From Eledone cirrhosa (lineage: Eukaryota), in the NCBI GenBank assembly GCA_964016885.1, contig OZ024742.1, forward strand, positions 50,902,001-50,966,000: a stretch of DNA of 64,000 nt, read 5' to 3'. The stretch's first letter is position 1; every line of letters starts with the position of its first letter. This document shows positions 1-64,000 of the stretch, piece by piece. The notes beneath the pieces are model-generated. The model ran no database searches. It saw only the letters and a program-made list of their open reading frames with translations, and was not told where the DNA came from. A program made the translations under genes and the position numbers.

Positions 1-3000
1 GGGAATCGTGCATGTCTGCGCCTCTCCCACCAGACCACGAACGACAAGTGCCAACCTCTTTGCTAGCATCTTCGCCAAAATCTTGAACTCTGTGTTTAGC
101 AGAGTTATGGGCCTGAAATTATCTATGTTATCCGCCTTGTTCGGATCCTTTCTCAGCAGTCCACCGCTCCTCGGCTCACAGATCTGAGAATTCTCCAGTT
201 CTGTTGCCAGTTGCAGTAGACGACCACCAAGAGGCCTCCGAACAAGTCTAGCTTCTGTACGTAAAGTTCATAGGGCAGACCATCCAAACCAGGCGATTTA
301 CCCCTTATGCAACCAGTCATTGCCTCCCGTACTTCAGCGGCTGTTATCGGCTTTTTGCAACACTCCGCCTCAGTGGCCGAGAGCCGCGGCAGTCCGTCGA
401 GGTAAACACTAAAGCCATCCCTGGACCCGGCCCGCCGCTGACCCCGAACAGCTGAGAGAAGTGTCGCTGAAAAGCTTTACACATTGCCCGGGATCGAGTA
501 GCATGCGCCCGTCGTGGTCCACCAAAGAACGGATCGTGGCTTTTTTGCCACGGCGCGCCTCCGCTACTCGGGCTCATTGAAAGGTTTCGTCCACTCGTGT
601 CTCAGAGCACGCACCCTAGCTCTGACAACGCAGCCTTCGTGCAATGCATTGAAGAATTGGCCAAATGTCAATTTTGGCGCAAGTACGTCGGTCGCGAAGC
701 CTTTGCTAAGCGCCTCGTCTAACTAGTTCTCCCTATGCTCTATTTTTCTCTATAGCTAAAGCCTTACTAAATCTAATGGACTCTATTCTAATCACTCTTT
801 TCAGAGCAAACCACCACTTGTTGTTTACGATGCCTATCTAAGTTGTTTACGATGCCAGTCTATGAAGCCTATCTAAGTCAACCACACAGATCAGGAATCT
901 GTGGTCCGTGTAGCTGACTATCTTGAATTCTGGACAGGCTATGCTAGACCTATCTATTTCCCTACAAAATACTCTATCTAGATATGATCTGGATGACCCT
1001 ATGCGATTTGTCCAAGTCCACATTGGTACATTCGGGAAGTCCATTCGGTACCTGTCAGACAGTTCAAAACACCTGAGCAGGTTGGTGAGACTCTTGCACC
1101 CTCCTTCCCTATCCACTAATCCCACACAATCCCAGCGTGCATCTAAGATCCCGTTCCAGTCGCCCACTAACACTAAAGAGCGGGACGTTCCAAGAAAGGG
1201 CTCCAGACGCCGGAAGAAATCAGGCCGCCCTGCTCCTGTCGGGGCATAGACGGCCACTAACCTGAAAGCTTGCCTTCTCCGCTGGTCACGTCCAGCACCA
1301 CCAACTTACCTTCTGGATCCAGGAAGATGGCCCGTATGGCAAGATCCAAACCTCTCCGAAAAAGCACCCCCCCCGATCCCGGACGGCTGGGAGATGCGTA
1401 CACATAGTAGCCGCCAAAGATCGGTGCGAAGGCCCGTGCTTCGGAGATTCTGGTTTCGGTGATGGCCACTACATCTATGTTTAGTGACCTGAGGTCGTTG
1501 AGCAGGTGGCCCTGCTTCCATGACGACCCCAAGCCACGCGCATTTATGCTGCCTATTCTGAGTGAGGTCATGTTGAAAAGGAGTGGAAAAGATGGGAAAG
1601 ACCACTTACCTTACTTCTCGTAGGGGAAGGACGGTTTTTCCATCCTTTTCACTGCTTGTGGCCTCCTCAGGAAGGATGTCCTTATAAATCCTCCTGGAGA
1701 GTGCTTGTCGGAAGTCTCCGATGTCTTTGGGGAATTTTTGTTTTAGTGTCATGTACGTTTTCTGTGTGATGCGAGTGATTTGTATGTGTGGAGGTGGTGT
1801 GAATTTTTGGGTTGTTGTGTAGTCTTTTTCTGTGATGCTAGTGTTGTGTTGGAAGTAGTGTAATAATTGCTTGTTGTTCAAATTTAATGCTGTGTAGTGT
1901 GTATCGTTTCGGTTGTTTTGTTTTGTTTGCGTTTGTTGTGGGTTTGTTTGTTTCGCATTTTGGTGACTTTTGTGGTGTAGGTGATGGTGGTGTTGGGGTT
2001 AATGATGGTGATGGTGTTGGTGTTCGGGTTGATGGGGTTGGTGATGCTGGTGTGGATGGTGGCATATATGTCCTAACTTTTTTGTTTGTTAATTTATTTG
2101 TTTCCCTCTGTATTTTGTTTTTGGAGGGGGAAGGATGATAATTTTTTCTTTTTTGGTTTCTATTTTTTTTCCTGAAACCGTTTCCCACTCCTCGTCGTCA
2201 CAATCTGTCTCCAGTTGTGATAGGGCGGGAAGTGGAAAATCCTCCACAGGCGTAAGTTTTGGTTGTGGCGCGGTGGATGTTGTAGGCGCTGGTGCTAGTT
2301 CTGAAGCGTTGGGTGGTGGTGGTGTTGGTTTTGTTGGTGGTGTTGGTTTTGCTACTGCTGCTGGGGTTGTTGCTGTTATAGTTGCTTCTGTTGTTGCTGC
2401 TACAGTTGTTGCTGCCATCTATGCTACTGGTGGTGTTGATGGTTGTATCACTGGGGTGGGTAGGAGAGGTAGCCTCAACCTTTTAGCCTGAGGGCAGAAA
2501 GCCCTTAGGTGGGTTCCTTCACCACAAACGACACACCTAGGCCTTCTGCCCTCGACAATTACGGTGAGGATGCTGCCGTCAGTGAGGTGTATTACCTCTG
2601 GGAACTCCTCAATGCTTTTTTGGTCCGCTTGGATCAGGAGCTCTATCCCAGATCCGGACCAGTTCTCCTGCTTTTCTTTTGCTATTGCTATTATTTTTGT
2701 GTTGGCTTCGATGCCGGCGAGGACGGCCGCTATTAGCCAGGGTATTTCGATGGCCGCTGGAACGTGGGTCACCCTGATCTTTAGCTTGGGACGAGTGTGA
2801 AGTCGTTACTTCTTAATGGGGCCATGGAGTGTCTTCTAGCCTCCTCTGGTGTTTCAAAGAACACGTCCACGGTTCCATACTTCTGCCCACGTCTGATGTG
2901 GGTTTTTCTTGCCCACACATGTCCCAAAGCTTTTTGGATTTGGGACTCGGATGCCCGTTCCACTCGGCGCGATTTTACATTTATTGTTCGATACGACACG

Positions 3001-3771
3001 GTGCATAGGCGCCGATGATTCATTTTATTAGTTGTGGGGGGGGGCTGACCCTGTACCCATCTTTCTTTACCATTTGTTTGGCATTTTATAAATCCCCCTA
3101 AGTTACCGTAAATGCTTCGAACTGTTTTGCTACTCTGGCAAAACTCATGGTGGTTTTTTTAATGTCATTGTTGTTGTTGTTGCTATCGTTATTTTTGTTA
3201 TTATTTATTTTAGTTTCAGTTGTGGTGGTGGTGACGTCAGTGAAAGTCGGTTTGGGAGAGTCCATTTTGGTTGAAAATATTTCGACATCACGAGTTGATT
3301 TATTTTTTCCTTTTGTTTCTGTTGTCGCGGTGGTGGTGGGGGTGGTGGTTGTCGCGTGGTGGTGGTGGTGGTGGCTTTAACACCTGCAGTCATTGGTAAT
3401 CGCGGGAAATGAATGTCTGCCTGAGACAAATTAAAAATATTGCTAGTGCTTAAATTGTTTGTGTTGGAAGACATATAATCATTTACAATGGAGGTGTCGG
3501 TGTGAGGTGTTAATTTGTGAGGAAGGCTTTCAGCTGCTTGGTGCAGAGATGAATTAGCCACTTTTCTTTCAAAGAAATTTTTTGACAATCATAAAAGTTT
3601 AAATTTTGGGCATAAGGCCCCAATCTTTTTGAGTGTCCTTTTCGGAAACCAATGTATGTGTGCTTATATATAGTTAACAATAAAAAATTTCCATAAATGG
3701 AAATTTTTAACAAACGGAAATAACAAACCTTTGCGGAGCTCACGATGATACGATTTACTACGTAGGTCGCC
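1..3771 (-). mobile_element. Decayed L1/Tx1-clade non-LTR retrotransposon (5' region, ORF1, start of ORF2), runs off the window start
   Basis: ORF1 pieces 3023-1606 include a zinc knuckle RCVVCGEGTHLRAFC (CX2CX4HX4C) and a Pro/Thr-rich linker. ORF2 has APE endonuclease motifs (SINARGL, AITETR, VGDWNG, YLDRVF, YTDH; 1571-847) and RT N-terminal motifs (FRPITLLNTEFKILAK, about 70-120). Many frameshifts. Confidence 0.92.

Positions 3772-3831
<60 letters not shown>
3772..3831. repeat. (AAT)n microsatellite
   Basis: About 20 perfect AAT units between the L1/Tx1 5' end and the Dong-like element. Confidence 0.98.
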
Positions 3832-5027
3832 CACATCTGAACAGTAGGAATGCCATAAGTGCAGTAAATTCCCGAGCTGTGTTAGGTACAGTGCGGGAAT
3901 TCTGAAATGGAATGTTGCTGAACAAAAAGAAATGGATAGGAAGACTAGGATGCTATTGACTATCTACAAAATACTCCACAAGAGGAGTGATGTCGATAGA
4001 CTCTACTTAAGGAGATCTGAAGGCGGAAGTGGTCTTATCAGCATAGAGGACTGTGTTCAGATGGAGAAAATCAACCTACACAAATAGGTGACTGACAGGA
4101 GGGAGCCAATGCACAGAATTGTACTGAAGGAGAGAACAATAGACCAGGGGACGTCCAAGGAGGAAATAACAACAAGGAGGAAGAGCAACCTTCATGATAA
4201 ATCCCTTCATAGTACCTTCTTTGAGAAAACTGAATTTAGAGATCATCAGACATGGAACTGTTTGAAAAGAGGAGACCTTAAAAAGGCTACCGAAGGAATG
4301 CTAATGGCTGCGCAAGGGCAGGCCCTCAAAACGAAGTGGCTGAAACATCATATTTACAAGGAGGAGGCTAGCCCTCTGTGTAGGATCTGTGGAGAGAGAG
4401 AGGAGACTGTGGCTCACATTGTATCCGAGTGTAAACACCTAGCCCAGACTCACTATAAAGGCTGGAGACATGATGTGATGGGCAGGATGATCCACTGGCA
4501 ACTATGCAAAGTAAACATTTTTCCACATTCTGAGAAGTGGTATGAGCATAAGCCAGAGTCGGTGATAGAAAACGATCAGGTGAAGGTGCTGTATGATGTT
4601 AGGATACAGACGGACTAGAAACTGGAACACAATAGTCCCGACCTTGTGATTTTGGACAAGGTAAAAAGATCGTGCCTGATTGTGGATGTGGCTTGCCCAT
4701 TCGACACGAGAGTGCAAGAGAAGATGAGGGAGAAAATTAACCGATACAAGGACTTAAAGTGGGAGGTAAAACGGATTTGGAACTGCCATGAAGTCAAAGT
4801 GGTCCCGATTGTCATAGGCGCACTAGGTACTATCTGAAAGAGTTTCCAAGAATGGTTAAAAAACATTAGTCCAGCCTCTATTTTTGGAAGACTTCAAAAG
4901 GCATGCTTGCTGGGAACAGCAAGAACCCTCCGATACGTCCTGAATATCTGAGGCTGCAGGTAGTGGCTTGATATTCATTTCAACAAACATTTCAGTTAAA
5001 TAAAATCACTGACTGAGTCTCAAAGAA
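3832..5027 (+). mobile_element. 5'-truncated R4/Dong-clade non-LTR retrotransposon (RT thumb, CCHC finger, restriction-like endonuclease)
   Basis: DVDRLYL..GG.GL, CRICGEREETVAHIVSEC, RHD, PDLVI..IVDVACP, KY.DL and VPIVIGALG motifs, with in-frame stops. Flanked on both sides by AAT repeats, as known for Dong elements. Confidence 0.88.
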
Positions 5028-5048
5028 CAATAATAATAATACTAATAA

Positions 5049-5140
5049 TAATTGTTTCTACTTTTGGCACAAGGCCAGCAATTACCCAGACAATTACGGG
5101 TACTTTGTTTCATCGACCCTGTAAGGATGAAAGGCAAAGT
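5049..5140 (-). mobile_element. 3' half of tRNA-derived SINE, abutting an L1/Tx1 3' end
   Basis: Matches the 3' part of the SINE copies at 10461-10847 (aattgtttctacttttggcacaaggccagcaatt...aggatgaaaggcaaagtt). Confidence 0.8.
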
Positions 5141-5885
5141 TTCTTTACTGGCCACAAGGGCTAACATGAAGAAAAACATTACAGATGGCACATCGGGTAT
5201 AACAAGGAGATGGAAATGTTTAAAAACAAATCAAATCAAATTCAAACAACAAAAATTCCATAAAAGGGGGAAACCTCCGAGGGTCACTAGTGGTGAATAC
5301 CACACAAAAGACCATGGCCACCCTGATCACCATGGCAATCACCCTCTCTCAGTTTTCCCACTCCTCTGTCTACAGCCGCATACTCAGAACGGGTCCGTTC
5401 ACTCGAATCAGATACGCCACTTTCACCCACCGTTCAACAAACTTACTAGAAGATAGCACTTGCCTCTCCATCCTGATTTTCTTCTTCAAGCGTAATTGAA
5501 AAGGTTAATCATGAATTCACCGAAGAGGAATGTATCCGTCTTCAATCCTTTCACCCTTCTCTACAATACTATCTCTTTCGCTATGGCCACCGGGCAGCTA
5601 AACACTGCCCTTCCTCCTCGTAAAAGGAGAACGGCGGGGCTATCTGCACAATGGACTCAGTCGATAACCGGATCCACCCTACACGTGATAACAAATGTTC
5701 CACATAACCACACAAATCAGCAATGCTCGGGCAATGAACGAGTGCTTGCACACGTCACCATGTGCGCATCTCGGATAGGTTCGGCTGACGGCACTTCCGT
5801 GCCTGTAGAGCTTATCTCGAACCGGCAACGCTCCCCGGTAGCACTACCAGGGATTTCTGGAAGTTGTCCATAGGTCCCGGGCTGA
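5141..5885 (-). mobile_element. 3' end of L1/Tx1 ORF2 (zf-RVT region) plus 3' UTR
   Basis: Minus-strand translation gives GALPVRDKLYRHG...PRC, typical of the L1/Tx1 C-terminal Cys-rich region, followed by a T-rich 3' UTR. Confidence 0.7.
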
Positions 5886-5889
5886 AAGT

Positions 5890-6250
5890 TCTCTTGAAGA
5901 GAGCCGTTGCAGTACCAGTGATTGTGGGAGCACTGGGAATGATAAAGAAAGGAAAAGAATAATATTTGCGAATGATTCCTGGTTTACCCTCTCTGCAAAA
6001 GGTGCATAAAATGTTTTCACTGGTACTGCACATGTATTGAGAAGAGCACTATCTATGTGAGAATGATACCCCCTCCCCTCTTGTATGGTTGTGTGTGTGA
6101 GTAGAGCATTATCGCTGTAAGAATGATAAGCTGTAAATTATATTCAATGTGGTGCCTTAACTGGCTTACCAATGTATAGCAAGTATCTGCCCTTGGTGTC
6201 AGGAAGACACTCGTCATATATCAGATATAATACTGAAGGAAAAGGAAAAT
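5890..6250 (+). mobile_element. 3' fragment of a second R4/Dong-like element
   Basis: VAVPVIVGALGMIKK...IPGLPSLQKV parallels the C-terminus at 4790-4950. Ends in an AAT-rich tract. Confidence 0.7.
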
Positions 6251-6299
6251 CAATAACAATAATAATAATGATAATAATAATTAATTTTCATGAAGCTCA

Positions 6300-6600
6300 A
6301 AGACACAGTGCTAATTGGCTTGTAACAAGTCTATTGGCTTGTGTCAAGCCTTTGCGTTACCCGGTTTTCCAGGGGTTAAGCGACTGAGCGTACGAGTGCC
6401 CCTCTCCCCTGGACAAATCATCAGTCCGTCGCAGTGCTAAATTCCCAGCTAATGCTGTTATTCATTTCCAGCTGAGTACCCTGGTGCAATGTGAAATGGA
6501 GTGTTTTGCTCAAGAACACAACACACAACCCAGTCAAGTAATCGAACTCACCGCATTATGATCGTAAGTCCGAAAAACGTACGACTACGTTACGCACCAG
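6300..6600 (-). mobile_element. tRNA-derived SINE, second family (CORE/V-SINE-like)
   Basis: Minus strand has B-box-like gagttcgatt, then gtgttcttgagcaaaacact and ctgcgacggactg...gtccagggg blocks typical of metazoan SINE central domains. Confidence 0.6.
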
Positions 6601-6880
6601 CAGTTGTCTTGGGAAAAAAAATGACGACATAATATTGAAAACCGCAAGGACAGTAAAATCACAGCAGCCACTCTAGCCATGATTGAATAATATAACATGA
6701 ATCGAACAATACAAATATTTGCCGAATGAATAAGATGACCCTTTTAACTGTTTTGAACTTGTGGTAATTGCGCTTAAATTTATTGATTTCCTCACGTCTA
6801 GGCTAGTCTCATAAATAGATTAGCTTTTGTTATCAGCCGAACAAATGTGATAATACACGCTGAAATGAGAGGCTAATCTA

Positions 6881-6931
6881 GCTGTACTTCAACTGAACTT
6901 TGACTGAAGTCACATAAAAGTGATCAATGTA
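6881..6931 (-). CDS. Candidate terminal exon of an unidentified host gene (YIDHFYVTSVKVQLKYS*)
   Basis: ctccttcag acceptor, then a short open frame to TAG in non-repetitive DNA. No homology recognised; boundaries approximate. Confidence 0.15.
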
Positions 6932-8501
6932 CTGAAGGAGTCATCATATTTTCATACATTTATTCACCTCAGTTTGCGGTAGTTATAGTTTTGATCAACC
7001 GTTTTGGAATTTCACGTATCTAGTGGTATATTAATGAAGACTGCAATACGTCCTTTGTGATAGTAAGAAGTCTATTAAACACCTCATTAGAGACACTTAA
7101 GTATTCAAATCATCAGTTAATAGGCACACCACGTTTGAAGATTTAATACAAATAATTTACTCTTTCTTTTCAAGAAAATATTTCGAAGTTAGAGATCTAT
7201 TTCGTCCTCAGTACATGAAGGTTTAATTTTTTCTTCTTGAAAATTTAACAAGAAATATTTTTTGGATTATCTCAATAGGCACTTATATCTACCATATCAG
7301 TGCCTATTCTACCATTATGGCTTCCTGATATTACAGTTACTATGGATTGTAATTAATGGCCATTCATCATCAGTGTTCGCTCTTTTGCACGAAATATCTG
7401 TCTATTCCTCCCGTTAACTAAGTTCCTATCCTAGCTTCTCGATCACAATAAGGTTTCTAATAATTTGCTCTATTCAATTTTATATATTTCAATCTGAAGC
7501 TTCATTAGTTTCGAACTTGATTATGTCTGTATTACTATGACCATGCAATATAGATTATTTTTTTTTAAATTTTAATTTTAATCATGCAATGTGTGTTCGT
7601 GACTGACATAGAGTAAAAGTAAGATTCCAATCAGGCGAGTTTGTGTGCACAAATGGTTTCTATTTCTGATTGGAACTATTCATTATTACATCATTAATGT
7701 CCTTAAATAAGTACCGAGGAACAGAATATATTTATTTGTGGATATCTGTCTTAGGCTGGAGGAATAAATATTTAATGCAATGTCCTCCAAACACAGTTAA
7801 AAAATAAAATAACACCCATACTGAAGAGAAAACTAATGAGCTTAATGAAGGCAAGATAAGCAACCATGAACATGCAGTTTACTCTTAAAAAACAGAATGC
7901 ATATATCTATATGAATAGCCATTATGCTTAATGTTAGTAATGAATAAGTTTAGTACATGCGGCTAGAACGAGATGTACCAAGACAGGTTTATAAAAATCG
8001 ATGTTTTAAATATTATTTGAAATGTTTCAGCCTAGGAAAAAAAATGAAATATTCAAATAAAAGTATATTAGAATCCTATTGTTTCTTTTCGACAACGCTT
8101 CTAATGTAATACAACGCATGTTAACATCAATTAGCTCTCAACGAATACCATGAATATGGATTGATATCCTATAACTGCAGTCTCCTGTAACTAGAAGGAT
8201 GCAAGTGCATTTATCTAACGAATCTAGTATAGATTTGCTTTATTCAGAAATATTAGTTTACATCTCGTATTAACCATCATTATACAAAAATGTAATCGAT
8301 GACAACAGCATCTAATCAATGACAACTCCTTAGAAATCAATTAATTATTTAGACTTCTAAAAATATATGCAAAGTATTCAACAACCATCTTTTTATCGCT
8401 TGATACATTTATCCCTGACGTTATTTTGTGGCCCCAAGTAGGGAAAGGAAGGAAAATGCACCTAATATTTGATGAGGCCAAAGGGCCAGGTTCCTGACAT
8501 A

Positions 8502-8549
8502 CATCGTGACTTGCGTATTTTTCTCCAGGTCTAAACATTGCCGAATTCA
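8502..8549 (-). CDS. Candidate 48-nt internal exon (MNSAMFRPGEKYASHD)
   Basis: Polypyrimidine acceptor ttttccttgtccttcttcag, donor gtatgt, only one open frame. Confidence 0.3.
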
Positions 8550-8674
8550 TCTGAAGAAGGACAAGGAAAAGATGTATTGGCAACCAGCATCGAAATTGTA
8601 GTTTATTTGTTGGCCTCGAATCGACAAAGTTGTCTCAGGGATTTGAACTCCGACAAATCTGCCAGTTGGCTTTT

Positions 8675-8716
<42 letters not shown>

Positions 8717-9171
8717 GAGTGTGTGATTGCGTATGTGTGTGTGTAAGGTATTAGCATGTTCCGAATGAGAAGGTAATATACAAATGTCTTTCTCATTTAA
8801 TTCATAGTGGATTGCTGAGGTTTCTGGTTCGAAATATATTTATATTCACTACAAATCTAGGAGATGTAAAGATCATTTTGTAACCGCTAAAATTGCTAGA
8901 ATTTATGACGGAAATATTCATGAGTGACACAAGATTTCTCCTTGACATGCAAGAAGGAATTAATCTTTCAGTGCATTTCACTTCTATTATGGGACTTTGA
9001 AATAATTCATATATAGCAATCAATTTTATTTGTTTAAGCATTTACAATAAACTAATGTAGGAGAGGAATTCAGTACGATAATGAACATCTGAAGAATCAA
9101 TATAATTACATTATATTTTTCAAACTGTAAGTGTTCAGTTTTACATTACATGTCATGGTCATTATTATCGG

Positions 9172-9780
9172 TCGATTGGCAGTATCGGTAGATAGTCGGA
9201 CGCCATGCTTTCCAGCATAGTTACGTCCCTTTACGGTCTGATTTCAAATCCCTCCGAGGTTTACTTTGCCTTTCATCCTTACGGGGTCGATAAAATAAAG
9301 TACCAGTAATGCACTGGGTATGTTGCTGGCCTTGTGCCTAAAGTAGAAACAATTATTATTATTAATAACAGTGAGGGCGGTGGATTGGCAGTATCGGTAG
9401 AGGGTCGGACGCCATGCTTTGCACCATAGAGTTACGGCCCTTTACTATGTGAGTTCAAATCACGTGGAGGTTAACCTTGCGTTTCATCCTTAAGGCGTCG
9501 ATAAAATAAAGTACTAGACAGGCCCTGGGTCGATTTAATCGATTTTCCCCTCCCCCAAAATTGCTGGCCTTGTAACAATATAAGAAACCATTATTAATAA
9601 GGATTGGCAGTATCGGTAGAGGGTCGGACGCCATGCTTCCAGCATAGTTATGTCCCTTTACGGTCTGAGTTCAAATCGAGGTTAACTTTGCCTTTCATCC
9701 TTACGGGGTCGATAAAATAAAGTACCAGTAATGCACTGGGTAATTGCTGGCCTTGTGCCAAATGTAGAAACAATTATTAA
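9172..9780 (+). mobile_element. Three head-to-tail tRNA-derived SINE copies (9172-9355, 9372-9597, 9601-9780)
   Basis: Each has A-box-like tggcagtatcgg, B-box-like gagttcaaatc, a conserved ctttcatccttacggggtcgataaaataaagtacc block and an attatt tail. Confidence 0.88.
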
Positions 9781-10460
9781 TAACAGTAGAGTAAATTGCA
9801 AATATTGAAAGGAAGAATAGGAAACATCTCCGGTTCCCAACTATATTCGTTCCATTGACGTCGAGAACAGCTGCTAGTGATATAATTATAAATTTACGAA
9901 TCATTTTAATTCATGCAATGCTCTATAATAGAAAATTAACACAAGGCGATCAACAAGTTAGAAAATTTTCATTTAAAACGCAGAGGAAATGATTTTTCAT
10001 AATGTTCAAAATGAATTATTGTGTAAGCTACCTAAAACAGGTTAAACGATATAGATCCATTCTCATTTAAACTAAAACTAGTACTTCGGATTGGAATACA
10101 GTTATATGAGGCCATAATAAAGATAATACAACACATATTTTCGTTTATTATAGCCACGTAAGTTTCTATAATTTTAGATTCGAAAACAGGTATTATATGA
10201 TTATTTAAAAAAACGGTGACCGATTACGTTGAAAGTAATATGCGTATTAATATCTACAGCAATATAGCTAATAGCAAAACACTGTCGCTTCATACACTAC
10301 AACATGAAATATATCGAAAGAAACAGATTTCATGTGTACTAGAACTCACCTCAAAATTGTGTCATAAATGCCGAAGTAAGAAATGCATAGAGAATGACTT
10401 TGACATTGTAAATTAACTTGAATATAGAAGTTGTTTGTACCTTTGACAAAAGAACACTCA

Positions 10461-10847
10461 TAATTGTTTCTACTTTTGGCACAAGGCCAGCAATTATAAA
10501 ACAGTGTATTACTGGTACTTTATTTTATCAACCCCGTAAGGGTGAAAGGCAAAGTTAACCTCGGCGGGATTTAAACTCAGACAATAAAGGGCCGTAACTC
10601 TTTGCTGCGAAGCATGGTATCCGACCCTCTACCGATACTGCCAATCCACTGCCAAATAATTGTTTCTACTTTTGGCACAAGGCCAGCAATTACCCAGTGC
10701 ATTACTGGTACTTTATTTTATCGACCCCGTAAGGATGAAAGGCAAAGTTAACCTCGGCAGGATTTGAACTCAGATCATAAAGAGAGGTAACTCTATGCTT
10801 CAAAGCATGGCGTCCGACCCTTTACCGATACTGCCAATCCACTGCCA
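10461..10847 (-). mobile_element. Two tandem SINE copies of the same family, minus strand
   Basis: Reverse complements of the 9172-9780 family (10461-10654, 10655-10847). Confidence 0.88.
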
Positions 10848-10902
10848 AATGATTAGGAAGAATCAGTAACGAAATGCATGACTAGAAAAGTACTCCAATT
10901 AC

Positions 10903-10977
10903 CTACTCAAGAAAATATGAAAATCAAAGCCAATGTCTGCATGATTCGAAATTGGAACCAAGGATTTGGCATATACC
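10903..10977 (-). CDS. Candidate 75-nt phase-2/phase-2 exon (VYAKSLVPISNHADIGFDFHIFLS)
   Basis: ttttattggcag acceptor, AG|gtaatt donor, length divisible by 3, single open frame. Confidence 0.35.
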
Positions 10978-11107
10978 CTGCCAATAAAATAATATTGATA
11001 TGAATATAAAAATGGCCCCATAAACAATCGCAAAATACATTGATCAGTAACATTATTTTTTGTAATGCCCCAGGAAGCAGTGATATGTTTTACTAGGAAG
11101 ATTTATG

Positions 11108-11161
<54 letters not shown>

Positions 11162-11699
11162 ATATAAATATAAATCATTAATATAAGACAGTTGTTTAAG
11201 ACTATATAGAGTATACTGTAACACATTTTAGAAAGTGAAATATCTTAGCAGAAATTAATGTTTCTTTAATACTGTATTAATATCGACTGAGAGGGTAAGG
11301 TCATTAGATATATGATTAACGTCTCTACCTTTGGTGAAAACAAACACGGTTGAAAAACGCGTACAATTTAAAATATCTGCTAGTATAGTCTAATAGAAGT
11401 TTCATTGTGGTTTTAATCGTTGTTTTATGTCTTTTATTATCCAATATCTAATATAGGAAACCTAGCTAGAAATTGAAGCAGACAGAGAGAATTAAATGAA
11501 ATCGACATCAATAATATAATTGTACTTTGGTTTATCGACGACGGAAGGAGGAAGAACCAATCACGCCGAGATGAATGTTGTCTATATTTTTTAAGACTGC
11601 AATAGAAACACACGCACACAAGCATAAATATATTTATATATATAATGTGGTTGGTTTATGCTGTTCGATATTATTAATTAAATCATTGCTGCAAATCCA

Positions 11700-11838
11700 C
11701 GGCCTCTGATGTGCATTGATTTGACTTATCAATCTATCCGAAAATGACAAGAACCACGACTCTACATCCATTCCTAACAACACTGTACTATACAAGTCAT
11801 AATTGGGTAAAAAATGACTGCTTCCACCAATACTACAT
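11700..11838 (-). CDS. Candidate exon ([45 protein letters not shown])
   Basis: ttttttcacatcactag acceptor and a protein-like open frame in unique DNA. The donor site is weak or unclear. Confidence 0.3.
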
Positions 11839-11894
11839 CTAGTGATGTGAAAAAACTACGGAAAATCGTGAGAAACGAAAATAGCTGTAGCATG

Positions 11895-12306
<412 letters not shown>

Positions 12307-12350
12307 TGAAAAAGAACAAAGGAACTATTATGACATTATAACGAGTTTAT

Positions 12351-12397
12351 TGCCGACAGCCGTTTCGTCCGACCCCATGGTGGAACTTATCAAGGCA
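12351..12397 (-). ncRNA. Minimal type I hammerhead ribozyme (inverted pLTR copy)
   Basis: Mirror of 16296-16342. Confidence 0.7.
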
Positions 12398-15184
12398 TAT
12401 AACATGTGATTGCAAGATCATTGTTTACATCAACGTATCACTCAAGGCTAGCAGTTTGAAATTGTTTTATACATCAGCAATCACGCACAATATGTCCATG
12501 GGAGTTGGAAGGAGAGCTAGAAAGACGAATAGAGACAATAGGAAGTTAGATAAGAACAGCAACACTCGCAACGCAGACACGGATAGGGCCCACACGCCTG
12601 GTAAGCGCTATGCCGCCCCGAGCAAGTCCAACAGTGAAACGGGGGACAGAGGCCTAGGAGACTTGAGACCAACGCACATACCACTGGGTGCACAGCAACC
12701 ACACCTGGTGGAACCAGTAATAATATAGACGAAGAGAGGGCAAACTGCATAGGGGATAGGAAACGCAGTGGAAGGAATAGAAGACGTGATAGTACCTTCT
12801 TTAACCCGCCCTTCAACTCTAATGTTACTACAGAACTCCCTAAATCTTTTCTCTCTTTAATAGATAAGAACTTCCCCCCGGGTAGTAGGTACGGTAGTGT
12901 CATCAATAAGAATACTGTCAAGCTATCGCACTCTACAACCCCTAATCTGTCCTCACACCTAGCTAGGACCAATAAGAGTAAGATCAAAGAGGGACTTAAG
13001 GCCATCCGAAATAGTAAACCACGCCAGCACACACGACAACACGGGACCAACCCACTGAGTGAAAGACCCAGGGGGATATTAGGCAATAGAACTGGCCCCA
13101 CTAGGCAGCCCCGTGGCCGCTTGGAGGGACATGCACCCCTGATTGAGGGGCATGTCCCTACTAAAGAGTGTAATTGCAGAAGGAAGGACAAATGCCCACT
13201 AGCTGGACACTGCCTTATCAGGAACGTGGTATATGCTTGTAACGTAACCACAGGCACGTATACTAAGACGTATGTAGGATCAACCGCTAATGAGTTCAAG
13301 ACGAGGTTCAACGCCCACCAGCATAGCTTCCGATATGAGAAGCTTAAAAATACCACGTCGTTAGCGGGGCATATACATAGCTTAAAACAAACAAAAACCC
13401 CCTACACACTAAGCTGGAGATGCCTTACTAAGGCTCCTCCATATAGCTCGTTGAGCAGGTGTTGTAGCCTGTGCCTATCTGAATCTCATGCCATAGTATT
13501 CTCAGGGCTCAACTTGCTCAACAGGAGATCAGAAATCTTCTCGTCCTGCCCCCATACCATACTTAGCACTTTCTTTTTCTTCAGACCGGACACATAGCCA
13601 TGACACCACCCAGTCATGCACGTGGCGGACCCGCTGGCGTACAGCGTGCTCTGTGGTAACCCGGCCGCATGGATGCCTCGGCTCCCCGATTGGCGATGGG
13701 GACTCTGGTGAGGAACAGACGACCCTGTGTCCCAATTGCCAACCTGGGATTGGTGGCAACACTGTTGCTGGGCACCTGGGGGCAGCTGATGCCTGCGATG
13801 CAGGACATCGTGGGGGCCTGGAACCACGTTGACTAATCTGAGAGGGTGCCGTCGGAGATGTATGTCAACAAACTCGAGAACTGCCTAGGGAAACAGTAAC
13901 AAAACACCCAATATGGCGGCCGCTCCCTGCCTATAGCCACTCACCCCCACCCCCTCCCTTAGTAAACCCCCGCCCAAATAGATGCCCCCCCCCCCCCATT
14001 CTTTTGACCTGGTTCTTTATTATCAGTGATTAGTTCTTTACTAATAGGAATTTTTTTTGTATTTCACCACGGTCGACATAATGGGCTTGGAGAGTTGACT
14101 CCCTTGAAGTCTGACCACTCGATAAGTTAGGGGTTGTGCCCCTTGAGCAGGGGTGTGTATAGCTGGTCTACCTGCTGTCTACTACTACCCGAGACTGGAC
14201 ACGGTCGTAGCCACAGGCCAGCGCGTGCGCGATAGCATAGAATGTATATTTTCTGCTGGTCACCCCGTGTAATATGATACCCTAAGATGCCATGCTTGAG
14301 ATTCACCGAAGCATGCGCAGTCTTAACCGGGAGATGACATGCGAACTTGAAAATACCACAAGCGAGACCCTCTGGATAACGTAGACGCAGGACCATACCC
14401 GCAAATACATACCCTGATCTGTCTTGAATATACAGGGCTGACGGAATATGGATAACACGACCACCATATAAGCTGAGACCGACCCATACAGCAAACAAAG
14501 AGGGGACAGCCCTTCGCTTTTGACCAGTCGCGTGTGGACTTGGAGTTCGTAATTTACCACCCCAGTCAAATCCACACTGGTTTTTTAACAATATAGCATG
14601 TAGACCAATACATCCTGCGTAGCGAAACCTTGGACTTAGAACCGGCAGGCTCGTCTATCGCGAAAGTGTTCAACCCCTGAAACTAAAAGATCGAACGGAC
14701 CACATCCGGCAACCACTGGCTATTAGATCCACAGGTACATCTCCCAGAGAGTCCACGCAGATAATAGTGAACCCCAGGTGATCTATGAACGTTTAAACAA
14801 GACCAGCTGCGCCTGGAGCTATGCAGATGACTGCATACGCATAATGGATATCGTGCCTGGAGCTATGCAGGGGACTGCATAGGCAGAATGGATATCGCGC
14901 GCACACGGTCGCCAGTACTGTTCATCCTGTTATATGTATGTAAATATCAGTGCGCGGGATATCCCTGAGTACATTTTCTTGACCATCAATTGTTAATCAA
15001 TTGTTTGTTATTTAGGCAAGAATGTACCATTGTGTTTGTGCTAGTCCTATGTGTTGCTGTGTGTGTGTAAAGTATCCGAGCGCGGGATATCCCTGAGCTA
15101 ATTTTGCCTGACCGTCAATAGTGTTCTGATTACTTGTTGATTGGGCAGGAATATATATTGTTGTCTTTGTTGATCCTGTATCAA

Positions 15185-15375
15185 TAACTTTGTGATAATT
15201 TTGTAATAATTTTATGATAATTTTGTAATAATTTTGCGATAATTTTATGATAATTTGATAATTTTGTAATGATTCTGTGGTAATTTTGTGATGATTTGAT
15301 AATTTTGTAATGATTTTGTGGTAATTTTGTAATAATTTTGTAATAATTTTTAATCCTGTATCAATAATTTTAGAA
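15185..15375. repeat. Degenerate ~11-bp minisatellite (taattttgt[ag]a) in the PLE 3' region
   Basis: Repeated taattttgtaa/taattttatga/taattttgtga units. Confidence 0.8.
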
Positions 15376-16295
15376 TGTTTTTTTGTGATAATACATGGTT
15401 AGATCACTGAAGCTACCTTATACCTTCTTAAAGATACATTTTATAATTATTGTCTTTTTGCTTATGTATTTTCTTAGTTACCACTTTCTTTAATCTTGCC
15501 CAACTTGATAAACTCCTTGAATTGCTCCCTAATTAAATTACTTAAATTGCTTAGATTATTGTATCTATTATGCCTAAGTTGTATCTGTTGAAGCAGCCCT
15601 TTGAAAATTCCTCGGATATCCCAAATACCGTAATTTTTAATTTTTAACTTTTAATGTATAATTTTCCTCAATTCGTTTTTATATTTATCCTTAAAGGCTC
15701 TCTAAAATTTTAATTCTTCGAAGGGTCTCTCGGAAGAAGTTCCTATTGGAAATATTAAAGGGGCCTTTTCTGAGAGATTTATGGAGGGCTCTCTGAATTA
15801 ACCTCTAATTGATTAGTTTCTTTCAACCTAGTTTTCAATTCAGTTTTCTGAATTTTGTAAACGTGATCTCGGGGGAAGAAGGTTTTTTTTCTTTCGGAAA
15901 AAATTTTTTTTTTCTCTAGAAGAAATTTCATAGGAACTTTATATATTTTTTAGGGAAACTTTATATTTTTATTTTCTTATTTTATTAGCCTCTTAATTTT
16001 CTTCTAGTCTAATAGGTTTATTGGAGCCTGTAAGCTTTATGCACTCATTGAGGGATTTTCTAAGGTGCTTCTACGGGACCCCAAATCTTTTAGTTTAATG
16101 TTGATGCGTAAATTATATATATTTGTCTAATTTTTAAACTTCAATCCCTGACCCCGACAACTAATATAAAAGCGCCCCCCTTAGAATATTGACCACAGCT
16201 ATACAAGCGGAGTTGCTGATGTATACAACAATTTCAAACTGCTAGCCTTGAGTGATACGTTGATGTAAACAATGATCTTGCAATCACATGTTATA

Positions 16296-16342
16296 TGCCT
16301 TGATAAGTCCCTCCATGGGGTCGGACGAAACGGCTGTCGGCA
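16296..16342 (+). ncRNA. Minimal type I hammerhead ribozyme in the PLE pLTR
   Basis: tgcc-TTGATAA-gtcc[12 nt]ggac-GAAA-cggctg-TC-ggca: stems I and II pair, the core is a variant of CUGANGA, and AATAAA follows. Confidence 0.75.
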
Positions 16343-16495
16343 ATAAACTTGTTATAATGTCATAATAGTTCCTTTGTTATTTTTCACTAATATTTCTGCT
16401 CTGCGTATACGCATAGAGCTTAACTAGCTACCGTCACATATTTGGTAAGTCAGACGTGATCATCGCGATTCACATACGACCTACCATACATCTTA

Positions 16496-16544
<49 letters not shown>

Positions 16545-16659
16545 GGGCGGGTATTGCGTGGGTATGTTTTTGTGTAACTGTGTATGTATATCTGTATAGG
16601 TATATATAGCTATGTGTATATATATATATATATATTGATTTTTCTTCTATTTCACCCAC

Positions 16660-17270
16660 TTACACCTGAGGTTGTGTCCTCCAACACTCCCTCCAGCAGT
16701 GCCTGTCAGAAGCAACTGTCTCCAACTGATCCGGCTCTATTCTCAAGCGAAACCAGCCAATATCATGGCTGTTATCTAATCATCTCGCTCAGAGTCCACA
16801 TCCGTATCTCCAACCGGTTGCATTTACCCGTAAAATCTGTCCAGCGATTCTTTCCTGAGACACTCTAACCAGGTGTCCATAATATCGGAGATGTGATGTC
16901 TCAATTCAGAAAAATAGCGGCTATACTTGGAGTGGACTCCGTGCTACGAATTTCATCGAGTATCGATATTCAAAAATCCTTCGGAGGAACTCCATGTCGA
17001 TTGCTCGTATTTTCGATCGTATTCTTTCGGTCATTATCCAAAATGTGTAACCATAGGTAAGGGTTGGCACGAATGCAGTATTGAAGATAGTGAGTTGAGC
17101 CTTTATGCCTACATCCCTTCTTGTGATTACTGCACCAGCTCCTGCAATTCTGGCACTTTATTCAGCCTTTTGCCTTCTATCTCTCGTCAACACAGCCCCG
17201 AGCTAATTGAACGTCTCTATCTGCTTCAGTGGAACACTATTCACATGTAGAGTGCACTGCGCAGGTACCA
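16660..17270 (-). mobile_element. Decayed RTE-clade LINE 3' fragment
   Basis: Reverse complement resembles the RTE fragment at 37200-37950 (VPLKQIE.F, LTYG, YGHLVRVS). Confidence 0.55.
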
Positions 17271-17379
17271 TCTGGCGTGTACCCGCACTGGAATGGCACA
17301 GTTCTTCGGCATGTGAGAGCCACATATATGCTATTATGGAGCAGCAGCCAGCGAGTTTGGTCGACACTCGCAATCTTGT

Positions 17380-17850
17380 CACCTTATTGTAAACCGGTAC
17401 TCCTCTAAGGCTGCTCTGAACATCATCAGAAAGAGCCACGATGCAGCCGGCTTATCCCACTATTGGAGCCGCCTGGCCTCGACCGCGACGAGGGTAAGCA
17501 CACCCACGCGTTAACCTTATTCCCCTTAAAGGCTGGCCAAATTCCTAATTTGCTACCAGACGTGGAGCGACACCTTCTCAGCTTTCAACGTAATCGCTTT
17601 AGCCACAAACCTGGGCTCTGCTGTATACAATGTGGCGGAGAGAAAGATAGCCGAATAACATAGTCTGACCGATCGCATTCTTGTTGCAACGCTCAATGTC
17701 AATACTTGTGTCACGCTTGCTCCCTGCATTGCTGATTTCCTCAAGAACGTCGGAAAGACGCCGGCTCATTTGAGGAGGAAGATCCAAGAACTGGGTGCCT
17801 GTGGCTATTCTCCGCGGTAAGACATTTGCAGTCTTGTTGGGGTGAGAGAG
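17380..17850 (+). mobile_element. Decayed CRE-like non-LTR 3' fragment (RLE domain)
   Basis: EPPGLDRDEGKH..LTLFP..G resembles the EP.GL.R.DGKRPDG.TL.PW motif of CRE-clade endonucleases. Confidence 0.5.
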
Positions 17851-18217
17851 TGGTAGCCACCACTCAGACTGGGATGTAGTGATTGCCCCTCCCCACTATC
17901 TTTCTTTCCTTGCTTGATCATTGTTTCTTTTTTTCGTTTTCATGTCTTTTTTCTTCCCCAGGTACAGACGGACTATAATTCTTGAAGCAATATTTGTTTT
18001 CTATTCACTGTATTCTGGTTCTTATTAAATAATGTTTTGCAACGACTTCACAATTGGGTATTGCTTTATTTTAACATGTTTCGTCAAACCGAAGATGTTG
18101 AAATGATGGTGCATAGTAGATTTCAATATAGATGAAAATATATGTTTGGTATATAAGAAACAAATATTTTAAATGAGGAATACTTGACGCAAAATGTGAT
18201 GTTATTGATATAATTGC

Positions 18218-18403
18218 TGTGGATTGGCAGTATCGATAGAGGGTCGGACGCCATGCTTTCCAGCATAGTTACGTCCCTTTATGATCTGAGTTCAAATCCC
18301 GCCGAGGTTGATTTTGCCTTTCATCCTTACGGGGTCGATAAAATAAAGTACCAGTAATGCACTGGTTAATTGCTGGCCTTGTGCCTAAAGTAGAAACAGT
18401 TAT
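18218..18403 (+). mobile_element. tRNA-derived SINE
   Basis: Same family as 9172-9780, with intact gagttcaaatccc. Confidence 0.88.
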
Positions 18404-20092
18404 TGATATAATTGTTCACAGTAGCATGGAATGAAAATAGAAGAAGAGAGTAATAGAATATTCAACTATAGATCCCCTACTTAGAAAATTCGTAAATAGT
18501 TTCTGAACTCCTATTTTATTAATATAACAGATTCTCTTCTCTGAAGACTAATATTGGACTGACTAAATATGTTAGAATAATGTATTATTTCAATGAAAAT
18601 TTAACATATTTTGATTTGAAACTTCCATTGTAGATTGCTCTTAGTGTTCATATACCCTAGGAAATTCATGAATGTCAATAAAATGTATCTAATTTTAAAT
18701 TTTAGAATTCAATGCCGTTAATGTAATCACAAATTGTTTTACATTTTCAATAAATGATTACATGTATGGAGCATTAGAAAATGCAGCCGCAAACATCAAT
18801 AGAATTTGATAGATTAAGTGAAAAATTATATAAATGTATTTGCAGTTCTGTCGAATGATCCCGGAACCGCAGTGTAAGCAAATAAATTGTGAAATATTTC
18901 TTAATATTACAAATGTTTTCCCTCTAGATTAAATCACTTTAACATAACTTCATTTCATATTAAAAGATCGCGAACACTCTGTAATGATTTGTTACCGTCT
19001 CCCAGCCAAGTCCAACGAAACATATGTTTTTCTGTGTAAATATGTATAGGCCTTTATACGTGTGCGTTTGTATAAACAAGCGCATTTAATATACAGACAT
19101 TATGAAAGTTAAATATTTCACGTTAAAAGAAAAACTATCATATAAAATATCCTGTCTGGTTTCGGTATTATTTGCTTCATATCTCTCAATCTTTGTGTTC
19201 TTTCTAGATGTTCTTTAATATTTGTTTTCCTCTAATTCCTTATTTCTTCTGTCTTTCTCCCAACTCTCACTAAACCCAATCTCGGTTTAATCGATTTACA
19301 TCACTTGGCTTTATTTCTGTTTACTGAAATACTATTTCATGAAAGGTACTTAACAAGACGAAAATATTTATGTAATTTCACGGCAAATTGCGAAATGTTA
19401 AATTCATTTCTATGTACAATAAATGTCAACTCTAATTGAGTTGGGTGCGTTTTATTAAAAGGCAGCCAAGTTATTGTATTGTAATAAACACGTATCTAAG
19501 AAAAATCAACGAGTCACGTGTTTAACTCTTTACAACGACATTTCTTTTTGTAATACGGAGTTTGAATTTTTTGTCTGTAAATCGATTTTGAATATTTCAA
19601 ACATCGTTTAACTTTTCTAATGAAAGGAAACCTAAGATGCAGAACAGGCAAATATATTCGTAAAAATAAGTCATGCAAAAAGTTAGTTGTTAAGATATGA
19701 TGCATTGAAGAATTTTTCAGCAACAAAGCAATTAAAAATAGATGCTTAAAAGGGATGAGATATAAAAAAATTCAGAATATTCAACGAAATAGAATAATAC
19801 ATTAAACTTTGAATAGAAATCTGGGCCCATATCCAAACTAAATGAAAATTAATTTCCATCGTTTAGTACCTGGTAATATAATTACGGCTTCGACGATGAG
19901 ATACATGATAAAAACAATTGTGAATAATTCTTGTAATCAAATTTTATGTATATTTAGCCAGATATAAACACGCATGTGAACATTTATCTTTGATTCTATT
20001 TATCTTGCTTTCTCCCTTTTCTCTCTCTTTATTTCTCTCTCTCTCTCTCAGTCTCTCACTCTCACTCTCTCACTCTTTCTCTCTATACCTCG

Positions 20093-20126
<34 letters not shown>

Positions 20127-20245
20127 TATGCGCATTTCAACAACCAATATCATTATGCAATAACATTTGCGTTTTCATCAGATACAATAGGGAGACATGA
20201 TATGAAGGTTAAAAAAACAGTTGTGAATAGTACAGATTTAAATCA

Positions 20246-20247
<2 letters not shown>

Positions 20248-20304
<57 letters not shown>

Positions 20305-20347
20305 TATACATATATATATATACATATATATATATACATATATATAC

Positions 20348-20440
<93 letters not shown>

Positions 20441-20446
20441 TATACA

Positions 20447-20477
<31 letters not shown>

Positions 20478-20493
20478 GTACATATATATATAC

Positions 20494-20567
<74 letters not shown>
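20248..20567. repeat. (TA)n microsatellite
   Basis: Directly visible. Confidence 0.98.
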
Positions 20568-20571
<4 letters not shown>

Positions 20572-21750
20572 GACGTAAAATAAGAAAATTATAAAAATTA
20601 ACTTACTAAAATTAGTTTCTGAACGGGAATAAACATGGTTCCGATGGAACACATGGAGAATGCCTTTCGTCATCAGGAAGTCAATTCTCAGGTAAGTTTC
20701 CAGGCGATGCGTGGACGCAGGGAACTTATACAAAAATAATTCAGTGGATGGAAAAAAGCAAGCGAGGACTAAATTCCAAGACATTGAAAAAATCACTGCC
20801 TACTTGGCCAGTGGCAAATTCAAAAGAATCAATCACGTGACATCGAGGTTAATCAGTGAGGAGTGGGGTGTTAAGAAGACAGTAGCCGAACTATTACTAT
20901 GAACTATAATAGCAGTTTTGGCAAATTTTTGCTCAACAAAATAATTTGGAGAGAATTATAAGGAATTAGTATATCTACAAACATATATAAACAGATGCAT
21001 ACCTATGCTATTGTAGTGACCAGCATTCCGCGGGCTCACATACATTCTCAGTGCGTGATTTGGCTCAACTCGGCCGGTCGGCGCCAGTGAAAGAGGATGT
21101 ATCTCTGCGCGTCCTGGGGGGGGGGGGGGGGAATTACCCGCAAAGATTTGAGGGATCTCTCTCTTGCAGCTCGACCGCACAAAGGTAAACAACTACTTTT
21201 CTTTCGCCGTGAAATCACTAGCCAATATGTAACACAACAATTTTACCACGGCCTGGCAACACTTAAACAGCCAGTAGCCCGTGTCTTTCCGAAATCTTAA
21301 TTCGTTTGTTTTATTTCTCTTGGCATGCCAGCTCAACCTTTGTTAATAAATAATGTAAAACATGCTAAAGTCGTTGTCCATATTCCTAGCATATCTTCCT
21401 ACCAAAGGTGGTTCCTCGTCGCAACATTTTTCACTTCTAAATAATTTTCTGCTAAACTAGCAAATATATAGGTTTTGTCTTAGTAACTTTGTGGTTCAAT
21501 GCAAGGGGAAGCAGAACAATTATATGAAAGACGTAAGATAAGAAAATTATAAAAATTAACTTACTTACTAAAATTTCACTCCAACTAATTAGTTTCTGAA
21601 AGGGAATAAACATGGTATCCGATGGAACACAAGGAGAATGCCTTTCGTCATCAGAAAGTCAATTCTCAGCTAAGTTCCCAGGTGATGCGTGGACACAGGG
21701 AACTTATACAAAAATAATTCAGCTTTTTTCAATCCACTGAATTATTTTTG
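20564..21750. repeat. ~180-bp direct repeat pair (20564-20743, 21522-21722) about 960 bp apart, the second ending in a short inversion
   Basis: Both copies read atatgaaagacgtaa...atacaaaaataattcag. 21723-21750 is the reverse complement of 20731-20759. Confidence 0.8.
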
Positions 21751-21780
21751 AACTTACAGTAACTCCAAGTTACACTCCCT

Positions 21781-21843
<63 letters not shown>

Positions 21844-21844
21844 A

Positions 21845-21887
<43 letters not shown>

Positions 21888-21894
<7 letters not shown>

Positions 21895-22990
21895 TAAACA
21901 AATAATGAAAAACAATTCCTTATATTAAACAAAAAAAGTTCATTATTTAACGATCGTTTCTAGGGTATATATGTGTTATAATTGGTATGCATATTCAACA
22001 GATCTATGTACAAAATTATACAAAATTATACAAATTATCAAGATTAAATATACATACCTAACACACATATACGCCGTCTTCAGAAATAATGAAGTATATT
22101 TATTGATAAAACAACAATTCAAAATATCAGTTCAAAATTGACCAATGAAAACACAAAGGGCTAAAAGCAGTTCGGTGTGTGTATATACATGTAAAATCCT
22201 TACACATATTTTACAAAAATGTGTGTATAATTTGTATACGCATACTAAAAAGATGGATGCAAACACAAAATTTCAAGGTTAATATCTCTGTAAGCTTAAA
22301 ACATGCTGATAAGATGCGCATGTTCGTGGTTATGTGTATATTTATGCATATACGCGCATGTATGTGTGATTATGCTGATATGTGTGAGTATGAAAAAATA
22401 TATTTATATGCTTGACTCCATAAGTATCAATGCGCATCTTATCAGCATGTTTTAAGCTTACAGAGATATTAACCTTGAAATTTTGTGTTTGCATCCATCT
22501 TTTTAGTATGCGTATACAAATTATACACACATTTTTGTAAAATATGTGTAAGGATTTTACATGTATATACACACACCGAACTGCTTTTAGCCCTTTGTGT
22601 TTTCATTGGTCAATTTTGAACTGATATTTTGAATTGTTGTTTTATCAATAAATATACTTCATTATTTCTGAAGACGGCGTATATGTGTGTTAGGTATGTA
22701 TATTTAATCTTGATAATTTGTATAATTTTGTATAATTTTGTACATAGATCTGTTGAATATGCATACCAATTATAACACATATATACCCTAGAAACGATCG
22801 TTAAATAATGAACTTTTTTTGTTTAATATAAGGAATTGTTTTTCATTATTTGTTTAATATTTTATCTTGACTCTGTATACCGTTTATCTTTCACCGAAAG
22901 TGGATTTTCATTACATCTCTTCTTTCCATGATATCCGGAATACATTGAGTTCTTCATACGGATTGGACACTACCGTAAACTCTTGGTAGA
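21888..22990. mobile_element. Fold-back element: ~434-bp inverted arms (21888-22321, 22430-22864) with an HHR in each arm and a 3' tail
   Basis: The arms look identical by eye and give identical antiparallel ORF starts at 22179 and 22572. Flanked by (TA)n. Confidence 0.85.
22658..22812 (+). ncRNA. Type I hammerhead ribozyme with long stem II (mirror at 21939-22093, minus strand)
   Basis: ttcattattt-CTGAAGA-[long hairpin]-GAAA-cgatcg-TT-aaataatgaa, giving a 10-bp stem I and a palindromic stem III. Confidence 0.7.
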
Positions 22991-22996
22991 TTTATC

Positions 22997-23049
<53 letters not shown>

Positions 23050-23409
23050 GTATTTACGTACAGGTTAAACAGAAATAACAACACAATCAAATGCTCAGCA
23101 AACATATTATATGTTTTACTGTAGATCAGCTCGAAGAACGATCAATTATTGATCAAATCTGACTCTGGAATCGAAATATCCTCAGATATGCCTCAATATG
23201 TAAGGACGCGCTTACACACTGAGACTTATCTGAGGGTCTTTGGAGTCCAGAGGCAGATTCCATCAATAATAGAAGATCGTTCCTCAACCTAGACGACAGT
23301 GAAACGTGTGTAATATATAATTGCATATTTTATGATGCAACACTGATTCTTTCTTCCATTATTCTTATACTGTATATGTATATACATATATATATATGTA
23401 AATGTTTAA

Positions 23410-23577
23410 CACAGACGGCAGAGCTCAAGCCGTCTCGACGGCTATTTCTAAAGCTGTCGAAACGGCTTGAGGTCTGCCGTCGGGATTAAACATGTTCCTA
23501 TTACCCACCCTACTACCCTAATTATAGAGTATTCTGGTGCGTCATGGTCCATCTGGTACTTTACCACACATCCTTCG

Positions 23578-23580
<3 letters not shown>
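23410..23580 (+). mobile_element. Miniature fold-back pLTR remnant of the 24381-27732 PLE family
   Basis: Hairpin gacggcagagctcaagccgt...acggcttgaggtctgccgtc, followed by a tail homologous to 27610-27732. Confidence 0.75.
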
Positions 23581-23662
<82 letters not shown>

Positions 23663-23917
23663 CATATATGTATATAAATAGATATAAAACAATATATGTA
23701 ACACACACACATATATATATATACTTACATATATATATATATTGTATGTTATATACATATATATATATATATATATACTACCATCTACAAACTGACCAAT
23801 GAGAATCAAGACTATTCCTGCTGACAACATCAACATATTCCTAACAAGCTCGTATGTCCCAAGGCTCTGATACCATCAACACTTACACACAGACCTGGCA
23901 TATCTAAGAACTGACTA

Positions 23918-23973
23918 ACTGCCTGATGAGGTCATAGCCATTCAATGGCTATCATCGAAATATATATAGCAGT
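23918..23973 (+). ncRNA. Minimal type I hammerhead ribozyme
   Basis: actgc-CTGATGA-ggtcatagcca[ttcaa]tggctatcatc-GAAA-tatata-TA-gcagt, then aataaa. Part of a ~240-bp repeat also found at 34820-35060, 35415-35660 and 35940-36180. Confidence 0.8.
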
Positions 23974-24014
23974 AAATAAAGGATTATGAGTTCATGCAAT
24001 TGACTTATGTTTCG

Positions 24015-24116
<102 letters not shown>

Positions 24117-24337
24117 AAAAATGGGGAGAAGAATACTGCATGGTTGCACATGGATAACATGTTATAAAATGAGTCCCTCATTAAAATCATATACCTCACG
24201 TTGGCGCAATAATAACTAAAATAAGTTATTAGGACCATTAAAACGCGTAAAGCGAGTGAGACAAGTAAACAACACAGAGGAAAGCTAACAGAAGAGAGGA
24301 AGTGACACAAGCTACATAGTTATTCTATCAGTATAAG

Positions 24338-24380
<43 letters not shown>

Positions 24381-24384
<4 letters not shown>

Positions 24385-27300
24385 AACCAGGAAGACCCCG
24401 ACAGCTGAGCTCAAGCCGTTTCGACGGCTAATTCTGGACTAAATGAAAATTTATCCTGGTATTTAAATAGCCGATCTTCTCAAGGGGTAATTCCATATAT
24501 GGTCAAAGTGATTGTCAAAAATCAGTAGTAATTCTGTGATTGCAAATTAGTAGGGGAGATGGTGGCTAAACCTGCCAGTAGGAGAAAGAGGGGAGGGGGT
24601 GGAATAGACCCAATCAAGCGTTGGTAGTGCCAGCTACAGCTGGGCATGAGGTCAAAGAAGATACTGGGGAGGGGGAGGGGGAGGAAGTCGGAACGGTAGG
24701 TAGAACAATGGGGGGTAGAAATATAAATGAAAGAAAAAATACTGAGAGTGAAGAAAAGCGAATAAGTGTAAATAAAAAAGTAAAGCAAGTTCTACGACCT
24801 AGGTCTCTAGCTATTGTTAGGCAAGAATAAATAAATAAAGAAAGAAAGAAATAAAGAAATAACGAAATAAGTAGAAGAACTGGGTGGGACGGATTAGGCA
24901 AGGACCCTTTTAAGAGGTATAAGTACGTAAATGATACGGTGACGGGTCAACAAAAGGGGCCAAAATACTAAAGAGACTACCACGAAATAAATAATAAAGG
25001 TTACTATCCCGGGCACAATGCCAGCAACCGCCCAGTGCAGCAAAGTGAACTAGTACGAGATAATAATTCTGAGTCCCGAAAAAAATATATACTAATGCTA
25101 ACTCTAAAAGATCTAAAACAATCTACATGAAGGTTCGTACGAAGTAAAGGTAGAATACGGAAAAATAAATTCAGAATCCACCCCGCCCAAAAGAAAAGCG
25201 AAGAAAGAAATACTGAAACGAAAAAATAAGGCATAAGTGCCACTACGAAATATAGAAGGCACGGAGAATAGTGGGAGCGGTCGGAAAAAGGGGGCAAGTA
25301 TCCGGGGTCTAAACCACTGCTATAAAAGGCGGAGTCCGCCAAATCTATCATAGACTAGGGGAGGGGGTGGGGGTAGTAAGGCTACAAGGGGCCAAAGAGC
25401 AGCCTCGGGTGGGCGAGAAAAGACGCCGACAAAGGAGAAGAGCTGGAGTAGAAGGACTAAGGAGAGAAGGGGGGAAGGAAATAAAGGAAGCGATAAAAGA
25501 ATAAAAAGAAGATCTTACGTCTCCCTTGGCAAGCAGGGGTTACCCATTGCAAAATCGGCAAGTGGGGTGTTATACTCCTAGTCTACCCCCCCCCCCGGGT
25601 CATTATGGGGTTTGAGGGCGAGGTAAGTCCTACGCAATCTATGTTTACATGCAGTTACCACTTCATATTTCTTGTTTAGGAGTTGGTCCGTCGAAAACAG
25701 CATTTGTAAAGTTTCCTCCGAGCATAAATTGCACGGACGGCGTCCTCCCGTGTAAGAATTGGCTCTGGACAGTAATCTCCAAGTGAGATCATAGGTGATG
25801 TTGTTGTCCTTGAGGTCCCATATGTGGCCCGAAAGTGTAGTGGCGTGACGCCGGGCCGGGTTTCGGAAGGTATGTCTATGTTGGTATAGCCGGGTCTTGA
25901 AGTCACATGCGGTAAGTCCTATATAGGCTTTGTTGGAGGTATCCGTCCTCACGTTGCACTGGTAGATCACATTACGGTCTCTGCATCTATTGTCGAGTGG
26001 GCAAATGGATCTATCCGGACAGTTACACCTCTTGGTCGGTTCTCCACTGCTATTTAGGTTATTTCTGCCATCGGGGTTGAGTTTTTTGTTGTTAGAGGAG
26101 ACGATGTTTTGTGCGAAGTTTGGTGTAGTGCTGTAAGAGAGTTTGATGGTATTTTTGTTAATTATGTTGTGGTAGCGGTGTTGTAATGGGAAGTGTTTTT
26201 CAATGAGCCTAAAGAATAGTTGGGAGTTGTCACCTCTGCGTTGTGGGGAGGATTGACCCATGTTACATTGCGTGAGCGGCGGTGTCTCCTGCTGGTTCCG
26301 CTAATGGGAGCTGGACAGTAGGATATTTCCTCCCGGAAACCACTCCGCTTGAGGGCCTGGTTGTAATAAGGCGCATGTTCATCGAATATCCGCTCATTAG
26401 CTGACAAACGGGATATGCGGAGGGAGATGTTTTTGACCAGGTTGTTTGTGATGTTCCTAGGATGGTTTGATCGGCGGTGGATGTAGTGCAGATTGTCATT
26501 AGGTTTCCTGTATGGGTAGTACAGGCCGTTTTCGAGGTCGGGGGTCACGTCCAGGAAGTTTACTCGGGTCAGGGACGTTTGTAGGGTTATTTTAAATCCC
26601 CAGTCGCGGAAGAATCTGATTAATTGTTTCCGGACCCGATCTGTACTACAGGGGTTGTACCCTTTAAGGGTAAGGAGCCCATCATCACGGTACAATCCAC
26701 CACCGAATGCTGGAAACATATCAGTGAGTTTGGCTATTAGGAATAATCCTATAAGATCTGTGACCTCCGCCGAATCCGTGGCGCCCATGCTGACGTCGAA
26801 GGGTGAGTCGGGAGCTCTTTTTATCCATTTAGAGTCGTCAAAGAGTAAGACTGTCTTCCTGGCGTGGAGGATGATTTTTCTTTCCTGGTCGGTGATGGGC
26901 ACAAGTGTTTCGGCGAAGTCCAAGGCGGCAGTAAGTAGCGGTAAGGTGATTGAAGCATAGTAGCTATATATGTCGAACTGTATGAATTTAGTGTCTCGTT
27001 ATATCCCGGGATAGTAACCTTTATTATTTATTTCGTGGTAGTCTCTTTAGTATTTTGGCCCCTTTTGTTGACCCGTCACCGTATCATTTACGTACTTATA
27101 CCTCTTAAAAGGGTCCTTGCCTATAACGTCCCACCTAGTTCTTCTACTTATTTCGTTATTTCTTTATTTCTTTCTTTACTTCTTTCTTTCTTTATTTATT
27201 TATTTATTCTAGCCTAACAATAGCTAGAGACCTAGGTCGTAGAACTTGCTTTACTTTTTTCTTTACACTTATTCGCTTTTCTTCACTCTCAGTATTTTTT

Positions 27301-27730
27301 CTTTCATTTATATTTCTACCCCCCATTGTTCTACCTATCGTCGTGACTTCCTGCCCCTCCCCCTCCACAGTATCTTCTTTGACCTCATGCCCAGCTGTAG
27401 CTGGCACTACCAACGCTTGATTGGGTCTACTCCACCCGCTCCCCTCTTTCTCCTACTGGCAGGTTTAGCCACCATCTCCCCTACTAATTTGCAACCACAG
27501 AATTACTACTGATTTTTGACAATCACTTTGACCATATATGGAATTACCCCTTGAGAAGATCGGCTATTTAAATACCAGGATAAATTTTCATTTAGTCCAG
27601 AATTAGCCGTCGAAACGGCTTGAGCTCAGCTGTCGGGGTCTTACTGGTTCCTATTACCCACTCTACTACCTCAAGTATTGAGTACTTTGGTGCGTTATGG
27701 TCCACCTGGTTCCTTACCACATTTCCTTCG

Positions 27731-27732
<2 letters not shown>
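24381..27732 (-). mobile_element. 5'-truncated Penelope-like element (Naiad-like): RT plus GIY-YIG with ~640-bp inverted pLTR
   Basis: RT with FDVSMG..DSAEV.DLIG, LYRDDGL, VNFLDVT and SNHP (26990-26162). Frameshift near 26230. GIY-YIG with CNC-x5-CPL, VIY..YIGLT and CNLC (to 25578). 24381-25013 is the reverse complement of 27005-27653. (TA)n on both sides. Confidence 0.93.
27546..27639 (+). ncRNA. Type I hammerhead ribozyme with full stem III (mirror at 24395-24488, minus strand)
   Basis: acccc-TTGAGAA-gatcggcta...tagccgtc-GAAA-cggct[tgagctc]agctg-TC-ggggt. Confidence 0.75.
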
Positions 27733-27815
<83 letters not shown>

Positions 27816-27824
<9 letters not shown>

Positions 27825-28448
27825 GAAATAGCTGTGTAGTAGCTATTTAAGGTAACTTAAAATGCAGTGGGAATACGAAGAATGAAAGAACGAGGGGGGT
27901 GGGAATTTTCCTCATCAGTTGTCTACTGGGGGTCTCTGATATTTCTACGCTTTAAAGACAAGATATCTACCGCCCAGGGCGTCAATAACTGGATAAGTTA
28001 TTGGGAAAACGAAGGAAGGGGGGAAGGAAAGCAAAGGGAAAGAAAAGAGAAAACTAACAAAACAGCGAAAGAAAACAGCAACAAAACGAGCAATGTGCGA
28101 GCAAGTATAGATAGGAAATCCAAGATCACTCGATAAGAGAACTTAATTTCAAGACTGAATGGTCGAGAGCAACAAGACACACGTCCGCCGCCGCAGTTGT
28201 AAGTGAGAAGAGTACTGCTAAACGGTCAGGCGAGGGGGTGAAAGTGAGAGGGAGAAAAGGAGATGAAGAAAGTAGATAGGGAGAACGGGAGGGGAAGAAA
28301 AAGAGGTGTAAGAGTAGAAAGTGGCGAAATAGGTAGAAGGGGAGAGAAGAATGATCACGGCGAAAAACAAGATGAAATATATGGAGAATAGAAATGGCTG
28401 GTTAGTTGCTATTTAAAGTAACTTAAAACGCAGTGGGAATACGAAGAA
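27816..28448 (-). repeat. ~570-bp unit with ~62-bp terminal direct repeat; partial inverted copy at 53357-53622
   Basis: gagaatagaaat...gtgggaatacgaagaa occurs at both ends. A CTGATGA half-core is present on the minus strand at about 27912. Confidence 0.65.
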
Positions 28449-29016
28449 AGCAAGATAACATACAATATATGTTACACATATATATATGTGTGTGTGTTAC
28501 ATATATTGTAATGTTTTATATCTATTTATTACTTTTTATTAGACATTTAATATTTCTTACATAGTGGATATCGTATAGTTACGCTATATACTTTCTCACT
28601 TTCTTTTCTCGATCCGTCTTTTTCTTTACCAACTTAGCGTTTATTTTAGCGTGTTTAATAGAAAGGCATATCTTTCATACGACAGAGGATAGGCAGTATC
28701 ACTAGAGGGTCGCATGACCTGCTTCCCTTTTCTGGGAGCGATTTTCTCCCCTGTCTACCACCCCTTCAAATGACTGCGCCTAGAGTAAAGAATAGAAATA
28801 ATTGTTTATCTTATACGATGTTATAATTTCAATGTAACTCCTTGTCCGTTGTATATATTTACCTGGTGTCTGATTTCTGAATGTTTTTAATAATTTTACA
28901 TACTAAACACCATTTAGCTTCAAATATTATTGGCAACGCTCTTATCTTTAACAAAATATTTAAACTTGTATATACATACATCCATACAGACAGTCTCCCG
29001 GGTGTTTTTACAACAG

Positions 29017-29087
<71 letters not shown>

Positions 29088-29092
<5 letters not shown>

Positions 29093-29262
29093 TAACAGAT
29101 TAAAGTTTAAGCAAAGAATCGCTGCTTTCACCCTTTAAGGGTCAAAGTAGCGATTCTTTGCTTAAAATTTAATCTGTTATATTAATAAATATTTTCTCTA
29201 GGGTTCTTATATATTTAATATATATTTATCCTTATCAAGCCCTCTTTGGATTTTAGTCTTCA

Positions 29263-29265
<3 letters not shown>
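29088..29265 (+). repeat. Short fold-back hairpin (29088-29183) plus tail; tail homolog at about 57350-57435
   Basis: ataacagattaaa..aagcaaagaatcgct / agcgattctttgcttaa..tttaatctgttat arms next to (TA)n. Confidence 0.7.

Positions 29266-29326
<61 letters not shown>
29266..29326. repeat. (TTA)n microsatellite
   Basis: About 20 units immediately 5' of the second L1/Tx1 copy. Confidence 0.97.
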
Positions 29327-29327
<1 letters not shown>

Positions 29328-32300
29328 GAATGCCATGGTTGACGGAGGTTCGGCTCTGTAAGGTATAGTAATTTTAAACCGCTATAACAAATGTAAATTG
29401 TTTAAAACATGAACCAAATTGTAGATAAAAACACGCTGCTTCTCGTGAGAGGGGTCTTTCTGCCCGTTATTTGGCCATTCGGGGTTAAATAACCGCTTAT
29501 TGGGGTTTTGTGTCCAATATTCATTTTCAAACGTAAAAAAAAAACATGGCTACAAAAAAGACTTTTCACAAGTCACTACCACTCCTTCCGTCTTCTTTCT
29601 CAATCGTCACTACATCAGAGAGAAGATTGTCTCTCTCCCTTCTCTAAATGTGGTGTCGCCTCTTTCGCAAGCGACGCCATTAAAGAAAATGAAAAATATA
29701 GTTTCTGATAGCCTTCACCAAGAGCACGAGCATAGCGTGGAACATTTCTCCACGACTCGACAACGACGAAAAATGTGTGCGGTAAATACGGAAAGCCATT
29801 TCACTCGTCTGGCGTCATGAAGAATAGCAGTAGCAGCCGTAATAACAGCAACAGCAGCAACAGTGACAAGGAAAACACTAGTAGCAGCCGCAACAACATC
29901 AGCAGCAGCATAAACAACAACAGCAGCAACATCAACAACAACCACAGCAACAGCGGAGGCGGCAGTCGTAGTACCAGCAGCAACAACAAAAGGAAAAGCA
30001 GATCTGACGACAACAACAACAAGAAAGAAAAAAACAATCTCGTTTGCAGGTATCTAAAAGAACCTGGAAACCATCCTTATAACAAATGAGGAATTACAGG
30101 AAGCAAAGAAGATGGTGACGAAAACCGGACACCGAACAATCTGCAAGGCATCCGAACAAATTTTCGAAACCCAACAGCACTGTACGGTCACATACCGTAC
30201 AGTAAGCACAAAATCCCGTAGGGTTGAAAGAGCCACAGAGGCTCAAATACAAAAAGCCTTAAGGTCTGTGTGGCAGCGGAAAACGCATATCACCTGAGGC
30301 AAGAAATATGCGACGGTGGACGTGCTTTTGCCACACCTCAGGAGGCAAAGGCTCAATCCTTAGTGACCCTAAGGAGCGAGGAAATTGTATTGGTGCCCTC
30401 CTACTGCGGGAAAAAAATTGTGAGGGTCAAACTGACTCACATCCCCCCCCCATCCCCGGGATGGCCCCCTCTGGGCTGGCCGCGTCTGTCCTCGTCGGAA
30501 TCGAGGACAAAACAACTTTACTGCAATTACAGAAAAAAGTAGAAGATTGGGTCGGCACCTCCATTGAGATGTTGATCCAAACCAACCAGGAGTGCATCGA
30601 AGCTATCCCGGATGTGATAGACTTCGATAACGGCACTCAGCTGCCCATAAGTGTTGAGGGCAAACGCCCGAAATGCTTTCGCTGTGGATCGAAGACTCAC
30701 CTCAGGGCCTTCTGCAATGAGCAGACCATGAGAAAGAAGAACACCCCCTCCTTCCAAAACCGGATCCACTGCTACCAGCAACAGGACAGGCAGCAAGCAG
30801 GAAGGATAGGTCCGTGGCACCCATACCCACGCCACGGAAATCAAGAACAGCAGCAGCAGTGGAAGTATTAACAACAACAGCAGTAATACCATCTGCAGCT
30901 GCAATAGAGACTCCACTGCAAACATCATCAACAACAACAAGTGAAAGAGTGGAGCTGGGACCTCTCCCCGACCTCACAGAATCGGCCATGGAGTGTTAGC
31001 TGGGAGAGGGATGGCAAAGGGTCGCAAGAAAGCATAAACGCAGAAGCAGCGCATCGTCGCCTTCGAAAAGGGAGGAAAGAAATGAAAAAAGGGTAAAGGC
31101 TACTGCCATGAGACTTACAGTAGCAACACCACCAACACCATCACCACCCACACTAGGCCCACCATCACCAGCGGCGGCAACCCCACCGCATACAACAACA
31201 ACACCTTCAACACCACCACCACAAGCACCAATATCGCAAACACAACCATAAAACACACATACCCAGCAACAATGACAAGAAAATAGCAGAACCACACCCA
31301 CCCCCAGAAAAAAAATGCACAGCAATAAATACACACAACAAGAAACTAATGACTTACATAATTGAACACAGACATTTCACAGCATGACTACATAATACCA
31401 GCACCAATGAAAACACCAACGAACATAATACTGGTAAGAATAGCACAGAAACAATACACAAACATTAAAACGAAATTCTCCAACGCAGTTGGTGATTTCA
31501 GTGAGCTAGGAGGGACTCTCAACCGTAGAGTATATTCGGATATACTCACAGAAGAGCCGACGACTAGCCGAAGGGACGATTCAACGATCCCTTCACCAGA
31601 CGATCAAGTGAAAAGAGATGCAGAAACCATTCTTCTTCTACGAGAAGTAAGGTAAGTGGTCTTTCCCATCTTTCCCACTCCATTTCAACATGACCTGACT
31701 CAGAATAGGCAGCATAAATGCGCGTGCCTTGGGGTCGTCATGGAAGCAGGGCCACCTGCTCAACGACCTCAAGTCACTAAACATAGATGTAGTGGCCATC
31801 AGCGAGACCAGAATCTCCGAAGCACGGGCCTTCACACCAATCTTCGGCGGCTACGATGTGTACACATCTCCCAGCCGTCCTATATCGGGGGGGGGGGAGT
31901 TGCTGTGCTTTTTCGGAGAGGTTTGGTCTCGCTATACGGGCCATCTTCCAGGACACAGAAGGTAAGTTGGCGGTGCTGGACGTGACCAGCGGAGACGGGC
32001 AAGCTTTCAGGTTAGTGGCCGTTTATCTCCCGACAGGAGCAGGGCGGCCTGATTTCTTCCGGCGTCTGGAGACCTTTCTAGGAACGTCCCGCTCTTTAGT
32101 GTTAGTGGGCGACTGAACGGGATCTTAGATGCACACTGTGACTGTGTGGAATTAGCGGATATGGGAGGAGGGTGAAAGAGCCTCACCAACCTGCTCAGGC
32201 GTTTTGAACTGTGTGACAGGTACCGATTGGATTTCCCGAATGTGCCAATGTGGACTTGGACAAATCGCATAGGGTCATCCAGATCATATCCAGATAGAGT

Positions 32301-33804
32301 ATGTTGTAAGAAATAGATAGGTCTAGCATAGGCTGTCAACAATTCAAGATAGTTAGCTACACGGACCACACATTCGTGATCTGTGTGCTTGACTTAGATA
32401 GGTTTCATAGACGAGGACCCGGCTACATAAGCTAAACGCGCCCTTACCAGCGCGCAAGGCCGACAGAGACAGGATTAGCGAACTATTTACGCGGGCGTTG
32501 ACGGCCATCATAAACAACAAGTGGTGGTTTGCTCTGAAAAGAGCGATTATAATAGAGTCCATTAGGTTTAGTAAGGCTTTAGTAATAGAGAAAAATAGAG
32601 CAGAGGGAGAATTACTTAGAAAATTAGACGAGGCGCTTAGCAAAGGCATCGCGGACGACTTACTTGAGGCGAAATTGGCCCTTGACGAATTCTTTAATGC
32701 AACGCACGAAGGCTGCGTTGTCAGAGCTCGGGTGCGTGCTCTCAGACATACGAGACGAAAGCCGTTCAATGGGCCCGCGTGGCGGAGGCGCATCGTGGAA
32801 ATATCTGAAGCTTTTCAGCGACACTTCGCTCAGCTTTTCCGGGGCTGCGGCGGGCCGATCGAGAGATGGATTTTACTGTCTACCTCGACGGACTGTCGCG
32901 GTTCTACGCCACTGAGACATAGTGTTGCGAAAAGCCGATAACAGCTGCTGAAGTACGGGAGGCAACGACTGGTGCACAAGGGGTAAATCGCCAGGTTTTG
33001 ATGGTCTGCCCTATGAAATTTACGTACATATGCCAGACTTGTTCGGCGGCCTCTTGGCGGACGTTTACTGCAAATGGCAACAGAACCGGAGAAATCTCAG
33101 ATCTGTGAGCCAAGGAGCTGTGGTGCTGCTGAGAAAGGATCCGGACAAGGGGATAACATGGATACTTTCAGGCCCATGACTCTGCTAAACACAGAGTTCA
33201 AGATTTTAGCCAAGCTGCTAGTAAAGAGGTTGGCGCTTGTCGTTGGTGGTCTGGTGGGAGAGGCGCAGACATGCGCCATTCCCGACAGATCCATCCACGA
33301 CAACCTCCTCCTCATGCGATACATCGTAGAGGGGGGGTAGGGAACCTGGCACGGGTGGGACCTTGATCAATTTAGATCAGTCGAAAGCTTTCGATACGGT
33401 CGACCACGTTACCTAGGGGCTGTCTTGATGGCGGCTGGCTTTGAGGCCGTCTTCAGAGGCTGGATCGCTGCCATGCACAGCGACATCTGCTCTGTGGTGA
33501 GAGTGAACGGTCACCTTTCGGAACCGTTCAACATCATGCGCTCGGTCCGCCAAGGTTGTCACCTCTCGTCCCTCTTGTACGTATTGACTCTCGAGCCATT
33601 ACTGCACAAACTGGAGACGTTGAGGGGGGTCCCGCGTGAACTAGGATGAGGAAGAACCGTGTCAGCATATGCGGACGATGTCACCGTAGTGGTGTCGAAC
33701 GGCAAACACATCGAGGTGATAGGCACTACTTTAAGAGAATACGAAGCGGTGACAGGAAAAAATGATCAACCAGGAAAAGTCAGTGGGCCTGCAGCTCGGC
33801 ACAT
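29327..33804 (+). mobile_element. Decayed L1/Tx1 element, second copy, 3'-truncated
   Basis: ORF1 has zinc knuckle KCFRCGSKTHLRAFC and ends LREVR* at 31655. ORF2 starts at 31690 with APE motifs. RT motifs are FRPMTLLNTEFKIL, DQSKAFD, VRQGC.LS and AYADD (about 33665). Frameshifts and stops are present. Confidence 0.93.
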
Positions 33805-34515
33805 GTGACAGGTTGCAAAACATATATATCTATGACTTTATGTATATGTAAACCTTTATATTTAATAATCTCCCGTTAGGTTGAGATACAATTGGGCGAT
33901 ATTGGGCTGCGCTTTCTAGCAACAAGCCACCCCGCCGTAAGCAACTAATCACATTATTTCTAACTTGACCACTGCCACGTCACGATTCTTAGCCATTTTT
34001 GGATCTATTTTTGGCGCGATCACTTTGGAAAATTAAATGTCTAATTTTGATTTCGCTCCTGATGAGTCCGAAACTCTGGACATTTCCTGTTATTGGATGT
34101 CTTAAAATACGGACGAAACCATGCTAGAGATAATTACGGTATGTACACATTTCTTCTAAGTTTGAATTTACACCTAATTGTGTATGGTTGACGGTATATT
34201 TGGTCAGTTTCTACATGCTGTTGAAATGTTGGATAAATACTCTATCGTGGCCACCGCGAAGAGGCCGGTTTTTTTACTTGTCGAAAATTTCTTCATAAGA
34301 GCCTTTATTCTTATAGCTTGGTCTAATTGATTTTTTATATGGTTAATTATGCTAATTGGGAGAAGAAATGGTATATATTTTATCTAGTGATTCTAAGGAC
34401 ATGATTTATGATATATTACTCTGATTATTTATTTTATTAATTCTTCATTGAGCCACAACGTGACCGGTTGCAAAACATATATATCTATGACTTTATTTAT
34501 ATGTAAACCTTTATA
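33805..34515 (+). mobile_element. HHR-bearing 655-bp monomer with ~55-bp terminal direct repeat (pLTR/retrozyme-like)
   Basis: gtgac.ggttgcaaaacatatatatctatgacttta...aaacctttatat occurs at 33805 and 34460. HHR at 34056-34129. Confidence 0.7.
34056..34129 (+). ncRNA. Minimal type I hammerhead ribozyme
   Basis: ctc-CTGATGA-gtccg[39 nt]cggac-GAAA-ccatgc-TA-gag. Confidence 0.7.
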
Positions 34516-34525
34516 TATATATATA

Positions 34526-34705
34526 TAATTGTTTCTACTTTAGGCACAAGGCCAGTAATTACCCAGTGCATTACTGGTACGTTATTTTATCGACCTCGTA
34601 AGGATGCAAGGCAAAGTCAACCTCGGCGGGATTTTGACTCAGATCGTAAAGGGGCGTAACTATGCTGGAAAGCATGGCGTCCGACCCTCTACCGATACTG
34701 CCGAT
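34526..34705 (-). mobile_element. tRNA-derived SINE
   Basis: Reverse complement of the 9172 family. Confidence 0.85.
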
Positions 34706-35059
34706 AATACCATAATTACTATATATATATATATAGTAATTAAAAACGTGTTGGTAAAATCCAGTACTTCAGTATGCAGATAGTGAGCACTCAACGAAGA
34801 TATAAATTCCGGAGTTATAATAGTGACGAAACATAAGTCAAATCTATGAACTAATAGTCCTTTATTTATCGCTATATATATTTCGATGATAGATATTGTA
34901 TGGCTATGACCTCATCAGGCAGTCAGTACGTTCTTACATATGCCAGCTCTGGGTTTTTGGTGTTGATGGTTTTAGAGCCTTGCGACATATGAGCTTGTTA
35001 GGGACAATTTAATGTTGTCAGCAGGAACAATCTTAATTCTCATTGGTCAGTTTGTAGAT

Positions 35060-35299
35060 GCAAATATTTCGTGTACATATTCTGCAGCACTGATCTGATT
35101 TCGAATATTTTATATATATTTACACAATGCGCATTGGAGAAATAACTCTGGAATACAACACAAAAGAAACGGACCTTGTAACAGCACCGAATGCTTCGTA
35201 TGATGCATCCTTTGTAACTGTTATTACACAGCTAACCAACACACACACAAACATATATATATTTATATATATATATATATATATATTATATATTATATA

Positions 35300-35362
<63 letters not shown>

Positions 35363-36238
35363 ATATATATATATAAATATATATATATGTGTGTGTGTGT
35401 TGGTTAGCTATATATACTGACAAAACATAAGTCAATTGAATGAAGTCATGATCCTTTATTTACCGCTATATATATTTCGATGATAGACATGGTATGGCTA
35501 TGACACCCATCAGGCAGTCAGTAAGTTCTTAGATATGCCAGCTCTGGGTTTTTAGTGTTGATGGTTTTAGAGCCCTGGGACATATGAGCTTTTTAGGGAC
35601 AATTTAATGTTGTCAGCAGGAATAATCTTAATTCTCATTGGTCAGTTTGTAGATGCTAGTAAGAGTGGTATTTGACATCAAAGATGTCTGTGGTGTTGTA
35701 AAGTTCAAACAGTCAGGCAAGGTGACAATAGTTCCATATGACTGATTTTCACAAAAAGCATTCCTGGTCAGATATATATTCAATTGTAATGATCTTCACA
35801 AAAAGCATTACAATTGAATATATATCTGACCAGGAATGCTTTTTGTGAAAATCAGTCATATGGAACTATTGTCACCTTGCCTGACTGTTTGAACTTTACA
35901 ACACCACAGACATCTTTGATGTCAAATACCACTCTTACTAGCATCTACAAACTGACCAATGAGAATTAAGATTATTCCTGCTGACAACATTAAATTGTCC
36001 CTAAAAAGCTCATATGTCCCAGGGCTCTAAAACCATCAACACTAAAAACCCAGAGCTGGCATATCTAAGAACTTACTGACTGCCTGATGAGGTCATAGCC
36101 ATACCACGTCTATCATCGAAATATATATAGCGGTAAATAAAGGATCATGAGTTCATACAATTGACTTATGTTTTGTCAGTATATATAGCTAACCTACACA
36201 CACAGACAGACACATATATATATTTATATATATATATA

Positions 36239-36337
<99 letters not shown>

Positions 36338-36590
36338 ATATATATAAAATATAATATATAATATATAATATATATATATATAAATATATATATGTTTGTG
36401 TGTGTGTGTTGGTTAGCTGTGTAATAACAGTTACAAAGGATGCATCATACGAACCATTCGGTGCTCTTAGAAGGTCCGTTTCTTTTGTGTTGTATTCTAG
36501 AGTTATTTCTCCAATGCGCATTGTGTAAATATATATATAAAAGATTCGAAATAAGATCACTGCTGCAGAATATGTACACGAAATATTTGC
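35060..36590. repeat. ~1.5-kb nested palindrome centred near 35799, containing HHR copies (35462-35518 minus, 36079-36134 plus; a further copy at 34868-34923 minus)
   Basis: 35410-35792 mirrors 35807-36190, and 35060-35260 mirrors 36390-36590 across the TA tracts. Confidence 0.88.
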
Positions 36591-36727
36591 GTATTGCAAT
36601 TATTTTAAAATCTATCAGCTCTGTATACAATCAATTTGACGGGTCTATTTTTCTTCATCTCTTCAGATATGCGATTTTATATGCACAAATGCATCTAAAT
36701 TCGCTCTATATATATACATATATATAC

Positions 36728-36810
<83 letters not shown>

Positions 36811-37199
36811 CTTAAATATCAAATGTGTACAGATAATTCTGGTGAGTTTCGTGTCCCTTCGGATTATGAAGCATTAGTGTGTTTTTCATAACAAAGCGGG
36901 TTGCGAACTCAATTATGCCAACTTCAAACCAGACTACACCTATTTCAAGCCATTAAGTGTTTCCGATATCCATTTATTATTTTCGGGTTCATTTTGCTCG
37001 AGACGGGTTTAATAGAGGTGCTATTTCTACGTGTAGACGAACATTAAGTTTCTGTTTTTTGTATTTTTCTCTTGGTCTATTACATTCAAGACTGAGAAAC
37101 TGTTTTATAAACATGCCATCATTCTTCACTCAAATTTACTTAAGCTGTCTTTGGTGACATTTTTAATATCCAACTGTTTCATCTTTGACTTGAACTTGA

Positions 37200-37950
37200 T
37201 CGGTTTGAAGCCGAGTGTGCTTCATGACTGGAATGAAAATTAGTGCTGCGAAAACTGAGACACTCCTCTTCTCAAGGAATGCTGCGCATTGCACGCTACA
37301 TGTGTATGGAGTTCCACTGAAACAAGTGGAGCAGTTCAAGTATCTCGGGGCCGTATTCACGACTGTTAGAAGGCAGCAGGCTGAATTAAGTGCAAGAGTT
37401 GCAAAAGCTAGTGCAGTAGTGAGCCACATTCAACAGTCAGTCATCAGAGGAAGGGGGTGGTGTAACATCCAAACTCGCTGTCTTCTATTCGGGTTTCGTG
37501 CCACCCCTTACATATGGTCATGAATCTTTGGTTATGACCGAAAGAATGCGATCGCGAATACAAGCAGCCAAAATGGGTTCTTCTGAAGGGTCTTTGGAGT
37601 AACGTTATTAAATAAAGAGCGTAGCGTTCAAATCAGATAGTCACTCCAGGTAGAGCGGTTACGTCTCCGAATTGTGAGATCAAAGCTCCTATAATATGGG
37701 CAGGTGTTTAGAATGTCTCCTGGAAATAATCGCTGGACAGATTGTACGGGCAAAACCATCAGGTAGGAGACCCAGTGATAAACCGCGGGCAAGATGGTTG
37801 GATACCATCCATGATCTTGGCTGGTCATGCTTGGGGATCCAGCCGGAACGTTTGCATATGGTTGCTTTGGGCAGAACCTGCAGGAGGCAGTGTTTGAGGA
37901 CTCGTCCGCCAAAACCCTCTCAGGAATAAGTGGACGAAGAAGAAGAAAAA
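37200..37950 (+). mobile_element. RTE-clade LINE 3' fragment
   Basis: GMKISAAKTE, VEQFKYLG, LTYGHES and GRRP..KPRARWLD motifs, ending in (GAA)n. Confidence 0.8.
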
Positions 37951-39170
37951 GAACTGTTTCATCATACATGCTTGCCGATATGAAAATTCTATGAAATGAA
38001 ATCAATTTCCTATGTGTTCTTTTATATGTTTTTCAATTCACTCAAATTGGTAAATCTTGCAAGGAATTAAGGTAATTTTCTCTGTAAATGAAATTTAAAA
38101 AAAAACGCCTACACTTGTCTGAAGCAAAGGAATTGCAATGTATTTCAACTGATAATAGTTACAAAAATATAGGTATTATTATTGCCTTCAGCTATACATA
38201 CTTTTATAAATAAAATATCTGTGCTTACTAGAGAATTGGTCGTGAATCAATATCAGAATTGTTCTGAAAAAATGATTTACTGACGTCAAAATTATCCAGG
38301 TCAAATGTTTAAGGTTTAAACTGTACACTTAAAATCAGAAATTTGAAATTATTGCAAAAAATAAAATAGAATAATTGTCATGTTATTTAATTATGAATTC
38401 CCAAATTCATGATTTGTTTCACACATGTTGCATTCACACACACATACACACACACACACACAAACACGCGCGCGCACACGCATATACGCACACGCACACA
38501 CACACACACGCGGGCGCGCGCAAACAAACAAACACGAAGGGTATATTCAAACTTATTTAAGTATTCATACATGTCCGTGGACAGACAGTTACCTATTTAA
38601 TAAAATTCACACATATTTAAATAAAACAAACCACACTTGGACGCTAAATAAAGAAGCAGAATTACAACAAAAAGGCAAGAAGTATTAAAAAATATTAATT
38701 TGCTAATATTATCCGTAAGTGTTCATGTTATGTTGTAATTAATATTACTAAATACTTCTGAATTACAATTAGAACACAACGTTTAAACTGAAACGAAATA
38801 CGATTTGTGATATCCAAACGTGTACCTTATAATTTTATCGTGAATGATAGCTACAATTCTACGAGAAATATTCGATTGGAACCATAATTGCAGTTTGAAT
38901 GTGGAAGAAGTATTCTGCCAAGCAGATTGATGATTTTGGTTTAATTAACGCACCATAATGTCTAATAAGACTATAGAATAGCGAGTGCCATAGTTTTATT
39001 GAACAACTTTATCAAAAGTATTATGCAATTATTATATACATAAAGAAATGACTAAGAGATAAATTGGATTGGAAACATAAATACCAGTCTGGTCTATTTT
39101 GTGTGGTAACAAGGAGTGGAATTTAATTCTGATTTACTATCGATTAGTGATTTGGAGTAATTTTATACAC

Positions 39171-39335
39171 GTTATGTATTTTTTTAATATCTAATTAATC
39201 AAACGCGAGTCTATAATTGACACTACTGTAATATACAATGTATACAGTGAATGACTGTATACATTGTATATTACAGTAGTTACAATTATAGACTCGCATT
39301 TGAATAATTGGATATTTAAAAAAGAAATACATAAC
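39171..39335. repeat. ~165-bp imperfect palindrome (MITE-like or fold-back)
   Basis: actactgtaatatacaatgtatacagt-gaatg-actgtatacattgtatattacagtagt core with outer matches. Confidence 0.8.
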
Positions 39336-39757
39336 CTATTTGTATGAAGTAAAATATGTTAATGAGTTAGTTTCCATCTAATGGAAAACACCAGTTGTCC
39401 ATTTTGAATATATACTTGAGGGAAATTAAACTATTTTTTAAGCCTTATCAATGTTTTCAAGAACATTCTGCTTGCCTGATTATATCAGGGGCCTCGTTTG
39501 CCTTAAAACTGTGAGGCGCACAAACTAACATTTGTTGATTCTTCAAGGAGAATAAATTGCGTATGGTGCCTTTCCGGACCCTATCACGTTAGTAAAATGT
39601 TACGCTTATTAAATTTAATATATTTAAATGAAATTCAGATATAAAAGAAAATTAAGCTTAAAAAGAATGTATGAATGTATGACAAAATATATAATATAGA
39701 CGTTTGAAAACGTGGGGAGGACTTGTCCCCCGGTACCCCACTGCCAAAAGGCGCTTG

Positions 39758-39788
<31 letters not shown>

Positions 39789-39828
39789 AAAATGTTATAT
39801 ACATATAAACTAAACTAGACGGAGCTAG

Positions 39829-39875
<47 letters not shown>

Positions 39876-40030
39876 AGAAATATATAGATGTGAGAAAAAC
39901 CACAGACCCTCCATCTCAACTCTACTTTTGAAAAGCAGAAGAACTGCGAAACCGGTAAAGGAACCAAATAAATATATATATTTAAAAAAAAAATAAGACT
40001 CCAGTTGCATTTTCGATTTCATCTTTTTTT

Positions 40031-40070
<40 letters not shown>

Positions 40071-40690
40071 GTTTTTGGCTCAATGATGAATTAATTAAAT
40101 AATTAATTATCAGAGCAATATATGAAAAAGTAAGTCCATAGAATCATTAGATCAAATATATATACAGTATTTCTTCTTCCACTCAGCATAGTCAACCACA
40201 CAAAAAATTATTCATACGAGGCTATAAGTTTAAAATATACTTATGAAAAAATAATAGATACATAAATGATAGCTTTTTATCCGCGATTCACAGCCACAGA
40301 AAATGTACCTAATATTTCTGATAGCCTGTAGAAATAGACTAGATATATAGTTAACCATACATAATTAGGTACAAAATCCAAGTTAGAAGAAAAAATGTAC
40401 ATAAACATACCAAAATCATCGAAATCTATCTCTACCTCCGGAGATTTTTTCATTCGAGGGGGGAGGTATGTGTTGGTGGTGTTGATGAAGTATGGTGTTG
40501 TGTCTCCTGGTGGTGGTGGTGGCGTTGTGAGCGACAAAACTATACAGGATTGAATATTACGATGGGTTACAGGTTAAATGTGACATAGGGAACGCGGGGG
40601 AAAAGAGTTTATGGACGTATAGTGATGTGTGTTGTGGTCATGGTGGTGGTGGTGCTGGGGTGATATGTTCCACAAAATGATTACATGATC

Positions 40691-41362
40691 AGAAGTTACG
40701 GTGGGTTACAGGGTAAGGCAGACGGGGGGCGGATATAACACAGTCGATCTGGGAGTGAGGGGAGATATGTATTGATGATGTTAATGATGTTAATGATGGT
40801 TGAAGTATGTGGATGATTCTAGTGGTGGCGGTGGTGGTGTGTGTGACAGTTCATTTACAGGGTAGAATTTAGCTTGGGGGTGTAGGTTAGGGTAGACAGA
40901 GGGAACATGGGGGGATATGTTTGCGGGTGTGGATGGTACACATATGACGATGTGTGCTGTGGTGGTGGCGATGGTGTGATATGATCGACATTGTATTTAT
41001 AGGATCAGATGTTACTCTGGTACATATTCCTGTCTTTGGGGTAAATACAATGTCGATCATATAACATTATCGCCAACAACACCACCGCAACACATCGCTA
41101 TATGTCTACCATCCCACACCCGCAACCTCATTCCCCCATGTTCTCTCTGTCTGCCCTAACCTACACCCCCACGCAAAATTCTACCCTGTAAATGTACTGT
41201 CCCACACACCACCACCGCCACCACTAGATACATCCACATACTTCAACAATTATTAACATCATTAACATCATCAATACATATCTCCCCTCACTCCCAGATC
41301 GACTGTGTTATATCCCCCCGCCCCCGTCTGCCTTACCCTGTAACCCACCCACCGTAACTTCT
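40691..41362. repeat. ~320-bp-arm imperfect inverted repeat running into the gap
   Basis: 40691-41015 mirrors 41043-41362 with scattered mismatches. Confidence 0.85.
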
Positions 41363-41562
41363 NNNNNNNNNNNNNNNNNNNNNNNNNNNNNNNNNNNNNN
41401 NNNNNNNNNNNNNNNNNNNNNNNNNNNNNNNNNNNNNNNNNNNNNNNNNNNNNNNNNNNNNNNNNNNNNNNNNNNNNNNNNNNNNNNNNNNNNNNNNNNN
41501 NNNNNNNNNNNNNNNNNNNNNNNNNNNNNNNNNNNNNNNNNNNNNNNNNNNNNNNNNNNNNN
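41363..41562. other. Assembly gap (200 N)
   Basis: Run of n. Confidence 1.
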
Positions 41563-42621
41563 TTAATATGTATTTTGATGATTGAGTGTTATGTTGAATG
41601 TATGATATAGTGTGTGTCTGTTATTGTTCGATTGATACTTATGTGTGTATGTGTAGTGGTTATGTAATTGAGTTGGTTGATTAGTATAAAACCATCTCCA
41701 TTGCTCTCACCTCACCACTCCAATCTATGTCTCCTACAGCCAACCTCCACCGATACTCACCCCACTCTCACTATATATATCCACACGTGCGCATGCACAT
41801 ACACTGTGTGTATTACATGCGTGTGGATATATACGTGTGTGATGCTATAGTGTGTGGCGTGGGGTGTGTGTGTGTATGTGGGTCTTGTACGTGTGCATAT
41901 ATATCAGTATGTATGCGCATGTATAATTTATGTATATATATATACAACGTATTGTCAGACTAAGAGTGCAGGAATGTATCTCCCCAAGGAGTCTACACCA
42001 CCAACACATCCACCACACCCACCACAAACGCCACTACCATAAACAACACACCACAACCACTCCCCACACACGCCAACCCGTCTACCGGCAACCCACTAAC
42101 CTCACACCACACTCCCATCCCAGTAAGCGACCGCAACACCATCTTATCATCACATCCATCCCCACATACACTACAGGCCAAGGCCAACCCGCCTCCACGA
42201 AACCACAGCACACCCAGCCAGCGACCGTCACCAACATCCTCATCATCACTCCACCTCCTACATACACTACAAGCCAAAACCAACCCGCCACCACCACACC
42301 ACAGCCCATCACAGCCAGCTCGATGTCACCAACATCTCATAATCACAACTCCACCCAACATAAACTACAGCCCAGTACATCCCTTTGATCCATCCCACCA
42401 AACAAAACAACTCATATTGTCAATCTCTTGAAATTCTGTCTTTACCACATAGCATGTATTTCATTTCCTTATAGCATTTTAAAGGGTCCGTCGAGCCGCC
42501 GATTATTGAGTCGGGTAGGATCGATACAGATCGACCCCTTGAACCGAGTCAGTGGCGAAACACGCGTCACCTACCAATAAATGCAATGAAGGAGTAAGCA
42601 ATCGTCCTTGTTATCCTTTCA

Positions 42622-42652
<31 letters not shown>

Positions 42653-42705
42653 AGTATATATATATGGAGGAAGTTATAGTTCACTTGAAGCATTGTGTAA
42701 TGAGG

Positions 42706-43093
42706 TATAAACGTTTGTATTTGTAAAGCCAAAACAATGCAGGTATCGATATAGAATATAAATGCAAATGCAAAATGCAAATGCAAAAGATAATGTTGAC
42801 AATTAGTCTTTTACCTTAAATTTATTTAAATATCCTTGATTTTCGAGACAATGTCTCTTCTTCGGAGGGAAGTAAAGTTGATAAACCAGCGTTCTAAATA
42901 GCTTGCCAAGCTATTTAGAACGCTGGTTTAACAACTTTACTTCCCTCCGAACAAGAGGCATTGTCTCGAAAATCAAGGATATTTAAATAAATTTAAGGTA
43001 AAAGACTAATTGTCAACATTATCTTTTGCATTTGCATTTATATTCTATATCCATCCCTGCATTGTTTGGGCTCTACAAATACATACAAACGTT

Positions 43094-43095
<2 letters not shown>
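42706..43095. repeat. ~190-bp-arm fold-back between TA tracts, with a degenerate HHR-like motif
   Basis: Centre agcttgccaagct. Minus strand reads ccgaaga-a-gagacattgtctc-GAAA. Confidence 0.8.
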
Positions 43096-43131
<36 letters not shown>

Positions 43132-43734
43132 ATTATTTACTTCAATCAAGATTTTAACTGTTAATTTCAAATTTTCAATCTTAATTTGCTCTCTGAAACC
43201 ATAATATCTAGAATTAAGTTTATATTCACTCAGCGGGCATGGTAAACTCTATCGTACAGACATAAATTAGGTGTAGTATTGAGGCCTACTCATACTCTGT
43301 CACCACCACTAGGTTTCGGTCAACTGCCAGTGGCAGGGCGAATAACAGTAAACTTTAACCGTGTCATATTACCGGCCTGGATTGGGGTGATTGTTAGGTT
43401 GGGGGTGGCGGGGTGACCTGCATAGGCTTGTTTTCGTTGAGATTGGGGTAGTGCATGGTGAATTTCCATTTGTGCCTGCGCAGACCTGTGGAGATGAATT
43501 GGGGCTCACAGGGGAACGAACGAGGGATTCAAAAACACGTGCCTTGTCCATTCCTTGGTCGTTTCAATTTGGATAGCCTCGGGAACGTAACCTTATTATA
43601 TAAGAAGCTGTCTGATGATGTCATGGCACTGGGTATACGGAATCATGTGGCCACAGTCATCATTGAAATATGTATCACAGCATTATCAATAAACGACTTT
43701 AACATCTGAAACTACTTCGCATTTTCTCTCTCTC

Positions 43735-43817
<83 letters not shown>

Positions 43818-43915
43818 CAACGGCTTCCCAAATGTTTTACCATGTAAACATACCGTGTTTCTTTAGAAATACGAAATTTCTATTTATAATTGTATACAGC
43901 TCTGCTTGAAGCTAA

Positions 43916-44069
<154 letters not shown>

Positions 44070-45427
44070 TGTTGACGGATGTCAGAAATAGCACTGAATA
44101 CCGAATTAGAGATTAAATATTATTTAATTGGGTGAAGCGATGTGTCTAGTTTTTCTTGAGTTTTAACTGTATACTCAGACAATTGGACAGTAATATAACT
44201 GATATAAGGATGAAGATTCTCTCTTTATCTTTCTCCTTTTTTCCCTTCTGCGTATCTTCTGCAACTGGATATGTGCCACTGAGTAATAAATCACAAGCAC
44301 AAAATTTAGAAGTATCCCAATGTATTCCGTAAAATAAAGTTATGACTAATGAAGATTGCAGGTGTCATTGTATAATTGTGAAATTTCATTTCATATCTGT
44401 TAAACGGCGGGAAATGGCAGAGGTGAATTTTTCAAGTGATTTTACCCAAAGACATTTAAGTATTCTGATACAATTTACTGTTCATCATATATTACAAATT
44501 AGGAATACTATGTGTGTAGAGGTGCCTTATAATCGTGTTTTTCGTATATCTAGTGAGAAAACTGTAAAATTTGTACTGCACACGGTTAGCTGCATCGTTA
44601 AATATTTCGCTTCTCAACAAGATTAGGCTTCGCATTAATCGAGAAAACTTAACATAGCTCTTCAATATCCCAATATGCACAAGCAACTATTAAATCTACA
44701 GAAAGCTACTGCATTGAATTTCATTAAAAAGAGAAGTAATGGAACTTCCCTATAATTATCCATAAACATGTTTCATATACATCATAGGAAAACCAACAAA
44801 CACAGTAGATTTGTATTCCTGCTTCAATCACAATTTATGACCTTATTTCAGATATATTTCAATTATATTTTAACTGCATCGAAACCAGATATCTTGCAGG
44901 GCTTGTAAGAAACTTCATATTACGACCCTTGCTACATATTCAGTCTAAATGAAAACAAGAAATCTATAATTTAAATAATCCAGCATTGGTGTTGGATTAT
45001 ACTACTAAAAAGAGTGAAAAAAGAAGAAATATCGATTTCTCGCCTAGGCACAAAGTCCCATATGTATAATGAAATTGTAGAGTGTAAGCAATGATTTCAT
45101 ATAAAAGTGTGAAATAACTATCAGCCAAAATATATTGAATACAGCTATCTTTACTTTATTCCACACAACTGTATTTGCACTGTTAATTCAATAAAAGTAA
45201 GTTAGCATGTTTTTAGCAAACGAACGTGATAATATTAGTAAGACGTTGCCTTTATTTCATAAAAGACGGGCAATGTCACGAGTAAATGGTAATGTAATGG
45301 ACAGAACTGGTGGTATTGTATTCCAGAGCATTTGTTTACCATGGAATAGATTGGATATCTTGTATTAATGGTAGCTAGTCAACATGCTGCCCATAATTGT
45401 TTTCTCTTTTGCAATTGGAATATTAAA

Positions 45428-45458
<31 letters not shown>

Positions 45459-45976
45459 AAGATGTGTACTCACAGGATGTGAGCGTGCGTTTGATTTTTG
45501 ACAAAGAGCCGCTTACATTGGATACCATGGCAATGAAAGTTTTGTTTGGGGGAAAATGATGCGTGTAAAGCTCCATACATGTAATGTTTAATCTATTACA
45601 GCGAAAGCAAGAGAGATAAGACAGAATGTTGAACTCCGACCGAAAAATAATGTAATGATGAATTAGAAGCGTTTAGGGAACCGATCTTCACTGGGGCATA
45701 CTTCTTATTATTCAAGGAATATTGAATTACATGTTGACAACCACAATGTAGTGCTGTAAGTTAGTCGCTGGGATGACATGGTTTAACAGCAAGAAAAGTT
45801 GCTAGCGATACTAATTGGAAAGTCGACTATCCGTGACCGTTGCATGAATACACACATACAGAAACACAACCATTACAATATACGTTTCTTCAACTCTCCC
45901 ACCCTGTTCTCCCTCTCTCTCTCTCTCTCTCTCTGAATCTCACTAAATCCCCCCCCCCCACACACACACACACATA

Positions 45977-46022
<46 letters not shown>

Positions 46023-46440
46023 GTGTGTGTGTGTGTGTGTTTAGATATGTTAATTCATTCACAGCAGATATGCCTATGTTGAAGTATATACGTCGTTATG
46101 TCTGTATGATTTTGTATATAGAGCTGAGCACCATTGTTTTGGCGTATGAGCACGAGTTTAGGTGAATGACTTATGATTACACGGGTTCATAATTGGCTTC
46201 GGTTTAACCTAGATGTATCTACGTCCTTGTTAAAGACATTGACGATTTTACTTGCAAGTACACATATATATTTGTATGTATGTATATATATATATATATG
46301 TGTATATATATATATGTATGTATGTATATATATATATATGTGATTTATTAATACATACGCCATCAACTTTAATCTGTTAATTTTATAAATTAATATCCCT
46401 TCCATATACTCTACCAATTGTGTTGTTATTCCTGTTTCCC

Positions 46441-46495
<55 letters not shown>

Positions 46496-46695
46496 CTTAT
46501 ATATAAATTTGCGGTAAATATTGATGCAAATTACACAAGTACTCGACGCATTTCTTCCACATAGGAAAAACCGAGTATAATTACAAAGAGAAAATGCGAA
46601 TTAGTTTCAGATGTTATGAGAAAATGATATCTGAAAATACTTCGCATTTTCTCATCTTATATTCATATATATATATATGAATATATATATATATA

Positions 46696-46727
<32 letters not shown>

Positions 46728-46750
46728 CGAGTATATATATATATATATAC

Positions 46751-46855
<105 letters not shown>

Positions 46856-46901
46856 TATATATATAATATATATGTATGTATGTATATATATATATATATA
46901 T

Positions 46902-47515
46902 GTCAGGTCACCAGTTGGTGCTACTGGTAACATGTATCCCAGTACAACCTGTCTCATGGTCGGGTCGTTGGCGACTAAACTGGCAACCCCACCAAGGTTT
47001 CTTGGTGAGGAGGGTGACTTTGGACATCCTGCAGGATTAAAAACAAAACCTGTCAAAGGGCAAAGGAGCTATTAAGAGTCAATGGCCATCCAAAATCACC
47101 GGGAGAGATGACCCCTTAGCCTTTGTCAATGCAGAATTCTAGGAGAAGGAAAACTCTGATATAACACCTGCAACCCTGATGGTATCCAATGATGTTGACT
47201 TGTTCTTCTTTTTGGTAAATATCATCTTGGTTAAGAGAGTGGGACTGGCTTTGTGCAGTGCCTTTGCTCACTATAAAAGCTTCACGGCACAGGCATTGCT
47301 TTGTATCTGGAGATCTCTCTGCACTTGTCCTCACATGGTACGGTACCATGGCCCCAGCACTATGTGTCAATAATTGTCACAAGTGTAGTGTTTGTACCAG
47401 AGATTTCAATTCGCTGGCTGGACTAAAAAGTCACACTCGTTCAGCGCATCGATAGGGGTTCTCCTACATGGATATAAAGTAGTGGCCGTACTCGAAAACG
47501 AGTTGGCAGCCACCA
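46902..47515 (+). mobile_element. Non-autonomous, internally deleted RTE-like element (5' UTR joined to the 3' end)
   Basis: Ends in a C2H2-like remnant [25 protein letters not shown] full inverted copy lies at 60043-60612 and a related 5' part at 54310-54562. Inserted in (TA)n. Confidence 0.65.
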
Positions 47516-48182
<667 letters not shown>

Positions 48183-48413
48183 TCAGAGCAAACAGCACGG
48201 ACACTCTATCTCAAAATTATTTTTGAAAAGCATTTAGAAATGCGCAACCGGTAAAAACTTAAAAACTTAAAATCACAACTGAATACTAACCCATACAATC
48301 ACTAATACTCTTTTATTCCTAATTAAACCATTTTTCAACTGTGAACAATTTGTCAGCATTTTCTATTCCGTTTACCAATATATAATAACTTGTGTGTTAC
48401 ACCTCTATTCTTT

Positions 48414-48499
<86 letters not shown>

Positions 48500-48503
<4 letters not shown>

Positions 48504-49432
48504 ATTTACGTATCGAGAGAGAGAAGGAGGGTAGGCGATACATGCAGTTATTTGCCAATAGCGTATGCAGAGGGTGCTCAATACTAATGCCGGCAGTGTT
48601 AAATATTAGAAGTGTTAATATCTAGTGGACGAGAGAATTAGCAGAGCGGAAGGACGTGCAGAGGTAAATAAAGGAGAATAAACCGTTAACACATGTTTAT
48701 TTAAAATAGCACTTACGTACGTTTCACACGAATTGGCTTCTCAGGGGCATAAACAACTAAAAAGCGTTCCTTACATGACCCGGATTTTCACGTCAGAGTT
48801 CATTCTTCGTAAAAAAACATGTATTGATTTTGCAGCAGATCAAGGGAGATACATCTAGCCGGTGTTAGGGCAGTCTTTTCCGGACGAATTTCTTCATCCG
48901 TTACTATGTGGTTACTACCTTACCATTGTCGATATGCGCAGGGTCATGTATGCAACGTTTGTTTCGAGATGTTTGTTTGCTGCGCCTGCCCGCGTCGGTC
49001 GATTCATGCCGGGTCTGGGATGCATGGTTAGTTTCCGGGATGATTTTTTGCAGCGCCTGCCGCTGGGGTGTTATAGCTTGGTGCAAGGAGACCCGTTTTA
49101 CGGTTTCCACTCCTCGATCTTATTCCATCTGGTGTAAAATATATTTAAGCGGTCTGTACAGCTTATCGTCGTTTCAGCTCTGCTGTTGTTGAGCTCGTGG
49201 GTTGCCGTTATGACATGGTAGAGCTCCATGAGGCAAATATCGCACTTCCTCTTGAAGTTGTACGGAGCAGCAGCTCTGCCGACAATTTCCCAGTGCGTGG
49301 AGAAGCTGATGTTTGAGTCTTTTAATGATGTGATGTAGTTCGCGACCGAAGTGGAGAGTCTTAGCTTCTTGTTTGCGAAAGAGTTGAGATTTGTTCGAAA
49401 TCTATTTTTGAACGGGCCTGAGGTAGCCCCTA
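48500..49432 (-). mobile_element. PLE 3' fragment (GIY-YIG C-terminus) with degenerate HHR at 48708-48749
   Basis: Minus frame reads [12 protein letters not shown]...STSVANYI.SLK...WEIV...KCDICLME. Downstream is CTGAGAA-gc..gt-GAAA-cgtacg-TA and aataaa. Confidence 0.78.
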
Positions 49433-49552
49433 TTTAATCTTTAACGCTAATATGGCTAATTACGGTGCACCTATATATATAACCCTATCAGTCAGGCAGT
49501 TACCCCTATTGGGCAGCATCCCCTGTCGCGTCATTTGCAATTTCGGTCGGGG

Positions 49553-50186
<634 letters not shown>

Positions 50187-50187
<1 letters not shown>

Positions 50188-51336
50188 AATGTAAGTATGC
50201 ATGTATACGTACATACATATATGTATACAGACGTACAGTAGCATGCACATATATATATATATATACATATATATATACATATGCATACAGGTACACATAC
50301 ATATATGCACGTATCAGTTTAGCGGCGCTAACGTCGCTTTGTTCGTTTGTAAACAAACTGAACAGCCTGAATTTATGCCATACGGTGTTAAGGCAACCAC
50401 GTCACCTTTTTGTTCAACACTGACACAGGAACGATGTACTAGTTTCAAGCTTGTTAGCTATCATCAGCACCGTTTACCCATCTGCCAGATAGTTGAACGT
50501 TTGAAAGTATATACTTTCCTTATGAAAATTAACGGCTGAGCAGCCTAATTTGCATATTGAGTGAGTTAAATCGGTCAGGCATACCGAAAACGATAAATTA
50601 AAACAAAATGAAAACGAAATTTCATTTCTCACTCTTAGTATGGCACTTACTTAAATGTAAGTATGCATGTATACGTACATACATATATGTATACAGACGT
50701 ACAGTAGCATGCACATATATATATATATATACATACATATATACATATGCATACAGGTACACATACATATATGCACGTATCAGTTTAGCGGCGCTAACGT
50801 CGCTTTGTTCGTTTGTAAACAAACTGAACAGCCTGAATTTATGCCATACGGTGTTAAGGCAACCACGTCACCTTTTTGTTCAACACTGACACAGGAACGA
50901 TGTACTAGTTTCAAGCTTGTTAGCTATCATCAGCACCGTTTACCCATCTGCCAGATAGTTGAACGTTTGAAAGTATATACTTTCCTTATGAAAATTAACG
51001 GCTGAGCAGCCTAATTTGCATATTGAGTGAGTTAAATCGGTCAGGCATACCGAAAACGATAAATTAAAACAAAATGAAAACGAAATTTCATTTCTCACTC
51101 TTAGTATGGCACTTACTTAAATGTAAGTATGCATGTATACGTACATACATATATGTATACAGACGTACAGTAGCATGCACATATATATATATATATACAT
51201 ACATATATACATATGCATACAGGTACACATACATATATGCACGTATCAGTTTAGTGGCGCTAACGTCGCTTTGTTCGTTTGTAAACAAACTGAACAGCCT
51301 GAATTTATGCCATACGGTGTTAAGGCAACCACGTCA

Positions 51337-51372
<36 letters not shown>

Positions 51373-53012
51373 TTCAACACTGACACAGGAACGATGTACT
51401 AGTTTCAAGCTTGTTAGCTATCATCAGCACCGTTTACCCATCTGCCAGATAGTTGAACGTTTGAAAGTATATACTTTCCTTATGAAAATTAACGGCTGAG
51501 CAGCCTAATTTGCATATTGAGTGAGTTAAATCGGTCAGGCATACCGAAAACGATAAATTAAAACAAAATGAAAACGAAATTTCATTTCTCACTCTTAGTA
51601 TGGCACTTACTTAAATGTAAGTATGCATGTATACGTACATACATATATGTATACAGACGTACAGTAGCATGCACATATATATATATATATACATACATAT
51701 ATACATATGCATACAGGTACACATACATATATGCACGTATCAGTTTAGCGGCGCTAACGTCGCTTTGTTCGTTTGTAAACAAACTGAACAGCCTGAATTT
51801 ATGCCATACGGTGTTAAGGCAACCACGTCACCTTTTTGTTCAACACTGACACAGGAACGATGTACTAGTTTCAAGCTTGTTAGCTATCATCAGCACCGTT
51901 TACCCATCTGCCAGATAGTTGAACGTTTGAAAGTATATACTTTCCTTATGAAAATTAACGGCTGAGCAGCCTAATTTGCATATTGAGTGAGTTAAATCGG
52001 TCAGGCATACCGAAAACGATAAATTAAAACAAAATGAAAACGAAATTTCATTTCTCACTCTTAGTATGGCACTTACTTAAATGTAAGTATGCATGTATAC
52101 GTACATACATATATGTATACAGACGTACAGTAGCATGCACATATATATATATATATACATACATATATACATATGCATACAGGTACACATACATATATGC
52201 ACGTATCAGTTTAGCGGCGCTAACGTCGCTTTGTTCGTTTGTAAACAAACTGAACAGCCTGAATTTATGCCATACGGTGTTAAGGCAACCACGTCACCTT
52301 TTTGTTCAACACTGACACAGGAACGATGTACTAGTTTCAAGCTTGTTAGCTATCATCAGCACCGTTTACCCATCTGCCAGATAGTTGAACGTTTGAAAGT
52401 ATATACTTTCCTTATGAAAATTAACGGCTGAGCAGCCTAATTTGCATATTGAGTGAGTTAAATCGGTCAGGCATACCGAAAACGATAAATTAAAACAAAA
52501 TGAAAACGAAATTTCATTTCTCACTCTTAGTATGGCACTTACTTAAATGTAAGTATGCATGTATACGTACATACATATATGTATACAGACGTACAGTAGC
52601 ATGCACATATATATATATATATACATACATATATACATATGCATACAGGTACACATACATATATGCACGTATCAGTTTAGCGGCGCTAACGTCGCTTTGT
52701 TCGTTTGTAAACAAACTGAACAGCCTGAATTTATGCCATACGGTGTTGCCTTAACACCGTATGGCATAAATTCAGGCTGTTCAGTTTGTTTACAAACGAA
52801 CAAAGCGACGTTAGCGCCGCTAAACTGATACGTGCATATATGTATGTGTACCTGTATGCATATGTATATATATATGTATATATATATATATATGTGCATG
52901 CTACTGTACGTCTGTATACATATATGTATGTACGTATACATGCATACTTACATTTAAGTAAGTGCCATACTAAGAGTGAGAAATGAAATTTCGTTTTCAT
53001 TTTGTTTTAATT

Positions 53013-53013
<1 letters not shown>
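50187..53013 (-). mobile_element. Tandem array of 466-bp units (~5.5 copies) plus terminal inverted partial unit; putative non-LTR retrozyme
   Basis: Periods are 466, 494, 466 and 466 (starts 50608, 51074, 51568, 52034, 52500). One minus-strand HHR per unit. Inversion at about 52750. Confidence 0.88.
50430..50474 (-). ncRNA. Minimal type I hammerhead ribozyme (identical copies at 50896-50940, 51390-51434, 51856-51900, 52322-52366)
   Basis: aacggtg-CTGATGA-t-agct[aaca]agct-t-GAAA-ctag-TA-catcgtt: 7-bp stem I, canonical core, palindromic ACTAGT stem III, GUA cleavage triplet. Confidence 0.85.
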
Positions 53014-53350
<337 letters not shown>

Positions 53351-54309
53351 TATCCACTCAGTCTTCAACGCAAGTTCTCTTATCGTGTGGTCTTGGATTG
53401 TCTTACCTTAAGTTGCTCGCACATTGAGCGGTTTGTTGTTGTTTTTTTCGCTGTTTTTTCATTGTTTTCTCTTTTCATCCCTTTTGTTTTCCTTCCCTGC
53501 CCCTCCCTCCTCCGTTTTCCTAATAACTTATCCAGTTCTTGACGCCCTGGGCAGTAGATATCTTCTCTTTAAAGCATAGAAATATCCGAAACCCCCAGTA
53601 GACAACTGATGAGGAAAACTCCATTTTAAGATATATATATACATATGTGTGCGTCTCTGTGTCTGTTTGCGTGTGTGTATGCAGGTTGCATGTGTATGAG
53701 TTTGTGTCTAATCGTTTTTAGGGAAAGAAACTAAATATCATACATAAATATCTATGGTAATATTGTTATACAAGTTACATGTAAGATTTCAGTAAATAGT
53801 AATTGAAAACTGAATCCAATCCGATATACTTAGTAGCACCGATCGAGAAACAAATTAGAAATTTAAAACCAGAGATTGGTGATAGTGAAAATGCGTTATA
53901 ATTATTCGTTCATATGAATATCCCATAACAACTTATATGTAAATATCGAAAATCTGTCTACGGATTTTCAATATTAAATTTTATAGGTAAACGGAACATT
54001 CGTAGAAACTGATACATACACACATACAAACACAGACATGCACATACTTGCATACATGATGACTTACCCTCGTTATCGAGTATGGCCATTGCACGATATA
54101 CCTTTATTAATAATTATTAATTAATGCTATCGTGCAATGGCTATGTGTGAAGTTATTTTTTAAAGTGAGAAAGACTGTGCACTGAGCCAAACCCACTCTC
54201 TGAGCGACAGTAGCTATATCTTGAAAAGAAGAAAATATCAACATCATCGGTAACTACTGAGCCGCAGGTTTTATATCGGAGATATCCCAGTTAACTGAGT
54301 TGCCTTCTC

Positions 54310-54562
54310 CTAGAAGAATGCCCTGACAAAGGCTAGCAGTCCTTCACTCCCGGTTGTTAAACCACGCGGTACATGTGTATATATATATTTACAGACAATT
54401 GGATGCCCGTAGACTCTTGTTTTTTTGTCCTGCAGGGTGTCCCAAATCACCCTCGTCACCAAGTAACCTTGGTGTGGTTGCCAGTTTAGACGCCGACGAC
54501 CCGACCGTGCGACAAATTGTACTGGGTTACATGTTACCAGTATCACTCAAGAGTGACCCGAC
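54310..54562 (-). mobile_element. 5' part of an RTE-like element related to 46902-47515
   Basis: Shares the tactggtaacatgta.cccagtacaa...ggtcgggtcg...ctaaactggcaacc block. Confidence 0.6.
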
Positions 54563-54638
54563 ATACAGATATAAATACATATATACATACATATATACAT
54601 ACATATATATATATATATATATATGCATATATATATAC

Positions 54639-54717
<79 letters not shown>

Positions 54718-54749
54718 CATACATATATATACATTACATATATATACAT

Positions 54750-54800
<51 letters not shown>

Positions 54801-54802
<2 letters not shown>

Positions 54803-57263
54803 AAGGCGGGTAAAATTCCCGAGAGCCATGGACGAGTTCTCTCCAGCGGTCTCTGTCCCTCATTATCGCTGCCATATCCTGCATCTCCAACAGACCAGTG
54901 TCTGTCCTTAGGGCATCAACATATGTTAACCTTGGTCTTCCTCTTCTAGTGTGTCCATGTAGGGGCTCCCAAAGGAGCACTGAGTGCAATGTCAACTCTG
55001 GATGTCGGTGAGCATGTCCAGCCAACCTCAGTCTCCTCTGTGTCAATTTTGAGCTGACTTTTGGGATGCTCCCATACAGCTCTGAGTTTTTCATCCTCAG
55101 TGTATACTGATTAATGTTCAGAGCCATCCTCAGCATTCTCGTGTAGCACCCATCCACCATCTGAGTGAGTCTCTTGGTCAGTCTCCAAGTCTCAGACCCA
55201 TACAGCAGCACAGACTCCACTACAGCAATGAAGAGGCAGATTTTCAAGTCTCTACGAAGGTCCGACTTCCACACCGATCTCAAGCTGTGACACGCCGCCC
55301 AGGCCTTGCTCTTCCTCTCAACCACATCATCTTCCGTATTCCCAATCTTTGCTCCCAAATACAGGAAGTCCTCAACCAATTCCAGCGGCTTCCCGCCTAC
55401 ATTAGTGATCCCCTCTGGCTTCTCAACATTCTCTAACAGATATTTTGTTTTAGTCTCATTCATTCTCAACCCCACACTCATCGACACAGTCTCAACCTCC
55501 CGCATCAAATCCTCTGCCTCCTTCACTGTATTTGTCACCAAAACTATGTCGTCGGCAAATTCAGCATCCGATACCTTTTTCGCCCTAACCCTCCTGCTCT
55601 GAGCCGGTGCTACAGTAAAGCCAGTGTCCTGGTGTTTCTCCAGTGCAAGGCGCATACAATAGTCCACTACGATGATAAAAAGGTAGGGAGCCAATGTATC
55701 TCCCTGGAGCACTCCAGCCAGTATCTCAAAGAACTCTGTCATCCCATCAGGTGTAATGACTTGGGCTTTGGTGTTGGTGTAGAGCAGTTATATCAGGTCC
55801 ACTATCCTCTTGGCGATTCCATAAGCCTGTAAGATCTTCATCAGGCAGTAACGGTCCACAGAATCAAAGGCCTTCCTAAAGTCAATGAAAACAATGACCG
55901 CAGGAAGGCACTTTGCTCTAGCTCCCTCTAATATCCTCCTCAGCATCAGGATGTGACTGGTGGTTGATCTACCCTCTCTGAAGCCGTTCTGGTTGTCCCT
56001 GAGCTTCTTCTCCATCTCAGGCTGGATCCTGTTAAGAATCATCCTGTTGAGGGTCTTTGCCACAAGTGACGTCAGTGAGATCCCCCGGTAGTTGTTGGTG
56101 TTAGAGAGATCTCCCTTCTTTGGCACTGGGACGATGTTACTGATCCTCCACTGATTCGGGGCAACTCCTTTCTCCAGTGCCCCGTTACAGAACCCCAGGA
56201 TGATATAATCAAAATCACACCTCTTCATCACCTCTGATGCCACTCCATCTTCTCCATGAGCCTTGCCCTCCGTGATCTTCTTCTTGGCTCTCTGAAGCAC
56301 CTCTCTGGTGAAGGGCTCTGTCTCAACATCCAGTTCCTCAAACAGCCGCCTGATCTCCCCAGTGTTCTGGGCTGTGGAGGGTGGCTCTCCTAGTAGGGTC
56401 CTAAAATGGTCTAGCCATTTCCTCTTCCTATCCTCGGGCCCCGTTCCCTGGATCTGACTCGAACACCTTTTCTTCCTCCCTGTGATCTCGTTGATGATCA
56501 TCCAGCTCTCCTTACATCCAGATCTATCAACCGCTCTCTCCACACTTCTGATCTTCTCTATCAGTGCCTCCTCTCTGACCTCAGTGTAAGCTGTACAGAG
56601 CTCTTCCCTCATCACCTCCACAGTCTCCATCCTCTCCTCCGTAGGATCAGCATAGAATTGGTCCCTGGCAGCTTTCAGGTATTCTCTGGCTGCACACACT
56701 TTTGGGTTTGCAGAGCTGACGTGCTTCCCTTTGTTCTTTTTCCTCGGCACCAAGGATTCACTTGCTTTCGCCACTGCATTGGTGAAGTGCCCGTACCTCC
56801 TCGTCACACTCTCCTCAGTCCATCCAATCTCTCTCTCCTCTGATTCTCCACACAGAGCACTAAACCTGTTTCTCACTTCCACTGTGAACCTCTCCTGTAG
56901 CTTATCATCTTCCTTGAAAGCTCCCCAGTCATAGATTGTTCTCCGGGGCTGAGCCTTGCTCTTTCTTAAGCTCACGCGGACCTCACTCATAACAAGCCGG
57001 TGGTCACTACCCAGTGTACTGAAATAGCAGTATGGTTCCGTGTTCAGAACACTATTCCGCCACTTTTTCCTCACCAGAATGAAATCAATCTGGGACTTGG
57101 ACAGGTGCATATCTGAGATGTTGGTCCAAATCTTCCCCAGATTCTTCCTAAACCTTAGGTTGGTCGCCATCAAGTTCGCCTCAAGTCTTCCATTTCGGTT
57201 GGTGTTGTTATGGAAGTACCGGCAAGGATCTTCACTGCCCTCCTTACTCAGATGTGCATTGAA
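54801..57263 (-). mobile_element. Young 5'-truncated RTE/RTE-X-like LINE (APE C-terminal part plus complete RT), one frameshift near 55790
   Basis: FNAH, IDFILV, SDHRLV, VPKKGD..NYRGISL, NQNGFR, FIDFRKAFDSV, GVLQGDTLAPYLF, EFADD, FLYLG and LYGSETW motifs. Both ends lie in (TA)n. Confidence 0.93.
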
Positions 57264-57320
<57 letters not shown>

Positions 57321-57455
57321 CAAAACGGCGCGTCATATACATATTTATATATTAATTTATTTGCTCTACGGTTCTTATATATTTGATATATATTTATTCT
57401 TATCGAGCCCTCTTTGGACGTCTGTCTTCAATTTTATTATTATTACTATATATAC

Positions 57456-58848
57456 ATATAAGTATGTATACGTAAATACACATATGTATACAGACGTACA
57501 GTAGTATGTATATATATATATATACATACATGCACACATATATATATCTACGTATGGGTTCACCAAAAAAGTATTATAATGCTCGGTGTGTTTGTAAACA
57601 AACATCCCGTATTAAGCAGTAGTGTCTAGCAACCACCGTTGCTCGTTTGTTCAACACTGACAAAGGAACGCTGTACTAGTTTTAAACGTTTTAGCTATCG
57701 TCCGCAACGTATACCTTCCTGTCAGATAGTTGAACGTCCGAAAGTATATATTTTCCTTATGCATATTAACGGCTGAGTAGCCCAATTTGCATGTTGAGTG
57801 GGTTAATCGGCCGGGTGCACCGAAAACGTTAAACGGAAAAAATGAAACGAAATTTCATTTCCCACTCTTAGTACGGCTGTTACTTAAATATAAGTATGTA
57901 TACGTACATATACATATGTATACAAACATACAGTAGTATGTATATATATACATAGAAGTACACATATATATATGTACGTATGGATTCACCAAACATTTAT
58001 TATAATGCTCGGTGTGTTTGTAAACAAACATCCCGTATTAAACCGTAGTGTCTAGCAACCACCGTTCCTCGTTTATTCAACACTGACAAAGGAACACTGT
58101 ACTAGTTTCAAGTTTGTTAGCTATCGTCAGCAACATATACCTTCCTGCCAGATAGTTGAACGTCAGAAAGTATATACTTTCCTTTTGCATATTAACGGCT
58201 GAGTAGCCAATTTGTTTACAAACACACCGAGACTTATAGTGAATGTTTGGTGAATCCATACGTACATATATATATATGTGTGCATGTATGTATATATATA
58301 TATATACATACTACTGTACGTCTTTATACATATGTGTATGTACGTATACATACTTATATTTAAGTAACAGCCGTACTAATTGTAGGAAATGAAATTTCGT
58401 TTCATGTTTTTCCGTTTATCGTGTTCGGTACACCCGAACGATTAACCCACTCAATATGCAAATTGGGCTACTCAGCTGTTAATATGCATACGGAAAGTAT
58501 ATACTTCCGGACGTTCAACTATCTGGCAGGAAGGTATACGTTGCTGACGATAGCTAACAAGCTTGAAACTTGTACAGCGTTCCTTTGTCAGTGTTGAACA
58601 AACGAACAACGGTGGTTGCTAGACACTGTACGGCTTAATACGGGATATTTGTTTACAAACACACCGAGCATTATAATAAATGTTTGTTGAATCCATACGT
58701 ACATATATATATGTTTGCATGTATGTATATATATATATATACATACTACTGTACGTCTGTATACATATGTGTATGTACGTATACATACTTATATTTAAGG
58801 AACAGCCGTACTAAGATTGGGAAATGAAATTTCGTTTAATTGTTTCCG

Positions 58849-58851
<3 letters not shown>
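57456..58851. mobile_element. Diverged sister retrozyme array (~430-bp unit), ~1.7 units plus ~1.5 inverted units
   Basis: Colinear with the 466-bp unit. HHRs at about 57668-57710 (minus, mutated), 58095-58135 (minus) and 58538-58580 (plus). Inversion at about 58210. Confidence 0.82.
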
Positions 58852-58936
<85 letters not shown>

Positions 58937-59398
58937 CATACATACATACATACCTACATACATACATGCATACATACATACACACACACACGCACACACA
59001 CACACGATGGCTAAGTAGCGAAACTCATTACTCTGGCGTTTCACATCCGCACGCAAAGGTTCATCAGCTGAGTTTTACTCTGTATTTACTAGGTATTGAG
59101 TACTCTTTCATGTTCGTCAATAATTCAAGTATATTTATATACTTTTTTTACTCTTTTACTCAATTACCTGTTCCAGCCATCTGGCTGAGATCATGCTAGG
59201 GCACCGCCCTTATATTTATATATATATATATATGTATATCGGATAACAAGTTATTGTTATAGGTAATCCAGTTAGAGGTTGTGGGTACTCTGCGTCGTGG
59301 ATAGTTTTAACGTAGGGCTTTGTTTGATTCAACACGATGCTTCCATAGTTATGCAGCGAGTTCGCAGTAATTTCTATGCAGGTTATACTTTGAGTAAT

Positions 59399-59869
59399 AA
59401 TAGTTAAAGAATGAAGAGTAACATGGTTGGCTGTACAATAAGGGCTTTATTTAAAGTACTGACAATTGTTTCGTCGATCAGGTGAGTCTAGAGTTCGCTA
59501 ATCGCTTGAGGTTGCGTTATTCGATCTCCAATACATTATTTACCTCCGAGTTCAAATCCCGCCGAGGTTGTCTTTGCCTTTCACCCTTACGAGGTCAATA
59601 AAATAAAGTACCAGTAATTTACTGGATAATTGCTGGCCTTGTGCCTAAAGTAGAAACAATTATTTACCTCTGGTCAACACATCAGAGTACGTAGATATCT
59701 ACGTACTCTGATGTGTTGACCAGAGAAAAATAATGTATCGGAGATCGAATGATGCAACCTCAAGCGATTAGCGAACTCTAGACTTACCTGATCAACGAAA
59801 CAATTGTCAGTACTTTAAATATAGCTCTTATTGCCCAGCCAACCATATTACTCTTCATTCTTTAACTAT
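59399..59869. mobile_element. Fold-back element with HHR (59703-59813 plus; mirror 59456-59690 interrupted by a SINE)
   Basis: Perfect centre gtacgtagatatctacgtac. Motif gtact-CTGATGT-gttgaccag...ctgatcaac-GAAA-caattg-TC-agtac. Confidence 0.8.
59547..59658 (+). mobile_element. 5'-truncated SINE with 12-bp target-site duplication
   Basis: attatttacctc at 59535-59546 and 59659-59670. The SINE is absent from the mirror arm. Confidence 0.88.
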
Positions 59870-60042
59870 ATATATATATATATATAAATAATGAATAATA
59901 ACAGGTAGACATAAAGTTTCTTCAACAATTCTTCCATAACTCGTAGAGTAACCTCTCACCGTACGTCAACCATATCCAGTGTAGTAATTAACCATTACTA
60001 CATCTAGGATAATCCTATACCTAATATATATATATTTTATAT

Positions 60043-60612
60043 GGTGGGTGCCAACTCGTTTTCGAGTACCGCTACTACTTTATATCCAAGTAAGAGAACT
60101 CCTACCGATGCGCTGAACGAGTGTGACTTTTTTAGTCCAGCCAGCGACTTGAACACTCTGGTACAAACACTGCACTTGTGACAATTATTGATACATAGTG
60201 CTGGGCCCATGGTACCATGTGACTACAAGTGCAGAGATATCTCCAGATATAAGGCAATGCCTGTGCCGTGAAGCTGCACAAAACAGTCCCACTCTCTTAA
60301 CCAAGATGATATTTACCAAAAAGAAGAACAAGTCAACATCATTGTTGCAGGTGTTATATCAGAATTTTGTTTCTCCCAGAATTCTGCCTTGAGAAAGGCT
60401 AAGAGGTCATCTCTCCCGGTGATTTTGGATGGTCATTGACTCTTAAGAGCTCCTTTGCCCTTTGACAGGTTTTGTTTTTAGGCCTGCAGGATGTCCAAAG
60501 ACACCCTCCTCACCAGAAAACCTTGGTGGGGTTCCCAGTTTAGTCGCCAACGACCATGAGACAGGTTGTACTGGGATACATGTTACCAGTAGCACCAACT
60601 GGTGACCTGACA
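60043..60612 (-). mobile_element. Second copy of the non-autonomous RTE-like element
   Basis: Reverse complement of 46902-47515 with small deletions. Confidence 0.7.
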
Positions 60613-60640
60613 TAGATATGAGAAAATTTAACGATGTTCA

Positions 60641-60704
<64 letters not shown>

Positions 60705-60945
60705 CGTATGTATATATATATATACATACATATACGTATATATGTATATATATATATATATATACATATGAGTGAACATCATTAAATTTTCTCCCTCATA
60801 TCAAAAATTTTAAGACAATTCATTTTCACTTGACGAGATAAGTGATAATCGATCATGGCCACACGATCGATCTATCTCTTATTGAAACATGTGTCGTGAT
60901 TAAAATGATTGGAAATATATACGATGCCTTCGGATCTTTATTTTG

Positions 60946-61011
<66 letters not shown>

Positions 61012-61366
61012 GTGTGTTTCTGTATGTGTTTGTGTGCCTGTATGTGTGTGTGCGTATACTTATACACACATGTGTCTGTGTGTGGTGGATGTTTCTATAC
61101 CTGTGGATATATGAGTATGCAAATATCACCTAGAATCTTCCACTACATCTATAGCTAAGTAATTATTTCTTTAGGAGAACAATTTTAGTAGCGTGATTCA
61201 GATAGGATGAAATTATACATTTCTAATGAAAGAAATTCCACAGTAATTATGTTCAGAAAGCATGATTTGCAGAATACTATTGGGTTTGATTCAGTTGAAA
61301 CAAATTACGTGTTTGATATCAAGTAAATAGTATGAAATAGCATTGGTCGTATATATACACATACAA

Positions 61367-61507
<141 letters not shown>

Positions 61508-61525
61508 TGTGTGTGCGTATGTATG

Positions 61526-61611
<86 letters not shown>

Positions 61612-61621
61612 CGTATGTATG

Positions 61622-61665
<44 letters not shown>

Positions 61666-61721
61666 AAAGAATAGTGGTGTAACACACAAGTTATGATATA
61701 TTGGTAAATGGAAAAGAAAAG

Positions 61722-61888
61722 GCTGACAAATTGTTCACAGTGAAAAATAGTTTAATCAGGGATAAGTGAGAATTAGTAATAGTATTGGTTAGTATTCAGT
61801 TTTGGTTTTAAGTTTTACCGGTTGCGCATTTCTAATGCTTTTCAAAAATAATTTTGAGATAGAGCCTCCGTGATGTTTGCTCTGAGCT
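61722..61888 (-). repeat. Dispersed repeat, inverted homolog of 48180-48360
   Basis: Shared cagagcaaac...ctctatctcaaaattatttttgaaaagcatt.gaaatgcgcaaccggtaaaa...ctgtgaacaatttgtcagc. Confidence 0.75.
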
Positions 61889-62213
61889 GATTAGTTTTGT
61901 GATTTCTACCTGTTTTTATGTGAATAAAGTGGCTCCAGCGTTATTAAAATAAGTTTCGCGCCAATTCGTGTAGCCAAAATTATTGCGGTCAAAACAATTT
62001 TGAATGGTCGGTAGAGGTCATGTAAATGTTAAAAATTGATTTTGCGCCAAATGTAGGTTTGTGTCGGCTGATTGAGAAGTCACTGAAAAATAAGTCTTTC
62101 AAAACAAATATGTGTGTGTGTAGTAGTAGTAAATAGGTTTGTTGTTGTGATAATGGTCAGCAGGGATGTGTGTGCGTACCGCAGCCTGTTGACAGTTCAA
62201 ATGCCTATTTAGA

Positions 62214-62276
<63 letters not shown>

Positions 62277-62799
62277 GTGTGTGTGTGTGTGTGTATGTCT
62301 CTTTGTATGTTAATGTACGCGTGTGTATGTGTGTGTGTATATATATGTGTGTATGTGTGTGTGTGGGTGGGTGGACCAGTATTTATTTCTGGTAAAATGG
62401 TGTACATTATTCGATATTTTCAGTCAAAACGATTCTCTCAATAGAACACCAAAAACCTTAATAATAAAAGGTGTGAAATGATATATAGTATTGGCATAAC
62501 AAGGTGTGTGTAAGTGTCCAGATTGTACGTACTGCAAGGGGAATCAATTAGACCTTGCCGTATTGGAATACTTGTGTACACATATGTATGTGCCCATCAG
62601 TGTGCAATGCATGTGTGCGTTTATGTATGTGTGTGTCGGGACGTTTATATCTATAGACATCAAAAGGTATGCAAATTTGTGTATATTTGTGTTGCACCAT
62701 AGAACATATGTGTTTACGTATGTCATTGTGTTTATATATGGATAGAGATGTATGCTTATGTAGGTATGTATGTTGACGTGTGTATGTTGTGGGTTCGTC

Positions 62800-63430
62800 T
62801 TAGGGAGAAGTGTTTGGACGGGGTCCTTATTTGTTAATAAAGTAAAATTCCTTGCTGAAGAGCTGGGTGTGGGTGGCATTACCTTTAAATTTGTAGAGGG
62901 GAAAGTTTCTAAAGTTGGGATGATTTTGGGCGGCACGGGTATCAATGTGTTCACTCAGTGGTATTTTCCTGTATTCCCGTATTTTAATTTGGGATCTATG
63001 GACAGTCATGCGTTGGCGGAGGCTGTATTGGTCTGGCCTATGTATTATTCTCGACAACCTGAGCAAGTTAATACATATATTAGATCTTCTGATGCGCATG
63101 TGAAATTGTGTTTTACTATAAAACGTTGTCCTTCTTTGAAATAGAATTCCGAACCCTCTATTAGGTTGATGCATATGCCACATTTGGGTCTATCGCATTT
63201 TTTTTACTGTGGGTTTCGTTGTTGTGCTTGGCAGTACTTTGGCATGTGTTAGGATGTTTTTCATTGACTTAGATTGTCTTTTGCTCTTTATGATATCGTG
63301 TGTTCGTAGTATTTGGTTCATTCTATGGTCATTTTTCAACACAGGGATGTTCTGGAGGATGGTGTCAAAGGCCTCATTGTTGAGGGGGGGGGGAGATGTA
63401 TGGAAGAGCTTTTAGTTTCGGTTGATTTAC
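62800..63430 (-). mobile_element. PLE fragment with Neptune-like GIY-YIG endonuclease
   Basis: Minus strand reads KKCDRPKCGIC...FTCASEDLIYVLTCSGC..YIGQT, then (frameshifted) LRQRMTVHR...PLSEH...KEFYFI. Confidence 0.78.
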
Positions 63431-63519
63431 TTTAGGGTGTCTAAGGTCCTGGGTACTGAGTTTTAGGGCACGTTGGATTCCATTGTCAATTAGTGATGCA
63501 GGGTAGTCTCTGCCTATGA

Positions 63520-63565
<46 letters not shown>

Positions 63566-64000
63566 CTATATATATATACATATATACTTCATTATTTTTC
63601 TTATTGATATCTCTATTCATAGTTGTACTGTTATTTATAATAATGGTGTTGTTAATATGAAAACGTATCTTCAATTATTCTTTACATAACTTTAACTGCA
63701 CTGTCTGTCTTTCTTTAATTGTTGCATCTATACGTTTATATGTGTGTATTTTCTAATTTGGATGTTAGTGAGAGATTGAATTACATAATCGGGCTGCTTC
63801 TGTGGTTTCACATGCCTTTTGTTGATAACATATTTCTTTTATTGTTGTGATTTTTCATTGTGATAGCAGATTTTATATCAAAATCAACTAATTTACGCCC
63901 ACATATTGAACTAATGGTTGTCATGCGTTTACTTAATTTAATCAGACATGATGTTGTGCATTTATATCAACATTTGACATTCTCGGGTTGGGAAAATTCA

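What the first reader, a model, noticed from the sequence alone, without database searches (positions are those of the whole stretch)
57456..58851. Diverged sister array gives covariation support for the ribozyme fold
Seen: a ~430-bp homolog 4.5 kb away. Its plus-strand HHR (58538-58580) reads acguug-CUGACGA-uagcuaacaagcuu-GAAA-cuug-UA-cagcgu. The core changes only at the variable N of CUGANGA. A stem I G-U pair becomes U-G through changes on both strands, and the distal helix becomes ggaa/uucc (or aagg/ccuu) while cuggca/ugucag and guucaac/guugaac are kept. Inference: selection on RNA structure rather than on DNA or protein, and two independent insertions of two subfamilies.
Basis: partly seen in the sequence, partly recalled or inferred. 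Interest (0 to 1): 0.75.

Follow-up and report, generated by a model that had tools for sequence, protein, structure and literature searches.

The report
Selected hammerhead fold in retrozyme lineages
This is a decayed copy of a 426-base repeat found tens of thousands of times in this animal genome; its lineages keep the catalytic core of a hammerhead-type RNA fixed and swap both partners of base pairs, which likely reflects selection for self-cutting in a known kind of passenger element probably spread by Penelope-type retrotransposons.

Summary
Mostly confirmed, and ordinary in kind. 57453-58849 is a two-armed insertion of a 426-bp type I hammerhead repeat, 4.4 kb from an independent 466-bp sister array. 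The stem I G·U/U·G swap is real. But 'core changes only at N' holds only for lineages: here one copy has a dead core, one shows CpG-type decay, and the quoted copy has a private break in its stem III palindrome. The genome holds 40,100 exact cores. In 73 insertions sampled outside the ribozyme, 0 of 15 core columns carry a lineage-level change, against 25 of 73 flank columns (p=0.005). A distant family keeps 18 of 18 proximal pairs through 7 double changes. G17, which blocks cleavage, is 0.6%. Caveats: most double changes lie on one branch, one 'covarying' distal pair is mismatched in five lineages, R-scape was not run, and no RNA data exist. Insertion ends carry a Penelope-like footprint. Verdict: new member of the non-LTR retrozymes. 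Compensatory change in such repeats is published (PMC2837043). The scan already noted this architecture and similar covariation elsewhere in this genome. Odd feature: the largest clade has U·U where hammerheads keep G10.1-C11.1.

The parts
57453..58214 (-). Minus arm of family-B retrozyme insertion, 1.8 units of 426 bp; outer end at fixed site 1 (57453)
58211..58849 (+). Plus arm, 1.5 units; outer end at fixed site 2, about 55 nt beyond site 1 (Penelope-like 'tail'), followed by (TA)n
58211..58214 (.). Inner head-to-head junction with 4-nt overlap of the two arms
58538..58580 (+).
58513..58599 (+). Extended stem I domain (aagg/ccuu, cuggca/ugucag, guucaac/guugaac)
58569..58572 (+). Stem III loop CUUG: private change at 58571 breaks the family's ACUAGU palindrome
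58094..58136 (-). Second hammerhead copy: core intact, CpG-type changes in stem I, one stem II pair broken
57668..57710 (-). Third hammerhead copy: core broken (U4>G, G12>A), predicted inactive
58456..58463 (+). Octamer-like word ATGCAAAT about 85 nt upstream of the core; its TATGCA part is invariant across lineages (also 57785-57792 on minus)
   Evidence: the name 'octamer' is recalled
58798..58849 (+). Tail between the two fixed ends, with a hairpin kept in families A, B and D
50186..52747 (-). Sister array (family A), minus arm, 5.4 units of 466 bp with five intact hammerheads (cores at 52359, 51893, 51427, 50933, 50467; stem I G·U)
52745..53015 (+). Sister array plus arm (271 bp) ending at fixed site 2

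Best explanation
The stretch is a decayed two-armed insertion of a non-coding hammerhead-bearing repeat (a non-LTR retrozyme), whose source lineages were likely selected to keep a self-cleaving RNA fold and were likely copied into the genome by Penelope-type reverse transcriptase. Steps: (1) SHOWN: about 40,000 intact cores in 426-470-bp units, in at least 13 close lineages plus a distant family. (2) SHOWN statistically: the core, the stem III palindrome and stem II never change at lineage level, while stems I and II change in compensated pairs. (3) INFERRED: multi-unit transcripts cleave through a double hammerhead (two ACUAGU palindromes pairing), and monomers are ligated to circles by a host ligase, as shown for other metazoan retrozymes. 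(4) INFERRED: a Penelope-like RT/GIY-YIG protein cuts (TA)n DNA and primes from both DNA ends at two fixed internal RNA sites 55-70 nt apart. It reads through the cleavage junction, and the two cDNAs join head to head. (5) SHOWN for this locus: the copies then decay, so the signal of selection sits in lineage differences and not in these three copies.
For: Counts: 28,412 + 11,688 cores with A or C/U at position 17, against 222 with G (42 of the 100 listed lie in one local array). Sample anchored outside the ribozyme (99 copies in 73 insertions after dropping 2 non-homologous rows of 101): 95 of 99 are paired at the stem I site (43 G·U, 38 U·G, 13 A-U, 1 C-G); lineage-level alleles in 0 of 15 core+stem III columns against 25 of 73 flank columns (p=0.005), and 0 of 23 with stem II (p=0.0006); shared versus singleton 0/9 against 28/48 (p=0.027). 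Family D is homologous over the whole unit, 50-63% identical in the ribozyme region; lineage F versus D keeps 18 of 18 proximal pairs through 7 double and 2 wobble changes (0 of 200,000 simulations) and 23 of 27 over the whole domain (P=1e-5). On 20 real copies 92% of cells pair, against 35-49% for slid controls. An independent DNA run shows variants at or above 5% only at N7, loop 2, the stem I pair and the private stem III site within 58538-58580 (7 rows not shown). Ends: one end at each fixed site in 14 of 16 complete B insertions (29 loci), 4 of 4 A (9 loci), 9 of 10 D (19 loci). RT plus GIY-YIG ORFs exist in the genome, two with the same mirrored layout. Two internal RT starts explain the PLE tail in vitro (PMC11167929, passages).
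Against: No RNA, cleavage or circle was observed. The tool's two relatedness-robust measures do not beat shuffles (pairs with double change 12 vs 10.2, 84/500; pair types 382/500): most double changes sit on the single branch to D, so independent events number about ten. The 18-pair set was chosen after seeing the alignment. Pair 22-76 is A·G in five lineages. U10.1·U11.1 replaces a pair described as highly conserved (PMC4209133, passage) and may lower activity. In Xenopus 8 of 9 predicted retrozyme dimers did not cleave in vitro (preprint), and HHR cleavage was dispensable for a Poseidon PLE in vitro. No sequence link was found between the repeat and 50 GIY-YIG loci, so the driver is unidentified. 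No significant A>G strand skew (38 vs 24, p=0.16). The tail (55-70 nt) is longer than the 30-40 bp described for PLEs.
Confidence: 0.8

Rival explanations
1. The RNA fold is selected, but for recognition by the Penelope protein or for processing linear read-through transcripts. Arrays are copied from uncut multimeric RNA and no circle is made.
For: Arms run across cleavage sites, which uncut linear RNA also allows. A Poseidon PLE used unprocessed RNA in vitro and showed no RNA-seq ends at its HHR site. Inner (5') ends are scattered with no peak at the cleavage site.
Against: Unpaired catalytic nucleotides and the not-G rule at position 17 are kept, which argues for catalysis and not just shape. 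Units within young arrays are near-identical, as expected from repeated copying of one monomer.
Confidence: 0.13
2. A DNA-level satellite or palindromic element: the apparent covariation is a few founder mutations spread by amplification, with hairpins selected (if at all) on single-stranded DNA.
For: Few independent events. Each state at the stem I pair can trace to one founder. Local DNA amplification of a non-cleavable variant occurs (C3:12.27-12.30 Mb). Inter-lineage chimeras exist (9 of 264 rows).
Against: Exact hammerhead core with variation only at N7 and H17. Repeated G·U and U·G states that pair only on the sense strand. Mismatched states at the stem I pair total about 300 exact copies (182 U·U; 121 A·G or G·G) against about 6,600 U·G alone. 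Fixed two-site ends and dispersal over many chromosomes.
Confidence: 0.05
3. The repeat is mobilised by a LINE, such as the RT fragment lying between the two arrays.
For: A LINE-type RT fragment lies at 54804-57260. LINEs were named as possible helpers (PMC7229834 Discussion).
Against: No poly(A) or shared 3' end. Both outer ends are 3' ends at fixed internal sites, the PLE pattern. I did not screen other loci for such a LINE.
Confidence: 0.02

Closest known systems
Metazoan non-LTR retrozymes (Cervera & de la Peña 2020, PMC7229834: 12 passages and part 4 of 6 read; Li, Clavereau & Pollet 2026, bioRxiv 10.64898/2026.07.22.740005: parts 1-3 of 5 read)
   Same: Non-coding tandem units, each with a type I hammerhead; low GC; dispersed monomers to multimers; co-occurrence with PLEs; short palindromic stem III implying dimer cleavage.
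   Different: Unit 426-470 bp (about 300 bp typical, within the 51-972 range of the preprint); regular two-armed head-to-head insertions with two fixed ends, not mentioned in the parts read; U10.1·U11.1 in the main clade; no homologous PLE pLTR found here; expression and circles not shown.
pDo500 hammerhead satellite of Dolichopoda cave crickets (PMC2837043; 7 passages read)
   Same: About 500-bp repeat with a hammerhead more conserved than its flanks, compensatory changes in stems I and II, double-hammerhead model.
   Different: There, 198 PCR sequences across species; here, genome-wide copy counts for each pair state within one genome, with a Penelope-type insertion footprint.
Penelope-like elements and their pLTR hammerheads (PMC8557442 passages; PMC4209133 part 1 of 4 and passages; PMC11167929 passages)
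   Same: Inverted 5'-truncated copy, tail at one end only, (TA)n targets, hammerheads on opposite strands 100-700 bp apart, families 'full of covariations'.
   Different: No ORF; multi-unit arms; canonical-type helix I (6 bp) and II (4 bp) rather than the minimal PLE motif; longer tail; G10.1-C11.1 absent in the main clade.

Membership tests
Type I hammerhead ribozyme | Core CUGANGA / GAAA / UH around three stems | tested here: met
   met for the family and for the copies at 58544 and 58130, not for 57704
Type I hammerhead ribozyme | H17 is not G | tested here: met
   222 of 40,322 exact cores have G
Type I hammerhead ribozyme | G10.1-C11.1 pair closing stem II | tested here: not met
   U·U in lineages A, B, C, F; C·A in E; G-C only in D. 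Described as highly conserved, not as absolute
Type I hammerhead ribozyme | Stem III (here only through a palindromic dimer) | tested here: met
   ACUAGU fixed in all lineages, dimer helix -6.8 kcal/mol; broken in the quoted copy
Type I hammerhead ribozyme | Self-cleavage | not testable with these tools
   Needs an in vitro assay
Rfam hammerhead families | Match at gathering score | tested here: not met
   0 matches in the window; the E-value mode was not run
Non-LTR retrozyme | Tandem non-coding units, one type I hammerhead each, dispersed in the genome | tested here: met
Non-LTR retrozyme | [quoted passage not shown] | tested here: not met
   Not met at 57453-58849; met by the sister array and by other B arrays
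Non-LTR retrozyme | Expressed as linear and circular monomer RNA | not testable with these tools
   No suitable RNA data (see Tried and rejected)
Non-autonomous Penelope-like element | Inverted 5'-truncated arm and tail at one end | tested here: met
   14 of 16, 4 of 4 and 9 of 10 complete insertions
Non-autonomous Penelope-like element | Insertion in (TA)n or AT-rich targets | tested here: met
   Both window arrays; not counted over all loci
Non-autonomous Penelope-like element | Sequence shared with the pLTR of an autonomous PLE | tested here: inconclusive
   None in 50 loci fetched from the 150 scored of 10,597 GIY-YIG candidates

The most novel reading that the evidence does not exclude
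The genome is a fossil fitness screen of a natural ribozyme. Copy numbers of each base-pair state show that hammerhead cleavage is required for this element to move, through an RNA circle that Penelope enzymes copy from both sides of a DNA break. Its most successful clade (about 28,000 copies) does so with U10.1·U11.1 in place of the canonical G-C, and crossed from G·U to U·G through a rare mismatched intermediate that is still visible (U·U in 10 of 100 listed copies of the bridging lineage, against about 0.6% overall).
Probability: 0.35. Interest if true: 0.7.

Novelty: new member of a known kind. Interest (0 to 1): 0.4.

Why it matters
It turns a two-sequence hint into a within-genome test that the catalytic core and not just the shape is under selection. 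That is indirect evidence that self-cleavage matters for retrozyme mobility, a step proposed but not shown in the papers read. Young intact arrays of three families, with different stem I, 10.1-11.1 and cleavage-triplet states and known copy numbers, give ready constructs to ask whether cleavage rate predicts transposition success. The class, the Penelope link and compensatory change in hammerhead repeats are already in print.

Tried and rejected
(1) Expression: no RNA holder listed; four guessed-RNA runs covered only the simple-repeat part. This says nothing either way. Two of four DNA runs laid nothing on the B domain. (2) RNA-editing scars: no significant A>G excess in 155 copies of the 231-nt region. 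(3) Arm ends at the cleavage site: alignment artefacts of A copies against a B reference. (4) Chimeras breaking at the cleavage site: 0 of 5 unselected chimeras span it, and the 4 others were selected on the mismatch. (5) A clean U·U intermediate lineage: U·U copies sit between F and B with 57-66% support and are enriched in the F background (10 of the first 100 of 532, counted by hand). But G·G also occurs there (2 of 100, one in the same insertion as a U·U arm), and many U·U copies are on a B background, so recombination or point mutation explain part. (6) Rooting with family D is unreliable (long branch). (7) My first reading that copies mutate equally in core and flank included two non-homologous rows; searches are superseded: core+stem III 9/927 versus flank 47/2667 (p=0.12), stems 27/3178 (p=0.002). 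(8) The lineage ladder (0 core changes versus 89 in flanks) is circular for the core, because rows were picked by an intact core; not used for that claim. (9) Autonomous partner not found. (10) Literature searches for octopus or cephalopod with hammerhead (organism guessed, not determined), retrozyme with covariation, G10.1/C11.1 variants and newt satellite 2 promoter listed no paper describing this family or U10.1·U11.1. Only listings were seen, the library lacks most subscription papers, and supplements (closed for the preprint, unread for the others) may list such families.

Full report
OBSERVATION. The quoted motif is at 58538-58580 on the plus strand. It belongs to a 426-bp unit present as two opposed arms, minus 57453-58214 and plus 58211-58849, 91% alike and overlapping by 4 nt. 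The sister element, 4,438 bp upstream, has the same plan: a minus arm of 5.4 units of 466 bp (50186-52747) and a 271-bp plus arm. Over the 87-nt ribozyme domain the two differ at 9 positions, against 90 of 335 outside it (p=0.001). Five differences fall on paired positions and all 27 pairs are kept: G·U/U·G in stem I, U·G/A-U and G·U/A-U in the distal helix (simulated P=0.003). Rfam gave no match at gathering score.

Only one of the three hammerheads of this insertion was quoted. The copy at 57704 has U4>G and G12>A, the copy at 58130 has CpG-type changes and a broken stem II pair, and the quoted copy has CUUG instead of CUAG. Stem III here has two pairs and a 2-nt loop, so by the published model it works as a dimer through the ACUAGU palindrome (PMC4209133). 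The CUUG change weakens that helix from -6.8 to -2.2 kcal/mol and is private. This locus is therefore probably dead.

THE FAMILY. The window lies in a 3.0-Gb animal genome. The core pattern with a 14-nt stem II matches exactly 28,412 times ending in A (control 2), 11,688 times ending in C or U, and 222 times ending in G, the base that by the NUH rule (recalled) blocks cleavage; 42 of the 100 listed G copies are one local array. Sorting by diagnostic columns gave 13 close lineages and a distant family D, homologous over the whole unit but 50-63% identical around the ribozyme.

THE COVARIATION TEST. To avoid picking copies by their core, I anchored on a 27-nt word outside the ribozyme (19,983 matches) and read the first 100 places: 101 copies, 99 in 73 insertions after removing two rows that leave the element before or inside the ribozyme. 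Alleles shared by four or more insertions occur in 0 of 15 core and stem III columns, 0 of 8 stem II columns and 25 of 73 flank columns (p=0.005; p=0.0006 with stem II); shared versus singleton gives p=0.027. Private changes do hit the core (14 of 73 insertions are broken) at about half the flank rate, not significantly different (p=0.12), and stems are lower (p=0.002). On 20 real representative copies, 92% of cells pair, against 79.7% in shuffles and 35-49% in slid controls, and 12 of 28 pairs show double changes. But the pair-count and pair-type measures do not exceed shuffles (84/500, 382/500), because most double changes lie on the one branch to D. On that branch 7 double and 2 wobble changes keep all 18 proximal pairs (set chosen after viewing), and 23 of 27 pairs over the whole domain (P=1e-5). 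The stem I site shows U-A, U·G, A-U and G·U in different lineages. Mismatched versions are rare: 182 U·U and 121 A·G or G·G, against 6,683 matches of which 99 of 100 listed are U·G. The distal A-U/U·G pair is weak evidence, being A·G in five lineages. R-scape was not available.

PATH OF THE SWAP. U·U copies are 10 of the first 100 listed in the bridging background and fall between lineages F and B with weak support. But G·G copies and chimeras exist too, so an intermediate lineage is possible, not shown.

MECHANISM. In complete head-to-head insertions one outer end lies at site 1 and the other at site 2: 14 of 16 in B (whose query favoured site 2), 4 of 4 in A, 9 of 10 in D, while inner ends scatter. 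The sites are 55, 59 and about 70 nt apart. Short blocks at site 1, a tail hairpin near site 2 and an octamer-like word are conserved across families. This matches the inverted copy, tail and (TA)n bias of PLEs (PMC8557442) and the two internal RT starts with extension on both DNA strands shown for an anole Poseidon (PMC11167929). RT plus GIY-YIG ORFs are present, two in the same mirrored layout, but none of 50 loci shares sequence with the repeat. I infer transcription, dimer cleavage, host ligation (shown for axolotl and mussel retrozymes), two-sided priming by a PLE enzyme and rolling reverse transcription. None of these steps was observed. Against: cleavage was dispensable for the Poseidon in vitro, and 8 of 9 Xenopus dimers did not cleave.

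COMPARISON AND NOVELTY. It works like, and by the sequence criteria tested is, a metazoan non-LTR retrozyme with a PLE footprint. Conserved core with compensatory stems in a hammerhead repeat was reported for cricket pDo500 and for PLE hammerheads. I had the two fixed ends before consulting the scan's notes, which report the same architecture at several loci of this genome and similar covariation in a 320-bp family (unchecked AI notes). Verdict: real, new member of a known kind, interest 0.4.

Noticed in passing
window 34813-36590 and 23776-24091: Another two-armed element with an unrelated hammerhead-like family (cores at 34918 minus, 36084 plus, 23923 plus; stem III AUAUAU-type), arms 90% alike.
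   Followed up: partly
window 59035-59075 (minus): A different type I hammerhead-like motif just beyond the B array (core at 59067), unrelated in sequence.
   Followed up: no
window 59400-59869: Inverted repeat (93%) around a 120-bp core that recurs at 9237, 10460, 10654, 18285 and 34522.
   Followed up: no
window 54804-57260 (minus): 5'-truncated LINE-type RT gene in two frames, broken near 55788, between the two arrays.
   Followed up: partly
window 51339-51371: One unit of the young sister array has T33 in place of T5 just beyond the distal helix.
   Followed up: no
G000:C3:12272007-12297956: Long local array (42 or more units) of a variant with G at the cleavage position and a broken stem II: local amplification of a predicted-dead ribozyme.
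   Followed up: no
L371 (G000:C1:255131269 and 255131789): One insertion with U·U at the stem I pair in one arm and G·G in the other, the two reciprocal mismatches.
   Followed up: partly
L336:2760-6025, L326:1489-5237: Penelope-type elements with mirrored arms (L326 with RT and GIY-YIG, L336 with GIY-YIG). L336 has its own small hammerhead downstream of the ORF and a tail of roughly 30 nt on one arm.
   Followed up: partly
window 7170-7215 (minus): Weak isolated hammerhead-like core at 7211, no homolog in the window; possibly chance.
   Followed up: no
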